From positions 8,389 to 72,388 of the forward strand of contig RFYP01000001.1 of assembly GCA_009921175.1 (NCBI GenBank): 64,000 nucleotides of DNA, in the 5' to 3' direction. This DNA comes from Flavobacteriia bacterium (lineage in GTDB: Bacteria; Bacteroidota; Bacteroidia; Flavobacteriales; Flavobacteriaceae). The stretch's first letter is position 1, and the number at the start of each line of letters is the position of its first letter. Of this stretch, positions 1 through 64,000 are shown in pieces. The position numbers were made by a program, and so were the translations under genes. The notes under the pieces are model-generated. The model was not told the origin of the DNA. It saw nothing but the letters and a program-made list of their open reading frames with translations, and did no database searches.

Positions 1-62
1 TCATATCCATGTCTTAAAGATAATTAAATTGGTGGTAAATGTTTTTCAGTATGGGCTTAGGG

Positions 63-875
63 TTATTGGGAGTATGCCTCGATGGCTTGACGTACACCTC
101 CGGCTTGGTCAAGTAGTTTTTGGGCTTGGGTAGGGGAGGCCCCGGTTTTCTCGATGATAATGTCTAGGGCTCGTTGCCTAAGTTTGGCGTTACTCAATTG
201 TAGATCGACCATTTTATTACCGTGCACATGTCCCAAACGAATCATAGCAGCTGTGGTAATCATATTTAACACCATTTTTTGGGCGGTTCCGGCCTTCATC
301 CTTGAACTGCCGGTCACAAATTCGGGCCCCACCACCACCGTAACAGGATGGTCCGCTACCTGCGTCAAAGGGGCTTCGGGATTACAACAAATACACCCGG
401 TAGGGATTTGCCGTTCTTGACAGGCTTTTAGGGCGTGTACAACATATGGAGTGGTGCCTGAGGCGGCAATGCCAATCACGATGTCCTTGGTATTGATATG
501 ATGATTTTGGAGGTCTTCCCAACCCAGGGTTGTGGAGTCTTCAGCATTTTCAACGGCCTTATGGATGGCGGCTTTTCCACCGGCAATCAACCCAATGACT
601 TTCCCGGGATCGGTTCCAAAAGTAGGAGGGCACTCAGATGCATCGAGGATACCGAGGCGGCCACTGGTTCCGGCACCCATATAAAAAATTCGACCACCGG
701 CTCGGAGCTGTTCTTCTACTTTTTCGATCAGGCGAACGATGTTGGGTAATACCTTACCCACCGCCAAGGCGACTTTTTGGTCTTCGGTGTGAATGCCTTG
801 AACAAGTTCTGCTACACTATAATTTTCAAGTCCGTCGTAGAGGGAGTCTTGTTCGGTAATTTTGGAAAATGCCAT
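63..875 (-). CDS. murQ: N-acetylmuramic acid 6-phosphate etherase (SIS domain)
   Basis: Motif GAGTSGRLGILDASECPPTFG is typical of MurQ. The track ORF begins at a TTG, so I moved the start to ATG (MAFSKITEQ). Confidence 0.85.
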   Translation of the reverse strand: MAFSKITEQDSLYDGLENYSVAELVQGIHTEDQKVALAVGKVLPNIVRLIEKVEEQLRAGGRIFYMGAGTSGRLGILDASECPPTFGTDPGKVIGLIAGGKAAIHKAVENAEDSTTLGWEDLQNHHINTKDIVIGIAASGTTPYVVHALKACQERQIPTGCICCNPEAPLTQVADHPVTVVVGPEFVTGSSRMKAGTAQKMVLNMITTAAMIRLGHVHGNKMVDLQLSNAKLRQRALDIIIEKTGASPTQAQKLLDQAGGVRQAIEAYSQ

Positions 876-891
876 AGGGTAAATATACAGC

Positions 892-920
892 AAAAAAAAC
901 GCTACCGAAGTAGCGTTTTT
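892..920 (-). terminator. Rho-independent terminator after icd
   Basis: On the minus strand: AAAACGCTAC-TTCG-GTAGCGTTTT followed by a T run. It lies in the icd-murQ spacer. Confidence 0.6.
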
Positions 921-922
921 AC

Positions 923-2149
923 TTATTTGAGTTCGGCTTCCAGATTGACCTTAAGGGCATCTAAAAAGGCCTGAGTGGTCAGATAATGGGATTCATTCAT
1001 GTCTTTTTCATGAATGAGTAAGGCCAAATCTTTGGTCATCTTACCACTTTCGACCGTGGCTATACAAACAGCTTCTAAGGTGGTGCAAAAGTCGATAAGT
1101 GCCTGATTATTATCAAGTTTACCACGGTGTGCCAAACCTCTGGTCCAAGCAAAAATCGAAGCGATAGGGTTGGTCGAAGTCGCTTTGCCCTGTTGGTGCA
1201 TGCGGTAGTGGCGCGTAACGGTACCGTGGGCCGCTTCGGCTTCCATGGTTTTTCCGTCAGGGGTTACCAAGGTTGAAGTCATTAATCCCAAAGAACCAAA
1301 TCCCTGGGCTACGGTATCGGACTGTACATCGCCATCATAATTTTTACATGCCCAGACAAAACCTCCACTCCATTTCATAGCAGCCGCAACCATATCATCG
1401 ATTAGGCGATGTTCGTAGGTGAGACCTTTGGCTTCGAAGGTAGCCTTAAATTCGTTGTCATAGACTTCTTGGAAAATATCCTTAAATCGACCGTCATAAG
1501 CCTTTAGAATGGTGTTTTTTGTAGAAAGATACAAAGGCCATCCTTTGTCTAGGGCACGGTTCATACACGAACGTGCAAATCCATAGATCGAGGAGTCGAT
1601 GTTGTACATACTCATGGCCACACCGTTTTCTTGGAAATTATAGACTTCCCAGGTTTGGGGTGCACTACCGTCTTCGGGCGTAAAAGTCATGGTGAGTTTT
1701 CCCTTACCTTGGGTTACTATATCCGTAGCTTTATATTGATCGCCAAAAGCGTGTCGTCCGATACAAATGGGTTTAGTCCACCCTTGTACATAACGCGGAA
1801 CGTTTTTCATAATGATGGGCTCCCGAAAAACAGTCCCCCCCACAATGTTACGAATGGTTCCGTTGGGAGAGCGGTACATTTTCTTGAGACCAAACTCCTG
1901 TACCCGCCCTTCGTCTGGGGTAATCGTGGCACATTTGATTCCTACGTTGTATTTTTTTACTGCTTCAGCGGCATCGATGGTGATTTGATCGTCGGTAGCA
2001 TCGCGCGATGTGATTCCAAGATCGTAGTATTTAATATCGAGGTCGATATAAGGAAGGATTAGTTGTTCTTTGATAAAACGCCAGATGATGCGGGTCATTT
2101 CATCACCATCCATTTCTACGACAGGTTGGGCTACTTTTATTTTGGACAT
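923..2149 (-). CDS. icd: NADP-dependent isocitrate dehydrogenase (eukaryote-like homodimeric type)
   Basis: Full-length similarity to IDH1-type enzymes ([29 protein letters not shown]). Start set at ATG 2149. Confidence 0.9.
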
Positions 2150-2173
2150 AGTTTCAATTTTGGTTTCTCTTTG

Positions 2174-2181
2174 CAAATATA
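2174..2181 (-). promoter_or_regulatory. Bacteroidota -7 box TATATTTG upstream of icd
   Basis: The minus strand reads TATATTTG (consensus TAnnTTTG) about 25 nt upstream of the icd ATG. Confidence 0.4.
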
Positions 2182-2220
2182 GTTTGGAACAATCAAAGGT
2201 AATACCCTTGCGATTACCCC

Positions 2221-2249
2221 AAAAAAAAGACCGCTTACAGCGATCTTTT
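2221..2249 (-). terminator. Rho-independent terminator after rplS
   Basis: On the minus strand: GATCGC-TGTAA-GCGGTC followed by T8. Confidence 0.55.
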
Positions 2250-2253
2250 AAAA

Positions 2254-2604
2254 TTATTTTCTAACTTCTTTCAGACGCGCTTTTTTACCTCGTAATTGTT
2301 TGAAGTAGTAAATGCGAGACTGACGTACTTTACCTTTGCTGTTTAATTCAATTTTTTGAAGGGTTGGCAAATTGATGGGGAATATACGCTCTACCCCAAC
2401 GGTACCCGACATTTTACGGATGGTAAACGTTTTGGAAAGACCTTGTCCTTTGATTTGGATTACAACGCCTTTAAAAAACTGGGTACGTACTTTGTCACCT
2501 TCTCGAATTTCGTAATAAACGGTAAGGGTGTCACCGGCAGAAAATGCGGGAAAGTCTTTTTTTTCGATGCATTCGTTTTGCACGAAGCTAATGAATGATT
2601 CCAT
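2254..2604 (-). CDS. rplS: 50S ribosomal protein L19
   Basis: 116 aa. L19 pattern ([19 protein letters not shown]) and the classic trmD-rplS adjacency. Confidence 0.9.
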
Positions 2605-2715
2605 TTTAAAATCTTAAAAAGTTCGTTCAAGCAACATACACGATTTTCGCCAGCGGTTTTCTTGAATCGGTTGCAAAATTAATCGATATTTTTAAAATAT
2701 CAACTATTCTTGCTT

Positions 2716-3396
2716 TTAATTATCATCCAGTAAATCGGGGCGGAGTGCTTGTGTTCGTTGATAAGCCATTTCTTCGCGCCAGGCTTCTACTTTGGGGGTA
2801 TTGCCGGAGGTCAAAATTTGAGGGACCTGCCATCCCTTGTAACTTTCGGGACGGGTATAAATTGGAGGGGCCAATAAACCGTCTTGAAAACTGTCAGAAA
2901 GTGCCGAAGATTCGTCACCCAATACCCCAGGAATAAGGCGGATAATACTGTCACAAAGCACCGCTGCGGCTAGCTCGCCCCCCGACAGCACAAAATCTCC
3001 GATGGAAATTTCTTCTGTAATAAGGTGTTCACGAACTCGCTGATCGACCCCTTTGTAATGGCCGCAAAGTAAAATTATGTTTTGGTGTAGCGAAAGGGCA
3101 TTGGCTTTGGATTGATTTAGGCGTTCTCCGTCGGGAGTTAGGTAAATTATAGCATCATAATCGCGTTCCGCTTTTAGGGCCTGAATACATTTGTCAATCG
3201 GTTCGATCATCACCACCATACCGGCCCCGCCCCCGTAGGGATAATCGTCGACCTGATTTTGATTGTTGCTACTGTAATCGCGTAATTGATGAAAATGTAC
3301 ACCTACTTTCTGCTGCGTAATGGCGCGTTTGACAATCGAAGCTTCAAAGGGACTTTGCAGTAGTTCCGGAAAAAGGGTGATGATATCGATGCGCAT
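2716..3396 (-). CDS. trmD: tRNA (guanine37-N1)-methyltransferase
   Basis: [12 protein letters not shown]-terminus, YGGGAGMV and GHYKG.DQR motifs. Start moved to ATG 3396. Confidence 0.9.
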
Positions 3397-3416
3397 CTCT
3401 TTTTTTTTCAAAGGTC

Positions 3417-3450
3417 AAAAAAAACCACGAGATAACATATCCCGTGGTTT
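3417..3450 (-). terminator. Rho-independent terminator after the HtrA-like protease gene
   Basis: On the minus strand: AAACCACG, a 13-nt loop, CGTGGTTT, then a T run. Confidence 0.6.
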
Positions 3451-3471
3451 AGGATTTGCCGATTGTGGGGT

Positions 3472-4845
3472 CTAATACTTAAAGGGAATCAGCACCTTTT
3501 CTCCATCACGGCCCATAAACAAGATATTGTCCACGTCCTCCAGGGTGTAATTGGTGATTTTGTCCACGTCCTCCATTTTATTTTGGTTAATCTCCAAAAT
3601 ATAGTACCCCTCTTCTATGCCATAGCGAAGCAATCCCCGGTTTTGGTTACGGGTAATTTTTACGCCATAATCCAGGTTGAATTTTTTGCGTTCCTCTTCC
3701 TCGAGATTTTGAAGTTCTAATCCAATAAAAAGGGCTCGCGATGTCTTTTCCAAGCGCACAGTGGTTTCTTTTTCAATGCCGATACGGATATATTTAACAT
3801 GGACCTTATCGCCAGGTCTTTTGCTGGAAAGATGGCCGGTGAGATCCGAGAATTTATTGATGTTAAATCCATCGACACTTTTGATAATGTCCTGAGGTTG
3901 AATACCCGCTTTGGCCGCACCCATTTCGGGTTCTACCGAAGAAACATAAAAACCTTCGGTTTCGACCACATTCAATTCACTAGCGATGTCGGCATTTAGC
4001 GCAGCACCCTGAACGCCCATCAGGCCTTTTTGTACATTGCCATATTCAAGAAGGTCTTCGAACACTTTACGGGCAATATTACTAGGTACGGCAAATGAAT
4101 AGCCTACAAAACCTCCCGTCAAGGAAGAAATGGCGGTATTGATACCTACCAATTCACCTTTTAGATTGACCAAGGCTCCGCCGCTATTTCCTTGGTTTAC
4201 GGCTGCATCGGTTTGAATAAAGAATTGATTTTTATCATCTCTAAGGTTTAAATCACGTGCTTTGGCACTGATTATTCCTGCGGTGACTGTCGCATTGAGG
4301 TTAAAGGGATTACCTACAGCCAGCACCCATTCTCCGATCTGGGCATTATCAGAATCACCAAAAGAAATGTATTCCAAGGGCTGGTCGCTGTCAATTTTTA
4401 AAACAGCGATATCGGTATAGGCATCCGATCCGATAAGGGTAGCGTTGTATTTTTTATTGTCATTGGTCGTTACCTCGATATCGGTTGCCGCTTCGATGAC
4501 ATGGTAGTTGGTGATGATATAACCGTCGGGCGATACGACCACCCCCGAACCGGTTCCAATTTTTTGAGGTGTACTATTACCATAAAAATTTCTTAGCCAA
4601 GACGATTGACTACCTCCGTAGGAGCTGATGTTTTTTACATGCACAACGCCATCAATGGTTTTGGCGGCAGCATCAATAAAGTCTGCATTTTCAAGGGTCG
4701 ATGGTGCAAGATACTTTACGGGGACCGTTTGAGGTGTGGTGAGTACTGCTTGAGGTTGAGGAGCATCTTGAAGGCTTTGATAGACAAAAACCGCGATAAA
4801 TCCGCTAAGGATGGAGCTGAGGATAAGTTGTAATTTTGACTTCAT
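3472..4845 (-). CDS. Periplasmic serine endoprotease, HtrA/DegP/DegQ family, with PDZ domains
   Basis: N-terminal signal/TM segment, trypsin-like catalytic motif GNSGGALVN, and a PDZ-like C-terminal half. Confidence 0.85.
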   Translation of the reverse strand: MKSKLQLILSSILSGFIAVFVYQSLQDAPQPQAVLTTPQTVPVKYLAPSTLENADFIDAAAKTIDGVVHVKNISSYGGSQSSWLRNFYGNSTPQKIGTGSGVVVSPDGYIITNYHVIEAATDIEVTTNDNKKYNATLIGSDAYTDIAVLKIDSDQPLEYISFGDSDNAQIGEWVLAVGNPFNLNATVTAGIISAKARDLNLRDDKNQFFIQTDAAVNQGNSGGALVNLKGELVGINTAISSLTGGFVGYSFAVPSNIARKVFEDLLEYGNVQKGLMGVQGAALNADIASELNVVETEGFYVSSVEPEMGAAKAGIQPQDIIKSVDGFNINKFSDLTGHLSSKRPGDKVHVKYIRIGIEKETTVRLEKTSRALFIGLELQNLEEEERKKFNLDYGVKITRNQNRGLLRYGIEEGYYILEINQNKMEDVDKITNYTLEDVDNILFMGRDGEKVLIPFKY

Positions 4846-4967
4846 GATTCACAAAATTTTTTATCAAAATTATTAAATGATCCGGGAGAAAAAAATCCTA
4901 AAAAAACCTTTTAACGCAGTTTTAACAGCCTTTTAGGCGGTGTTTTTTGTTTACATTTATACCTAGA

Positions 4968-5756
4968 ATGGAACGGCAATTTTATAAATATCACGGTGCG
5001 GGAAATGATTTTATATTGTTTGACAACTGTCAAAAACCCCCACAAAGCTTTAGTCAAGCTCAAATTGCTTCGTGGTGTCGTCGTCGGTTTGGAATTGGCG
5101 CCGATGGGTTTATCAGCATCGAAAAAAGTCAAACGGCTGATTTTTATATGCGTTACTATAACGCCGACGGTAACGTTAGTACCATGTGTGGAAATGGTGG
5201 ACGTTGTGCGGTGGCTTTTGCCCATCGGTTAGGTTTGATTGATACGGATTGTACTTTTGAAGCAGCAGATGGTCTCCACCAAGCCTCATTAGGAGCCGAG
5301 GGTTTGGTAAAATTGGGTATGAAAGACGTAAAATCCGTAACGCAAACATCCACTCATTGTTTTGTCGATACAGGTTCTCCGCACCATGTACTTTTTCAAA
5401 AAAACATAAATAGCCTCGACGTGGCTTTGTTGGGCCGTGAAATTCGCTATGGAGCACCTTACTTTGAAACGGGGGCCAACGTAAATTTTGTCGAGCACGA
5501 AGATGGAAATCGATTTTTGATTCGGACCTATGAACGTGGGGTTGAAGCAGAGACCTTAGCCTGTGGTACAGGGGCTGTAGCGGCGGCTTTGAGCGCTTAC
5601 ACTTTGGGGCACACCAATAGCATGACGGTAGAGATTGATACAAAAGGAGGGCGTTTAACAGTTTCATTCGAGCCACAAAATGGAGGTTTTGAAAACATTA
5701 CTTTGAAAGGACCAACGACTTTTGTTTGTCAGATGACCTTAAATATCAACGAATGA
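4968..5756 (+). CDS. dapF: Diaminopimelate epimerase
   Basis: FYKYHGAGNDFILFD N-terminus and the two catalytic Cys contexts (MCGNG, LACGTG). Confidence 0.9.
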   Translation: MERQFYKYHGAGNDFILFDNCQKPPQSFSQAQIASWCRRRFGIGADGFISIEKSQTADFYMRYYNADGNVSTMCGNGGRCAVAFAHRLGLIDTDCTFEAADGLHQASLGAEGLVKLGMKDVKSVTQTSTHCFVDTGSPHHVLFQKNINSLDVALLGREIRYGAPYFETGANVNFVEHEDGNRFLIRTYERGVEAETLACGTGAVAAALSAYTLGHTNSMTVEIDTKGGRLTVSFEPQNGGFENITLKGPTTFVCQMTLNINE

Positions 5757-6237
5757 GTATACGATTAAGAGCCCTTGAAATCAGCGACATTGACCGTTTG
5801 TACAGTGTTGAAAACGACTCCTCGCTTTGGAAATACAGCAACCGTACTCATCCCTATTCCAAAGCCACCTTGATGGACTATATCGCTCAGGCACATCAAG
5901 ACATCTATCAGGCTGGGCAACTGCGATTGGCTATAGCCAATGCGCAAGACGAAGCAGTGGGATTTGTTGATTTATTTGATTTTGAACCGCTGCATCGTCG
6001 GGCGGGTATAGGTCTGGTGGTATGTCAAGAAGAACGCAACAAAGGTTATGCTACTACCGCCTTACAATTGTTAATGACCTATTCGATAGAACACCTTATG
6101 CTGGTATCGCAGCAGAAAATAAAGAAAGCATCCGGCTTTTTGAGGTCTGTGGTTTTGAAAAAACCGGGTATAAAAAACAATGGAATTTTTATGAAGCGGC
6201 CTACCATGATGAATATTTTTATCAAAAAATCTTATGA
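5753..6237 (+). pseudogene. GNAT (RimJ/RimL-like) N-acetyltransferase, frame-disrupted
   Basis: The N-terminal two thirds, including GIGLVVCQEERNKGYATTALQLL, are in one frame. The canonical GNAT C-terminus YAGIAAENKESIRLFEVCGFEKTG is in another frame (track ORF 6022..6237). The junction is near 6085-6095. Both ends make ATGA overlaps with neighbouring genes (dapF stop, mltG start). Confidence 0.5.
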
Positions 6238-7280
6238 CCTATCGCCGTAAAATACTTGTACTGATCGTGTTATTGGGCAGCCTATTGGGGGTGTATTTTG
6301 TCTATACTTTTTACGCTGTATTTTTTCAAGATAACACCCGTTTTGCCCAAAAAAGCCAGGTGGTGTATATCCGAACAGGAACCGATTTATCCACCTTGGT
6401 CACTCAGTTAGCACCCTACCTAAAATCGCCTGATAATTTTGTTTTGGCCGCCCAAAAGAAGGGCTATGCAACACGTATTCGCTCTGGAAAATATGTGTTG
6501 TCTCAAGGCAGTTCGAACAACGACTTGATCAATACACTCCGGGCCCAAAGCCAAACCGTATTGGTGCGCTTTAACAACCAAGAGCGATTGGAAGATTTGG
6601 CTGGACGTCTGGCCGGGCAACTCGAACCGGATAGTTTAGACTATCTAAGTACCTTCCGATCGACCGATTTTTTAAAGGACAAACCCTTTAATGCTGAGAA
6701 TGCACTGGCCATGTACCTTCCCAATACCTATGAATTTTATTGGGACACTTCAGCCGCGGCCTTTTGTACACGTATGTGGAGCGAATATCAACGCTTTTGG
6801 AATGACACCCGTCTTGAAAAAGCGCAAGCCTTGGGATTGACCCCAGAGCAGGTTATCGCATTGGCAGCTATAGTGCAAAAAGAATCCGTGCAAAAAGAAG
6901 AGCGCCCAAAAGTCGCGGGAGTATATCTTAACCGACTTAAACGCGGTATGAAACTGCAGGCTGACCCGACAGTGATTTATGCTCTTAAGCAAAACACACA
7001 AAATTTTGATACACTGATTAAACGGGTTTTGTATAAAGATTTGACGATTCGTTCTCCCTATAATACCTATCGAAATAAGGGAATACCCCCTGGGCCTATT
7101 ACCATGCCCGATTTGGATGCGATCACGGCCGTATTGAATCCCGAAGAGCACCGATTTTTATATTTTGTCGCTGATCCCTCTCGACCCGGATACCATGCTT
7201 TTGCCTCTAGTCTAACTGCACACAACCGCAACAAGCAAAAATATGTACAGTGGGTCAACGCCCAAAAAATTTACCGTTAG
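6234..7280 (+). CDS. mltG: Endolytic murein transglycosylase (YceG family)
   Basis: N-terminal TM helix and the YceG motif VYLNRLKRGMKLQADPTVIYA. Confidence 0.85.
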   Translation: MTYRRKILVLIVLLGSLLGVYFVYTFYAVFFQDNTRFAQKSQVVYIRTGTDLSTLVTQLAPYLKSPDNFVLAAQKKGYATRIRSGKYVLSQGSSNNDLINTLRAQSQTVLVRFNNQERLEDLAGRLAGQLEPDSLDYLSTFRSTDFLKDKPFNAENALAMYLPNTYEFYWDTSAAAFCTRMWSEYQRFWNDTRLEKAQALGLTPEQVIALAAIVQKESVQKEERPKVAGVYLNRLKRGMKLQADPTVIYALKQNTQNFDTLIKRVLYKDLTIRSPYNTYRNKGIPPGPITMPDLDAITAVLNPEEHRFLYFVADPSRPGYHAFASSLTAHNRNKQKYVQWVNAQKIYR

Positions 7281-7284
7281 CAGC

Positions 7285-7998
7285 TTATTGAAGAATAAAA
7301 AGTGTAGGTTTTTTGTGTAAATCGGGGGCTTTGGACTTTTTCCAATCCACGATGGATTGGGTTTTAATATACTCCTCTGGCAATGTAAGGTTACAGGCAA
7401 CGGTTAATCGGGTTTCGTTGTTCAGCACCTTGCATAACTGCTCAAAAAGTACCTGGTTTCGGTATGGCGTTTCGATAAACAATTGAGCCTGTTGATCACG
7501 ACGTGCCCGTTGTTCTAATTGCAACATGGTTTTTTTCTTGGCCATTTTGTCAATGGGTAAATAGCCATTAAAGGCAAAATTTTGCCCGTTTAGTCCAGAA
7601 GCCATCAGGGCCAAAAGCAGGGATGACGGCCCAACGAGGGGCTTTACATCAATGTTGTTTTGATGGGCTTTTTCAACAATCAATGCCCCGGGATCGGCCA
7701 CTCCTGGACAACCTGCATCTGAGAGCACCCCCATGGGATATCCTTGTAAACAGGGGTCAAGGTAGTCTTTGATTTCGAGTTCAGCGCTGTATTTATCGAG
7801 TATGTAGATCGATAAATCCGCTTGTTTTTTGTTAGGAGCGATTTTTTTGATAAAACGCCGAGCGGTCTTTTCGTTTTCTACGATATAGTGGTCAATTTTT
7901 TCAACCCACTGGCGAATGATCAAAGGCAAAACCTCCATCGGGGCGTTGTCGCCCAACGGAGTGGGGATTAGAATCAGTGGTCCATATGCATTAGCCAT
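7285..7998 (-). CDS. SAM-dependent methyltransferase, tetrapyrrole-methylase (RsmI/YraL-like) fold
   Basis: LILIPTPLGD N-terminus and the SDAG.PGVADPG motif typical of this family. Confidence 0.7.
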   Translation of the reverse strand: MANAYGPLILIPTPLGDNAPMEVLPLIIRQWVEKIDHYIVENEKTARRFIKKIAPNKKQADLSIYILDKYSAELEIKDYLDPCLQGYPMGVLSDAGCPGVADPGALIVEKAHQNNIDVKPLVGPSSLLLALMASGLNGQNFAFNGYLPIDKMAKKKTMLQLEQRARRDQQAQLFIETPYRNQVLFEQLCKVLNNETRLTVACNLTLPEEYIKTQSIVDWKKSKAPDLHKKPTLFILQ

Positions 7999-8428
7999 CG
8001 GTCAGGGATTTTTTTAGGGTTGAACAAGCTTGGTCGATCACGTCGAATACTTGGGCAAAACCTTTGTCCCCGCCGTAATAGGGATCGGGAACTTCTTGTT
8101 GGCCGCATAAAAGTTGGACTTTGTTTTTATGGATTTCATTCGGGGCGATGTGAAGTACATTTTGGTAATTTGCATGATCCATTACATAGATACGGTCAAA
8201 TAGCTCAAAATCTTCAACTTGAAATTGGCGAGCTCGTTGACCGCTAATGTCAATGCCGTGGGCCGCTGCAATGGCGATACTTCTTTTGTCCGGTGGCTCA
8301 CCCACATGATAGGCTGCGGTTCCTGCAGAGTCCACCTGATGAAGAGTAGGATCTAATTTGGATTGTAAGATTCCCTCTGCCAAGGGCGATCGACAGATAT
8401 TCCCAAGACAGACCATGAGCACTTTCAT
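7991..8428 (-). CDS. Low-molecular-weight protein-tyrosine phosphatase
   Basis: CX5R(S/T) P-loop VCLGNICRSPLAEG and a C-terminal DPYYG. Confidence 0.85.
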   Translation of the reverse strand: MKVLMVCLGNICRSPLAEGILQSKLDPTLHQVDSAGTAAYHVGEPPDKRSIAIAAAHGIDISGQRARQFQVEDFELFDRIYVMDHANYQNVLHIAPNEIHKNKVQLLCGQQEVPDPYYGGDKGFAQVFDVIDQACSTLKKSLTDG

Positions 8429-8437
8429 GCGAAGAAT

Positions 8438-9865
8438 TTAAAGGGTCAACTTTTGGTTGAGGTCGTCCACATATTTGCGGAACTGCTTATCGGTAAAACT
8501 GAGGTTATCTACCGTTTTGCAGGCGTGTAATACGGTTGCATGATCTCTTTTACCGATTTGAGAACCGATGCTCGCCAAGGAGGCTTTGGTAAACTTTTTG
8601 GCAAAATACATGGCCAATTGTCGGGCCTGGACGATATGTCGCTTACGGGTTTTGGACTGTAAGGTGTCAATGTCCATTTGGAAATATTCGGATACGACTT
8701 TTTGGATGTAGTCAATCGATACTTCGCGTTTGGTGTTTTTGACAAATTTATTGACAACTTCTTTGGCCAGTTCGACCGTGATTTCCATTTTGTTAAAAGA
8801 TGACTGGGCAATTAGTGAAATAATGGCTCCTTCGAGTTCACGGACGTTGGTTTTGATGTTTTTAGCAACATATTCTACTATCGAATCTGGCATTTCTAAG
8901 CCATCGCGATAGAGTTTGTTTTTAAGGATCGAAATTCGAGTTTCAAAATCGGGAATTTGTAACTCGGCAGAAAGTCCCCATTTAAAGCGTGATAAAAGAC
9001 GTTGTTCAATGTCTTGCATATCTACCGGCGCTTTGTCTGAGGTAATAATTACCTGTTTTCCGTTCTGGTGTAGGTGGTTGAAAATATGGAAGAAAACATC
9101 TTGCGTTCCTGATTTACCACTCAAAAACTGAACATCATCAATTATGAGCACATCAATGAGTTGGTAAAAATGGATAAAATCGTTTCGGGTATTCTTTTTG
9201 ACCGACTCCACATACTGTTGGGTAAACTTTTCTGCAGAAATGTAAAGCACAGTTTTATCGGCGTATTTTTCTTTGATTTCGACTCCTATGGCATGGGCAA
9301 GATGGGTTTTTCCAAGGCCAACGCCACCGAAGATTAATAGGGGATTAAACGAGGTCCCTCCCGGTTTGTTAGAAACAGCCATACCAGCAGAACGGGCCAA
9401 GCGGTTGGCATCACCTTCTAAAAAATTGTCAAAATTGTAATTAGGATTAAGCTGTGACTCTACTTCAAGATTGCGTATCCCCGGGATGACAAACGGGTTT
9501 TTAAGTTCCGTGGTGTACGTATTAAGTGGAGCATCGACCTGTTGGGTATTTTGAATACTCTTGGTGTTACTGGGAATACTTTCGGTATGCGCCAGTTTGT
9601 TACCATACGTATTTTCCATCCGGATGACGTAGATCAAACGTGCATCTTTGCCCAATTCTTTAGTCAGTGCCGATTTTAGAAGTTTGATGTAGTGTTCTTC
9701 CAACCACTCATAGAAAAACCGACTGGGTACTTCGACGCTTAAAACGTTGTCTTCGAGTTTTACAGGCTTAATAGGAACAAACCAGGTCTTAAAAGCTTGG
9801 GATTGGATATTATCCTCAATAAAATTTAAGCAATTTTGCCAAACATGAACGGCGGAAGTACTCAT
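8438..9865 (-). CDS. dnaA: Chromosomal replication initiator protein DnaA
   Basis: Walker A GGVGLGKTHL, IIDDVQF, and the C-terminal DNA-binding helix (RDHATVLHA). Confidence 0.95.
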   Translation of the reverse strand: MSTSAVHVWQNCLNFIEDNIQSQAFKTWFVPIKPVKLEDNVLSVEVPSRFFYEWLEEHYIKLLKSALTKELGKDARLIYVIRMENTYGNKLAHTESIPSNTKSIQNTQQVDAPLNTYTTELKNPFVIPGIRNLEVESQLNPNYNFDNFLEGDANRLARSAGMAVSNKPGGTSFNPLLIFGGVGLGKTHLAHAIGVEIKEKYADKTVLYISAEKFTQQYVESVKKNTRNDFIHFYQLIDVLIIDDVQFLSGKSGTQDVFFHIFNHLHQNGKQVIITSDKAPVDMQDIEQRLLSRFKWGLSAELQIPDFETRISILKNKLYRDGLEMPDSIVEYVAKNIKTNVRELEGAIISLIAQSSFNKMEITVELAKEVVNKFVKNTKREVSIDYIQKVVSEYFQMDIDTLQSKTRKRHIVQARQLAMYFAKKFTKASLASIGSQIGKRDHATVLHACKTVDNLSFTDKQFRKYVDDLNQKLTL

Positions 9866-10040
9866 TTATTGTTTAGTGCTTTTAAGTGAAAATTGAACGT
9901 CTTTATTTGGTTTGTTAGTTAAGGCAAATATGGCTTAAAAAATTTTAAAAAAAAATATAAAACCGTATTGAAATTTAATTTTTTTTGTTGGATATTATGA
10001 CTCGTCGGGTTTGTTGTAAAAACCCAAATTTTTTCCAAAA

Positions 10041-10454
10041 ATGCAGTTTACTACTTCACCACTTTTGGTACGTTACTCAGATACCGATCAAATGGGTTTT
10101 GTCCATCACAGCAACTATTTGTGTTATTTTGAAATAGCCCGACTGGAGTGGCTAAAGGAATTGGGTATTTCGTATAAAAAGATGGAAGAGGAAAAACTAT
10201 TACTCCCTGTAGCCGGCGCCCATATAAACTTTTTACGTCCCTGTTATTTTGAAGACCAACTCAGGGTTACTGTTGTATTAGAGGAATTGCCCAAGGCGAG
10301 TTTGGACTTTACCTACGAAATTCGAAACCAGCATGGGGTATTGGTTTGTACGGGCAGTACGAGACTTGCTTTTTTGGATGCCCATACGGGGCGGCCTACC
10401 CGTTGTCCACAACAACTTTATCAGGCTTTTGAATCACTCTGCGAGACCGAATAA
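10041..10454 (+). CDS. Acyl-CoA thioesterase, YbgC/4HBT hotdog family
   Basis: VRYSDTDQMGFVHHSNY motif. Confidence 0.8.
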   Translation: MQFTTSPLLVRYSDTDQMGFVHHSNYLCYFEIARLEWLKELGISYKKMEEEKLLLPVAGAHINFLRPCYFEDQLRVTVVLEELPKASLDFTYEIRNQHGVLVCTGSTRLAFLDAHTGRPTRCPQQLYQAFESLCETE

Positions 10455-11473
10455 AGTGTGTCGGGCCCCAAATTTATTTTATGGATAAATTGTACCTGTG
10501 TGTCTGGTGCTGGGATTCCATTTTTGAGTATGACCGGTGCTTCGAGTTTGTAGATTTTGTCCCAGTAAGCTTGGTCGAGAAAATGTTGTAGCGTCGAACT
10601 TCCTCCTTCTACGATTAGGGAAATGATTTTACTATGGTATAAGACTTCCAGTATTTCAGTGATAGGGTCTATAAAAGGAAGGACAAATTGTTGGGTATTG
10701 GCCAGGTCGTGATTCTTTTTTTTGGTAAAATAAAACACGGGATTCCCCTCCTGAAAAATTGCTGCATTTTTAGGTGCTCGATGGTGAGGGTCGATTAAAC
10801 ATCTTTGGGGTGTGTTTCCTTTCCATTTACGGGTAGTCAATTGGGGATTGTCATCGATGAGTGTTTGAACACCTATAAGTATGGCAGCATATTCACTACG
10901 CCACTGATGAACCCGTTGTTGAGCCAATGCACTGGTAAGCCAGAATATAGATTCTTCTTGCCGTTGTTCTGCTAGTGGGGCTATAAAACCATCTTGGCTT
11001 TGGGCCCATTTTAACAAAATATAGGGCCGCTTTTTTTTATGATAAGTAAAAAAAGCGGCATTCAACTCAAGGCATTCTTTTTCTAACACCTTTTGGGTAA
11101 CTTCACATCCGGCATCTTTAAGGATTTGTATGCCTTTGCCACCTACCAAGGGATTAGCATCAAGACAACCGACAACCACCCTGGGAATTTCACTTTCGAG
11201 AATTAAAGAGGTGCAGGGGGGAGTTTTTCCGTGATGACGACAAGGTTCTAGGGTCACGTAAAGGGTTGATTTTTTTAACAAGGATTTGTCCTTCACAGAC
11301 TGAATGGCGTGTACCTCGGCATGAGGCGTCCCCGCTTTTTGATGCCATCCTTGACCTATAATAGTATCTTGATAAACAATCACACAGCCCACCATCGGGT
11401 TGGGATGGGTTTCCCCGCGGCCTTTTTGGGCGAGTTGTAGGGCATAAGCCATAAAGGACTTCTGGTGATTCAT
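10421..11473 (-). CDS. ribD: Bifunctional riboflavin biosynthesis deaminase/reductase
   Basis: Deaminase zinc motifs HAEV and PCxHxGxTPPC, followed by a reductase half. Confidence 0.9.
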   Translation of the reverse strand: MNHQKSFMAYALQLAQKGRGETHPNPMVGCVIVYQDTIIGQGWHQKAGTPHAEVHAIQSVKDKSLLKKSTLYVTLEPCRHHGKTPPCTSLILESEIPRVVVGCLDANPLVGGKGIQILKDAGCEVTQKVLEKECLELNAAFFTYHKKKRPYILLKWAQSQDGFIAPLAEQRQEESIFWLTSALAQQRVHQWRSEYAAILIGVQTLIDDNPQLTTRKWKGNTPQRCLIDPHHRAPKNAAIFQEGNPVFYFTKKKNHDLANTQQFVLPFIDPITEILEVLYHSKIISLIVEGGSSTLQHFLDQAYWDKIYKLEAPVILKNGIPAPDTQVQFIHKINLGPDTLYSVSQSDSKA

Positions 11474-11546
11474 TACGATGTTTTGAAGAAAAATATTGTG
11501 AAAAAGCCCATGCTGGTGTAAATTTAGTCGAAATATTTTTCCATAG

Positions 11547-12026
11547 ATGAAAATACGTGAAATTCACCCGGCCGATAACGCGGCCTTGGCCCAAGTTATT
11601 CGCTCTGTGTTGATCGAATTAGGGGTACCCAAAGAAGGAACGGCCTATGCCGACAAAGAATTAGACGCCATGTACGAAGCCTACAGATCCGATCGTTCGA
11701 TGTATTTTGTGGTAGAAGACGCTCAAGGTGAGATTGTGGGTGGTGCTGGCATAGCCCCTCTAAAAGAAGGAGATGCCCAAACCTGTGAATTGCAAAAAAT
11801 GTACTTTAATTTACAGATTCGCGGCCGTGGTTTGGGAGATTTGATGATTGAAAAATGCATGGACTTTGCCCGAGCACAAGGATTTGAACAATGCTATATT
11901 GAAACCATGCCCAATATGCTAGCCGCCCAAAAGCTCTATGTAAAAAAGGGTTTTAAATACATCGATCACCCGTTGGGAAATACCGGACATTGCAATTGCC
12001 CAATCTGGCTGATCAAGGAACTCTAG
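11547..12026 (+). CDS. GNAT family N-acetyltransferase
   Basis: Acetyl-CoA binding motif IRGRGLG. Confidence 0.75.
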   Translation: MKIREIHPADNAALAQVIRSVLIELGVPKEGTAYADKELDAMYEAYRSDRSMYFVVEDAQGEIVGGAGIAPLKEGDAQTCELQKMYFNLQIRGRGLGDLMIEKCMDFARAQGFEQCYIETMPNMLAAQKLYVKKGFKYIDHPLGNTGHCNCPIWLIKEL

Positions 12027-12869
12027 ATGGTATTAATTGATCTGCACAAAAAATACCGGCAAACACTCAAAAAAAGCTATTCGGTAGCTGAGATAGACGA
12101 TTTGTTTAAACGGCTGATCAATGGCTTTTTTGATTGGGAACCGACCCTATTGGGGCTAGAACCTCAAAAGCAATTAGCACCCCAAGTGATAGCTCAACTT
12201 GAGGAGGCACTAGATCGCCTGGCCAAACACGAGCCGGTTCAATACATCATTGGGAAAGCCCATTTTCGTGACTTATTATTAGATGTAGATTCTTCGACCT
12301 TGATTCCTAGGCCCGAGACAGAAGAGCTGGTCGAGTGGGTGATTTCGGATTATCCACCCGATGCACAACTCCATATTGTGGATGTAGGAACCGGAAGCGG
12401 CTGTATTGCCTTGGCCCTTCAGCAGCATTTTGAGCAGGCCTGTATCAGAGGGGTAGATAAATCGGTGGCGGCCTTGTCCGTAGCCCAAAAAAATGCTTTG
12501 AACCTACAATTGCCGGTGCTTTTTAGTCAACAATCAATCGAATCCTTACCCCAACCTGCTCAAGCGTTTGATGCTATCGTATCCAATCCACCCTATGTTC
12601 GTATAGACGAAGTCTTGGCGCCTAACGTACTGGACTATGAGCCGCATATGGCGTTATTTACCCCACCCAAACAGCCTCTATATTACTATGAACACCTTGC
12701 CGAATATGGGCAAAAGGCGCTTAAAAGCGGAGGCCATTTGTATTTTGAAATCAACCCCTTGGAACTAGACCTGCTTAAGCAGATGTTGTTGAAAAAAGGC
12801 TTTACCCCTGTCGAAGTGAGAACCGATATTTTTGGTAAATTTCGGTTTTTAAGAGCAACCCAACCCTAG
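12027..12869 (+). CDS. prmC: Release-factor glutamine N5-methyltransferase
   Basis: VDVGTGSGCIA SAM motif and NPPY catalytic motif. Confidence 0.85.
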   Translation: MVLIDLHKKYRQTLKKSYSVAEIDDLFKRLINGFFDWEPTLLGLEPQKQLAPQVIAQLEEALDRLAKHEPVQYIIGKAHFRDLLLDVDSSTLIPRPETEELVEWVISDYPPDAQLHIVDVGTGSGCIALALQQHFEQACIRGVDKSVAALSVAQKNALNLQLPVLFSQQSIESLPQPAQAFDAIVSNPPYVRIDEVLAPNVLDYEPHMALFTPPKQPLYYYEHLAEYGQKALKSGGHLYFEINPLELDLLKQMLLKKGFTPVEVRTDIFGKFRFLRATQP

Positions 12870-14879
<2,010 letters not shown>

Positions 14880-14962
14880 ATGTTATGAATATAACAATCT
14901 ATATAAAAATATAATATTTAAATAGTTTTTTTAACGCCTGATTGGGTACATATATATTTGGC

Positions 14963-15490
14963 ATGTTTATAAAGCAATGGTTTCAAGAATGGCTGTTGAG
15001 ACGAAAAATTAAAAGGTTGATCAAATCACCGATTAATGTAGCATCTCACCGTCTGAATCAAGTAAAAAGAGTAATTGTTTTATTTGATTCTACCCTTTCG
15101 ATAGACCCTTTGCTTCTTAAACAAAAAGTCGAAGCCCTTGCAGATCAAGATGCTAAGATTACTTTTTTGACCTTTAACAAAAAGAAAATGGATCATCAAA
15201 ACGCTTTTATTGCCTTATCGCCTAAGGATCTCAGTCTTACAGGCAGTTTTAAGCCTTGGCTTGACGAATTGTGTAAAGCAGAGTACGATTTGGTCTTGCA
15301 TTTTTTTGGGTCAAAAAAGCCAGTCTTAGAATGGATAGGTTTGCATCTTAAAGCGCCGCTTCGTGTGGGCTTTAAGTCGGTTTCGTACGAACTCAATAAC
15401 CTTATATTAGACTTTCCTTCCGAGGGTCTGGATGGTTTTTTTGAGTCGTTGACCAAATACATGCAAATCATCAATCAGTCATCTTCATGA
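14963..15490 (+). CDS. Conserved hypothetical protein, translationally coupled to dapA
   Basis: Clean ORF with an ATGA overlap onto the dapA start. I recognise no domain. Start moved from TTG to ATG 14963. Confidence 0.5.
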   Translation: MFIKQWFQEWLLRRKIKRLIKSPINVASHRLNQVKRVIVLFDSTLSIDPLLLKQKVEALADQDAKITFLTFNKKKMDHQNAFIALSPKDLSLTGSFKPWLDELCKAEYDLVLHFFGSKKPVLEWIGLHLKAPLRVGFKSVSYELNNLILDFPSEGLDGFFESLTKYMQIINQSSS

Positions 15491-16377
15491 ATCTACGTGG
15501 CCAAGGAATTGCCCTAACTACCCCATTTACAGACCAATTAACCATCGATCAACAGGCCTTACGCGCACAAGTAGAACACTTGATTAACGCCGGGGTCGAT
15601 TACCTAGTTGTATTAGGAACCACGGCCGAAACGGCCACCTTAACCCCAGAAGAAAAGCAACAAGTAGCCACCCTGGTTTCCGAACAAACTGCAGGGCGCA
15701 TCCCCTTGGTGTTAGGTATGGGAGGTAATAATACGGCAGAAGTTTTGGAGACCTTTAAAACGTTTGACCTTTTGGATTACCAAGCGCTTTTGACCGTCTG
15801 CCCATACTATAACAAGCCCAGCCAGGAGGGAATTTTTCAGCATTTTGAGGCCTTGGCTATGGCTGCACCCCTCCCTCTCGTGCTCTATAATGTGCCTTCA
15901 CGTACAGGGGTAGATATCGCCGTCGAAACAGTGTTTCGTTTGGTTGAAAAATGCCCCAACATCATAGGCATTAAAGAAGCTACCTCCGATTTTGAAAAAG
16001 TACAGCAACTTTTGCGCCATAGCCCATCCTATTTTCAGGTTGTATCGGGTGATGATAGCCTGGCTTTACCTACCCTATTGGCGGGTGGTGTGGGCGTGAT
16101 ATCCGTCATTGGTAATGCCTTACCCCAACAGTTTGGCGAATTGATTTACCACGGCCTAAACCATCGTGTTTCTCAGGCGTATAGTATTCAATACGCCTTA
16201 CTGGATTTAATAAACTTACTTTTTAAAGAAGGGAATCCGACCGGTATAAAAGCTCTGCTGTCGTTCTTAAACTTAGGTTCGGCACGTTTGCGTCTCCCAT
16301 TGGTCACTGCCTCCGAAAAGTTGCAACAACAAATCGCCCATGAATACACTATTTTAAATACCCTTCAGATGGGGTGA
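15487..16377 (+). CDS. dapA: 4-hydroxy-tetrahydrodipicolinate synthase
   Basis: GTTAE, YNVPSRTG and IGIKEA motifs. Confidence 0.9.
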   Translation: MNLRGQGIALTTPFTDQLTIDQQALRAQVEHLINAGVDYLVVLGTTAETATLTPEEKQQVATLVSEQTAGRIPLVLGMGGNNTAEVLETFKTFDLLDYQALLTVCPYYNKPSQEGIFQHFEALAMAAPLPLVLYNVPSRTGVDIAVETVFRLVEKCPNIIGIKEATSDFEKVQQLLRHSPSYFQVVSGDDSLALPTLLAGGVGVISVIGNALPQQFGELIYHGLNHRVSQAYSIQYALLDLINLLFKEGNPTGIKALLSFLNLGSARLRLPLVTASEKLQQQIAHEYTILNTLQMG

Positions 16378-16453
16378 TTCATGCATGTTAGGGGACTCGA
16401 TAAACTTGCAGAATAAAATTTTAATTCGTCCGCTTATTTTGTAATTTCGCTGC

Positions 16454-17275
16454 ATGAATCAATTAAGACGTTCAAAGTTTGGGTTATTGTTGGTATTGGC
16501 CAGCTTTATCTCTTGTAGCGAATACCAAAAAATAGTCAACAGCACCGATGTTGTCGAAAAATATCGGGCAGCACAAGATTATTACGATCAGGGCGATTAC
16601 AAAAAAGCCATTCGCTTGTTTGAAATCGTTAAGCCTTCGTTCAGTGGAAAACCACAAAATGAGCGTTTGATTTATTTTTTCGCGACAGCCTACTATCAAA
16701 ACAGAGACTATTATTTGGCGGCCTACCAATACGAGAATTTTATCAAATCCTATCCCAAAAGTGACCGGGTAGAGGAAGCGAGTTTTTATGCGGCTAAATC
16801 CTATTACCACCAATCACCCATTTACAGTTTGGACCAAAAGGACACCTTTGAAGCCCTTGAAAAACTTCAGGTTTTTCTTAACAAATACCCTCAATCTTCA
16901 TTTGCCGATGAAGCCAACCAACTGATTTTGGAATTGCAAACCAAAATCGAACAGAAAGATTTTGAAATTGCCAAGCAATACTATACCATCCGCGATTACA
17001 AGGCTGCTGTTAAAGCCCTGGACAATTTTATCGCCGAATACCCAGGGACCAAATTTAGAGAAGAAGCCCTGTATCAAAAATTTAACGCGGCCTATGAAAT
17101 AGCGATTAATAGCTTTAGAGCGGTGATGAAGCCGCGTTTGGAAGAGTTACAACTACTCCATCAAACCATCTTTCGCTATTATCCCGAAACTTTATTTTCG
17201 GAAGACTTAAACCAAAAAATGGAAGAAGTAGACAAATTACTTCGTACATTTGCATCGCCAACAGAAAGCAAATAA
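16454..17275 (+). CDS. bamD: Outer membrane protein assembly factor BamD (TPR lipoprotein)
   Basis: Signal peptide ending FISC, TPR-like repeats, and the conserved position upstream of rpoZ-coaBC. Confidence 0.75.
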   Translation: MNQLRRSKFGLLLVLASFISCSEYQKIVNSTDVVEKYRAAQDYYDQGDYKKAIRLFEIVKPSFSGKPQNERLIYFFATAYYQNRDYYLAAYQYENFIKSYPKSDRVEEASFYAAKSYYHQSPIYSLDQKDTFEALEKLQVFLNKYPQSSFADEANQLILELQTKIEQKDFEIAKQYYTIRDYKAAVKALDNFIAEYPGTKFREEALYQKFNAAYEIAINSFRAVMKPRLEELQLLHQTIFRYYPETLFSEDLNQKMEEVDKLLRTFASPTESK

Positions 17276-17283
17276 ATAGCACT

Positions 17284-17613
17284 ATGACAAAGTTTAGAAG
17301 TTCTAACGCTGCTCTGAGCTCAAAGACATACGACCGCAATGAAATCGAAAAACCCACAGAGAACATCTATGAGGCGATTTCGATTATTGCCAAACGTACG
17401 ACCCAAATCAATTTGGATTTGAAAAGCGAGTTGCACGAAAAACTCGATGAGTTTGCGACCCATAACGACAGCTTGGAAGAAATTTTTGAAAACAAAGAAC
17501 AAATCGAAGTTTCAAAATTCTACGAGCGTCTTCCTAAGCCGCATGCATTGGCTATCGAAGAGTGGTTTAACGACAAGATCTACCACCGCAATACCGAAGA
17601 ATCTGACGCCTAA
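17284..17613 (+). CDS. rpoZ: DNA-directed RNA polymerase subunit omega
   Basis: 109 aa. Core EAISIIAKRTTQIN. Size and location are typical of Bacteroidota. Confidence 0.7.
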   Translation: MTKFRSSNAALSSKTYDRNEIEKPTENIYEAISIIAKRTTQINLDLKSELHEKLDEFATHNDSLEEIFENKEQIEVSKFYERLPKPHALAIEEWFNDKIYHRNTEESDA

Positions 17614-17616
17614 GTC

Positions 17617-18828
17617 ATGAGTCTGCTAGCAGGCAAAAAAATCCTCCTCGGTATATCGGGTGGAATAGCTGCCTACAAAACCCCCCTTTTAGTCCGTTTA
17701 TTAATCAAACAGGGAGCTACGGTCCGTGTAGTGATGACCCCTGCAGCAACAGACTTTGTGACACCACTTACCCTAAGTGTCGTATCGCAAAACGAAGTCC
17801 TTTCGACTTTTACTTCACCGGCTACCGATCATGAAGTATGGAATGATCATGTCGAACTAGGTTCTTGGGGAGATGTTTTTTTGATCGCCCCAGCCACGGC
17901 CAACACCCTCTCGGCCATGGCCCATGCCAAATGCAATAATTTATTGATCGCCACCTACCTTTCTGCTCGATGTCCGGTATTGATTGCCCCGGCCATGGAC
18001 TTGGATATGTATGCCCATCCAGCCAATCAAAAGAACATGGCCAGCTTGCAAGAACAGGGAGTGGAAGTATTGCCCGTCGCTTCGGGTCCCCTGGCCAGTG
18101 GGCTTTCGGGTGCCGGACGAATGCTCGAACCCGAAGAAATTGTCGATCGACTACAAAAATTTTTACGGCAGTCGGCTCCACTCCATGGGCAAAAAGTACT
18201 CATTACGGCAGGCCCTACTTATGAGGCCATCGACCCGGTACGGTTTATTGGCAATCACTCATCGGGAAGAATGGGGGTTGCCCTGGCACAACATGCCCAG
18301 CGCTTGGGTGCGCAGGTCACCTTGGTGATAGGGCCCAATCAACTCGATCTTAGCGACTTGGCCGTAGAAGTCATTCCGGTGGTTTCGGCCCAAGACATGC
18401 ATCAAGCAGTGATGAAACATTTTGATGCTGCGCAGATTGTCATTGCCGCTGCAGCAGTGGCCGATTATACCCCTAAGCATACTTTTGATCAAAAAATTAA
18501 AAAAAGTGCCCAGGCTATGACCAATGTAGAATTGGTTCCTACCGTAGATATACTTGCCGAAATGGGTGCTCAAAAAAAGAACCAATTCCTTGTGGGTTTT
18601 GCCTTAGAAACAACCGATGAATTAGCCCATGCCCAACAAAAGCGCAAGGCCAAAAACCTCGATGCAATTGTGTTGAATTCCCTTCAGGACGCCGAAGCTG
18701 GCTTTGGCCTAAAGACTAACAAAATTACGTACATTGACAAAAAAGGAAATTCTACTGCGTTTTCGGCCAAAACCAAAGAGGAAGTTGCAGAAGATATTTT
18801 TGCTCAAATCTTAAAACACCATGCGTAA
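17617..18828 (+). CDS. coaBC: Bifunctional phosphopantothenoylcysteine decarboxylase / phosphopantothenate-cysteine ligase
   Basis: Flavoprotein N-terminal half (GISGGIAAYK) and CoaB half (FIGNHSSGRMG). Confidence 0.9.
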   Translation: MSLLAGKKILLGISGGIAAYKTPLLVRLLIKQGATVRVVMTPAATDFVTPLTLSVVSQNEVLSTFTSPATDHEVWNDHVELGSWGDVFLIAPATANTLSAMAHAKCNNLLIATYLSARCPVLIAPAMDLDMYAHPANQKNMASLQEQGVEVLPVASGPLASGLSGAGRMLEPEEIVDRLQKFLRQSAPLHGQKVLITAGPTYEAIDPVRFIGNHSSGRMGVALAQHAQRLGAQVTLVIGPNQLDLSDLAVEVIPVVSAQDMHQAVMKHFDAAQIVIAAAAVADYTPKHTFDQKIKKSAQAMTNVELVPTVDILAEMGAQKKNQFLVGFALETTDELAHAQQKRKAKNLDAIVLNSLQDAEAGFGLKTNKITYIDKKGNSTAFSAKTKEEVAEDIFAQILKHHA

Positions 18829-19708
18829 CTATTTGTTTTTGCTCCTAATGCTGTTGCCAGGTTTTCACTATGGACAGGCCCTGAACAGCCAAATTGTGGT
18901 CAATGCCGATTTGGTCGATCAGACCAATCGTCAAATATTTGAAACCCTAGAACGTGCACTCACCGAATTTATCAACACCCAGTCTTGGACCAACCAAGAA
19001 TATCTTCCTCAAGAGCGTATTCGCTGCAGTTTTGTGTTGACACTCACCAGCTACGAAAACAATCAATTTGAAGGAACCCTTCAGGTACAATCATTGCGTC
19101 CTGTATTTGGCACCGATTACGACAGCCCGGTTTTAAATTTTTTGGACAAAGACATCGTTTTTACCTACCAAGAATACCAACCGCTTTTTTTTAATGCGGC
19201 CGTTTATCAGTCCAATCTCATATCCTTGTTCAGTTTTTATACCTATATCATTTTGGGCATGGACGCTGACAGCTTTGCCCGTAATGGGGGGAACCATTAT
19301 TTTGAACAAGCCCAGCAAATTGTTAACCTAGCCCAACAGTCTAAAATTGCAGGATGGAATCAAAACGATGGGAACCGCAACCGTTTTTGGTTAATCGACA
19401 ATCTCCGATCCAATATGTTTACCGAATTTCGCGAAGCACAGTATGTGTATCATCGTGAAGGATTGGACCAAATGACTTCCGATGGCCTTCTTGCCAAAAA
19501 GAATTTTTCACAAGCCATAGAACTGCTTAAAAAGCTCTACCAAAGACGCCCCAATGCCTTTTTGTTGCAACTGTTTTTTGATGCCAAAGTCCAAGAAATT
19601 GTAGATGTATTGTCTGATGGACCTAAAATTGAACTCGAAGACACCAAGAAAACACTGGCAACGATAGCCCCATTTTTTGGCGCGCGTTGGAAGCAAATCA
19701 AAAATTAA
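18821..19708 (+). CDS. Secreted conserved hypothetical protein (DUF4835-like by memory)
   Basis: Signal peptide. The start overlaps the coaBC stop by 8 nt. Sits in the conserved slot between coaBC and recN. Confidence 0.5.
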   Translation: MRNYLFLLLMLLPGFHYGQALNSQIVVNADLVDQTNRQIFETLERALTEFINTQSWTNQEYLPQERIRCSFVLTLTSYENNQFEGTLQVQSLRPVFGTDYDSPVLNFLDKDIVFTYQEYQPLFFNAAVYQSNLISLFSFYTYIILGMDADSFARNGGNHYFEQAQQIVNLAQQSKIAGWNQNDGNRNRFWLIDNLRSNMFTEFREAQYVYHREGLDQMTSDGLLAKKNFSQAIELLKKLYQRRPNAFLLQLFFDAKVQEIVDVLSDGPKIELEDTKKTLATIAPFFGARWKQIKN

Positions 19709-19763
19709 AATTTCTTGTCTTTAGCACGAAACTCCGCTATATTTGGGAGGTAAAGGAATTATA

Positions 19764-21416
19764 GTGCTACAGAACCTTTCCATCAAAAATTACGCGTTAA
19801 TCAACCGCTTGGACGTTCAGTTCTCCAACGGAATGACCACCATTACCGGTGAGACCGGAGCCGGAAAATCTATCCTTTTGGGTGCTTTATCCCTGGTCTT
19901 GGGCAAACGTGCAGACCGCAGTGTACTTTATACCGAAGATCAAAAGTGTGTGGTCGAGGCGCAGTTTGATATTTCCCAGTACGCACTTCAATCTTTTTTT
20001 GACACCCACGATTTGGACTTTGCTGTAGAAACTGTTTTACGGCGTGAAATTATTCCCAATGGCAAGTCACGCGCCTTTGTCAATGACACACCGGTGACCT
20101 TGGATGTTTTGGATGCCCTTGGGAGTTTATTGGTCGATATTCATTCACAGCACCAAACCTTGACGTTGACCAAAAATGACTATCAATTTGCCATTTTGGA
20201 TGCCTATGCCTCTGCAACGGACATGGTCAATCAATATTCCGAAAAGCTAGCGCACTACCAAGCGGTAGTTGCTGAAATTGAAAATTTGGAACAACGCCTA
20301 CAAAAAATTGCCGAAGAACAGGAATACCAACAGTTTTTGTATCAAGAGCTCACTGATGCCGCCCTCGAACCCGATCTATTAGCCCCGCTAGAAGATCGTT
20401 TATCCGTACTGTCGAATATCGAAGACCTTCAGCAGTTGACTTCCGAAGCACTACAGCGAATGGATCAAGACGATATTGGGATACTGGCTCAGCTCACTCA
20501 ACTTAAAGCGGTTTGTAATCAAGCGGCAGCAAAATCCCAAACCTTTCAAAAATATGCCGACCGCCTGAGTTCGGTCATACTCGAAGTACAGGATTTATTT
20601 CAAGAGCTCTCTCACGATTACGATGCCCTGGAAGCTCATCCCCAAGAACTGGAACAAACGCAACATAGATTACAGGCCATCTATGCCCTGTTTAAAAAAC
20701 ACCAGGTGAATGCCGTAGTAGATTTGATTGAAAAGCAAAATGCCTTGGCCGAGCAATTGCACGATACCCAAAATATCGAACAACGGTTAAACACTCTTAA
20801 AGCTGAAAAACAACCCCTTAAAACACAGTTGGAAGTATTGGCCCAGGAACTTCATAAAAAGCGTGAGGCGGCTGCGCCTAAACTATCCGAGAAACTTCAA
20901 AAATACCTCGCGGATATGGGTATGCCCCACGCCCGATTTTCATTCCGCTTGACCCCGGTAACGGAATTTCTAGCCAACGGAAAAGATCAATTGGTTTTGT
21001 TGTTTTCTGCCAATGCCGGAAGTCCTTTTCAACCGCTTAAAAAAGTAGCTTCAGGCGGTGAGTTATCACGAATCATGTTGGCGATAAAAGCAGTTTTAGC
21101 ACAATACCAAAACCTCCCTACCATTGTCTTTGATGAAATAGACACAGGGGTTTCGGGTAATATTTCAAACGAAATTGCGCTGATCATGTCGGGTATGGCG
21201 GCCCATATGCAGGTGATGACCATCACCCATTTGCCTCAAGTCGCGGCCAAAGGAACCCAGCAATTAAAAGTCTATAAACAGGTTGAAGAGGGGCATACCC
21301 ATACCCTTATCAAATCGCTTACGGAGGAAGAACGCGTCGATGAAATTGCCCAAATGTTGTCAGGGGATGAACTCACCCAAACGGCGCGTGACCATGCCGT
21401 CAAATTATTGAATTAA
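19764..21416 (+). CDS. recN: DNA repair protein RecN
   Basis: N-terminal Walker A GETGAGKS, a long coiled coil, and the C-terminal signature SGGELSR plus Walker B VFDEID. A GTG start gives (M)LQNLSIKNY. Confidence 0.9.
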   Translation: MLQNLSIKNYALINRLDVQFSNGMTTITGETGAGKSILLGALSLVLGKRADRSVLYTEDQKCVVEAQFDISQYALQSFFDTHDLDFAVETVLRREIIPNGKSRAFVNDTPVTLDVLDALGSLLVDIHSQHQTLTLTKNDYQFAILDAYASATDMVNQYSEKLAHYQAVVAEIENLEQRLQKIAEEQEYQQFLYQELTDAALEPDLLAPLEDRLSVLSNIEDLQQLTSEALQRMDQDDIGILAQLTQLKAVCNQAAAKSQTFQKYADRLSSVILEVQDLFQELSHDYDALEAHPQELEQTQHRLQAIYALFKKHQVNAVVDLIEKQNALAEQLHDTQNIEQRLNTLKAEKQPLKTQLEVLAQELHKKREAAAPKLSEKLQKYLADMGMPHARFSFRLTPVTEFLANGKDQLVLLFSANAGSPFQPLKKVASGGELSRIMLAIKAVLAQYQNLPTIVFDEIDTGVSGNISNEIALIMSGMAAHMQVMTITHLPQVAAKGTQQLKVYKQVEEGHTHTLIKSLTEEERVDEIAQMLSGDELTQTARDHAVKLLN

Positions 21417-21450
21417 ACGTATCTTTGAAGCACATAAAGGAATTAGACCT

Positions 21451-22272
21451 ATGGCCAATCAACTATTAAAAGGAAAAAAGGGAATTATTTTTGGTGCTTT
21501 GGATCAAGAATCCATTGCGTGGAAAACGGCTGAAGCTGTTTATGCTGAAGGCGGCCAGGTTGTATTGACCAATGCTCCTGTAGCCATGCGTATGGGAACA
21601 ATTAACTCACTCAGTGAAAAAATCAACGCTCCCATCATTCCTGCAGACGCTACTCAGATGGAAGATTTAGAAGCCTTGGTCGATCAATCCATGGAACATT
21701 TGGGTGGAAAGTTAGATTTTGTCTTGCACTCTATCGGCATGTCGATTAACGTTCGAAAAGGAAAACACTACACCGACCTAAATCACGACTGGTTGACCAA
21801 AGGCTGGGATGTTTCTGCAGTTTCCTTTCACAAGTTGATGCAAACCCTGTATCAAAAAGATGCCATGAATGAGTGGGGTAGTATCATCGCCCTGTCTTAT
21901 ATCGCTGCACAGCGAACCTTTCCGAATTACAATGATATGGCAGACAACAAAGCCTATTTGGAGTCGATCGCTCGCAGTTTTGGTTATTTCTTTGGAAAAG
22001 ACAAAAAAGTACGGGTCAATACCATTTCACAATCACCGACCTTAACCACGGCCGGTAAGGGTGTCAAGGGTTTAGACGGTTTTTTAAATTATGCCGAAAA
22101 AACGGCTCCCTTGGGCAATGCCACAGCCGAAGACTGCGCGGCCTATACCGTCATGATGTTTTCGGATTACAGCCGAAAAGTGACCTTGCAAAATTTATTT
22201 CATGATGGCGGCTTTTCTTTTGTGGGTGTGAGCCAAGAAATCATCGATGCTTTAGGAACCGACCAGGCCTAA
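21451..22272 (+). CDS. fabI: Enoyl-[acyl-carrier-protein] reductase (NADH)
   Basis: SDR fold with the FabI-type N-terminus KGKKGIIFG and a Tyr/Lys active-site region. Confidence 0.85.
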   Translation: MANQLLKGKKGIIFGALDQESIAWKTAEAVYAEGGQVVLTNAPVAMRMGTINSLSEKINAPIIPADATQMEDLEALVDQSMEHLGGKLDFVLHSIGMSINVRKGKHYTDLNHDWLTKGWDVSAVSFHKLMQTLYQKDAMNEWGSIIALSYIAAQRTFPNYNDMADNKAYLESIARSFGYFFGKDKKVRVNTISQSPTLTTAGKGVKGLDGFLNYAEKTAPLGNATAEDCAAYTVMMFSDYSRKVTLQNLFHDGGFSFVGVSQEIIDALGTDQA

Positions 22273-22281
22273 ACCTAATCT

Positions 22282-23256
22282 ATGGCTGCCCTGTTTTCAT
22301 CTTTAAAGCAGCAAAAAGAACCCGCTCCAACGCGTAATTATCGTATTCGCCTTTTCGGTGCATTTGTCTTGTTGTCCCTTTTGTTTTGGGGGGTCACCAA
22401 ACTTTCAAATACCTATACCACAACGGTGCAAACCTCTTTGGTCATTGAGGGGGTTCCTCAGTCTATTGTACTCACCCAAAATCAGGCCCTTAATGCAACA
22501 ATGACCTTGTCTGCATCAGGTTTTCGGCTGATATGGTACCGCATTTTTCCTCCGGAGTTGATTGTCTACGTCGATGCATCCCTTTTTGACCCCATGCAAA
22601 ACAACGTACTTGTCGAGTTGACTCTACAGCAAGAGTCCCTCGAAGTTCAATTGCGGGAAGGAGTAGAAATCAAGGCAATCCGCCCCCTGCAATTGCCGAT
22701 AAATTACGCGATTTTAACCCAAAAAAACGTAGCGGTATTGGCCCAAAACCCACCACTATTTGAAAAAGGATACGGCCTAACTTTACCCGTTCAAATTGTT
22801 CCCGATTCGCTAACTGTCTTTGGTGCTGCTCCTGTTTTGGATACCCTAGCCGCAGTGTATTTTGAATATAATTCGTCCAGGCCGATAACCGAAGATTTTG
22901 AAGCGACCGCAACCCTAATCCCCCCTCAAAATGTAAGGCTTTCTCGGTCTGATATCGTGTATCGTGGCCAGGTTTCGCGTTTTACCGAAAAGTCCTTTGA
23001 AGTACCGCTTTCCAAGTCAGCACTGGCCGATAGCCTCACCGTAAAGCTTTTTCCCGACAACGTTCGGGTCGTTTTTTCAGTACCCTTAGACCGGGCCAAT
23101 GAAATTCAACCCCAAGGGTTTGTCTTTGCGGTCGATTTTACCAATATCAACCCCTTAGTTTCTGAACAGCTGGAGGTACAACTGGTCAATCAGCCGGAGG
23201 GCATTAAAAACCTACGATGGGAACCTCAAAAAATTCAATACCTGATACGAAAATGA
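22282..23256 (+). CDS. Membrane-anchored YbbR-like repeat protein
   Basis: One N-terminal TM helix, then repeated beta-rich modules. This call is weak. Confidence 0.5.
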   Translation: MAALFSSLKQQKEPAPTRNYRIRLFGAFVLLSLLFWGVTKLSNTYTTTVQTSLVIEGVPQSIVLTQNQALNATMTLSASGFRLIWYRIFPPELIVYVDASLFDPMQNNVLVELTLQQESLEVQLREGVEIKAIRPLQLPINYAILTQKNVAVLAQNPPLFEKGYGLTLPVQIVPDSLTVFGAAPVLDTLAAVYFEYNSSRPITEDFEATATLIPPQNVRLSRSDIVYRGQVSRFTEKSFEVPLSKSALADSLTVKLFPDNVRVVFSVPLDRANEIQPQGFVFAVDFTNINPLVSEQLEVQLVNQPEGIKNLRWEPQKIQYLIRK

Positions 23257-23855
23257 TGATAGTAGGCGTTACTGGTGGTATCGGAAGTGGCAAATCACGT
23301 GTGATGGATTTTTTTGCTGCCAAAGGCGCTCCTTGTTTTAGTGCCGATCAAGCAGGACACCAAGTACTCGAGCATAACCCAGCTGTAGTTCACGCGGTAA
23401 AAGCCATTTTTGGTGACGATCTGTACAATGACCAAAATCAATTGAACCGAAAGCGATTGGCGGCGATGGTATTTTCTGATACTGCCAAACTGCAACTGCT
23501 TAACGGGATCGTCCATCCTGCAGTTGCAATTGCTTTTGAGGCTTTTGTGTCCACCCATGCCTTAGCCCCACTCGTGTTTAAAGAAGCCGCAATTTTGTTT
23601 GAATCGGGCGCGGCCAAACACTGTGACAAAACTGTACTAATTACTGCGCCCCTGTCTGTGCGTATAGAAAGAGTGCAACGAAGGGACAACAGCCCAGAAG
23701 AGGCCATAATAGCGCGTATAGCCTTGCAATGGCCGGATGAAAAGAAAATTACCCTGGCTGATTTTGTGCTTGAAAATCAACACTGGGACATTACCTTAGT
23801 GCAACTCGAAAAATTATACCAATCGCTACTCATTCAAGCGAATGCCACGGATTAA
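23253..23855 (+). CDS. coaE: Dephospho-CoA kinase
   Basis: IVGVTGGIGSGKS P-loop. ATGA overlap with the upstream stop. Confidence 0.85.
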   Translation: MMIVGVTGGIGSGKSRVMDFFAAKGAPCFSADQAGHQVLEHNPAVVHAVKAIFGDDLYNDQNQLNRKRLAAMVFSDTAKLQLLNGIVHPAVAIAFEAFVSTHALAPLVFKEAAILFESGAAKHCDKTVLITAPLSVRIERVQRRDNSPEEAIIARIALQWPDEKKITLADFVLENQHWDITLVQLEKLYQSLLIQANATD

Positions 23856-23927
23856 CATACTGTTATGAAAAAAACTCCTACATTATATAGAAATTTGCAA
23901 ATGGTATAACCAACACCAGTAAACACC

Positions 23928-25514
23928 TTGAAAAAAACGAACTTTATCGTATTGCTTTCACTGATGATCCTATCAATAGTAGGGATTGTTTGGCTGCAAG
24001 GGTATTGGTTATACAGCTCTTGGGAAAACAAAGAAGAAGAATTTTCGTTGTCGGTCAATCAATCTTTGCAAAAGGTAGCCCAAGAAATTCAACAGCGCGA
24101 AATTAACGACTATATCATAGCCTATCAAAAATTAATCGATTCGGTTGGGACACCTAACGATTCTAATTTCACCGATATCTTTTTCTTTATGGATGAGGAC
24201 GAAACCAGTAATCTGTCCACTTTTTTTGCCTATGGCATCTTGCAAGAAGACTACAATGTTCCTCCTCCTTTTCCCGAAGCAAACGCTGGAAATAATCAAA
24301 CGGTGACGGATTATAAAAAAGTGCGCACCACAGCGATTATAAGCAACGAGGTTTTTAACCGTGAAAACAAGATGGTTTCGACTATCCAAAAACTAAAACG
24401 GGTCGATCGTCTCAGTGCATTCGATCAGGTAAAATACCGGGAGGCCTTTATGGAATATGCCGGAACCCTACCCATTCATAGGCGACTGAATAACCCCGAA
24501 TTGGCCTTTTTGTTAAAGCGGGCGTTTGATGAGAAAAAAATTACCCTTCCCTATGAATTTGGGATTTACAATGCAGGATTGGCCACCCGAATACGATCAA
24601 ACAATTACCACGAAATCCGCGAAGGACCACAATACTCTACTCCTGTATTTACAAATGACCAAGGAGTGACCCCGTATGAACTAGTCGTTACTTTTCCAGA
24701 CCGTGACCGTTATGTACTGTCGTCAATTTTTGGCGTTGCCGGCTTGTCTTTACTACTCACGCTATTCATTATTTTGGTTTCAACCGGAGCGATATATCAA
24801 ATCATTCGACAGAAAAAGATTTCGGAAATCAAAACCGACTTTATCAATAATATGTCGCATGAATTTAAAACACCCATTTCGACCATCAACTTGGCCTTGG
24901 ATGCGATTGGAAATCCCAAGATTCTTAAATCCCCGGATTTGATTCATAAATACACCCATATGATTCGTGAAGAAAATACACGCATGTTGACCCAGGTAGA
25001 AAATGTCCTACGCATCTCACAATTGGAGCGTAGCAACACACCGATGGAGTTTATCGCCTTGGATCTAAAAGCCCTGGTCGAAGAGGCCATTTCGCATGTG
25101 GCCCTTATAGTAGAAAGCAAGTCGGGTTATATTAAAACACACTTTGGCGATGAGGATGCAACTTTTCTTGGCAATCAAAATCATTTTCTAAATGTCATTA
25201 TTAACGTCTTGGATAATGCGATTAAATATGCAGCAGGACCACCTAAAGTTGATATATATATTCTGCGGGAGGACAAGGAATTGATTTTAAAAATCGCCGA
25301 TCAAGGTATCGGAATGAACGCAAATACCCAAAAACATGTTTTTGAAAAATTTTACCGAGCACAGACGGGTAATGTGCACGATATCAAAGGGCATGGCTTA
25401 GGACTGGCCTATGTTAAGAATATCGTTGACGTGCATCATGGTAAAATTAATTTGACCAGCAAAAAGGGGGAGGGCACTACATTTTCGATTCATTTACCCC
25501 ACAATACTAACTGA
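23928..25514 (+). CDS. Two-component sensor histidine kinase
   Basis: Two TM segments, an H-box (NMSHEFKTP), and N/G1/G2 boxes (DNAIKY, DQGIGM, GHGLGLA). TTG start. Confidence 0.85.
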   Translation: MKKTNFIVLLSLMILSIVGIVWLQGYWLYSSWENKEEEFSLSVNQSLQKVAQEIQQREINDYIIAYQKLIDSVGTPNDSNFTDIFFFMDEDETSNLSTFFAYGILQEDYNVPPPFPEANAGNNQTVTDYKKVRTTAIISNEVFNRENKMVSTIQKLKRVDRLSAFDQVKYREAFMEYAGTLPIHRRLNNPELAFLLKRAFDEKKITLPYEFGIYNAGLATRIRSNNYHEIREGPQYSTPVFTNDQGVTPYELVVTFPDRDRYVLSSIFGVAGLSLLLTLFIILVSTGAIYQIIRQKKISEIKTDFINNMSHEFKTPISTINLALDAIGNPKILKSPDLIHKYTHMIREENTRMLTQVENVLRISQLERSNTPMEFIALDLKALVEEAISHVALIVESKSGYIKTHFGDEDATFLGNQNHFLNVIINVLDNAIKYAAGPPKVDIYILREDKELILKIADQGIGMNANTQKHVFEKFYRAQTGNVHDIKGHGLGLAYVKNIVDVHHGKINLTSKKGEGTTFSIHLPHNTN

Positions 25515-25531
25515 TTTAGAAAGGAAGACCT

Positions 25532-26233
25532 ATGGCACATAAAAAAATTCTTATCGTTGAAGATGACCCTAACTTTGGCAGTATCCTTAGGGATTACCTA
25601 ACCCTTAATGACTATGACGTTACCTTGGCCAAAAATGGAATAGAAGGTTTAGAAAAATTCAAAAAGGAGGATTTTGACCTTTGTATTTTGGATGTGATGA
25701 TGCCTTATAAAGATGGTTTTACCTTGGCCAAAGAAATTCGAGAAAAAAACGAAACCGTGCCCCTTATTTTTCTTACAGCCAAATCCCTTAAAGAAGATGT
25801 TCTTAAAGGGTTTAAGCTCGGTGCCGACGACTACCTCACCAAGCCTTTTGACTCGGACATACTGCTGGCCAAAGTAAAAGCCATCCTTAACCGTAGGGTG
25901 TCTAAAACCAACACCGTCGATTCGGACGAACATTTATTCACCATCGGTGCATTTCATTTCAATTCCAAACTACGGTTTCTTAGCTACCAACAACAAGATC
26001 CGCTTAAGCTATCGCCCAAAGAAAATCAATTGTTGCGCCTTTTGGTTCTTCATCTCAACGACCTCCTTCCCCGTGACATTGCCCTAAACAAAATTTGGCG
26101 AGACGATAATTATTTCACGTCAAGAAGCATGGATGTCTATATCGCCAAACTGCGGAAGTACTTACGTCAAGATCCCAAAGTGGAAATCCTCAACATTCAT
26201 GGCGAAGGTTTTCGGTTGGTGGTCAGCGACTAA
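25532..26233 (+). CDS. OmpR-family response regulator
   Basis: Receiver domain (ILIVEDD, LDVMMP, K at the expected position) plus a winged-helix output domain. Confidence 0.9.
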   Translation: MAHKKILIVEDDPNFGSILRDYLTLNDYDVTLAKNGIEGLEKFKKEDFDLCILDVMMPYKDGFTLAKEIREKNETVPLIFLTAKSLKEDVLKGFKLGADDYLTKPFDSDILLAKVKAILNRRVSKTNTVDSDEHLFTIGAFHFNSKLRFLSYQQQDPLKLSPKENQLLRLLVLHLNDLLPRDIALNKIWRDDNYFTSRSMDVYIAKLRKYLRQDPKVEILNIHGEGFRLVVSD

Positions 26234-26239
26234 TATTCT

Positions 26240-27142
26240 TTAAGAAGAAGCTCTGGGGTGAAATTTCTCCAGGGTAGTGGAGAGAAACTGGGTATCCACA
26301 TGGGTGTAAATCTCAGTCGTGGTTATGCTTTCGTGACCCAACATCAGCTGGATGGCCCGGAGGTCTGCACCGTTTTCGAGTAGATGTGTCGCAAACGAAT
26401 GACGAAGGGTATGCGGACTGATGGTTTTTTTGATGCCTGCTTTTTCTCCAAGTTTTTGCACGATAAGAAACACCATATTGCGGCTGAGGGATTTACCATT
26501 GCGGTTAAGAAAAACGATGTCTTCGCTTCCCGAACTAATTTTTTGATGGTTTCTGATTTCGTGGAGATAGTGCTTTAGATATTGACGGGCATAATCACCT
26601 AGGGGGACTAATCGCTGTTTGCTTCCTTTGCCAAAAACACGAACGAGTTTTTCTTTAAAAAAAAGATCAGAAATTTTAAGGCCAATCAGTTCACTCACCC
26701 GAAGCCCGCTACCATAAAGGGTTTCTAAAATCGCGCGGTTGCGATGCCCTTGGGGTTCTGAGAGGTCAATCGCCTGAATCAGTTCATCGATTTCATCATG
26801 GCTGAGGGTATCGGGAAGTTTTCGCCCCAACTTGGGCGTTTCGAGCAGGGAGGTGGGTTGATCGGTTCTGTAGCCTTCAAAAACCAAGTATTTAAAAAAA
26901 CTCTTTAATCCCGAAATACGCCTACTCTGCGAATATGCACTGTATTGCTTGGCTTGTTCATAGACAAACTGTTGGATGAGTTCCCGATCGATGTTTTCGG
27001 GGGTTGCCAAACTGTTGTGGGTGGCTAAAAACTGGCGGAGGGCTTTGAGATCGTCCAGGTAGCTTTTTAGCGTGTTTTCGGACAAGCCTCGTTCTATACG
27101 GAGGTAGTTTTGGTATCCTTTAATGATCGCTTCCCAAGCCAT
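26240..27142 (-). CDS. xerD: Site-specific tyrosine recombinase XerD
   Basis: SAM-like N-domain and the catalytic R..HxxR..Y set (LRHSFATHLL, GHESITTTEIYTHV). Start moved to ATG (MAWEAI). Confidence 0.85.
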   Translation of the reverse strand: MAWEAIIKGYQNYLRIERGLSENTLKSYLDDLKALRQFLATHNSLATPENIDRELIQQFVYEQAKQYSAYSQSRRISGLKSFFKYLVFEGYRTDQPTSLLETPKLGRKLPDTLSHDEIDELIQAIDLSEPQGHRNRAILETLYGSGLRVSELIGLKISDLFFKEKLVRVFGKGSKQRLVPLGDYARQYLKHYLHEIRNHQKISSGSEDIVFLNRNGKSLSRNMVFLIVQKLGEKAGIKKTISPHTLRHSFATHLLENGADLRAIQLMLGHESITTTEIYTHVDTQFLSTTLEKFHPRASS

Positions 27143-27234
27143 GAGGTTGTATAAAATTAAAAGTATAAAAAAACCACGACTTTTAAAGAGGGAGCTAGAC
27201 AAAGAAAAAATGTATTTTTACACAAATTTACCAC

Positions 27235-27654
27235 ATGAAAATTGCCATCATCAACGGTCCCAATCTCAATTTATTAGGCACACGTGAACCTTCGGTGTAC
27301 GGTTCGGAGACGTTTGAGCAATATTATGAGACTTTGCAAAAAGATTTTCCACAGGTAGAGTTTTCCTACTTTCAATCCAATGTTGAGGGGGAGTTAATCA
27401 ATCATTTACAAGCCGTTGGTTTTTCTGTGGATGGAATCCTCCTCAATGCAGCCGCTTACACCCATACTTCGGTGGGCTTAGGCGATGCAGTCAAAGCCAT
27501 CGATGCACCGGTGGTGGAAATACATATTTCAAACACCTTTGCCCGGGAGTCTTTTAGGCATCAGTCCTACTTATCTCCTGTGGTTAAGGGCATAATGGTA
27601 GGGTTTGGCTTAGACAGTTATCGTCTGGGCGTGATGAGCTTTTTAACCCCTTGA
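27235..27654 (+). CDS. aroQ: Type II 3-dehydroquinate dehydratase
   Basis: INGPNLNLLG.REP.VYG and HISN motifs. Confidence 0.9.
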   Translation: MKIAIINGPNLNLLGTREPSVYGSETFEQYYETLQKDFPQVEFSYFQSNVEGELINHLQAVGFSVDGILLNAAAYTHTSVGLGDAVKAIDAPVVEIHISNTFARESFRHQSYLSPVVKGIMVGFGLDSYRLGVMSFLTP

Positions 27655-27655
27655 T

Positions 27656-29044
27656 TTAAAGGTGAATTACTTCGTCGTAGGCATCTGCTACGGCTTCCAT
27701 AACGGCTTCACTCATTGTTGGATGCGGATGAACGGCCTTAAGTACTTCATGTCCTGTTGTTTCGAGTTTTCTACCCAGGACGGCTTCAGCGATCATATCA
27801 GTTACACCGGCCCCGATCATATGGCAGCCAAGCCATTCGCCGTATTTGGCGTCAAAAATGACTTTGACAAACCCATCGGAATGACCGGAGGCTTGCGCTT
27901 TTCCTGATGCTGAAAAAGGGAATTTACCGACTTTAATGGTATAGCCTTGTTCTTTGGCCTGGGCTTCGGTGAGTCCAACCGAAGCGATTTCTGGGCTGCA
28001 ATAGGTACATCCCGGGATATTGCCATAGTCGAGCGGTGTTACACTATGTCCGGCAATTTTTTCAACACAAAGAATTCCCTCCGCCGAGGCTACATGCGCT
28101 AGGGCAGGACCTTTGGTCACATCGCCTATAGCGTAATAACCGGGCATATTGGTTTGGTAAAAATCATCGACCAAGATTTTATCCCGATCCACAGCAATAC
28201 CCACTTCTTCAAGCCCAATATTTTCAATATTGGTTTTAATGCCTACGGCCGAAAGCACCAAATCGGCTTTGAGGGTTTCCTCACCTTTGGCCGTTTTGAC
28301 GGTAGCCGTTACGCCTTTGCCTGAGGTATCTACTTGAGTCACCTCCGATTGGGTCATGATCTGAATTCCACTTTTTTTGAACGAACGTTCGAGTTGTTTG
28401 GAGACCTCTTCGTCTTCTACCGGCACGATACGGTCCAAATATTCGAGGATGGTCACCTTTGTACCCATGGCGTTGTAAAAATAGGCAAATTCTGTGCCGA
28501 TGGCCCCGGAGCCAACAACGATTAATTCTTTGGGTTGTTTTTTAAGGGTCATTGCTTGGCGATAACCGATGACTTTCTTTCCGTCTTGAGGCAGGGCAGG
28601 AAGTTCACGTGAGCGAGCTCCGGTAGCAATGATGATGTTTTTAGCCGTGTATTCGGTTGTCTTACCTTGGTTTTCGATCGCAACTTTTTTTCCGGGGAGG
28701 ACTTTTCCAAAACCTTCGATGACGTCAATTTTATTTTTTTTCATCAAAAATTGAACCCCTTTGCTCATACCAGTGGCTACGTCACGACTGCGGTTAACCA
28801 CCGCATTAAAGTCTTTATGATAGTCTTTTACCGTAAGCCCATAGTCATCTGCATGTTTGAGGTATTCAAATACTTGCGCAGATTTAAGCAGTGCTTTGGT
28901 TGGGATACACCCCCAATTGAGGCATACTCCGCCGAGGCTTTCTTTTTCGACGATTGCCGTTTTCATTCCTAATTGGGCTGCACGGATGGCAGTTACATAA
29001 CCTCCGGGCCCCGATCCTAACACTATAATATCGTATGCGCTCAT
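27656..29044 (-). CDS. lpdA: Dihydrolipoyl dehydrogenase
   Basis: GSGPGGY FAD motif, redox disulfide GGVCLNWGCIPTK, and C-terminal HPHPTMSE. Confidence 0.9.
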   Translation of the reverse strand: MSAYDIIVLGSGPGGYVTAIRAAQLGMKTAIVEKESLGGVCLNWGCIPTKALLKSAQVFEYLKHADDYGLTVKDYHKDFNAVVNRSRDVATGMSKGVQFLMKKNKIDVIEGFGKVLPGKKVAIENQGKTTEYTAKNIIIATGARSRELPALPQDGKKVIGYRQAMTLKKQPKELIVVGSGAIGTEFAYFYNAMGTKVTILEYLDRIVPVEDEEVSKQLERSFKKSGIQIMTQSEVTQVDTSGKGVTATVKTAKGEETLKADLVLSAVGIKTNIENIGLEEVGIAVDRDKILVDDFYQTNMPGYYAIGDVTKGPALAHVASAEGILCVEKIAGHSVTPLDYGNIPGCTYCSPEIASVGLTEAQAKEQGYTIKVGKFPFSASGKAQASGHSDGFVKVIFDAKYGEWLGCHMIGAGVTDMIAEAVLGRKLETTGHEVLKAVHPHPTMSEAVMEAVADAYDEVIHL

Positions 29045-29101
29045 GCTTTTCGGTTTAAATTCGATACAAAATTACAAAACTGTTTTGAGAACTCGGCTCC
29101 A

Positions 29102-29509
29102 TTAAGCCCCTTTGGACATAAAAAGGATACTTTCAGAATTGACACAATAGCGCACCCCCGTGGTCGTAGGGCCGTCATCAAATACATGGCCTTGATGTCC
29201 TCCGCAGTGCGCACAGACAATTTCGGTTCTGAGCATACCGTGTGAGCTGTCTTTGTGGTATTCGAGTGCACCCTCAACAGCCTGATCAAAACTGGGCCAT
29301 CCGCAGTGGCTGTCAAATTTGGTTTTGCTTTCAAACAAAAGGGTCCCACAGCCTTTGCAGTGGTAGTTTCCGTTTTCAAAATGGTTGCAATACTCCCCAC
29401 TAAAGGGATATTCAGTTCCTTTTTCTCGGAGAACCCGATAGGCCTCCGGGCTAAGGGATTGTTGCCACTCTTGGTCGGTCTTGTGATAGGGATACTTATT
29501 CTTTTCCAT
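29102..29509 (-). CDS. msrB: Peptide-methionine (R)-S-oxide reductase, cytoplasmic copy
   Basis: Two CxxC zinc motifs, GWPSF, and catalytic RYCVN. No signal peptide from ATG 29509. Confidence 0.85.
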   Translation of the reverse strand: MEKNKYPYHKTDQEWQQSLSPEAYRVLREKGTEYPFSGEYCNHFENGNYHCKGCGTLLFESKTKFDSHCGWPSFDQAVEGALEYHKDSSHGMLRTEIVCAHCGGHQGHVFDDGPTTTGVRYCVNSESILFMSKGA

Positions 29510-29984
29510 CAGAGGGAATAAAGTTAAGGGCAGCAGCATTGATACAATGTCTTTTACCGGTGGTATCGCGGGGACCATCTTCAAACATATGCCCAAGATG
29601 CCCTCCACAGTTGTTGCATCTAAGTTCGGTTCGGGGATAGCCTAATTTATAATCCACATCGTATTCAAGATGGGCATCGACTCCCTGATCAAATGAGGGC
29701 CAACCACTTTTGGAGTCGTATTTGTTTTCGGAACGATACAATAACTGCCCACATCCGGCACAATGGTAGTTTCCTGCTTGTTCATTTTTGTTGAGGGCAC
29801 TACTAAAAGCGCGTTCTGTACCGGCTTCCCGAAGAACATAATAGGCGAGTGGAGAAAGACTGGCTTTCCACTCGGCCTCGGTTTTGGTTACCGGATAGGT
29901 TTTGATTTCTTTTTTTTCTTTTTGTGCATTGCCTTGACAAGACATAAGCAAGAAGACCATCAATAGGGAGATTGAATATTTCAT
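29496..29984 (-). CDS. msrB: Peptide-methionine (R)-S-oxide reductase, exported lipoprotein copy
   Basis: Signal peptide with lipobox-like LLMSC, then a full MsrB domain (two CxxC, GWPSF, RHCIN). Confidence 0.8.
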   Translation of the reverse strand: MKYSISLLMVFLLMSCQGNAQKEKKEIKTYPVTKTEAEWKASLSPLAYYVLREAGTERAFSSALNKNEQAGNYHCAGCGQLLYRSENKYDSKSGWPSFDQGVDAHLEYDVDYKLGYPRTELRCNNCGGHLGHMFEDGPRDTTGKRHCINAAALNFIPSDGKE

Positions 29985-30140
29985 GGTTCAATTTTTTTTC
30001 AAAAATATTAAATAACCCGCGCATTGCATCGATAGGGGCTTTTAAATTCCTGTTAAAGTCTTATTGGATTATTCGCTTTTTAAAGGCCCTTCTAGCTTCG
30101 ATTAAAATTAGTACATTGGGCAAACTATAAACGTGGACGT

Positions 30141-31463
30141 ATGGGACTGCCAAAGGGAAGTAAAAAATTAATCAATGCCTGGGCCTTTTATGATTGGGCT
30201 AATTCGGTGTATTCGTTGGTCATTTCATCGGCCATTTTTCCGATTTATTTTGCTGCGCTTTTTGCGGACAATAACCGTATAGATTTTTTCGGGTATTCGG
30301 TCAAGAATACCGCCATGATCAGTTTTGTAACCGCTACTGCTTTTGTGTTTGTGGCCTTTATGTCGCCCTTATTGTCCGGTATTGCCGATTATATCGGGAA
30401 TAAAAAGCGTTTTATGAAACTTTTTGTCTATCTCGGTTCGTTGTCCTGCGTGGGTTTGTATTGGTTTGATTTAAACACCATTTACCTGGGTTTTTTCTTC
30501 TATTTTTTGGCCTTGATTGGGTTGTGGTCGAGTCTGGTGTTTTACAATTCCTATTTACCCGATATCGCGTATCCCGAGCAACAAAGCCGTGCAAGTGCCC
30601 GCGGATTTTCGATGGGCTATATCGGGAGTGTATTGTTGTTGTTGGTCAATTTGGCCATGGTGATGAATCCCAAAATGTTTGGCATAGCGGGCGAGGGCGG
30701 TGAGGCCTCCATGCAGGCCATGAAATATTCGTTTGTCATGGTCGGTGTTTGGTGGGCGGCTTTTAGCCAAATCCCTTTCCATTACCTCCCCAAGGGCACA
30801 CACAACCGCAAGGTCTCCAAAGACATACTCTGGAACGGCTTTAAAGAATTACGTCAGGTATGGCACCAACTTCAAGGATTGGCCAATCTTAAACGGTTTT
30901 TACCCGCCTTTTTTCTTTACAGTACAGCACTTCAAACGGTTATGCTGATTGCCGCCTACTTTGGCGAAGAAGAAATTACTTGGGCCAGTAGCGACGAAAA
31001 AACCATGGGGCTGATTGTCAGTATCCTATTGATTCAACTGGTAGCCATAGCCGGTGCTCAGCTCACGGCCAAGACCGCCGAAAAAATTGGGGATATCCAG
31101 ACTTTGATCATCATTAACGTCATTTGGGCTTCTTTGTGTGTCTATGCCTATTTTGTAACCACACCGATACAGTTCTACATCGCTGCAGGATCGGTAGGGA
31201 TGGTTATGGGCGGTATGCAAGCCCTTTCACGAGCGACCTATTCCAAGATGCTTCCTGAGACCGAAGACACGACTTCTTTTTTTAGTTTTTATGATGTGAC
31301 CGAAAAAATTGGCATCATCATCGGTATGTCCTTGTTCGGTATCATCGATCAAATTACCGGCAGTATGCGTAACAGCATTTTATTTTTCTTGGTTCTTTTT
31401 ATTGCCGGGGGATTGCTGCTCACGCAAGTACCCGCCTACAAAAATCGGCTTAAAACCCGCTGA
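30141..31463 (+). CDS. MFS transporter (UMF1/Atg22-like family)
   Basis: About 12 predicted TM helices. N-terminus WAFYDWANSVY is typical of UMF1. Confidence 0.7.
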   Translation: MGLPKGSKKLINAWAFYDWANSVYSLVISSAIFPIYFAALFADNNRIDFFGYSVKNTAMISFVTATAFVFVAFMSPLLSGIADYIGNKKRFMKLFVYLGSLSCVGLYWFDLNTIYLGFFFYFLALIGLWSSLVFYNSYLPDIAYPEQQSRASARGFSMGYIGSVLLLLVNLAMVMNPKMFGIAGEGGEASMQAMKYSFVMVGVWWAAFSQIPFHYLPKGTHNRKVSKDILWNGFKELRQVWHQLQGLANLKRFLPAFFLYSTALQTVMLIAAYFGEEEITWASSDEKTMGLIVSILLIQLVAIAGAQLTAKTAEKIGDIQTLIIINVIWASLCVYAYFVTTPIQFYIAAGSVGMVMGGMQALSRATYSKMLPETEDTTSFFSFYDVTEKIGIIIGMSLFGIIDQITGSMRNSILFFLVLFIAGGLLLTQVPAYKNRLKTR

Positions 31464-32217
31464 TCACTTTTCCGGAACCCACCACATTGGAGCGAATGTT
31501 TTGGCCCTGTTCACGGTCACAATATTTGACAATGCCGCTACCGCTAATGTTTACATCAAGACTTTGCAAAGGACAGGCATATATACGTCCCGAGCCCGAC
31601 AGCTTGGCTTCTACTGCATTGGATTCCATATTTTGTGCATCGACTTTTCCCGATCCTGAAAGTGCCAAAATGAGTTTTTTTGTATGGCCACGAACAACGA
31701 TTTTTCCCGAACCACTGAGTTTGGCTTCTACTTTTTGGGCATCCAAAGCTACATCAAGAGAGCCTGATCCGGAGAGTTTACTGCTAAATTGATGCGCTTT
31801 AAGCGGTTGTTCGGAAGTGATTTTACCGGAACCCGAAAGGCTTAAACCGTCGATTACATCAACCGTTATAAAAATTTCGATGTTTCTAAATTGCCTATGC
31901 ATGTTTTGAAACTTGACCTTTGGTTTAGTACCGATTTTTAAGGTTCCGCCTTCGACTTTGGTTTCAATGAGTTCGAGGGATTTTGAGGCACCACGCAAGA
32001 CGACTTCACCTTCTTTTCCCGGGTTGAGGGTGACTTTAAAAGGCCCTGCTATCGCGATGGACTCAAACGAGCCTACCTGGCGTATGTCCTCTTGTTGGCT
32101 CACATTTTTGGCTGTGCCCCAACCGTGGGCTGCGTTGTAGGTGATGTGTTGGTTTTGTGGTTGTGCATTGGCATAAAAAAAGCAAAGCACGAGACTAAAG
32201 AATAGGGGAGTTTTCAT
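31450..32217 (-). CDS. Secreted beta-repeat protein (DUF2807 / GIN-head adhesin-like)
   Basis: Signal peptide, then at least 6 copies of an SGSG(K/S/R)(I/L/V) motif spaced about 20 aa apart. Confidence 0.6.
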   Translation of the reverse strand: MKTPLFFSLVLCFFYANAQPQNQHITYNAAHGWGTAKNVSQQEDIRQVGSFESIAIAGPFKVTLNPGKEGEVVLRGASKSLELIETKVEGGTLKIGTKPKVKFQNMHRQFRNIEIFITVDVIDGLSLSGSGKITSEQPLKAHQFSSKLSGSGSLDVALDAQKVEAKLSGSGKIVVRGHTKKLILALSGSGKVDAQNMESNAVEAKLSGSGRIYACPLQSLDVNISGSGIVKYCDREQGQNIRSNVVGSGKVISGF

Positions 32218-32228
32218 AAGGGTATTTT

Positions 32229-33317
32229 TTAATTGTTAATGGATTTAAGTTTGATGGAACCGTAGTCAGCTTCAATTTGAACATGACCGGCTCCCTTGGC
32301 CAAATGGTAGCCTTGGTAGTAGCGGTAAACGCTGTTTTTGGTAATTTCTTTTTCAAAGATAAGGGGTTGTTCTGCGCTAAACCCCCCGTAGTCCATATCG
32401 ACTTCAAAACTAAAGGCTGCTTGGGAATCAATACCTAACTGTATGGCGGTATAATCGGTGTTAAAACGAACACTTTTAAAACCTGCTTTAAGGTGTAAAA
32501 TTTTAAGTGAACCATAATCCGCATCAAGGTCTAATTGAGACTCGATGGTTCCAAAACGACAGGTGACATAGTCACCGGTTCCTATGATTTTTTGGGCACT
32601 ATCGACGGTGATTTTGCCGTAGTCATTGTCAAATTCTAAGGCAGCCACATGACCAAACTGGGCATCGGTATAATCGGCTTGTAAACGAATATTTTCGGAT
32701 TCACCCACTTCAAAGTCCGAATAGTCGGCATCGATGACTCCTGATTTGATATAGTCAATTGTCGAGTTTCGGGTATAATCCAGTTTAATGGAATTGCCGT
32801 CGGCATAGAGCGCCCCAACGATGAGTTTACCGTAGTCACAATCTATCTCAGCTTGACCATAGAGCTCGTTAAGGGAAATGGTTCCATAGTCGTTAATCAG
32901 GTGAACCTTGCTGTTTTTCGGCAGTTTGACCGTGTAATTGATTTCAAAATCAATGTAGTTGGAGGCAAAAAAGAAGGTGTTTTTCCACGAAGTTTCAATA
33001 TGGGTAATCGCACGAATACGGTCGGGACTGGCATCAAACTCGATGTCGATTTCTTCTAGTTTGGCTTCAATTTTACTTTTACTCGTGCCTTCAACGGTAA
33101 TTTCAATATCAAAAACTACTTGGTCTTCGTCCCAACTGGTCACGCGAACATCTCCGTATTTGTTTTGGATATAGACAAAGCCGTCAGCCTTTGCGTCAAA
33201 GGTTTTGTGAACTTCTCGGGTGACCTTTTCTTTTTTGGGCCATGCATGGGCATATCCGCCGAGCGAGCATAAAAAGAGAATAAGCAGTACTGATTTTTTA
33301 GAGAATAGGGTGCGCAT
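32229..33317 (-). CDS. Secreted beta-repeat protein (DUF4097-like)
   Basis: Signal peptide (..YAHA/W) and a repeated DYG(K/S/T)(I/L) strand motif (at least 6 copies). Confidence 0.55.
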   Translation of the reverse strand: MRTLFSKKSVLLILFLCSLGGYAHAWPKKEKVTREVHKTFDAKADGFVYIQNKYGDVRVTSWDEDQVVFDIEITVEGTSKSKIEAKLEEIDIEFDASPDRIRAITHIETSWKNTFFFASNYIDFEINYTVKLPKNSKVHLINDYGTISLNELYGQAEIDCDYGKLIVGALYADGNSIKLDYTRNSTIDYIKSGVIDADYSDFEVGESENIRLQADYTDAQFGHVAALEFDNDYGKITVDSAQKIIGTGDYVTCRFGTIESQLDLDADYGSLKILHLKAGFKSVRFNTDYTAIQLGIDSQAAFSFEVDMDYGGFSAEQPLIFEKEITKNSVYRYYQGYHLAKGAGHVQIEADYGSIKLKSINN

Positions 33318-33828
33318 GATCTTGGTTTTTTAGTGAGGTGATATACGTATTTAAGTCGTTGAGTAGGGTCAATTGTTCCTGAAGATTATCAATCATCGCA
33401 TGGATAAGCCTAGGGTTGGCCCCGTCGTTTTTAAACTGTTGTCCTAGATGCGTATAATCGAGTTGTAGTCTTTCCAACTGGGTTTTAGCATCGGCGAGTA
33501 TGCGTTCAGCGGGGGGATGGTCTAGGGTACTTAACTTGTCCAGTTGTACTTGTATGGTTTGGGAAAAATACTGTTCGGTCTGGTAAAAATCTTCCAGTTC
33601 GGGAGCGGCAGGATTTTGTATCAATTGCCAACCGCCTCCTAAGCCGATTAACAAGAGGGCCACGGCGGCAATCTTGAACAATAAGGGGAGTCGTCGAACT
33701 TGTTTCCTTTGATCCAAACGTCTAAGAAAGCGTTGCGCGTGGCCCGTGGGTAGAGGTTGTGGTGGAAATGCTTGCCGAAAAAGCGCGGCAAACACTTCGT
33801 TTTCCTGTGGTTTATTTTTTGTAGTCAT
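33298..33828 (-). CDS. Single-pass membrane protein, putative anti-sigma factor
   Basis: Overlaps the sigma gene stop by 17 nt. Short cytoplasmic N-terminus, TM helix (IAAVALLLIGLGGGW), and a helical periplasmic tail. No zinc-binding (ZAS) motif. Confidence 0.45.
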   Translation of the reverse strand: MTTKNKPQENEVFAALFRQAFPPQPLPTGHAQRFLRRLDQRKQVRRLPLLFKIAAVALLLIGLGGGWQLIQNPAAPELEDFYQTEQYFSQTIQVQLDKLSTLDHPPAERILADAKTQLERLQLDYTHLGQQFKNDGANPRLIHAMIDNLQEQLTLLNDLNTYITSLKNQDHAHPIL

Positions 33829-34366
33829 TGTCGATATGCGCTAGTTTTAATTTTAGTTGTTCGCGTGCGCGCGAAAGGCTTGTTCGGCAATTGGCATAGC
33901 TTATCCCCAAAAAATCACTGATTTCTTGATGATCATATCCTTCCAAATAATAGAGTTTAAGAAGCAGTTCTTGTTTGGGTTTTAATAGGGTCAATGCTCG
34001 ATGCAATTTTTGGGGATCTAGGTTTGTTTCAACCGTGGGAGTATCTTCAGAAAGTTTGGTTTCAGCGGCTAAGGTTTCGGTCGCCGATTTGGTTTCACGG
34101 TGATACAGGCTGATACTTGTATTCACCACAATTTGTTTGAGCCAGCCTGCAAATTGGTGTTTTCCCCGGTATTGATGTAGCTTGTCAAAGGCCGTAATAA
34201 AACTTTCTTGCAGGGCATCTTCGGCCAGTATTGGGTTTTTAAGAATGTTGAGTGCGCTATGGTACATCATCTGACTAAATTGCTTATAAAGTTCCATTTG
34301 TGCGGTACGCTCGTTGCGTTTACACTGCTCAATAAGGATTTCAATTTTATCTTTTTTACTTCCCAA
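33812..34366 (-). CDS. ECF-type RNA polymerase sigma-70 factor
   Basis: Region 2 (FAGWLKQIVVN) and region 4 HTH (YDHQEISDFLGISYANCRTSLSRAR). The track ORF extends to 34567 into the lon start. I prefer TTG 34366, which is preceded by AGGAG, or GTG 34393. Confidence 0.8.
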   Translation of the reverse strand: MGSKKDKIEILIEQCKRNERTAQMELYKQFSQMMYHSALNILKNPILAEDALQESFITAFDKLHQYRGKHQFAGWLKQIVVNTSISLYHRETKSATETLAAETKLSEDTPTVETNLDPQKLHRALTLLKPKQELLLKLYYLEGYDHQEISDFLGISYANCRTSLSRAREQLKLKLAHIDNDYKK

Positions 34367-34535
34367 GTTGACGACTCCTTTCTTATAAGACACAAATTTA
34401 CGTGAGTTGTTACATTTATTTTCATCTTGGCACAAGTCTTGAACATATACATTATACCTACACGTTTTGGAAGGAAACCTTTTAAAATACGGGTGTACGT
34501 AAATGGTTAACTGACACACTGACATAAAAAAGACT

Positions 34536-36998
34536 ATGGCGAAATCAATCTTTGGTTCATTAGACAACTTGTCATTTCACGATATAGAAGCCGATGCCGA
34601 GCTCATTCCCTTGATGACCTCAGAAGACGAGGAGGAGCTTCAAAATGAGGCCTTACCCCAATCCCTGCCCATCTTACCCTTGCGCAATACCGTCCTTTTC
34701 CCCGGGGTCGTTATTCCCATTACGGCAGGTCGTGACAAATCCATTCAACTCATCAAAGAGGCCAATACCGGTGACAAGGTTATCGGGGTGGTGGCCCAAA
34801 AGGAGGATGCCGTCGAAAATCCAACGGCCAAGGACATCCACAATCTGGGGACTGTTGCCCGAATTTTACGGGTATTAAAAATGCCCGATGGGAACACTAC
34901 CGTTATCATTCAGGGTAAAAAGCGGTTTAAGATCAACGAAATACTGACCGAAGAACCCTACCTCAAAGCAACCATCGCAGAGGTGCCCGAAACCACTATA
35001 GACACCAAAAGCAAAGAATTTCAGGCGGTTATTGATTCGATCAAAGAACTCGCTTTACAGATTATTCAAGAAAATCCCAATATTCCTTCAGAGGCTTCTT
35101 TTGCGATTAAAAACATTCAAAGCCCCTCTTTTTTGGTCAATTTTGTATCGTCCAACCTCAATCTTCCCGTAGCTGAAAAGCAAGAAATTCTCGAACTCGA
35201 AAGTTTGCACGAACGCGCGTTGATATGCCTCAAGCATATGAACAACGAATACCAAAAGTTGGCCCTTAAAAACGATATACAAAATCGTGTCCGAACCGAT
35301 TTGGACCAACAACAGCGCGAGTATTACTTACACCAACAGCTTAAAACCATACAAGAAGAACTCGGTGGGGTATCCTATGAAGAAGAACTGGATGAACTTC
35401 GCGAACGAGCCAAAAAAATGCAATGGGACACGGCCACTGCACAGCATTTTGACAAAGAAATTGGGCGTTTGCAACGGATGAACCCCCAAGTTTCAGAATA
35501 TTCGATTCAACGTAATTATTTGGATTTATTACTCGACTTGCCTTGGAACGTTTTTTCGCAAGACCGTTTTGATCTTAAAAAGGCACAGCGAATCCTAGAC
35601 CGTGATCACTACGGCCTGGAAGAAGTCAAAAAACGAATCATTGAATATTTGGCGGTATTGAAGTTACGCAACGACATGAAATCGCCCATTCTCTGTTTAT
35701 ATGGACCTCCGGGAGTGGGTAAAACCTCTTTGGGCAAATCGATTGCCGAAGCATTGGGACGTTCGTATGTGCGTATTTCATTAGGAGGTATGCGGGACGA
35801 AGCTGAAATACGTGGACACCGTAAAACCTATATTGGAGCACAGCCGGGGCGTATCATTCAAAGCCTTAAAAAAGCCAAAACTGCCAATCCCGTTTTTGTA
35901 TTGGACGAAATAGACAAGCTGTCCAATGGCGTGCAGGGCGATCCAGCCGCCGCTTTATTGGAGGTTTTGGATCCCGAACAAAACCATGCTTTTTACGACA
36001 ATTACCTCGAATTGGGGTTTGACTTGTCCAAAGTGATGTTTGTCGCTACGGCCAACAGTCTAGCGCCCATTCATCCGGCTTTGCGTGACCGTATGGAAAT
36101 CATCGATGTCAATGGTTATACTCAGGAAGAAAAGGTGGCCATTGCTCAAAGACACCTATTACCCAAACAACTTACCGAGCACGGGCTTGAAAAAGAACAT
36201 TTAAAACTAAAAACGCCCACCCTTAAAGCGTTGATTCAAAATTATACCCGTGAGTCTGGAGTGCGAGGTCTCGAAAAGCAAGTAGCCAAAACAGTTCGTT
36301 ATGCAGCTAAATCCATCGCCATGGAAGAGGCCTATCTGCAAGATCCAACCCCTGCAGATCTGACGACGATACTAGGGCCTCAAAAAGTGTTTCACGACCT
36401 TTATGAAAACAACCAAACGGCCGGTGTAGTCACTGGTTTAGCCTGGACCAGTGTGGGAGGAGATATTCTGTTTATAGAGTCGGCGCTCGCTCCGGGAAAA
36501 GGAGGGCTCACCATAACCGGAAACCTTGGCAAAGTGATGAAAGAATCGGCAACCATCGCTTTGGAATACCTCAAGGCCAATGCCGATCGACTCAAAATCA
36601 AGGGATTTGCCTTTTCGCAATACGATATACACATCCATGTACCCGAGGGTGCTACTCCCAAAGACGGCCCCAGTGCAGGAATCACGATGCTCACCTCCCT
36701 TTTTTCACTCATTACCCAAAACCGGGTCAAGAAAAACCTGGCCATGACTGGCGAAATCACCCTGCGCGGTCGGGTACTTCCCGTGGGCGGAATCAAAGAA
36801 AAAATCTTGGCGGCCAAACGCGCCAACATCAAAGAAATCATCCTTTGTCATAAAAACAAAAAAGACATCGACGCCATTGAGCCACACTACCTAAAAGGAC
36901 TTCAATTTCACTATGTAGAAACCATGGAAGAAGTCTTGCAATGGGCAGTGACCGACCAGAAAGTCAAGCACCCCAAAAAACTAATCCCTACCGATTAG
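34536..36998 (+). CDS. lon: ATP-dependent Lon protease
   Basis: LON N-domain, AAA+ Walker [10 protein letters not shown], and protease Ser motif PKDGPSAG. Confidence 0.95.
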
Positions 36999-37020
36999 AA
37001 ATACAACCGTATCTTTGGGT

Positions 37021-37704
37021 ATGCAAAAAATGATCATCGCAATTGATGGATTGGCCGCCACCGGTAAAAGCACTCAGGCCAAGCGATTGGCAACTTATCT
37101 GAAGTATCGTTATATCGACAGTGGGGCCATGTACCGCGCGGTGACTTGGTTTGCCTTGCAAAACAATTGCTGTGCATCTCCCAAGCAATGCGATGTCAAC
37201 GCCCTAATCGCTCATTTACCGGCACTTCAAATTACATTTAAAACAATCGAAAAGGGTAGTAGTACACTATTCCTAAACGGCGAAAACCGCGAAAAAGAAA
37301 TCCGTGGGATGGAGGTTTCACAATGGGTAAGCACTGTGGCTGCGATTCCTGAAGTTCGAACTTTTTTGGTGGACCAGCAACGCAGTATGGTCCAAATGCA
37401 AGGCATTGTCATGGATGGCCGTGACATCGGTACCGTTGTTTTTCCAAATGCCGATCTAAAATTCTTTTTTACTGCCCAACCCAAAGTACGGGCCCAACGT
37501 CGGTATGACGAATTACGGGCTGCTGGGCAAAACCCTGAGTATAAAGTAGTATTACAGAATGTAACCGAGCGCGATCGGCTCGACTCCACCCGGGCAATCG
37601 CTCCTCTGGTGAAAGCCCCCGATGCTATTGAAATTGATGTTTCAGACCTCGATCTTGAGGCTACTTTTCAACGTTTGTTGACCCATTTGCCCAAAAACCA
37701 TTGA
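37021..37704 (+). CDS. cmk: Cytidylate kinase
   Basis: IAIDGLAATGKST P-loop and DGRDIGTVVFP. Confidence 0.9.
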   Translation: MQKMIIAIDGLAATGKSTQAKRLATYLKYRYIDSGAMYRAVTWFALQNNCCASPKQCDVNALIAHLPALQITFKTIEKGSSTLFLNGENREKEIRGMEVSQWVSTVAAIPEVRTFLVDQQRSMVQMQGIVMDGRDIGTVVFPNADLKFFFTAQPKVRAQRRYDELRAAGQNPEYKVVLQNVTERDRLDSTRAIAPLVKAPDAIEIDVSDLDLEATFQRLLTHLPKNH

Positions 37705-37805
37705 TTTTTTCTTCTATTGTTTGTCTTTCAGTGAATTAATACTACTTTTACGCACCTATTGAGCGAAGTGAAGGGCAATAGTAAGGAAACAATTTGAGCA
37801 ATCAC

Positions 37806-37843
37806 TTCTAAATTTTGCGCCTAACCCTCACCAAAATTTAGAA
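37806..37843 (+). promoter_or_regulatory. Perfect 11-bp inverted repeat / hairpin in the rpsA leader
   Basis: TTCTAAATTTT, a 16-nt C-rich loop (GCGCCTAACCCTCACC), then AAAATTTAGAA. It ends 18 nt before the rpsA ATG. Confidence 0.3.
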
Positions 37844-37861
37844 TACAAAACACCCTCAGCC

Positions 37862-39685
37862 ATGGCTGAAAAGAAAACAACCAAAAAGGCAGCTACTCCT
37901 AAAGAAGCTGCTCCCGAAGCCCCCAAAGCAACTACTGTAGAATCTCCTGAAGCATTTCTCGAAAATTTTAACTGGCATAACTACGAAGAAGGTATCGAGG
38001 TTATTGAAGAAAAGCAATTGGCAGAATTTGAAAAATTAGTTGCAGAAAACTTTGTAGATACCGCCGATGAAGATGTCGTCGAAGGTGAAGTAGTCCACCT
38101 AACGGACCGCGAAGCCATTATCGATATCAACGCAAAATCTGAAGGCGTTATTTCTTTAAATGAATTCCGTTACAACCCCAACCTCAAAGTAGGTGACAAG
38201 GTCGAAGTGGTGGTGGATACCCGTGAAGACCGCACCGGTCAACTGGTCCTTTCTCACCGTAAAGCACGAGTCATCAAAGCGTGGGATCGTGTCAACAATG
38301 CCCACGACAACGGTGAAGTCGTAAACGGTTTTGTCAAATGCCGAACTAAAGGTGGAATGATTGTCGATGTCTTTGGTATCGAAGCGTTCTTACCTGGTTC
38401 GCAAATCGACGTAAAACCCATCCGTGACTACGACCAATATGTCAACAAGACAATGGAGTTTAAAGTGGTGAAAATCAACCATGAATTCAAAAATATCGTG
38501 GTATCACACAAGGCCTTGATCGAAGCCGATATCGAAGAACAGAAAAAAGAAATCATCTCACAACTCGAAAAAGGACAAGTACTCGAAGGTACTGTCAAAA
38601 ATATCACCTCCTATGGTGTATTTATTGATTTGGGCGGTGTTGATGGTTTGATTCATATTACCGACCTTTCTTGGAGCCGTATCAATCATCCGAACGAAAT
38701 CCTCGAATTGGATCAAGTGCTCAATGTCGTAATCCTTGATTTTGACGACAACAAATCCCGTATCCAACTGGGACTAAAACAACTCAGTGATCATCCATGG
38801 GACAAATTGGGTGACAACATCAAAGAAGGTGAAAAAGTCAAAGGTAAAGTAGTCGTTATTGCCGATTACGGTGCGTTTGTCGAAATCGAAGACGGTGTCG
38901 AAGGTTTGGTACACGTTTCTGAAATGTCTTGGTCTACTCACTTGCGCTCTGCACAAGATTTTGTTGCCGTTGGTGACGAAGTAGAAGCAGTCATTCTTTC
39001 TTTGGACCGCGAAACTCGCAAAATGTCGTTGGGTATCAAACAATTAACAACCGATCCTTGGACCGACATTACTTCGAAGTATCCTGTGGGCTCTAAGCAC
39101 AAAGGGACTGTTCGTAATTTCACCAACTTTGGTGTGTTTGTCGAACTCGAAGAAGGAATTGATGGGTTGGTGTATATTTCCGATCTATCTTGGACCAAGA
39201 AAATCAAACATCCATCTGAAATGTTAGCCATTGGCGATAGCATCGAAGTAATCGTGCTAGAATTGGATGTAGAAGGTCGTAAACTCAGTTTGGGACACAA
39301 ACAAACCAAAGACAATCCTTGGGACAAATACCAAAAGGATTTTGGTCTAGATACGGTACACAAAGCCGCCCTGACCGAAATCGTCGACAAAGGCGCTACC
39401 ATCTCGTTTAACGAAGATATTGTAGCCTTTGTTCCGGCACGTCACATGGAAAAAGAAGACGGCTCTAAATTGGTCAAAGGAGAAGAAGCTGAATTTAAAA
39501 TCATTGAATTCAATAAAGATTTTAAACGTGTAGTGGCTTCTCATACCGCCTTGTTTAGAGAACAAGAACGCGAAAACATCAAAAAGGCGTCACGTAAAGT
39601 GGCTGCTAGCAATAGTGAAAAAACCACCCTTGGTGATTTAGATGCATTCGCTGACTTGAAAGAAAAAATGGACAACGAAGAATAA
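37862..39685 (+). CDS. rpsA: 30S ribosomal protein S1
   Basis: Six S1 OB-fold repeats (repeated G.V......G.F(V/I)(D/E)(L/I) pattern). Confidence 0.95.
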   Translation: MAEKKTTKKAATPKEAAPEAPKATTVESPEAFLENFNWHNYEEGIEVIEEKQLAEFEKLVAENFVDTADEDVVEGEVVHLTDREAIIDINAKSEGVISLNEFRYNPNLKVGDKVEVVVDTREDRTGQLVLSHRKARVIKAWDRVNNAHDNGEVVNGFVKCRTKGGMIVDVFGIEAFLPGSQIDVKPIRDYDQYVNKTMEFKVVKINHEFKNIVVSHKALIEADIEEQKKEIISQLEKGQVLEGTVKNITSYGVFIDLGGVDGLIHITDLSWSRINHPNEILELDQVLNVVILDFDDNKSRIQLGLKQLSDHPWDKLGDNIKEGEKVKGKVVVIADYGAFVEIEDGVEGLVHVSEMSWSTHLRSAQDFVAVGDEVEAVILSLDRETRKMSLGIKQLTTDPWTDITSKYPVGSKHKGTVRNFTNFGVFVELEEGIDGLVYISDLSWTKKIKHPSEMLAIGDSIEVIVLELDVEGRKLSLGHKQTKDNPWDKYQKDFGLDTVHKAALTEIVDKGATISFNEDIVAFVPARHMEKEDGSKLVKGEEAEFKIIEFNKDFKRVVASHTALFREQERENIKKASRKVAASNSEKTTLGDLDAFADLKEKMDNEE

Positions 39686-39706
39686 AACCGACGTTGTTGA
39701 ACTTTT

Positions 39707-39737
39707 AACCCTCCATCATTGATGGGGGGTTTTTTAT
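39707..39737 (+). terminator. Rho-independent terminator after rpsA
   Basis: CCCTCCAT-CATTG-ATGGGGGG (8 bp, one G-U pair) followed by TTTTTTATTT. Confidence 0.75.
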
Positions 39738-39757
39738 TTATAAAAGTCAAAATTTGG

Positions 39758-39765
39758 TACTTTTG
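39758..39765 (+). promoter_or_regulatory. -7 box TACTTTTG upstream of pyrR, embedded in the palindrome GGTACTTTTGTACC
   Basis: Matches TAnnTTTG 18 nt before the pyrR ATG. The palindrome spans 39756-39769. Confidence 0.4.
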
Positions 39766-39782
39766 TACCGTAAACAGTTTCT

Positions 39783-40328
39783 ATGCCATCAAAAGTATTA
39801 TTAGACGGAGTGCATTTAGATACGCTACTTCATCGTCTGGCATGGCAATTGATCGAAAAGCACAAGGATTTTTCCAATACGATCTTAATCGGCTTGCAAC
39901 CCCGAGGCGTCGAGCTTTTAGAGCGATTGATTCGGCGTATACAATTGCAAAAAGACCTGCCCAATCTAACTTTTGGCAAACTCGACACCACTTTTTTTAG
40001 AGACGATTTTAGACGTTCCGAAAAAATACACGCCGCCAGTGCATCTGAGATGAACGTAAATATCGAAGGCAAATCGGTTGTACTTATCGACGATGTCCTT
40101 TATACCGGGCGGAGTATTCGCGCGGCCCTCACTGCGGTTGATTCGTATGGCCGCCCCAAAAACATCGAACTTTTGGTGTTGATCGACCGTCGTTTTAGTC
40201 GCCACCTCCCCATACAGCCCGACTATGTCGGTGCGCAAATCGATGTGCTGCAGGGCGATAAAGTACGGGTCAAATGGGAACCTGAAACCCAAAAAAGCAT
40301 TGTTTATCTCGAAACGGAAAACGCATGA
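39783..40328 (+). CDS. pyrR: Bifunctional pyr operon regulator / uracil phosphoribosyltransferase PyrR
   Basis: PRTase motif VVLIDDVLYTGRS and PyrR length. Confidence 0.85.
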   Translation: MPSKVLLDGVHLDTLLHRLAWQLIEKHKDFSNTILIGLQPRGVELLERLIRRIQLQKDLPNLTFGKLDTTFFRDDFRRSEKIHAASASEMNVNIEGKSVVLIDDVLYTGRSIRAALTAVDSYGRPKNIELLVLIDRRFSRHLPIQPDYVGAQIDVLQGDKVRVKWEPETQKSIVYLETENA

Positions 40329-41263
40329 AAGCACTCAGTGTAGACCATCTTTTGGGTATCAAACAGCTCACTGAAGCCGATATACAACTCATTTTTGAAA
40401 CTGCCGATCATTTTAAAGAAGTGATCAACCGTCCCATCAAAAAAGTCCCCAGCTTGCGCGACATCACCATTGCCAATCTCTTTTTTGAAAACAGCACCCG
40501 TACCAAGCTTTCTTTTGAACTTGCAGAAAAAAGGCTAAGCGCAGATATTCTCAATTTTTCGGCGGCCCAGTCGTCGGTCAAAAAAGGGGAAACCCTGGTA
40601 GATACGGTCAATAATATTTTGGCAATGAAAGTGGATATTGTCGTTATGCGACATCCCAATCCCGGGGCGGCTCAATTTTTATCCCAACGGGTTAACGCCT
40701 GTATCATCAACGCGGGCGATGGCACACACGAACACCCGACCCAGGCCTTGTTGGATGCCTATTCACTCCGTGAAAAAATGGGCGATTTAAAAGGGAAAAA
40801 GATAGCCATCGTGGGAGATATTCGCCATAGCCGGGTTGCTCTTTCCAATATTTTTGCGCTAAAGCTACTCGGAGCGGAGGTTAAATTATGCGCCCCCAAA
40901 TCGCTTTTACCTAAATACAGTACCTCGTTGGGAGTAGGTGTAGAAACCCAGCTGATGAAGGCCCTCAAATGGTGTGATGCTGCCAATATGCTACGGGTTC
41001 AAAACGAACGGATGGAGGTCGGGTATTTTCCCTCTACCCGCGAATATGCCCTTCAATACGGTTTAACCTTAGACAAGCTTAATCAGTTGCGCAAAGACAT
41101 CATTATTCTTCACCCTGGTCCGATTAACCGCGGGGTTGAGATCACCACTGAGGTGGCCGATTCTGAACACGCCATCATTTTGGATCAAGTCGAAAATGGC
41201 GTCGCCATACGTATGGCCATTATCTACCTGTTGGCGTCCAAACTCAATACCAATATTAAGTGA
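40325..41263 (+). CDS. pyrB: Aspartate carbamoyltransferase catalytic subunit
   Basis: STRT, HPTQ and HPGP motifs. ATGA overlap with pyrR. Confidence 0.9.
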   Translation: MKALSVDHLLGIKQLTEADIQLIFETADHFKEVINRPIKKVPSLRDITIANLFFENSTRTKLSFELAEKRLSADILNFSAAQSSVKKGETLVDTVNNILAMKVDIVVMRHPNPGAAQFLSQRVNACIINAGDGTHEHPTQALLDAYSLREKMGDLKGKKIAIVGDIRHSRVALSNIFALKLLGAEVKLCAPKSLLPKYSTSLGVGVETQLMKALKWCDAANMLRVQNERMEVGYFPSTREYALQYGLTLDKLNQLRKDIIILHPGPINRGVEITTEVADSEHAIILDQVENGVAIRMAIIYLLASKLNTNIK

Positions 41264-41586
41264 TCAAAGCATTGACCAAAGGGATATGTTTACTCAGCGG
41301 AGCGTTGGACGAAGTCCTAGAAGACCTTCAAACATTAATTGATCAAGATGCGCCAATAGGCTGTGATTATATCATAGACCTACGTGAAATGCTTCTTAGC
41401 CCATCGCTTATAAAAAAAATGGATGCGTTACTCAAGCGCTTACAAACCGACAAAAAAACACTCGTCGCCATCGCAGACCCCCAGGTATCTGATTTGGCTA
41501 CGGATGAACTTCCCAAAGTACCGACCTTGCAGGAAGCTGAAGATTACCTTGCTTTTGAGCAAATGCAGCGCGACTTAGGATTTTAA
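41260..41586 (+). CDS. Small hypothetical protein, possibly STAS-like
   Basis: 108 aa. GTGA overlap with the pyrB stop, and ends 3 nt before rnz. The fold guess comes only from the hydrophobic pattern. Confidence 0.4.
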   Translation: MIKALTKGICLLSGALDEVLEDLQTLIDQDAPIGCDYIIDLREMLLSPSLIKKMDALLKRLQTDKKTLVAIADPQVSDLATDELPKVPTLQEAEDYLAFEQMQRDLGF

Positions 41587-41589
41587 TAT

Positions 41590-42495
41590 ATGGAATTAAC
41601 CGTTTTGGGTTGTCATTCGGCAACACCTCGTAATGATGCACATACTACCTCCCAACTCTTGGCGATCAAAAACCATTTGTTTTTAATTGATTGTGGCGAA
41701 GGGACCCAAACTCAACTGCGAAAAGCACGGGTTAAGTTTTTTAGAATCCAACATATATTTATTTCGCATCTCCATGGAGATCATTTTTATGGGTTGATAG
41801 GCCTGGTCAGTACATTTAGACTTTTGGGAAGAGAAAAAGAACTTCATATTTACGGTCCCAAAGGCATCAAAGAATTGATTACCCTGCAACTCAAATATGC
41901 GAACTCCTGGACCAACTATCCGCTCTATTTTCACGAGTTAGAAAGCAAAGTGTCCGAATGCATCTTTGAAGACGACAAGGTGCGTGTTTCTACCATACCT
42001 CTGGATCATAGGGTGTATACCAACGGCTTTTTGTTTGAAGAAAAACCCGGCCCGCGTCACCTCGACAAAGCTGCCATCGATGCACTAGAGATACCCTTTC
42101 AAGCTTTTGAAAAGCTTAAACAGGGCAAAGACTATATCACCGCTTCGGGGGAGGTGATTCCCAACCAACAACTGACAAGTGATCCCAACAAACCCCTACG
42201 TTATGCTTTTTGTAGTGATACGGCCTACCACGAACCGATGATACCCATTATCCAGGGTGTCGATGTCTTATACCACGAAGCGACTTTTTTGGAACAGCAT
42301 GTGGAATTGGCCCTAAAAACAAAACACAGTACGGCCCGACAAGCGGCTACTATTGCCCAAAAAGCAGATGTAGGCTCCCTTATTTTGGGGCATTTTTCGA
42401 CCCGTTATGCAGACGATACCCTTTTTGAAAAGGAAGCCCAAACTATTTTTGAAAATACCTGTATAGCCGAGGCAGGGAAGCAGTACCGTTTTTAG
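41590..42495 (+). CDS. rnz: Ribonuclease Z
   Basis: Metallo-beta-lactamase motif HLHGDH and typical RNase Z length. Confidence 0.9.
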   Translation: MELTVLGCHSATPRNDAHTTSQLLAIKNHLFLIDCGEGTQTQLRKARVKFFRIQHIFISHLHGDHFYGLIGLVSTFRLLGREKELHIYGPKGIKELITLQLKYANSWTNYPLYFHELESKVSECIFEDDKVRVSTIPLDHRVYTNGFLFEEKPGPRHLDKAAIDALEIPFQAFEKLKQGKDYITASGEVIPNQQLTSDPNKPLRYAFCSDTAYHEPMIPIIQGVDVLYHEATFLEQHVELALKTKHSTARQAATIAQKADVGSLILGHFSTRYADDTLFEKEAQTIFENTCIAEAGKQYRF

Positions 42496-42542
42496 AATCA
42501 TCCTAAGAAATCGTACCTTGCACACCAAGAGGAATCAATAAG

Positions 42543-43184
42543 ATGGAACACAACATTGGACATCTTCGTAAATCGTATGAACAACATCAGCTAAGGATTG
42601 AGGATATAGGCGATCCACTTTCTTTTTTTCATCAGTGGATGGGCGATGCGCAAAATCATCCGGGCATCGACGAAGCCAATGCCATGTCGTTGGCCACAGT
42701 TGCAAGTGGGGGAGTACCCCATACCCGTATTGTGCTTCTAAAAGCTTATAGCTCAGCTGGTTTTATTTTCTACACCAATTATAACAGCCAAAAAGGAAAG
42801 GCAATTGCACAAAATGCCCAGGTTTGTCTTTCTTTTTTTTGGGCCCCGTTGGAACGTCAAATACGCATCAATGGAACAGCTATAAAATTGGATGAGACCA
42901 CTTCGACGGCTTATTTTAATTCTCGCCCCAAAGGCAGTCAACTCGGTGCACATGCCTCGCCCCAGAGCGAACAGATTGACAGCCCCACTGTATTAGAAGG
43001 CCGTCTAAAATCACTCCAAGAAACCTACGCAAATAAAGACATTCCCAAACCCACCCATTGGGGAGGCTATTTGGTTCAGCCCAAAGAGATAGAATTTTGG
43101 CAAGGCCGTCCCAACCGTCTCCATCATCGGGTTGTGTGCCGATTGACCGAACATGGCTGGAACATGGGTTACTTAGCCCCTTAA
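42543..43184 (+). CDS. pdxH: Pyridoxamine 5'-phosphate oxidase
   Basis: RIVLLK..GF.FYTNY..KG and EFWQGRPNRLH motifs. Confidence 0.9.
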   Translation: MEHNIGHLRKSYEQHQLRIEDIGDPLSFFHQWMGDAQNHPGIDEANAMSLATVASGGVPHTRIVLLKAYSSAGFIFYTNYNSQKGKAIAQNAQVCLSFFWAPLERQIRINGTAIKLDETTSTAYFNSRPKGSQLGAHASPQSEQIDSPTVLEGRLKSLQETYANKDIPKPTHWGGYLVQPKEIEFWQGRPNRLHHRVVCRLTEHGWNMGYLAP

Positions 43185-43188
43185 AATT

Positions 43189-43662
43189 TTGAAAACCCTC
43201 TTCCTTTTGCGTCATGCCAAATCTTCTTGGCAATATCAAGTAGCTGATCACCAACGTCCGTTACAACAAAAGGGAATTGAACGTATCCTTAAAGTGGCTC
43301 AAAAAAACGCCACGCTTTGGCAACAACTCGATGCGCTCTACAGCAGTCCGGCCAACCGTGCTTTGCATACCGCGACCATAGCTGCTTGGGAGTCTCAACT
43401 GGATTTTCAAAAACTACAGATTACCCCCGCACTCTATACCTTTTCTTCGGCGCCGGTGATTGAGTTTATCCGGCAGTTAGACAACCGGCTAAATCAGGTC
43501 ATGTTGGTCGGTCACAATCCGGCCTTTACCGAGGTGGCCAATCGCCTATCTAATACACCCTGCCCCGATTTGAAAACGGCCGCATGGGCAAAAATTGAGT
43601 TTGACAACCCGACATGGAATAAAGTCGCACAAGGACAGCTGACTTGGGAGATAACTTCCTAA
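43189..43662 (+). CDS. Histidine phosphatase family protein (SixA-like)
   Basis: RHG-type motif LLRHAKS and a later GHNP. TTG start. Confidence 0.7.
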   Translation: MKTLFLLRHAKSSWQYQVADHQRPLQQKGIERILKVAQKNATLWQQLDALYSSPANRALHTATIAAWESQLDFQKLQITPALYTFSSAPVIEFIRQLDNRLNQVMLVGHNPAFTEVANRLSNTPCPDLKTAAWAKIEFDNPTWNKVAQGQLTWEITS

Positions 43663-43678
43663 ATTTGTGCTTTATAAG

Positions 43679-45754
43679 ATGAACCAGTCCTATACCTATA
43701 TCAATCGTGAAATCAGTTGGTTGGATTTCAATGCCCGGGTGCTTCAAGAAGCGGCCGAATCCCGTGTACCCTTGATTGAACGACTTCGTTTTTTAGGGAT
43801 TTTTTCCAATAACTTGGATGAGTTTTTTCAGGTGCGCTATGCGACGGTCAAGCGTATATCACAATCCCCCAAAAAGGGAAAGCGGGTTTTTGGAGGGATA
43901 GATGCCAAATCACTTCTAGAAACCATTACCGCCAAGGTGATTCATTTGCAGGGAGAGAGCCATAAAATATTTAACAATATTCAAAAAGAGCTCGAAAAAG
44001 AAAACATCTTTTTTATCGACGACCAACAGGTGCCCGAAGCACATCGTGCATTTTTAAGAGACTACTACATCAACCATGTGGGGCCGGCCTTGGTTACGGT
44101 CATGCTTTCCCCAGATCGGGAACAAGATTTTACCGACAATACAGCATTTCTCACCGTAAAGCTACACCCCAAAAAAGGGAATAAGCAAGCCAGCAAACCC
44201 ACCTATGCATTAATTGAAATCACGCCCGATTTAGAGCGTTTTATCGTGTTGCCCAAAATTGATGAACGACAATACATCATCCTTGTCGATGATTTGATTC
44301 GTTATCATTTTGATTTGATTTTTAGTTTTTTCGAATACGAAAAAATTGAAAGCCATATGATCAAAATCACACGTGATGCCGAGTTGGATTTTGAAGAAAA
44401 TGCCTCCAAAAGCTATATTGAAAAAATCAAGGAAAGCGTGCAAGACCGCATGTTTAGTGATCCTGTACGTTTGGTCTATGACAAAAGCATCAGTAAAGAC
44501 GCCCTTGCCTTTGTCATGCAAAAGCTCAAAATCGACAGCACCGATGGCCTGATTCCTGGTGGGCGATACCATCTGCGTCGAGACTATATGCGTTTTCCGG
44601 ATATGGGCCGCACGGATCTTATTTATCCTAAAGTTTCTCCTTTGCCCATTACCGGCTTGGCCCTAGACCGGAGTATATTGCAGGCCGTTGCCCAAAAAGA
44701 TTTTTTACAATACACCCCCTATCATACATTTTCCTATGTGATCAAGTTTTTGCGCGAAGCCGCCCTTGACCCGCATGTGCACACCATTAAGATTACCATC
44801 TACCGCTTGTCCAAAATTTCACATGTGGTGAGTAGTTTGATTAACGCCGCCAAAAATGGTAAAAAGGTATTGGTGCAAATCGAGTTACAGGCCCGTTTTG
44901 ACGAAAACAACAACATTGATTTTGCCAATAAGCTCGAAGCGGCTGGCGTACATCTGGTCTTTGGCGTTCCCGGGCTTAAGGTGCATTCAAAAATATGTGT
45001 CATCGAACGGCATGAAGACCGCAAAAATAGACGGTATGGGTTTATCAGTACCGGTAACTTTAACGAGTCCACCGCCAAAATCTATACCGATTATACCTTG
45101 TTTACTTCCAACCAAAAGATTTTAAAAGAAGCCAACAAGGTCTTTAACTTCTTGGAAGTCAATTATAAACTAAAAAAGTACAAGCATTTATTGGTTTCTC
45201 CCCATTATATGAAAACCGGTTTAGAGCGGCTAATTCAACGTGAGATAGACCATAAAAAGGCGGGACTTCCGGCCGGGATCGAGCTTAAATTAAACAACCT
45301 CACCTCCTATAAAATGGTGGATAAACTCTATGAGGCAAGCAATGCCGGAGTGTCGATTAAGCTGATGGTTAGGGGGATTTGCTGTTTGATTCCGGGGGTT
45401 GAAGGGCAAAGTGCAAACATCGAAGTCAAAAGCGTTATTGATAAGTATTTGGAACATCCTCGGGTGTATATTTTTGCCAATCAAGGCGACCCCAAGGTCT
45501 ATATTTCATCGGCGGATTTGATGACCCGTAATATCGAAAACCGGGTCGAAGTGGCCTGTCCCATTTATGATGAGGCCATTAAAAAACAATTGATCGACAC
45601 CTTTGCCATCAGTTGGAACGACAACGTAAAGTCCCGTATTTTGAATCAACAGCCCCAAAACAAATTTGTAAAATCCAAAACCCCGGCACTTCGGTCGCAA
45701 TGGGCGGTTTATGATTACTATAAAAACTTGATCGCAGCGTCCCATGAAAATTGA
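43679..45754 (+). CDS. ppk1: Polyphosphate kinase 1
   Basis: YINREISWL.FN.RVL N-terminus and two PLD-like HKD regions (KVHSK). Confidence 0.95.
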   Translation: MNQSYTYINREISWLDFNARVLQEAAESRVPLIERLRFLGIFSNNLDEFFQVRYATVKRISQSPKKGKRVFGGIDAKSLLETITAKVIHLQGESHKIFNNIQKELEKENIFFIDDQQVPEAHRAFLRDYYINHVGPALVTVMLSPDREQDFTDNTAFLTVKLHPKKGNKQASKPTYALIEITPDLERFIVLPKIDERQYIILVDDLIRYHFDLIFSFFEYEKIESHMIKITRDAELDFEENASKSYIEKIKESVQDRMFSDPVRLVYDKSISKDALAFVMQKLKIDSTDGLIPGGRYHLRRDYMRFPDMGRTDLIYPKVSPLPITGLALDRSILQAVAQKDFLQYTPYHTFSYVIKFLREAALDPHVHTIKITIYRLSKISHVVSSLINAAKNGKKVLVQIELQARFDENNNIDFANKLEAAGVHLVFGVPGLKVHSKICVIERHEDRKNRRYGFISTGNFNESTAKIYTDYTLFTSNQKILKEANKVFNFLEVNYKLKKYKHLLVSPHYMKTGLERLIQREIDHKKAGLPAGIELKLNNLTSYKMVDKLYEASNAGVSIKLMVRGICCLIPGVEGQSANIEVKSVIDKYLEHPRVYIFANQGDPKVYISSADLMTRNIENRVEVACPIYDEAIKKQLIDTFAISWNDNVKSRILNQQPQNKFVKSKTPALRSQWAVYDYYKNLIAASHEN

Positions 45755-46652
45755 GAAATATGCGGCGATTGATATCGGGTCGAATGCAATACGGGTACTG
45801 ATTGCCAACATCGTTATCCCCTCTTCCGACCGTCCAGTACAATTTCAAAAAAACGCACTGGTCCGTGTCCCCATTCGTTTGGGCGAGGACTCCTTTTCGG
45901 TCGGGGAGATCAGCAAGAAAAACATTAAACGCATGCTACGGGCCATGAAAGCCTTTAAGCAAATCATGAAAGTACATGGGGTGACCCGCTTTCGGGCCTA
46001 TGCGACTTCGGCCTTACGGGAGGCGACCAATGGCGAGGATGTGGTCGCCATAATCAAAAAAGAAACCGGGGTTAAAATCGAAATCATCGATGGAAAAAAA
46101 GAAGCCTCTGTCATTTCGAATACGCAAATATTTGATCAGTTTACCACACAAAAAACGGTTTTGTACGTCGATGTGGGAGGTGGAAGTACAGAACTGAGTA
46201 TTTTAAAAAATGGCGAACGCATTCACTCCCGTTCTTTTAAACTCGGAACGGTTCGTTTGCTTAACAAAACCGTCGAAGACCGCATTTGGGATGAAATCCA
46301 AAAATGGATAACCAAGAAAACAGCCCATATCAATAAAATCACCGTTTTGGGTTCGGGGGGGAACATCAATAAACTTTTTAAACTGACGAACACCAAAGAG
46401 GGCAAACCCCTTTCTTTGGTAACCCTCAACAGTATTTATGCCCGATTGCAAGAACTTTCGTATGAAAACCGTATTCTTGAATACCAACTCAACCAAGATC
46501 GTGCCGATGTGATTTTACCCGCCACCGAAATCTATTTACGAACACTCCAATGGGCCGGAGCTTCCAGAATCTATGTGCCCAAAATCGGACTTGCAGACGG
46601 GATGATCAAAGAAATGTATTATGACCTCCAAAAGAAGATCAACCATGAATAG
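45744..46652 (+). CDS. ppx: Exopolyphosphatase (Ppx/GppA family, short form)
   Basis: AAIDIGSNAIR and DVGGGSTE motifs of the ASKHA fold. Overlaps ppk1 by 11 nt. Confidence 0.85.
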   Translation: MKIEKYAAIDIGSNAIRVLIANIVIPSSDRPVQFQKNALVRVPIRLGEDSFSVGEISKKNIKRMLRAMKAFKQIMKVHGVTRFRAYATSALREATNGEDVVAIIKKETGVKIEIIDGKKEASVISNTQIFDQFTTQKTVLYVDVGGGSTELSILKNGERIHSRSFKLGTVRLLNKTVEDRIWDEIQKWITKKTAHINKITVLGSGGNINKLFKLTNTKEGKPLSLVTLNSIYARLQELSYENRILEYQLNQDRADVILPATEIYLRTLQWAGASRIYVPKIGLADGMIKEMYYDLQKKINHE

Positions 46653-47220
46653 TTTCTTTTTTCCCCAGGTCTTTCATCAATTGAGCCTCGTAATCCAATA
46701 AGGATTGCCATTTTTGTTGTACCACTTCTTCAGTTCCAAATTCCTTGGCCAGCTTTAAAAATAGGGTATAATGATGGGCTTCACTGATCATCAGTTTGCG
46801 GTAAAACTTTTGCAATTCGGGGTCTTTTAGTTTTTCAGACAAAAGCCTAAACCGCTCACAGCTTCTAGCTTCGATTAGGCCTGCTACCAACAATTTATGA
46901 ATCAAATGCGTGGTGCGCGACCCGCCTTTTGGAAAAAATTGATGCAACGCCCTGACATATTCGTCTTTGCGCTCTCTTCCCAGCACCAGCCCCCGTTTAC
47001 GAATAAGGTCGTGCACCATTTTAAAATGACTGATTTCTTCCTCGGCCAGGGCAATCATTTCGGTCACCAACGCACTGTGTTCGGGAAAACCAACAACGAT
47101 GGACAAGGCGGTACTCGCTGCTTTTTGTTCGCAATAGGCGTGGTCGGTCAGGATTTCACTGATGTTTTTTTCAACAATGTTTACCCAGCGTGGGTCGGTA
47201 GGTAGTTTGAGTCCAAGCAT
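46639..47220 (-). CDS. miaE: tRNA-(ms2io6A37)-hydroxylase, ferritin-like di-iron protein
   Basis: LPTDPRW, HAYCEQKAA and EE..H motifs. Length about 190 aa. Confidence 0.75.
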   Translation of the reverse strand: MLGLKLPTDPRWVNIVEKNISEILTDHAYCEQKAASTALSIVVGFPEHSALVTEMIALAEEEISHFKMVHDLIRKRGLVLGRERKDEYVRALHQFFPKGGSRTTHLIHKLLVAGLIEARSCERFRLLSEKLKDPELQKFYRKLMISEAHHYTLFLKLAKEFGTEEVVQQKWQSLLDYEAQLMKDLGKKETIHG

Positions 47221-47226
47221 AGTTTT

Positions 47227-47904
47227 TTAATGTTCTAATCCAAAAACTTCTTTAAGCCGCTGAAGCGATGGATTGGCGGTGGCTAATTTTTTAAATTTTT
47301 CTTCGGGGGTATAAACCAATTCTTCCTTTTTTTCCTGACTTATGGTGATCTCCATGTGGATAAAGTCATTTGCCAAACGTTTTCGTAAATAGGGGAGCAG
47401 TGTTTCCCCTTCCCGTTGCAGTTCCACTTTGTTGGTACCGTTGGGCACTACAAGCTTAAGGGTCTCATCCTCTAATTGAGGAATACAAAGTTCCATGACC
47501 GAGCCAATATTACTGGCCCCTTCTTTGAGTTTTTGTTGGGTATATTTTTTCCATTCCTCGACCAAATGTTTTTCGGAGATGGGCTGACGAATTGTTTTTT
47601 TGCTTTTTTGCTGATTACTCGCCAAGTCCTCCGCTTCTTTTTTGAGCTTAATGCTCGAAAGTGACCAGGCAGACACCCCCTCAGGCTTTGTCTTTAAGTC
47701 GATTTGGACGGGGGGTTCAGCGGTGGTTAGAGGCTGGGGCTCTTTCGCTACGACCGTGGTGACAGGTTTTGGCGTGGTGTATTCGGTAGTTGGAGTCTTT
47801 TCAAGGGGTTTAGGGTCGGGGGGTGCCGCAGTCTGAGGCTTGATTTCCTTGGTTGGAGAGCTTTCTTTAGCGGGTTGAAAGGCCGAGCTGGGGATTAAAT
47901 AGCC
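47227..47904 (-). CDS. dnaX: -1-frame continuation of dnaX (tau linker plus C-terminal domain)
   Basis: My hand translation shows this frame is open from the A10 run, through a 76-codon P/T/K/E-rich stretch, into track ORF 47227..47676. That ORF has only a GTG start and no independent start signals. Confidence 0.55.
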   Translation of the reverse strand, partial: GYLIPSSAFQPAKESSPTKEIKPQTAAPPDPKPLEKTPTTEYTTPKPVTTVVAKEPQPLTTAEPPVQIDLKTKPEGVSAWSLSSIKLKKEAEDLASNQQKSKKTIRQPISEKHLVEEWKKYTQQKLKEGASNIGSVMELCIPQLEDETLKLVVPNGTNKVELQREGETLLPYLRKRLANDFIHMEITISQEKKEELVYTPEEKFKKLATANPSLQRLKEVFGLEH

Positions 47905-47922
47905 TTTTTTTTTTCTCCCTCC
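47895..47922 (-). other. Candidate recoding cassette: GGAGGGAG + A10 (contains A AAA AAG in frame) + GCT ATT TAA
   Basis: The + strand has T10 at 47905-47914, CTCCCTCC at 47915-47922, and the 0-frame stop complement at 47895-47897. Confidence 0.6.
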
Positions 47923-48980
47923 TGGTGGTGGAGTGAGGCCAATTGCATCAAGCAGAGTTCAATCGACAGCCGTTTATGGGTGCTATTTTTGTAATTCAGG
48001 GCCGTTTCGTTGATGATTTGAAGGCCAGACAGTAGATGGGGCATGGCAAAGGCTTGGCTTTGGGTTTGATAGTTTTCTTTGCTCGCAGTGGACACCTCCA
48101 TCAGCGGTAAGGTTTGCGGGTCTTTGGCGACCAGCAAGGTCCGGTAGTGGTTGCCCAGGCCATCGATGAATTGACTTCCCTCAAAACCTTTGGACAAAAT
48201 ATCGTTGGCCAACACCAACAGACTCGGTATGTCTTTTTGTAAGATCAAATCGGTGAATTGGAAATAGGTTTCTGAATCGAGGATATTTAGATTGGCTGCA
48301 ACGTCGGTTGTAGTGAGGTTTTTTTGGGTAAAACTGACCATACGGTCAAAAATCGACAAGGCATCGCGCATGGCGCCGTCTGCTTTTACAGCAATCAATT
48401 GTAGGGCTTCGTCTTGATAGGGAATTCCCAATTGGTCGGCGATCTTGGCCAATGACTTTTTTAGGTCGTCTATCCCGATACGTTTAAAATCATATATCTG
48501 ACAGCGTGATAAGATGGTGGGGATGATTTTATGTTTTTCGGTGGTGGCTAGGATAAAAATAACGTGTTTAGGCGGTTCTTCCAGTGTCTTTAGAAAGGCA
48601 TTAAAGGCCGCCGAGGAGAGCATATGCACCTCGTCGATGATATAAACCTTGTGCGTGCCTACCTGAGGAGGGATACGCACCTGCTCGTTGAGTTGACGGA
48701 TATCATCAACCGAATTGTTGGAAGCAGCGTCTAATTCAAAAATATTAAAGGCAAAGTCACTGGTATGGGCCTCTGATTCAGATTGGCTGTTAATGGTTTT
48801 GGCCAGGATACGTGCACAGGAAGTTTTGCCCACCCCACGGGGTCCACAAAACAAGAGAGCCTGGGCCAATTGGTTTTGGGCTACTGCATGCTGGAGGGTC
48901 TGGGTAATCGCTTCTTGCCCGACCACTTCCTCAAAAGTTTGTGGACGAAAACGCAAAGCCGATACTTGGTAGGTTTCCAT
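47895..48980 (-). CDS. dnaX: DNA polymerase III clamp-loader subunit, 0-frame gamma-like product
   Basis: Walker A GPRGVGKTS, DEVHML, SRC motif (LSRCQ). Start moved to ATG (METYQVSALRFRPQ). Confidence 0.9.
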   Translation of the reverse strand: METYQVSALRFRPQTFEEVVGQEAITQTLQHAVAQNQLAQALLFCGPRGVGKTSCARILAKTINSQSESEAHTSDFAFNIFELDAASNNSVDDIRQLNEQVRIPPQVGTHKVYIIDEVHMLSSAAFNAFLKTLEEPPKHVIFILATTEKHKIIPTILSRCQIYDFKRIGIDDLKKSLAKIADQLGIPYQDEALQLIAVKADGAMRDALSIFDRMVSFTQKNLTTTDVAANLNILDSETYFQFTDLILQKDIPSLLVLANDILSKGFEGSQFIDGLGNHYRTLLVAKDPQTLPLMEVSTASKENYQTQSQAFAMPHLLSGLQIINETALNYKNSTHKRLSIELCLMQLASLHHQEGEKKKAI

Positions 48981-48986
48981 GTCAAA

Positions 48987-48994
48987 CAAATATA
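48987..48994 (-). promoter_or_regulatory. Possible -7 box TATATTTG only 6 nt upstream of the dnaX ATG
   Basis: The minus strand reads TATATTTG-TTTGAC-ATG. Confidence 0.3.
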
Positions 48995-49059
48995 CTTATA
49001 GCCTTGCGTTTATCCCGCTACACCCGTTAAAATTTAGACGAAAATTATCAACAATACCC

Positions 49060-49067
49060 TACCTTTG
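49060..49067 (+). promoter_or_regulatory. -7 box TACCTTTG upstream of rnpB
   Basis: Matches TAnnTTTG and ends 4 nt before the first P1 nucleotide. Confidence 0.5.
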
Positions 49068-49071
49068 CACC

Positions 49072-49364
49072 AGCAGGCTATCTTATCGCTGTCTCGAATT
49101 TCGAGGGGGAGGAAAGTCCGGACACCATAGAGCAGTATAGCGGGTAACACCCGCCCTTTCAGTCATGAAAGCGGACCAGTGCAACAGAAAGCAAGTACAG
49201 TTCGGCTGTAGTGAAATCGGTAAACTCTATACGGTGCAACGCCAAGTAAATTTGCGCTTGAGGGTGGCTCGCCCGATGCAAAAGGGTAGGCGGTTAGAAT
49301 CGTTTAGTAATAAACGATCCAGATAAATGATAAGACTCGACAGAATCCGGCTTATCGGCCTGCT
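49072..49364 (+). ncRNA. rnpB: RNase P RNA, bacterial type A
   Basis: Universal motifs GAGGAAAGTCCGGAC (P4 5' strand), GACCAGTGCAACAGAAAGCAA, GGTAAACTC and ACAGAATCCGGCTTATCGG. P1 pairing AGCAGGC/GCCTGCT. P2 pairing CTTATC/GATAAG. Confidence 0.9.
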
Positions 49365-49899
49365 ATTTTTTCTTAAAAATGCTAAACTGACAACTCCCGT
49401 ATTTTCGTTTTTGTATAAAATTAGGATGCGAGTCAAACTTATGATGGGTGTCATGTTCGGCAATAATCCACCCTTGATCTTCGAGGCAATTAACCAAAAG
49501 GTGATCGATAAGTATACTATATGATTCTTCAGTGTAAGAATAGGGTGGATCCATAAAAACTATAGTTTGGGGGTTGGAAAAACGTTCCAAAAACTTTTCA
49601 ACAGAAGAACAAAATGTTTCAATGGTCAGGTTAAGTTTTTTTTTGGTGGTTTCAATAAACTGAATACAATGTCGATTTTGATCCACAGCCAAAATCTGAG
49701 GCACACCTCGAGATGCAAATTCATAGCTAATGCTTCCGGTTCCGGCAAAGAGATCCAAAACCCGAATGTTTTCAAAATCAAATTCGTGTTGTAAAATATT
49801 AAACAAAGCCTCCTTGGCCCGGTCGGTGGTGGGTCTAACGGGCAGGTTTTTGGGAGCGAGCAGTCGACTTCCTTTATGTTGACCTGAAATGATACGCAT
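49363..49899 (-). CDS. rsmD: 16S rRNA (guanine966-N2)-methyltransferase
   Basis: MRIISG..KG N-terminus, DLFAGTGS and DPPY motifs. Confidence 0.85.
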   Translation of the reverse strand: MRIISGQHKGSRLLAPKNLPVRPTTDRAKEALFNILQHEFDFENIRVLDLFAGTGSISYEFASRGVPQILAVDQNRHCIQFIETTKKKLNLTIETFCSSVEKFLERFSNPQTIVFMDPPYSYTEESYSILIDHLLVNCLEDQGWIIAEHDTHHKFDSHPNFIQKRKYGSCQFSIFKKK

Positions 49900-50651
49900 T
49901 AGAGAGTACTAAAAAAAGGAGCCGGTAATGCTAAAGCGGGTTCGTTGTCGTTGGGATACAAATACTGGAGGTTTTCGTGAAAGTTTGCCACACCTTGGTA
50001 ATAGGCCTCAAAGCGGGAATACTTGCCTAAAAACAAAAGGTCGAAGTTTTGTTGATCAAGGGCCAAGGTCTCGACCACATAAAACAAAAAGTATAAAAAG
50101 GTATCTACTTTGTCCTGTGCAAAACGGTTGGTAAACAGCAGTTGTCCTGCCTCAAACAAAAACAGCTCAAAAAACCCGTGTTGAAGGTGGATATACAGTT
50201 GTTTTTTTGCAACTGATTCACTGTGGGTTTGGGCCAATGTATAGAGGAGGTGTTGGTAGTGTTGGGGTGTGGCATTCGGCAGGGTTTTGCCAAAAAAATC
50301 GGCCCATTGGTTGGCTACCGGGTAAAGGAGGTGGTGTTTTTGATCGGTGGTCTTGGCGTCTTGTAGGGCATATCCTTTGGGGATGCGGTGGTAGTGTTTG
50401 TAATAGTTTTCGCTATGGCGTTGGTCAAATAGGGTTTGCGGGACAAACTGGGCAGGTTGGTCGAAATAGATCAGCGCAGGTTGGTCGGAGGCGAAGGCCT
50501 CCTTAATTTTATTCTCAAGGGCCGATTCGGGGGTGTTGGGTAAATCACTTAGGACGATAAACGCCTTGTGGGTAGGGGTACAAAAACAAAATCCATCCAA
50601 GAAGACCTGGATGGATTCATTCGGTAGTAATTGCGATTTAGTTGTTGGCAT
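49899..50651 (-). CDS. Conserved hypothetical protein (DUF3822-like by memory)
   Basis: Clean ORF. Its stop overlaps the rsmD start (TAATG). Start moved to ATG 50651. Confidence 0.5.
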   Translation of the reverse strand: MPTTKSQLLPNESIQVFLDGFCFCTPTHKAFIVLSDLPNTPESALENKIKEAFASDQPALIYFDQPAQFVPQTLFDQRHSENYYKHYHRIPKGYALQDAKTTDQKHHLLYPVANQWADFFGKTLPNATPQHYQHLLYTLAQTHSESVAKKQLYIHLQHGFFELFLFEAGQLLFTNRFAQDKVDTFLYFLFYVVETLALDQQNFDLLFLGKYSRFEAYYQGVANFHENLQYLYPNDNEPALALPAPFFSTL

Positions 50652-51279
50652 CGAAAATGGTCGGCCAGTTTCCGTTGGCACTTACTTCTGTCAGGGAGCC
50701 CAAAATAATTTCCGGACCATTAACACCATCCACCGAAACCGTTTCGTTTTCTTGCTTGAGCAGGTCTTTGTCCTGGTCATGCAAGATGACGTTTTTGGCA
50801 ACTTTGACTTCAAAAACAGGAACACGGTAGCCGTTTTTGTTGATGACGTTAGCCTTGATGCTAAATTTGGCATCGATACCTTCTACAGGTACCTGGCTTA
50901 AGAGTTTGTAACTATCGTCTTTAAACAAAGAGTCTTTGACAGGAACAAACCCTAGCGTATCGACCACCACGACTTCACGAAGCATATCGATACGGTAGGT
51001 GCGGTCATATTCCATATAACTCGAATCTCTTTTTTCGATCAAGGTAAAAATACCCGTTTCGATAAAGCTAACAAGGCTGTCAAAATTGTTGGCATAAACC
51101 CCTCTGACATCTTTGTGGGCAATTTGCGCTTTGCGGATTTCTTTCATCCGGTTGATGACGTCTGCATAGCGCTCGTTTTTTGTTTCATTAAAATTGATGG
51201 GGCCGTTGATAGAATCGTAGATCTGATAACTAAAAACGATGCATAAAACCCAAAGAACCGCTTGTAAGGCTAATTTCAT
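50638..51279 (-). CDS. Membrane-anchored hypothetical protein
   Basis: N-terminal TM/signal anchor (LQAVLWVLCIVFSY). I recognise no domain. Confidence 0.5.
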   Translation of the reverse strand: MKLALQAVLWVLCIVFSYQIYDSINGPINFNETKNERYADVINRMKEIRKAQIAHKDVRGVYANNFDSLVSFIETGIFTLIEKRDSSYMEYDRTYRIDMLREVVVVDTLGFVPVKDSLFKDDSYKLLSQVPVEGIDAKFSIKANVINKNGYRVPVFEVKVAKNVILHDQDKDLLKQENETVSVDGVNGPEIILGSLTEVSANGNWPTIFDANN

Positions 51280-51416
51280 TTTTTATGTGTTTAAATTTTT
51301 GTGCAAAACAATTTTGGTTAGAAAATTATCACTTTTCACGACCAAAACAAAACTACAATTTTTTTTTAATCAGAAAAGATTTTCCTTTTCTTTTGTAGGG
51401 TATAGAACATGGAGTA

Positions 51417-52841
51417 GTGTCTGGGGCGAATATTGAAATAGGATTTAAAAAAAGCTTTCCGCATCCCTTGTCTCCTTCACAGGAACATTGGTTGGGGCAA
51501 ATGGCCGAATTTTTGAGTGCCCGGACTTTTGATGCCTTTTTTTTGATGGCCGGATTTGCCGGAACGGGTAAGTCAACCATGATTGGTCATTTGGTTCAAT
51601 GTGTACCCAAACACGGATTAAAGACGGTTTTGCTCGCCCCAACGGGTCGTGCAGCCAAGGTGTTGTCAAATTTTGCCAATCGCCCGGCCTATACGATACA
51701 CAAGCACATCTACTTTACCCAATCCAACAAAACCGGAGGAGTGTCGTTTCGACTAAAACCCAACAAACACCGAAATACCCTTTTTGTGGTGGACGAGGCT
51801 TCCATGGTTAGTGACGACCGTCAAAGCAGCCGCCTATTTGAAAACGGTAGTCTGTTGGACGATCTTATCCAATTTGTCACCAGCGGCAGCCAATGCCGAT
51901 TGGTGTTGGTTGGTGATACGGCGCAGCTACCCCCGGTGCACCTAAACCTTAGCCCCGCGATGGATGCAGATTATTTGGAAGGTCATTTTGGGATGAAGGT
52001 TTTTCACAGCGTGTTGACGGAGGTGATTCGTCAAGAAAAAACATCGACCATACTCTATAATGCCACTGCACTACGCCAACAAATCACCGATGAATACGGG
52101 AGTGGTTTTCAATTTGATCTTAGAGGAGGGGTAGATATTGTTCGTATTCAAGATGGGAACGAATTGTTGGAGGCGCTATCGGACGCCCTACATCATCAAG
52201 GCATAGAAGAAACGGCCTTTTTGGTGCGTTCCAACAAACGGGCCAACCTGTATAATAAAAACATCCGTCAACGCATCCTTTTTTTGGAAGCTGAACTTGC
52301 GGTAGGCGATCATTTGATGGTGGTCAAAAACAATTATTTTTGGCTCGATGACAACACAGTGGCCGGATTTATCGCCAATGGGGATACGGTGGTCATTCAG
52401 CGGATCTATGGCTACAAAAGCCTTTATGGCTTTCAGTTTGCCGAAGTACAGGTAAGCTTGGCGGATTATCCCGGGCAAGCTCCTTTTGATACCTATGTGC
52501 TATTGGACACTTTGCAGAGTGAAACCGCCGCCCTTTCTAGCGAAGAAGCCAACCGACTTTACCAAGAAGTACAGCAAGATTACGCCCATATCACCTCCAA
52601 ATACAAGCGTTTGCTCAAGGTAAAAAGCAATCCCTATTTCAACGCCTTACAGGTCAAATACTCCTATGCCATTACTTGTCATAAATCGCAGGGCGGCCAA
52701 TGGAATACTGTTTTTATCGAACAACCCTATCTGGCAGAGGGAACCAATCTTGCCTATTATCGGTGGTTGTACACGGCCGTGACCCGCGCCAAAGAAAAAT
52801 TATTTCTGGTCAACTTTACTGAAGAATTTTTTATTGACTAA
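51417..52841 (+). CDS. RecD-like superfamily-1 DNA helicase
   Basis: Walker A GFAGTGKS, Walker B FVVDEASM, GD..QLPPV, and C-terminal ITCHKSQG. GTG start. Confidence 0.8.
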   Translation: MSGANIEIGFKKSFPHPLSPSQEHWLGQMAEFLSARTFDAFFLMAGFAGTGKSTMIGHLVQCVPKHGLKTVLLAPTGRAAKVLSNFANRPAYTIHKHIYFTQSNKTGGVSFRLKPNKHRNTLFVVDEASMVSDDRQSSRLFENGSLLDDLIQFVTSGSQCRLVLVGDTAQLPPVHLNLSPAMDADYLEGHFGMKVFHSVLTEVIRQEKTSTILYNATALRQQITDEYGSGFQFDLRGGVDIVRIQDGNELLEALSDALHHQGIEETAFLVRSNKRANLYNKNIRQRILFLEAELAVGDHLMVVKNNYFWLDDNTVAGFIANGDTVVIQRIYGYKSLYGFQFAEVQVSLADYPGQAPFDTYVLLDTLQSETAALSSEEANRLYQEVQQDYAHITSKYKRLLKVKSNPYFNALQVKYSYAITCHKSQGGQWNTVFIEQPYLAEGTNLAYYRWLYTAVTRAKEKLFLVNFTEEFFID

Positions 52842-52882
52842 AACCCTTACTATCTTTCCCCCTTAATTGAGAACAAACGCCA

Positions 52883-53635
52883 ATGGGGATGAGAAATATT
52901 GCGGTGATACCGGCGCGTTATGCGTCCCAACGATTTCCCGGTAAATTGATGGAATTACTCCAGGACCAAACCATTATCAAAACGACCTACGATGCCGTTT
53001 TGGCCACCCAACTTTTTGACGAGGTGTTGGTGGCGACCGATCATGACCTCATTTTTGAACACCTGAAGGACTTAGGCTGTGCGGTAATTAAAAGCACCCA
53101 GCCCTACGAATGTGGCAGTGACCGTATTGCTGCTGCTGTGGCCGAATGTGAAGTCGATATAGTGGTCAATGTGCAAGGCGATGAGCCTTTTATCGACCGG
53201 GACAGCCTGGCCGCCTTGTTGGCCGTTTTTGAACAGGATCCCGCGGGCGAAATTGATTTGGCCTCCCTAAAAACACCCCTAGCCAATGAAGAGGAGCTAC
53301 AAAACCCCAATGTGGTAAAAGTCATCACCGATCAGCGCGATTGTGCCCTTTACTTTTCCCGAAGTCCCATTCCCAATAACCGTGCCCAAGACCCCTCTGT
53401 TAAAGCTTTTCGCCATATAGGCGTGTATGCCTTTCGAAAACAAGCCTTGCTCGATTTTAGCACCCAAGCCCAAACCCCCTTAGAAAAGGCCGAGCAAATC
53501 GAGTGTATTCGCCATTTGGAATACGGAAAAAAAATCAAAATGGTGACCACCCTGCACCGGGGAATCGGTATCGACACTCCCGAAGATTTACTTCAGGCAC
53601 GCGCCTATCTCTCTAGCCAAAAAAAGGATGCATAG
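52883..53635 (+). CDS. kdsB: 3-deoxy-manno-octulosonate cytidylyltransferase
   Basis: IPARYAS.RFPGK and NVQGDEP motifs. Confidence 0.9.
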   Translation: MGMRNIAVIPARYASQRFPGKLMELLQDQTIIKTTYDAVLATQLFDEVLVATDHDLIFEHLKDLGCAVIKSTQPYECGSDRIAAAVAECEVDIVVNVQGDEPFIDRDSLAALLAVFEQDPAGEIDLASLKTPLANEEELQNPNVVKVITDQRDCALYFSRSPIPNNRAQDPSVKAFRHIGVYAFRKQALLDFSTQAQTPLEKAEQIECIRHLEYGKKIKMVTTLHRGIGIDTPEDLLQARAYLSSQKKDA

Positions 53636-54179
53636 CCTGACCCGATTTATATTGTTTCGCCTTCTGGGGTGGCGTATAGTGGGAGATTTTCCTCCCCATG
53701 ACCAACTGGTGCTGGCTGTAGCACCACATACCAGTTGGATGGATTTTATCATTGCGGTGCTCACCCGGGCCGTGCTTCAAAAGGAAATTCATTTTATTGG
53801 TAAAAAAGAATTGTTTACTTCCTGGACGGCTTGGTTTTTTACCGCTATGGGCGGACGCCCCGTCGATCGTTCGGGAAATAAAAACACGGTCGAAAGTGTG
53901 GCCGCTCTCTTTAAGGAAAACAAAGTTTTTCGTTTAGCTCTGGCTCCTGAGGGTACACGTAAAAAGGTCGATCGCCTGCGGACAGGTTTTTACCATATTG
54001 CCCAAACAGCTAAAGTTCCAATCCTACCGGTAGGTTTTGATTTTAAAAACAAAAAAATGTTGCTGTTTCCCATCCTATACCCAGGACCCTCAATGGCCCA
54101 AGATTTTGACGTATTGGAAGGGTATTTTGATGGTATCGAAGGAAAAGTACCTGAAAATTCATTTAAGAAGCCCCGTTAG
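53628..54179 (+). CDS. Lysophospholipid (1-acyl-sn-glycerol-3-phosphate-type) acyltransferase
   Basis: HX4D motif (HTSWMD) and PEGTR motif. Confidence 0.75.
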   Translation: MHSLTRFILFRLLGWRIVGDFPPHDQLVLAVAPHTSWMDFIIAVLTRAVLQKEIHFIGKKELFTSWTAWFFTAMGGRPVDRSGNKNTVESVAALFKENKVFRLALAPEGTRKKVDRLRTGFYHIAQTAKVPILPVGFDFKNKKMLLFPILYPGPSMAQDFDVLEGYFDGIEGKVPENSFKKPR

Positions 54180-54888
54180 TTTCTTCCATATTGTGGTAGA
54201 CGTTTTGCACGTCATCGTCTTCTTCGATTTTTTCCAAGAGTTTTTCGACCTCTTCTACCTGATCGGGGCTAAGGCTTTTCATGGTATTGGGAATACGGTC
54301 AAAACCCGAAGATAGAATTTCAATCGAGCGGTTTTCAAGTTCTTTTTGGATGGCGCCAAAATTTTCAAAAGGTGCATAAATGATGATGCCATCGTCATCG
54401 ACAAAGAGTTCTTCCAAACCAAAATCAATCAATTCAAATTCGAGTTGCTCAGGATCTTGCCCTTCCGGATCAATTCTAAAATTACAACTGTGGTCAAACA
54501 TAAATTCTACCGATCCGGCCGTTCCCAGACTACCATTGCATTTGTTAAAATAACTGCGAATATTGGCCACGGTTCGGTTGTTGTTGTCGGTCGCCGTTTC
54601 TACCAAAATGGCAATTCCATGTGGGGCATAGCCCTCAAAAAGCACTTCTTTAAAGTTTTGGGTTTCCTTGTCCGAAGCCTTTTTAATCGCTCTTTCGACA
54701 TTGTCCTTGGGCATATTGGCCGCTTTGGCGTTTTGGATCACGGCTCGCAGTCTGGAGTTGTTTTGCGGATCTGGACCACCCTCTTTGACCGCCATAACGA
54801 TGTCTTTACCGATACGCGTAAAGGTCTTGGCCATGGCCGACCAGCGCTTCATCTTACGTGCTTTCCGAAATTCAAATGCTCTACCCAT
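54163..54888 (-). CDS. YebC/PmpR family DNA-binding transcriptional regulator
   Basis: MGRAFEFRKARKMKRW N-terminus and full-length YebC pattern. Confidence 0.9.
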   Translation of the reverse strand: MGRAFEFRKARKMKRWSAMAKTFTRIGKDIVMAVKEGGPDPQNNSRLRAVIQNAKAANMPKDNVERAIKKASDKETQNFKEVLFEGYAPHGIAILVETATDNNNRTVANIRSYFNKCNGSLGTAGSVEFMFDHSCNFRIDPEGQDPEQLEFELIDFGLEELFVDDDGIIIYAPFENFGAIQKELENRSIEILSSGFDRIPNTMKSLSPDQVEEVEKLLEKIEEDDDVQNVYHNMEETNGAS

Positions 54889-54996
54889 ACCTCCTTGATT
54901 TTCGGTCAAAGATAAAAAATATGACCCTAAATTGGATACAGCCTAAGACCGTTTTAGTGTAATAATTATTGTAATTTAGCGTAAACCCAAATCATC

Positions 54997-56193
54997 ATGC
55001 AAAAAACGATTACTGCTTATTTTTCCTTTTTCTTTCGTCCGTCCATCCTTTTATGGATACTGTTTAATACTGCTTCCTGTGCTTCTTTTTTTCAAGAAAA
55101 ATCGCCCTGGGAAGGGACTTACTTTTATGATACCCAGTGGGGGAAATCGTTTGTCGATCCGGAAGATGATTTCGGGGGTACCGAGCGAACCATGATTATT
55201 ATTGAACAAAAAGACAGCCTCTTGTGGGTGAGTATCGATGCCGACCGTGATCCGCCCGGCCGTTTCCTTTTAATTGACACTCCTGTTCAGACCGTAACCG
55301 ACAGTTTGTTAACGTTTGTTTTTGAGGACAATTGGGGTACTCCGGGTCGGGGTAAATTTTATAAAAACAACAACGGTACGGCCCAGTTAGAGCTCTAAAT
55401 TTCGGAGGGAGAAGCCTATTCTCCAGTCTCCTATCTCTATGGCAGTCGTTCCTTGTTATGGCATGGAGTTTTGGCCGCCGATAAGCATAACGAACGGGCA
55501 GAATCTTTCTACAGGGAAGGGCGTCTGGACGATGCAATCAACCTGACCAAAATGCTGCTGGTTTGTTATCCCTATCAACGCAACGCTTTGGTAAATATGG
55601 GTTTATACTATTTTAAAAAAGGAGATTGGGATACGGCCGAAAAATGGTGTAGAAAATTATTGACCTCTACTTCTGAAAACGGTTATCGGGCGCAAGCTTA
55701 CTAAAATTTGTCCCTGATTTATGAAAAAAAGAAACAGCCCGAAATTGCCCAACGGTATTTGTTTATCTCCTATTATTTGCGTCCGCATCCTATAGTAGAG
55801 AAGGCATTGCTAAAAAAGGATGCCACCCTAACCCTGCCTCATAAAATACCTTCCGCACATCCTTATGAATCCTTGGAGACCCATCCGTTACAACAAAAAC
55901 TTTATACTCCAGCATTTGCGGAACTTTCGGCCGAAGTGGTCATTCGCAGCTTGTTTCCAGCGGTTGAACCCGAACTTTTGAAAGAGCGGCTATTTGTACA
56001 TCAACATTATGAGTTGATCAGTGAGGTCAATTATATTTTGGAAGGCATACCCGACGATAGTGTAGCCGGCGATAAGACGGTATTGCTATTGGTGCGTGTC
56101 AACGAGCAGTGGGAGTTGTTGGCGGCCCGAAGCAGTCACAAATGCTATCAAGACCGAGGCATTAGTGATTGGAATACCCAACCCTGTTTGTGA
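54997..56193 (+). pseudogene. Lipoprotein with TPR repeats, one frame interrupted by two in-frame TAA codons
   Basis: Track ORFs 54997..55398, 55453..55704 and 55708..56193 share one frame. The only stops between them are TAA at 55396-55398 and TAA at 55702-55704. The second splits a TPR repeat (..GYRAQAY*NLSLIYEKKKQPEIAQRYL). The last ORF contains no ATG at all. Confidence 0.5.
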
Positions 56194-57018
56194 TTACAGG
56201 GGCTTTCGAATCAAATCCAGCTCTTCCAAAACATCGGCAGTTTTCACCAACAAATGAGGGGGTAATTTGTTCTCTTTGGGCAGGGTTGCCAAATAGCGGG
56301 TTGCGTTGGTGGTAAAGACCTGTTTATATATTCCTTTGTTGTGGTGTCGTCGTTTGACGACTTCTTGGATAAAATCAAAATGCGAAATCAAATCGGTGCT
56401 TCCTAGATGAAAAACCCCAGTTAATTTGCGGTTGATCATATAGTGAATCTGCCGGGTGAGTAGCTGAATACTGTTGACGTTGATGATGGTGTTCGGGAAA
56501 ACCTCGATCGGCGTTTGCAACTGTAGAGCCTTGTCAATGGCCGCTGTCCGTGGCGATTGCTGTCCAAAAATCATCGGTAGCCGTGCGATTACATATTTGG
56601 CCGGCGATAGGCGCAATAATTGACTTTCGATTTTTATTTTAAAACGCCCATAAACACTCTCCGAGTAGGTTTTGTCGTATTCATAAGAAGGGTAGTGGTG
56701 AAAGGCATCAAACACATTGGCAGAGGACAGAAAAAATAACCTACAATTGGTTTTAGCGATATAGTCGATCAAAAAAGCGTGGACCTCCAATTGGGTATCA
56801 AAGTTTCCGCGTAGCGCAGAAATAATGAGTTGCGGGCGTACTTCGGCCAAAAGGTGTTCCAGGCCTTCTTGTTCGGCATTAAAACTAAAAAACTGTTGGT
56901 TATGAACAAACCCCTTATGACTACAGTAGGTCGCATAGGTCGCAAAATAAGGACACAGTTCACGATATAGGGCTTGACCAATAAATCCGCTACCTCCAAG
57001 AATGAGTATGCGCTTCAT
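56194..57018 (-). CDS. NAD(P)-dependent sugar-nucleotide epimerase/reductase family protein (RmlD-like)
   Basis: Rossmann N-terminus ILILGGSGFIGQAL. Confidence 0.7.
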   Translation of the reverse strand: MKRILILGGSGFIGQALYRELCPYFATYATYCSHKGFVHNQQFFSFNAEQEGLEHLLAEVRPQLIISALRGNFDTQLEVHAFLIDYIAKTNCRLFFLSSANVFDAFHHYPSYEYDKTYSESVYGRFKIKIESQLLRLSPAKYVIARLPMIFGQQSPRTAAIDKALQLQTPIEVFPNTIINVNSIQLLTRQIHYMINRKLTGVFHLGSTDLISHFDFIQEVVKRRHHNKGIYKQVFTTNATRYLATLPKENKLPPHLLVKTADVLEELDLIRKPL

Positions 57019-57028
57019 GGCCCTGGGT

Positions 57029-58114
57029 TTATGCTTTGTAGAAAGGCAATCGAACGACAGTAGCCGCTACATATTTATCCCTAATCATTACCCCAATTTC
57101 GGTTCCCACGGTAGCCTGTTCGGCGGTTACATAACCCAAGCCAATCCCTTTGTCGAGACTAGGAGACTGTGTCCCTGAGGTGACAACACCGATGGGATTT
57201 TGCGCAGCATCAACCAGCGTATATCCGCCCCGTGGAATTCCCCGGTCGATTAGTTCAAACGCCACCAGGCGCTGAGGCGTTCCCGTTTTCTTTTGTTGTG
57301 ACAATAAGGCTTGATCGACACCCAAAACCTCGGGTTTGGTCACCCATCCCAAGCCTGCGGCTATGGGAGAGGTATGTTCGTTAATTTCGTTGCCATACAA
57401 GCAATAGCCCATTTCCAAGCGTAGGGTATCTCGTGCGGCCAATCCGATGGGTGCAATTCCCAGATCGGCACCGGCGGCTAAGACGGCATCCCAGATTTTT
57501 TCGGCCTGAGCGTTGGGAAAGTATATTTCAATTCCCCCGGAACCCGTATAGCCGGTTGTGGCGATTAGTACGTCTTCAACACCAGCAAATGTATCGGTTT
57601 GATGAGCATAGAAAGGTAAAGTGTCGAGGGCGAGTTTGGTTAATTTTTGCATGGCCTCAAGCGCTTTGGGACCTTGTATGGCCAAAAGGGATAGTTGGTC
57701 GGAGCAATTTTCTAGTTCGGCCTGGAAGGATGCATTCTGCTGCGTGATCCACGCCCAGTCTTTGTCGATATTGGATGCGTTGACCACCAACATATAATCA
57801 TCAGCATCAATTTTATATACAATCAGGTCATCGACTACCCCGCCTGAGCTGTTGGGCAAATAATTGTATTGCGCCTTACCCGCTTGAAGCTTCTCGATAT
57901 CATTGCTGCAAATATGTTGTAGAAGCGCGGCAGCATTAGGCCCTTTGACTTTAAACTCCCCCATATGTGAAACATCAAAAACGCCCAAGGCAGAACGCAC
58001 GGTTAAATGTTCTTGTTTGACCCCTGCATATTGCACAGGCATTTCAAAACCGGCAAAGGGAACCATCTTGGCACCTGCTTGGATATGTCGTTGATAGAGG
58101 GCTGTTTTTTTCAT
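57029..58114 (-). CDS. gcvT: Glycine cleavage system aminomethyltransferase T
   Basis: KKTALY..H...[17 protein letters not shown]-terminus. Start moved to ATG 58114. Confidence 0.9.
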
Positions 58115-58172
58115 CCGTTTCTTTTTTTCAAAAGTATTACTTTTAAAGGGTATTATTAGCCAATTCGAACAA

Positions 58173-59795
58173 ATGAAATTCACAATCTTCAGCGTACTCT
58201 GCTTGCTATGTACCAGTATTGGTCAACCTCTTTTTGCGCAAGCGCGATTTTCGTCGGGCCTTAGCCCTGACTTTCACCAATCTCGCCGGGATGCACTTCG
58301 GGCCAAAATGCCCGAAAACAGTGTGGCCGTTTTGTTTAATGCGCCTGTCAGAAACCGTGCCAACGATGTGGATTATGAATACCATCCCGACCCAAATTTC
58401 TATTACCTCACGGGTTGGAAAGAGCCTCATGCCGTACTGTTGATTTATAAAGATGCTCAAAAAGACTCCATTGGTGTGTACGATGAGGTGTTGTATGTCC
58501 GGCAACGCAATGCCTATGATGAAATGTGGAACGGTAAACGTGCTGGTCTTGAAGGGGCGCAAAAAGCAGGTTTTGAACGGGTTGTTTCTCGAAATGCCTT
58601 TGCCACCGATGCCCACAACTTTGACCGCTTTGAAACGGTTTTGATTTTTGATTTTGATACGGACATCAAAGATTTTAAAAATGATCCCCACGATTTGTTT
58701 GACCTGCAGGCCAGTTTAAAAGAAAAAATCAATTACCCCAAGAATTTTAATGCGACCCAATACCGTTTATACCAAAAAATTCGCCAACACAGCCCTGAGA
58801 ACACCGAACAACTCAAACGCGAAATTCGTTTTTATACCCAAAACGACCCCTCTCTAGCCGAGGACCCGCTGATTGCTGCTTTTTTGACCGCTTTGTCTCC
58901 CGATACCTTTACCGAATTACGTCAAAAGTCCGCTTTTAGCTTGCGTACAACCAATTTTGATATTTCCACCTTGGGCGGTTTTATGGCCGATTTGCGGGAA
59001 ATCAAATCCCCGGAGGAAGTAGCCCTAATCAAAAAGGCGGTTTCCATTTCTGCCCAAGGGCAAATTGAGGTAATGAAAGCCCTGCACCCTCAAATGAGTG
59101 AACGTGAAATTCAGGGAATACACCAGTATATTTATAAACGGTATGGTGCAGCCCATGAGGGTTATCCTTCAATCGTAGGTGCCGGCGGCAATGGCTGTGT
59201 ATTACACTATATCACCAACGACCTGATGGAAGTCAAAAACCAATTGGTGTTGATGGACCTCGGTGCCGAATACCAAGGCTATACCGCCGATGTGACCCGG
59301 ACGGTTCCTGCACAAGGTTTTTTTACGGAACCACAAAGACAATTATACCAATTAGTCTATGCGGCCCAAGAAGCGGGTATAGCAGCCGCCCAAGTAGGTG
59401 GGACCTTTGCCGACATAGGGGCTGCCTGTCGTGAGGTAGTGGCCAAAGGTTTGGTAGAACTCGGGCTTATCGCTGATGAAAAAGAGGTGCGAAAATACCT
59501 GCCCCACGGGGTGGCCCACCATATCGGATTGGATGTGCATGACCCGGGTAATTATGGGCGTTTAGCCGCCAATATGATCATCACTGTTGAACCCGGGATC
59601 TATGTCCCCGAAGGCAGCGATTGCGATCCCAAATGGTGGGATATTGGTATTCGGATAGAAGATGATATTTTGATTACAGACGCTGGTCCTATCAATCTGT
59701 CTGCAGCCGCTCCCCGTAAATGGGAAGACATCGAGGCGTTGATGAAAGAGCCCAGTCCCTTAGATCAATTTCAATTGCCGGAAATTAAGGAGTAG
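58173..59795 (+). CDS. Exported Xaa-Pro aminopeptidase (M24B, with AMP_N domain)
   Basis: Signal peptide and M24 metal ligand contexts (DLGAEY.GYTADVTRT, HGVAHHIGLDVHD, EPG, IRIEDD). Confidence 0.85.
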   Translation: MKFTIFSVLCLLCTSIGQPLFAQARFSSGLSPDFHQSRRDALRAKMPENSVAVLFNAPVRNRANDVDYEYHPDPNFYYLTGWKEPHAVLLIYKDAQKDSIGVYDEVLYVRQRNAYDEMWNGKRAGLEGAQKAGFERVVSRNAFATDAHNFDRFETVLIFDFDTDIKDFKNDPHDLFDLQASLKEKINYPKNFNATQYRLYQKIRQHSPENTEQLKREIRFYTQNDPSLAEDPLIAAFLTALSPDTFTELRQKSAFSLRTTNFDISTLGGFMADLREIKSPEEVALIKKAVSISAQGQIEVMKALHPQMSEREIQGIHQYIYKRYGAAHEGYPSIVGAGGNGCVLHYITNDLMEVKNQLVLMDLGAEYQGYTADVTRTVPAQGFFTEPQRQLYQLVYAAQEAGIAAAQVGGTFADIGAACREVVAKGLVELGLIADEKEVRKYLPHGVAHHIGLDVHDPGNYGRLAANMIITVEPGIYVPEGSDCDPKWWDIGIRIEDDILITDAGPINLSAAAPRKWEDIEALMKEPSPLDQFQLPEIKE

Positions 59796-61092
59796 GAGAA
59801 GTCAAAAAACGCTTTAAATCATCGTAATTTTTTATCGGGTGCGCCTTTTTCTCTCTATTCATTAGTGGCTTTAGGGCCTTAGGAATTTCTAGGGAAAGCC
59901 CAAGGGCGCCTTTAACAACATCATGAAATTTGATGGGGTGTGCAGTTTCTAAAAAGAGACCGTAGGCATCCGTTTTCAGCGTTTTTAAATAGGCGTCAAG
60001 ACCCAAATAACCAACGGCTCCGTGGGGGTCGGCTATATAGGCATGGTCGGTATAAAGCTTTTGCATAGCGGCTTTGGTCGCTTGGTCGTCAAAGCTATAC
60101 CCGCTCATACGCTTCCGTAATGCCTCTAAGTTGTTTTTGACAATTTCTTGAATACGCACAAAATTGCTGGGTGCTCCCACATCCATGGCATTGGATAGGG
60201 TAGCGATGGTTTGTCGAGGTTGATAGTCCCCCGATTTTAGGTATTCCGGCACCACCTTATTGCGGTTGGTACTGGATATAAAATGACTAATGGGTAGGCC
60301 CATTTGTTGGGCCATCATTCCCGCACAAAGGTTTCCAAAATTACCACTGGGCACCGAAACGACTAGGGGTTTGTTTTTAGGAGCCATCGCCTGATAAGCG
60401 ATAAAATAATAGAACATTTGAGGGAGCCATCGGGCTACATTAATGGAGTTGGCCGAGGTCAAGTTTTTCACTGCGCAGATTTCCGCATCCAAAAAAGCAG
60501 TTTTGACCATGGTTTGGCAATCGTCAAAAACTCCATCGACTTCTAGGGCAGTGATGTTTTGTCCTTGAGTAGTCAACTGTTTTTCTTGAAGTTTACTCAC
60601 TTTTCCCTTGGGGTAGAGAATAACTACTTCTATGCCTTCAACCCCCAAAAATCCATCGGCTACTGCCCCTCCAGTGTCTCCCGAGGTGGCTACCAGCACG
60701 GTGCTTTTTGTGGCCTCATCTTCTTGGTTAAAATAGCCTAGACAACGGGCCATAAAACGCGCGCCTACGTCTTTAAATGCGAGCGTAGGACCATGAAAGA
60801 GTTCCAAACTACCGATCTGCTCAGAAATTGGTGCGATGGGAAAATCAAAACAAAGGGTTTCTTCTACGATTGTTTTCAAGACTGCATTGGGTATTTCATC
60901 CCCAACGTAGGGGCGAATTACCTCAAGCGCCAATTCGGTTTTGGATAATTGAGGTAGTCGTTGCCAAAAATCATCGGGTAGTGTAGGAATGGTTTTTGGA
61001 AAATAAAGCCCTTTGTCCGGTGCCAAACCCTTTTTTACCGCAGTTTTATAACTGGCCGTATGCTGGGTGTCGTTAAGGCTGTAGTAAATCAT
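59785..61092 (-). CDS. thrC: Threonine synthase
   Basis: PLP lysine context FHGPTLAFKD and length of about 435 aa. Confidence 0.9.
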   Translation of the reverse strand: MIYYSLNDTQHTASYKTAVKKGLAPDKGLYFPKTIPTLPDDFWQRLPQLSKTELALEVIRPYVGDEIPNAVLKTIVEETLCFDFPIAPISEQIGSLELFHGPTLAFKDVGARFMARCLGYFNQEDEATKSTVLVATSGDTGGAVADGFLGVEGIEVVILYPKGKVSKLQEKQLTTQGQNITALEVDGVFDDCQTMVKTAFLDAEICAVKNLTSANSINVARWLPQMFYYFIAYQAMAPKNKPLVVSVPSGNFGNLCAGMMAQQMGLPISHFISSTNRNKVVPEYLKSGDYQPRQTIATLSNAMDVGAPSNFVRIQEIVKNNLEALRKRMSGYSFDDQATKAAMQKLYTDHAYIADPHGAVGYLGLDAYLKTLKTDAYGLFLETAHPIKFHDVVKGALGLSLEIPKALKPLMNREKKAHPIKNYDDLKRFLTSPTP

Positions 61093-62018
61093 TTGGGATT
61101 GATAATTTCGGCTCCACGCGCATTGATGGCAGATAAATACACTTTGTGATTGATGCCCAATTGGGTACAGTTATTCGCCATGGCCTTGGCGACCTGTTCT
61201 CCTTTTTCTTTTCCTTTAACCAAAGCAAAAATAGAAGGCCCAGCACCCGAAATACCACAACCCAAAGCACCGTTGTCCATAGCACTAGCTTTGATTGGGT
61301 CATATCCGGGGATTAACTTTTTTCTAACAGGCTCCGCAACCACATCCTGTAAGCTTTGCGCGAGTAGCTCATCGTCTTGTGTGTGCAGGGCGTGCACCAG
61401 TGCACCCACATTGGCCCATTGTTGTATGGCGTTTTTCAATAGCACATTTTCTCCCAAAAGGGCACGTGCTTCGGCGGTTTTTAGTTCGATTTGAGGATGC
61501 AACACAACGACAAATAATTCCTTGGGGCAGGGGAGTTTAAGCACATCCATTGGTTCTACACTGCGCACCAGAATCATCCCGCCCAGGAGGGCCGGAGCAA
61601 TATTATCAGCATGTTTTGCTTGACTGGCAATGGCTTCTCCCGCTAGGGCATAGGGCAGTAAGTCTTCTTTGGCTAAGGGCTTTTCCAACAGGGCATTAAC
61701 CCCCACTACGGCCCCCACAGCACTGGCTGCACTGCTTCCGATACCGCTACCGGGTAGAATTCCCTTGTCGATCTCAATGCAAATTCCACCAGATAGGGGG
61801 TAGTCCTTTAACAAGGCCTGTGCCGCTACTCCGGCCACATTCTTGGTAGGGTCGGTAGGGAGATCACTCGGACTTGTATGGACAATGCGGATGCCCTTTT
61901 CTTCTGTTTGGGTAAAACGCATACGATCACCCACCCCTTCGAGGCAGAGTCCAAGTACATCAAAGCCGCAAGATAAATTGGCTACACTGGCTGGGGCAAA
62001 AACTTCTACCGCTTGCAT
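61089..62018 (-). CDS. thrB: Homoserine kinase
   Basis: GHMP kinase motif PGSGIGSSAAS. Confidence 0.9.
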   Translation of the reverse strand: MQAVEVFAPASVANLSCGFDVLGLCLEGVGDRMRFTQTEEKGIRIVHTSPSDLPTDPTKNVAGVAAQALLKDYPLSGGICIEIDKGILPGSGIGSSAASAVGAVVGVNALLEKPLAKEDLLPYALAGEAIASQAKHADNIAPALLGGMILVRSVEPMDVLKLPCPKELFVVVLHPQIELKTAEARALLGENVLLKNAIQQWANVGALVHALHTQDDELLAQSLQDVVAEPVRKKLIPGYDPIKASAMDNGALGCGISGAGPSIFALVKGKEKGEQVAKAMANNCTQLGINHKVYLSAINARGAEIINPK

Positions 62019-62020
62019 TT

Positions 62021-64000
62021 TTATTGTTTTCCGATTCTAATGATATCCGCAAATAGGCCCGAAGCAGTTACTTCGGCTCCGGCGCCAGCCCCTTTGACAA
62101 TCAAAGGTTGTTGGGCATACCGGTTGGTATAAAACAGGACAATGTTGTCACTGCCCGCTAGGTTGTAAAAATCGTGGTCTGGGCCAATGCACTGAAGTCC
62201 AACTTTGGCTTTGCCTTTTTCGAGCTGAGCGACATATTTGAGTCGGGCACCTTGTGCGTCGGCTTGCGCCAAAAGATTGTCAAAGTGACTGCTGTTATGA
62301 GCAAGGGCTTTTAGGAATGATGTGTTATCCTGGGTTGCCATACAGCCAGCAGGTAAAAATGATTCGTTTTCAATGGCCTCCAATTCGAGGGGATAGCCAC
62401 TTTCACGGGCTAAGATTAATATTTTTCTAGCCACATCGATGCCGCTTAGGTCGATTTTTGGGTCGGGTTCGGTATAGCCTTCTTTCATCGCTTGTGCTAC
62501 GACCTGATCAAAAGCCACCCCTTTTTGAAATCGGTTAAAAATAAAATTGAGGCTACCTGAAAGTACGGCTTGTATTTTGGTGATTTGGTCCCCAGAGGCA
62601 ATCAAATTATTCAGGGTATCAATGATCGGTAGCCCGGCACCAACATTGGTTTCAAACAAGAAAGGGCTCTTATACTTGCGGGCAATTTTTTTAAGCTTAA
62701 GGTAATCTTCCAAAGGACCTGAGCAAGCAATTTTATTACAAGTAACCACCCCAATACTATGGTTTAGGTAGTTGATGTAGGTTTGGGCAACAGCCGTATT
62801 GGCCGTATTGTCAACAAAAATACTGTTGCGCAAGTTTAGTTTTTTGATCTGGTTAAAAAAGGCCTCTTTGTTGGCTTCAACACCTTTATCCTCCAGGGTC
62901 TTTTTCCAATTTTTAAGGGAAATGGGCTCCTCACTTAAAAGCATTTTGCGGGAGTTTGAAAGCGCCCGTATCTGTAGGTTGATGTGTAGGTGCTCTTTAA
63001 GGTAGGCTTGTTGTTTTTCGATTTGTTCGAGCAATTTGCTCCCAACATTGCCCACCCCCATGACAAACAGGTTTAGTTGCTTTGTCTGGGCTTCAAAAAA
63101 ACTTTCATGTAGTGAATTGAGCGCTTTTTCTACATTTTTTTTGTCGATCACAAAGGAGATATTCCGCTCGGAAGCTCCTTGTGCAATCGCACGTATGTTG
63201 ATGTTGTTTGCACCAAGGGTACTGAAAATTTTTCCGCTGATGCCCTGATGATCTTTCATGCGTTCACCGACTACAGCGATATTAACCAATTCCTTTTCGA
63301 TATGTACCGGGGCTATTTTTTTGCGTGCGATTTCAAAAGCAAATTGTTCATCGATGAGTTCTTTGGCCCAGTCTGCATCGGCACTGTTGATTCCCAGGCA
63401 TATGGAATACTCCGAGGAGGCCTGGGTAATCATGATAATGTTGATTTTGTGTTCCGAAAATATTTCAAATAATCGTTTTGAAAAACCAGGGATACCAACC
63501 ATTCCACTGCCCTCGAGGTTGATTAGAGCAATATCATCGATATGGCTGATGCCTTTGACAATTTGTCCATTTTGATGGGCACCGTTATGATCGATCAGGC
63601 TACCTTCTGCGTCCGGTTCAAAGGTGTTTTTGACCCAAATGGGGGTCTTTTTTTCTACCAAAGGTTGTAGGGTAGGTGGGTAGATTACTTTTGCGCCAAA
63701 ATGGGAAAGTTCCATGGCCTCATAATAGGTCAGCTGTCTGATGGGGGTTGCTTGCGGCACCAATTTGGGATTAGCGGTATACATTCCGCTTACATCGGTC
63801 CAGATTTCCAGAGCGTCGGCATCCAGGGCTTTGGCAAAGATAGCTGCGGTATAATCTGATCCTCCTCGTCCAAGGGTAGTGGGGTGACCTTTGTGATTGG
63901 TTGCTACAAAGCCGGGGGCTAGCATAATCTTTGCTTTGCACGCGGCCCATGCTTTTTGTATCGCAGGTTCGGTGAACTCAAAATCTACATAGTGGTTTTT
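62021..64000 (-). CDS. thrA: Bifunctional aspartokinase / homoserine dehydrogenase, 5' end beyond the window
   Basis: Aspartokinase C-terminal part (LGRGGSDYTA), ACT region, and homoserine dehydrogenase half (GVGNVG). The frame stays open to position 64000. Confidence 0.9.
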   Translation of the reverse strand, partial: KNHYVDFEFTEPAIQKAWAACKAKIMLAPGFVATNHKGHPTTLGRGGSDYTAAIFAKALDADALEIWTDVSGMYTANPKLVPQATPIRQLTYYEAMELSHFGAKVIYPPTLQPLVEKKTPIWVKNTFEPDAEGSLIDHNGAHQNGQIVKGISHIDDIALINLEGSGMVGIPGFSKRLFEIFSEHKINIIMITQASSEYSICLGINSADADWAKELIDEQFAFEIARKKIAPVHIEKELVNIAVVGERMKDHQGISGKIFSTLGANNINIRAIAQGASERNISFVIDKKNVEKALNSLHESFFEAQTKQLNLFVMGVGNVGSKLLEQIEKQQAYLKEHLHINLQIRALSNSRKMLLSEEPISLKNWKKTLEDKGVEANKEAFFNQIKKLNLRNSIFVDNTANTAVAQTYINYLNHSIGVVTCNKIACSGPLEDYLKLKKIARKYKSPFLFETNVGAGLPIIDTLNNLIASGDQITKIQAVLSGSLNFIFNRFQKGVAFDQVVAQAMKEGYTEPDPKIDLSGIDVARKILILARESGYPLELEAIENESFLPAGCMATQDNTSFLKALAHNSSHFDNLLAQADAQGARLKYVAQLEKGKAKVGLQCIGPDHDFYNLAGSDNIVLFYTNRYAQQPLIVKGAGAGAEVTASGLFADIIRIGKQ

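Follow-up and report, generated by a model that had tools for sequence, protein, structure and literature searches.

The locus raises the question of how an essential replisome subunit is obtained from a gene whose reading frame closes in the middle of its coding sequence. The window, i.e., the whole 64-kb stretch of DNA that was analysed, carries on its minus strand a dnaX gene in which the 0 frame ends just past a run of ten A's, while the remainder of the coding sequence continues in the -1 frame. The elements to which the argument refers are the following:

47895..48980, minus strand: dnaX 0-frame ORF, stop codon included, from ATG 48980, coding for a 361-aa gamma-like product (clamp-loader ATPase domains I-III)
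47905..47914, minus strand: A10 slippery run (T10 on the plus strand), lying within the codons for E-K-K-K, where RNA-polymerase slippage is proposed to occur
47904..47910, minus strand: A_AAA_AAG heptamer in phase with the 0 frame, a possible site of -1 ribosomal shifting
47895..47897, minus strand: TAA ending the 0 frame, homologous to a conserved TAA at which relatives with tau in frame end their +1 frame
47227..47904, minus strand: -1-frame extension specific to tau (225 codons and a stop), through which the match to NF011531 runs
47915..47937, minus strand: predicted hairpin CUC-A-CUCC / ACCACCA / GGAG-G-GAG, adjoining the 5' end of the run, with GGAGGGAG as its 3' arm
47878..47901, minus strand: tau-frame motif YLIPSSAF (family pattern [YF][IL]IPxx[YF]F), starting one codon past the run
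47674..47868, minus strand: Pro/Thr/Lys/Glu-rich linker, predicted to be disordered (pLDDT <50, extension residues 13-77)
47230..47664, minus strand: folded C-terminal domain, PF28557 / DUF8439 by precomputed Pfam assignment (pLDDT >90, residues 111-190)

At the junction, the minus strand reads ...CAC CAC CAG GAG GGA GAA AAA AAA AAG GCT ATT TAA; hence, the 0 frame stops two codons past the run and the gamma product ends in ...GEKKKAI, with a run-to-stop spacer of 7 nt. Past the run, the -1 frame meets no stop before 47227-47229, and the +1 frame stops 11 codons past the run, counted from the run end. Translation of the window gives a 584-aa dnaX product from an A11 template or a -1 shift, and 370 or 371 aa, ending in ...GEKK(K)RLFNPQLGLSTR, from an A9 or A12 template. 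The tau junction would be ...QEGEKKKGYLIPSSAF under polymerase slippage and ribosomal shifting alike. An earlier note on this DNA had described dnaX as split at A10, with the stop at 47895-47897 and 361 aa from ATG 48980, and all of this was re-derived from the sequence; its estimate of about 585 aa for the fused product compares with the computed 584 aa, and the A_AAA_AAG that it read in the 0 frame was found in phase at 47904-47910. Moreover, its statement that the polarity is the reverse of that of E. coli and Thermus, with tau needing A11 or the -1 frame, holds for the window. The A10 of dnaX is the sole A/T run of at least ten in the 64-kb window; its presence alone is not improbable, because dinucleotide-preserving shuffles expect 4.35 such runs per window of this length, and A/T runs of 9-10 are, if anything, depleted with respect to the shuffles. 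The significance of A10 stems from its conservation, not from chance rarity.

The identity of the gene is clear from the fused product, whose residues 1-583 align to the NCBIfam model NF011531 over 612 of its 614 positions, from 1 to 612 (655 bits, the model cut-off being 685), a nearly end-to-end match that agrees with the initial assignment to dnaX. The Pfam matches DNA_pol3_delta2, DNAX_ATPase_lid, and DNA_pol3_gamma3 all fall within residues 21-352, in line with the earlier view that the 0 frame codes for the clamp-loader core only. For the C-terminal part, the fused protein matched no model in the Pfam copy searched, and PF28557 was taken from precomputed tables, in which it is present on the downstream ORF and on the fused relatives; this folded domain is taken to be the one specific to tau. 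A protein search with the tau-specific part, restricted by a word filter, yielded two clusters. Comparison of the C-terminal domain with PDB sequences gave spurious matches only, and Foldseek returned nothing at E <= 0.001; its best matches, to DnaA domain I, to DciA, and to chains of the E. coli tau C-terminal domain, are weak (E = 0.03-0.8) and suggestive only.

The downstream frame bears the marks of a translated sequence. All polarity classes retain the pattern [YF][IL]IPxx[YF]F in the tau frame, beginning 1-4 codons past the run, which shows that translation in the -1 frame extends all the way from the run. Between strains, three of the five substitutions in the C-terminal domain are synonymous in the tau frame, and all five substitutions in the linker alter the amino acid. 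These observations bear on the alternative that no recoding occurs, so that the C-terminal domain would be made separately from GTG 47676 (149 aa) and act in trans, or the gene would be decaying. Gene callers do report a separate ORF of 132-149 aa with PF28557, but neither a stop nor a start codon occurs in the 76 codons that separate the run from the GTG, the motif is conserved within that very stretch, directly past the run, change in the C-terminal domain is mostly synonymous, and the split of an essential gene is kept across a deep clade. A separately made or decaying C-terminal part is, thus, very unlikely.

The depth of this conservation was assessed on 81 sites, i.e., 80 related dnaX loci and the window, with the clade of the window (12 members; other loci, n=69) defined in an NJ tree of DnaX N-terminal domains. 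An alignment of relatives, which the earlier note had proposed as a check, shows that 77 of the 81 sites have a run of at least ten A's at this codon and that the gene is split in all 12 members of the clade. Tau is in frame through the same run in 60 of the 80 related loci (A10 in 55, A11 in five) and, besides the clade of the window, about eight independent tip lineages have flipped via indels in the spacer or in the run length, to the -1 frame in four cases and to the +1 frame in three, with an A12 locus (L078) in addition; the loci with tau in the +1 frame are L009, L042, L043, and L052. The reversed polarity originally described for the window consequently stands for its whole clade, in which tau needs a shift or an extra A, but most of the other loci keep tau in frame. 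As judged from these alignments, it is the A run that is conserved and not the polarity, and the split is ancient and functional, best regarded as an evolutionarily maintained recoding site.

The frames that do not encode tau are constrained as well. Of the 60 genes with tau in frame, 59 close the -1 frame within 0-2 codons of the run, and 57 close the +1 frame at codon 4. The +1-frame TAA depends on ATA, a minority Ile codon with a background share of 24% that is used here in 57 of 57 Ile cases. A G directly follows the run in 13 of the 14 loci with tau in the -1 frame, as opposed to 16 of the 61 in-frame loci.

The reality of A10 can be judged from public assemblies of the species. An exact match to the 361-aa product occurs in 38 indexed assembly blocks (23 contigs examined), and six of six loci fetched from different samples have A10 in an identical context, with 13 positions differing from the window over the gene and 5-9 positions differing among themselves over 7-kb loci. 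Among the 15 listed of the 27 distinct members of the 90% protein cluster, 13 are of 361 aa, one of 584 aa, and one of 360 aa; the 584-aa member corresponds to A11 on a single contig (L093), and this only A11 relative differs at 19 positions. A 4% divergent strain has A10 as well, a relative with 71% amino-acid identity (L091) has A11 on a few contigs, and A10 and A11 alleles occur together in sequences only 2% divergent. None of the hypothetical products that the window would give with A9, A11, or A12 was retrieved by exact look-up. The earlier note had left room for a homopolymer miscount, i.e., for an assembly error in a genome that would be A11 with a single continuous ORF. Such a correction would rejoin dnaX as one 584-aa ORF, and A11 does exist on the L093 and L091 contigs mentioned above, but the proposal is contradicted by the many independent A10 assemblies, with the 361-aa form on dozens of contigs against one with A11, by the divergent A10 strain, and by the clade-wide split. 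Moreover, A10 is the family consensus run length, and the frame difference resides in the spacer (7 nt, against 14 nt in the in-frame genes) and not in the run. A miscount is, therefore, extremely improbable: the window genome truly carries A10, and the split is not an assembly error.

The coexistence of the two alleles side by side in near-identical lineages could also be taken to suggest a DNA-level switch resembling phase variation, in which replication slippage between A10 and A11 would provide tau-encoding genomes within the population. However, every cell needs tau, so a minority allele cannot rescue the A10 cells, and A10 is overwhelmingly dominant. Such a switch is highly improbable, and the A10/A11 polymorphism makes better sense as a side effect, tolerated at a site that can supply both proteins in either polarity.

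With the anatomy, the genomic A10, its conservation, and selection on the -1 frame and on stops in the alternative frames of the relatives directly supported, the dnaX of the window is probably a genuine maintained recoding site at which tau would arise mainly through RNA-polymerase slippage, with a ribosomal -1 shift maybe contributing. Specifically, faithful transcripts read in the normal way would yield the 361-aa gamma-like clamp-loader subunit, ending at the TAA two codons past the run. The polymerase would slip on the A10:T10 hybrid, which equals the whole length of the RNA-DNA hybrid, and generate mixed mRNAs, among which those with one extra A (also -2 or +4) would put the downstream 225 codons in frame; from these shifted mRNAs, the 584-aa tau, with linker, [YF][IL]IP motif, and C-terminal domain, would be translated. 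The nascent-RNA hairpin right behind the run would adopt a terminator-like geometry, with an A tract instead of the U tract, and probably pauses the polymerase or shortens the hybrid, thereby tuning slippage, and ribosomal -1 shifting on A_AAA_AAG may raise the output of tau. We infer slippage in the organism of the window, its efficiency, and the role of the hairpin from the sequences compared.

RNA-polymerase slippage is preferred because the relatives select stops in both alternative frames, as is the case for Thermus dnaX (PMC5009743, PMC1088944); a purely -1 ribosomal shift would not need stops in both. Both polymerase slippage and -1 ribosomal shifting had been raised in the earlier note, and they proved to be the right live hypotheses.

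The second of them, programmed -1 frameshifting on A_AAA_AAG as the main source of tau with polymerase slippage minor or incidental, draws on the in-phase heptamer, on the G after the run in nearly all the loci that need the -1 frame, and on the mention by Atkins et al. (2016) of Chlorobium phaeobacteroides, whose dnaX is reversed and has signals like those of E. coli. It also draws on an abundant marine sister clade of 354-aa products nested inside the window's own group, in which the run has been lost and tau lies in the -1 frame behind canonical heptamers, G_GGA_AAR or G_GAA_AAR, followed by TAA (G_GGA_AAA in L003, G_GGA_AAG in L005, and G_GAA_AAR in L001 and L004); at least 60 protein clusters end in ...[GE][EG]K, the 354-aa type. 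Therefore, the ribosomes of the window's lineage are probably able to supply tau by a -1 shift. Nonetheless, downstream structure is lacking: the 100 nt that follow the run are less stably folded than their shuffles (MFE -12.2 kcal/mol, mean of the shuffles -15.3, z = +1.16), in agreement with the earlier note, which saw no convincing downstream stem-loop. Furthermore, the SD-like element lies 4 nt and not 10-14 nt from the heptamer, Bacteroidia ribosomes occlude their anti-SD, with prfB frameshifting at ~7% in F. johnsoniae (PMC10798248), and 7 nt are enough for a ribosome, yet A10 is conserved. The selected stops in both alternative frames also speak against it, as does tau in the +1 frame, tolerated in the four loci named above, which a -1 shift cannot serve. 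Ribosomal frameshifting as the main source of tau is, on balance, rather unlikely. A cassette of the E. coli type also involves a single tRNA-Lys(UUU) with weak decoding of AAG; the window holds no tRNA genes.

As a separate observation, the run ends in A_AAA_AAG, the best-known bacterial -1 heptamer, and its G is kept; this counts as evidence against slippage and hints at either a ribosomal contribution or a 3'-context effect on the polymerase.

The region immediately upstream of the run offers a candidate for a tuning element of polymerase slippage. The window hairpin has 7 base pairs with one A.G mismatch and -7.6 kcal/mol, and taken alone it is not significant (p = 0.13 against synonymous recodings; z = -0.26 in a second test). 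Across 77 loci, a hairpin ends at most 1 nt from the run in 90%, and its stability exceeds that of synonymous recodings with a mean z of -2.3 and p <= 0.05 in 80% of the loci. In the covariation test, 77.6% of the cells are paired, against 37-58% with the partner columns slid, and the paired-cell percentage, the covariation score, and the cells changed on both sides were reached by 0 of 500 shuffles, although the compared sequences are related and these shuffle statistics overstate independence. Moreover, the hairpin is kept beneath differing peptides (SITFDG, SVLTKDG, SLHHQEG, SLKEAE), and within-species changes fall in its loop; it is absent from the split relatives L002 and L020. The sequence GGAGGGAG, which adjoins the A10 run and ends 4 nt before the heptamer, had been taken in the earlier note for an SD stimulator of the E. 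coli type; given its 4-nt spacing instead of ~10, the sequestered anti-SD of Bacteroidia ribosomes (PMC10798248), and its position in the stem, it is better read as the putative 3' arm of the hairpin than as an SD-like element.

A more far-reaching proposal, which is a real but still doubtful possibility, is that the terminator-like hairpin, placed exactly one hybrid length (A10) behind the active site, would be a selected tuner of slippage, that slippage would be efficient enough for polarity to flip freely (about eight tip flips and the split clade of the window, with A10/A11 within species), and that one marine clade would have switched to G_GGA_AAR plus stop. If true, a natural series would link transcriptional and translational recoding in one essential gene. 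The public gene calls now present a truncated dnaX plus a hypothetical DUF8439 protein, and the proper annotation is a single recoded dnaX with two products, gamma (361 aa) and tau (584 aa). An essential subunit of the replisome relies on non-standard decoding in this case. The natural variants of the family, including both polarities, A10/A11 alleles, hairpin variants, and the run-less heptamer clade, could serve to measure the tuning of slippage and its exchange with ribosomal frameshifting.

In comparison with known systems, the window adds a member and not a principle, the core phenomenon being in the literature since 2013, so the novelty that the earlier note implied for a reversed dnaX does not hold. 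Specifically, Antonov et al. (2013) described two-ORF A10 dnaX genes whose tau needs recoding in Flavobacterium johnsoniae, F. psychrophilum, Cytophaga, Chlorobium, and others, grouped as GeneTack cluster COF_239165634 (Bacteroidetes, Chlorobi, Verrucomicrobia), and proposed transcriptional realignment (PMC3711429); the finding is restated in PMC5009743 and PMC4066793. As in the window, the N-terminal ORF of those genes ends just past a poly-A run (A10 in nine described genes), tau is obtained through a -1 frame change, and a G follows the run; the window has the layout of that class, with domains I-III upstream, the tau part downstream in the -1 frame, and a conserved poly-A (7-10 A's in the class). 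It differs in belonging to an uncultured marine or estuarine Flavobacteriaceae lineage outside that set and in its 7-nt run-to-stop spacer, and neither a hairpin nor family-wide polarity flipping is described in that paper. Possibly new are, thus, the hairpin, the repeated polarity flips, and the sister clade with G_GGA_AAR plus stop in place of the A run.

The dnaX of Thermus thermophilus (Larsen et al. 2000, via PMC1088944, PMC5009743) resembles that of the window in that one gene gives two DnaX products, stops lie close by, and the A run has GAGGGAG before it and G after it, and its polarity is exactly that common to most relatives of the window. Slippage of the Thermus type goes with a mixed mRNA pool in which A's are added or lost. 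The window likewise has an A/T run of at least 9 and stops near the run in the non-tau frames, but tau is not in its unslipped (0) frame: in Thermus, the run is A9, tau is the 0 frame, and slippage yields gamma, whereas in the window the run is A10, gamma is the 0 frame, and slippage must yield tau.

The E. coli dnaX cassette resembles the window in its A_AAA_AAG, in the upstream AGGGAG-containing sequence, and in the stop soon after. It has the reverse polarity and an SD-like element ~10 nt from the heptamer, against 4 nt; the window has no 3' stem-loop, comes from an anti-SD-hiding lineage, and its run is 3 nt longer than a ribosome needs. Two E. coli-type candidates were rejected in the window, namely an SD stimulator, on account of its spacing (4 nt, not 10-14) and of Bacteroidia ribosome biology (PMC10798248), and a stem-loop 5-9 nt 3' of the heptamer, on account of the downstream folding (z = +1.16).

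Lastly, a precedent for stem-loop-stimulated slippage is offered by the Roseiflexus IS630 element (Penno et al. 2015, via PMC5009743), in which a nascent-RNA hairpin lies directly 5' of the slippage motif in a terminator-like geometry, as it would in the window. The Roseiflexus motif is heteropolymeric (T5C5) and undergoes a one-base deletion, whereas the window has a homopolymer able to slip unaided, its tau needs an insertion, and the effect of its hairpin is putative.

The dnaX gene of the window very probably carries a real programmed recoding site. The junction described in the earlier note is borne out, as the minus strand of 47100-49100 reads ...CAC CAC CAG GAG GGA GAA AAA AAA AAG GCT ATT TAA, with the following elements:

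48980 (ATG) to 47895-47897 (TAA), minus strand: 0-frame dnaX ORF, 361 codons
47905-47914, minus strand: the run, exactly A10 (T10 on the plus strand)
47878-47901, minus strand: tau-frame motif, here GYLIPSSAF; homologous sites in the relatives' loci L001-L092

With one A added in silico, the gene becomes one uninterrupted ORF of 584 aa ending at 47227, and A9 or A12 templates give 370 or 371 aa. The run is the longest homopolymer of the window and is unremarkable by count (one A/T10 run observed vs 4.35 expected in 64 kb from dinucleotide-preserving shuffles, with no enrichment of A9 runs in the window); its position and conservation make it remarkable. Elsewhere in the window, a second long run, A9 at 49636-49644 (minus strand), lies at the C-terminal KKK of a 178-aa methyltransferase-like ORF (49363..49899), where slippage would alter the last few residues only. 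A full-length bacterial RNase P RNA class A (RF00010, 205.9 bits) is found at 49070-49370 on the plus strand, divergent from dnaX, and a borderline L19-Flavobacteria ribosomal protein leader (RF03130, 31.7 bits vs a gathering score of 31.5) at 2633-2658 on the minus strand.

The homopolymer miscount considered in the earlier note, namely an assembly error concealing a true A11, is highly improbable: a single contig of the species cluster has A11 (L093, 6.6 kb; P0130, the 584-aa member of the 90%-identity cluster), against A10 across independent samples and an exact 361-aa product that public assemblies contain in 38 indexed blocks (23 contigs read). Specifically, 6/6 fetched loci (five JGI samples, one ENA sample) have A10 in identical context, with 13 differences from the window across the gene and 5-9 among themselves across the 7-kb loci. 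There are 27 distinct sequences in the 90%-identity cluster; 13 of the 15 listed have a length of 361 aa, and the 360-aa variant (L094-L096, 4% divergent) has A10 too. The frame difference from the in-frame relatives sits outside the run, in the spacer to the conserved TAA (7 nt in the window vs 14 nt in in-frame genes), and the window has the family-consensus A10.

The alignment of related dnaX genes, proposed in the earlier note as a check, covers 80 Flavobacteriaceae loci whose products are 63-69% identical to that of the window. Ten or more A's, usually as GATGGAG-A10, are present at the homologous site in 76 of these loci (77/81 sites with the window). In 60 loci tau (521-686 aa) is read across the run without interruption, which is the Thermus polarity; the remainder are split. 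A neighbour-joining tree of the DnaX N-terminal domains separates two groups. All 12 members of the window's group are split (the window, L002, L009, L020, L001, L003, L004, L005, L007, L045, L022 and L026), with tau in the -1 frame in 11; the second group (69 loci) is mostly in frame, with sporadic splits at the tips (L011, L069, L078, L017, L013, L042, L043 and L052, three with tau in the +1 frame). The run is therefore the conserved element, and the polarity is labile. Closer relatives from the protein search show the same behaviour; they comprise P0004/L092 (80% identity), which reads A10, GGCTATC and TAA, and 71% relatives with an A10 form of 358 aa (L087-L090) and an A11 form of 579 aa (L091) at 2% nucleotide divergence. 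Split A10 and fused A11 alleles occur side by side in sequences 1-2% divergent; in the window's species cluster, A11 is on one contig and A10 on dozens. L009, a member of the window's clade, combines A10 with a +1-frame tau and so requires either one A fewer or two more; L062, a contig from Winogradskyella, breaks off within the run (A13 or more), suggesting an assembly break at the homopolymer.

The N-terminal ORF contains the DNA_pol3_delta2, AAA, DnaX ATPase lid and DNA_pol3_gamma3 domains, all inside residues 21-352. Residues 1-583 of the fused product align to positions 1-612 of the 614-position NF011531 (NCBIfam equivalog 'DNA polymerase III subunit gamma/tau'; 655 bits, just below the 685 cut-off), which shows the split gene to be collinear with full-length DnaX. 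In the structure prediction of the 225-aa extension, the linker (residues 13-77) is disordered, with pLDDT below 50, and is followed by a confidently folded alpha/beta domain (pLDDT above 90 at residues 111-190). Foldseek returned no match for the extension at E <= 0.001, the best being DnaA domain I (4tps_D, TM 0.69 on target), DciA and E. coli tau C-terminal chains (5fku_E, 2aya) at E = 0.03-0.8; a PDB sequence search with the C-terminal domain was uninformative. The predicted fold is compatible with a tau domain-V-like module, although the matches fall short of proof. The tau-frame motif [YF][IL]IPxx[YF]F is kept 1-4 codons after the run in every polarity class, indicating translation of the -1 frame from the run on; it may serve for interaction where the tau linker begins. 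Between the window and the L081 strain, 5/5 linker changes are non-synonymous, and 3/5 changes in the C-terminal domain are synonymous in the -1 frame.

As to how tau is reached, slippage of the RNA polymerase is probably the main route: slipping on A10, the enzyme would produce transcripts populating all three frames, including that of tau. A/T runs of 9 or more are documented high-efficiency slippage sites for bacterial RNA polymerases, and in Thermus dnaX this mechanism is proven (PMC1088944, PMC5009743). Of the 60 in-frame relatives, 59 close the -1 frame 0-2 codons past the run, and 57 close the +1 frame at codon 4; the latter TAA arises from the Ile codon ATA at the first Ile of IIP, used in 57/57 Ile cases vs 24% of Ile codons in these genes. 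A +1-frame stop is useful only if transcripts lacking one base or gaining two are common, and a -1 ribosomal shift never needs it; the closure of both frames favours slippage, an option of the earlier note. Both the lineages whose tau lies in the +1 frame and the A10, A11 and A12 variants are viable, which fits a mechanism populating all three frames.

Ribosomal -1 shifting may take part, but is rather unlikely as the main route. The heptamer A_AAA_AAG named in the earlier note is indeed in phase with the 0 frame, and the G after the run is kept in 13/14 loci needing the -1 frame vs 16/61 in-frame loci, but no 3' structure follows the run in the window, in agreement with that note, and the SD-like sequence it pointed out lies 4 nt from the heptamer; flavobacterial ribosomes sequester the anti-SD, and in F. 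johnsoniae prfB frameshifting is only about 7% (PMC10798248). Conversely, a run-less 354-aa clade nested in the window's group favours the ribosome:

~4050-4075 in L001, L003, L004 and L005: run-less heptamer + TAA site, 0-frame stop at 4063

Here G_GGA_AAA, G_GGA_AAG or G_GAA_AAR is directly followed by TAA, with the -1 frame carrying tau onward as ..GK[VI]N[RQ]FIIP... At least 60 protein clusters of marine Flavobacteriaceae end ...HF[GE][EG]K, as this clade does. This large clade would almost certainly depend on the ribosome for tau and resembles a reversed dnaX that works by ribosomal frameshifting.

Returning to the A10 form and its probable slippage, a hairpin lies in the RNA directly 5' of the run, with the consensus CUCUAUCA-CUUU-UGAUGGAG-A10. 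Over 77 loci, its 3' arm ends <=1 nt from the run in 90%, the free energy averages -7.8 kcal/mol, and typically no other 30-nt segment of the gene is as stable; recoding the same peptide synonymously gives less stable structures (mean z = -2.3; p <= 0.05 in 80% of loci). Paired alignment cells amount to 77.6% vs 37-58% in slid registers, and the observed percentage paired, covariation score and number of cells changed on both sides were reached in 0/500 shuffles, a statistic that is optimistic because the sequences are related. The stems are kept despite differing peptides (SITFDG, SVLTKDG, SILLNTDG, SLKEAE, SLHHQEG), and the variation found in the hairpin region within the species cluster falls in the loop, with unchanged stems (a 3-nt His-codon deletion and a C-to-A change):

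~1255-1275 in L094-L096 and ~3545-3565 in L093: hairpin-loop variants in the window's species and genus cluster

The window's own hairpin, CUC-A-CUCC-ACCACCA-GGAG-G-GAG-A10, is not significant alone (p = 0.13 vs synonymous recodings; z = -0.26 in a second test), and the hairpin is absent from two split relatives, L002 and L020.

The reversed split dnaX, whose novelty the earlier note implied, has been in print since 2013, and the window adds one more member; the note's observation holds, and its interpretation does so in part. Antonov et al. listed 17 such genes in 12 genera, nine with A10, including Flavobacterium johnsoniae, F. psychrophilum, Cytophaga hutchinsonii, Chlorobium species and Coraliomargarita, and proposed transcriptional realignment for them (PMC3711429), a point restated by Sharma et al. 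2014 and Atkins et al. 2016. The literature searched, with incomplete coverage, yielded no description of the conserved hairpin, the closure of both alternative frames via ATA, the frequency of polarity flips within one family or the clade with heptamer and stop but no run, which we infer from sequence comparison only. The hairpin may pause the polymerase or shorten the RNA-DNA hybrid and so promote realignment; the sole precedent found for hairpin-promoted slippage is the Roseiflexus IS630 stem-loop (PMC5009743). The geometry, a hairpin followed by a hybrid-length tract, is that of the intrinsic terminator or hairpin pause, with rA:dT here and rU:dA there.
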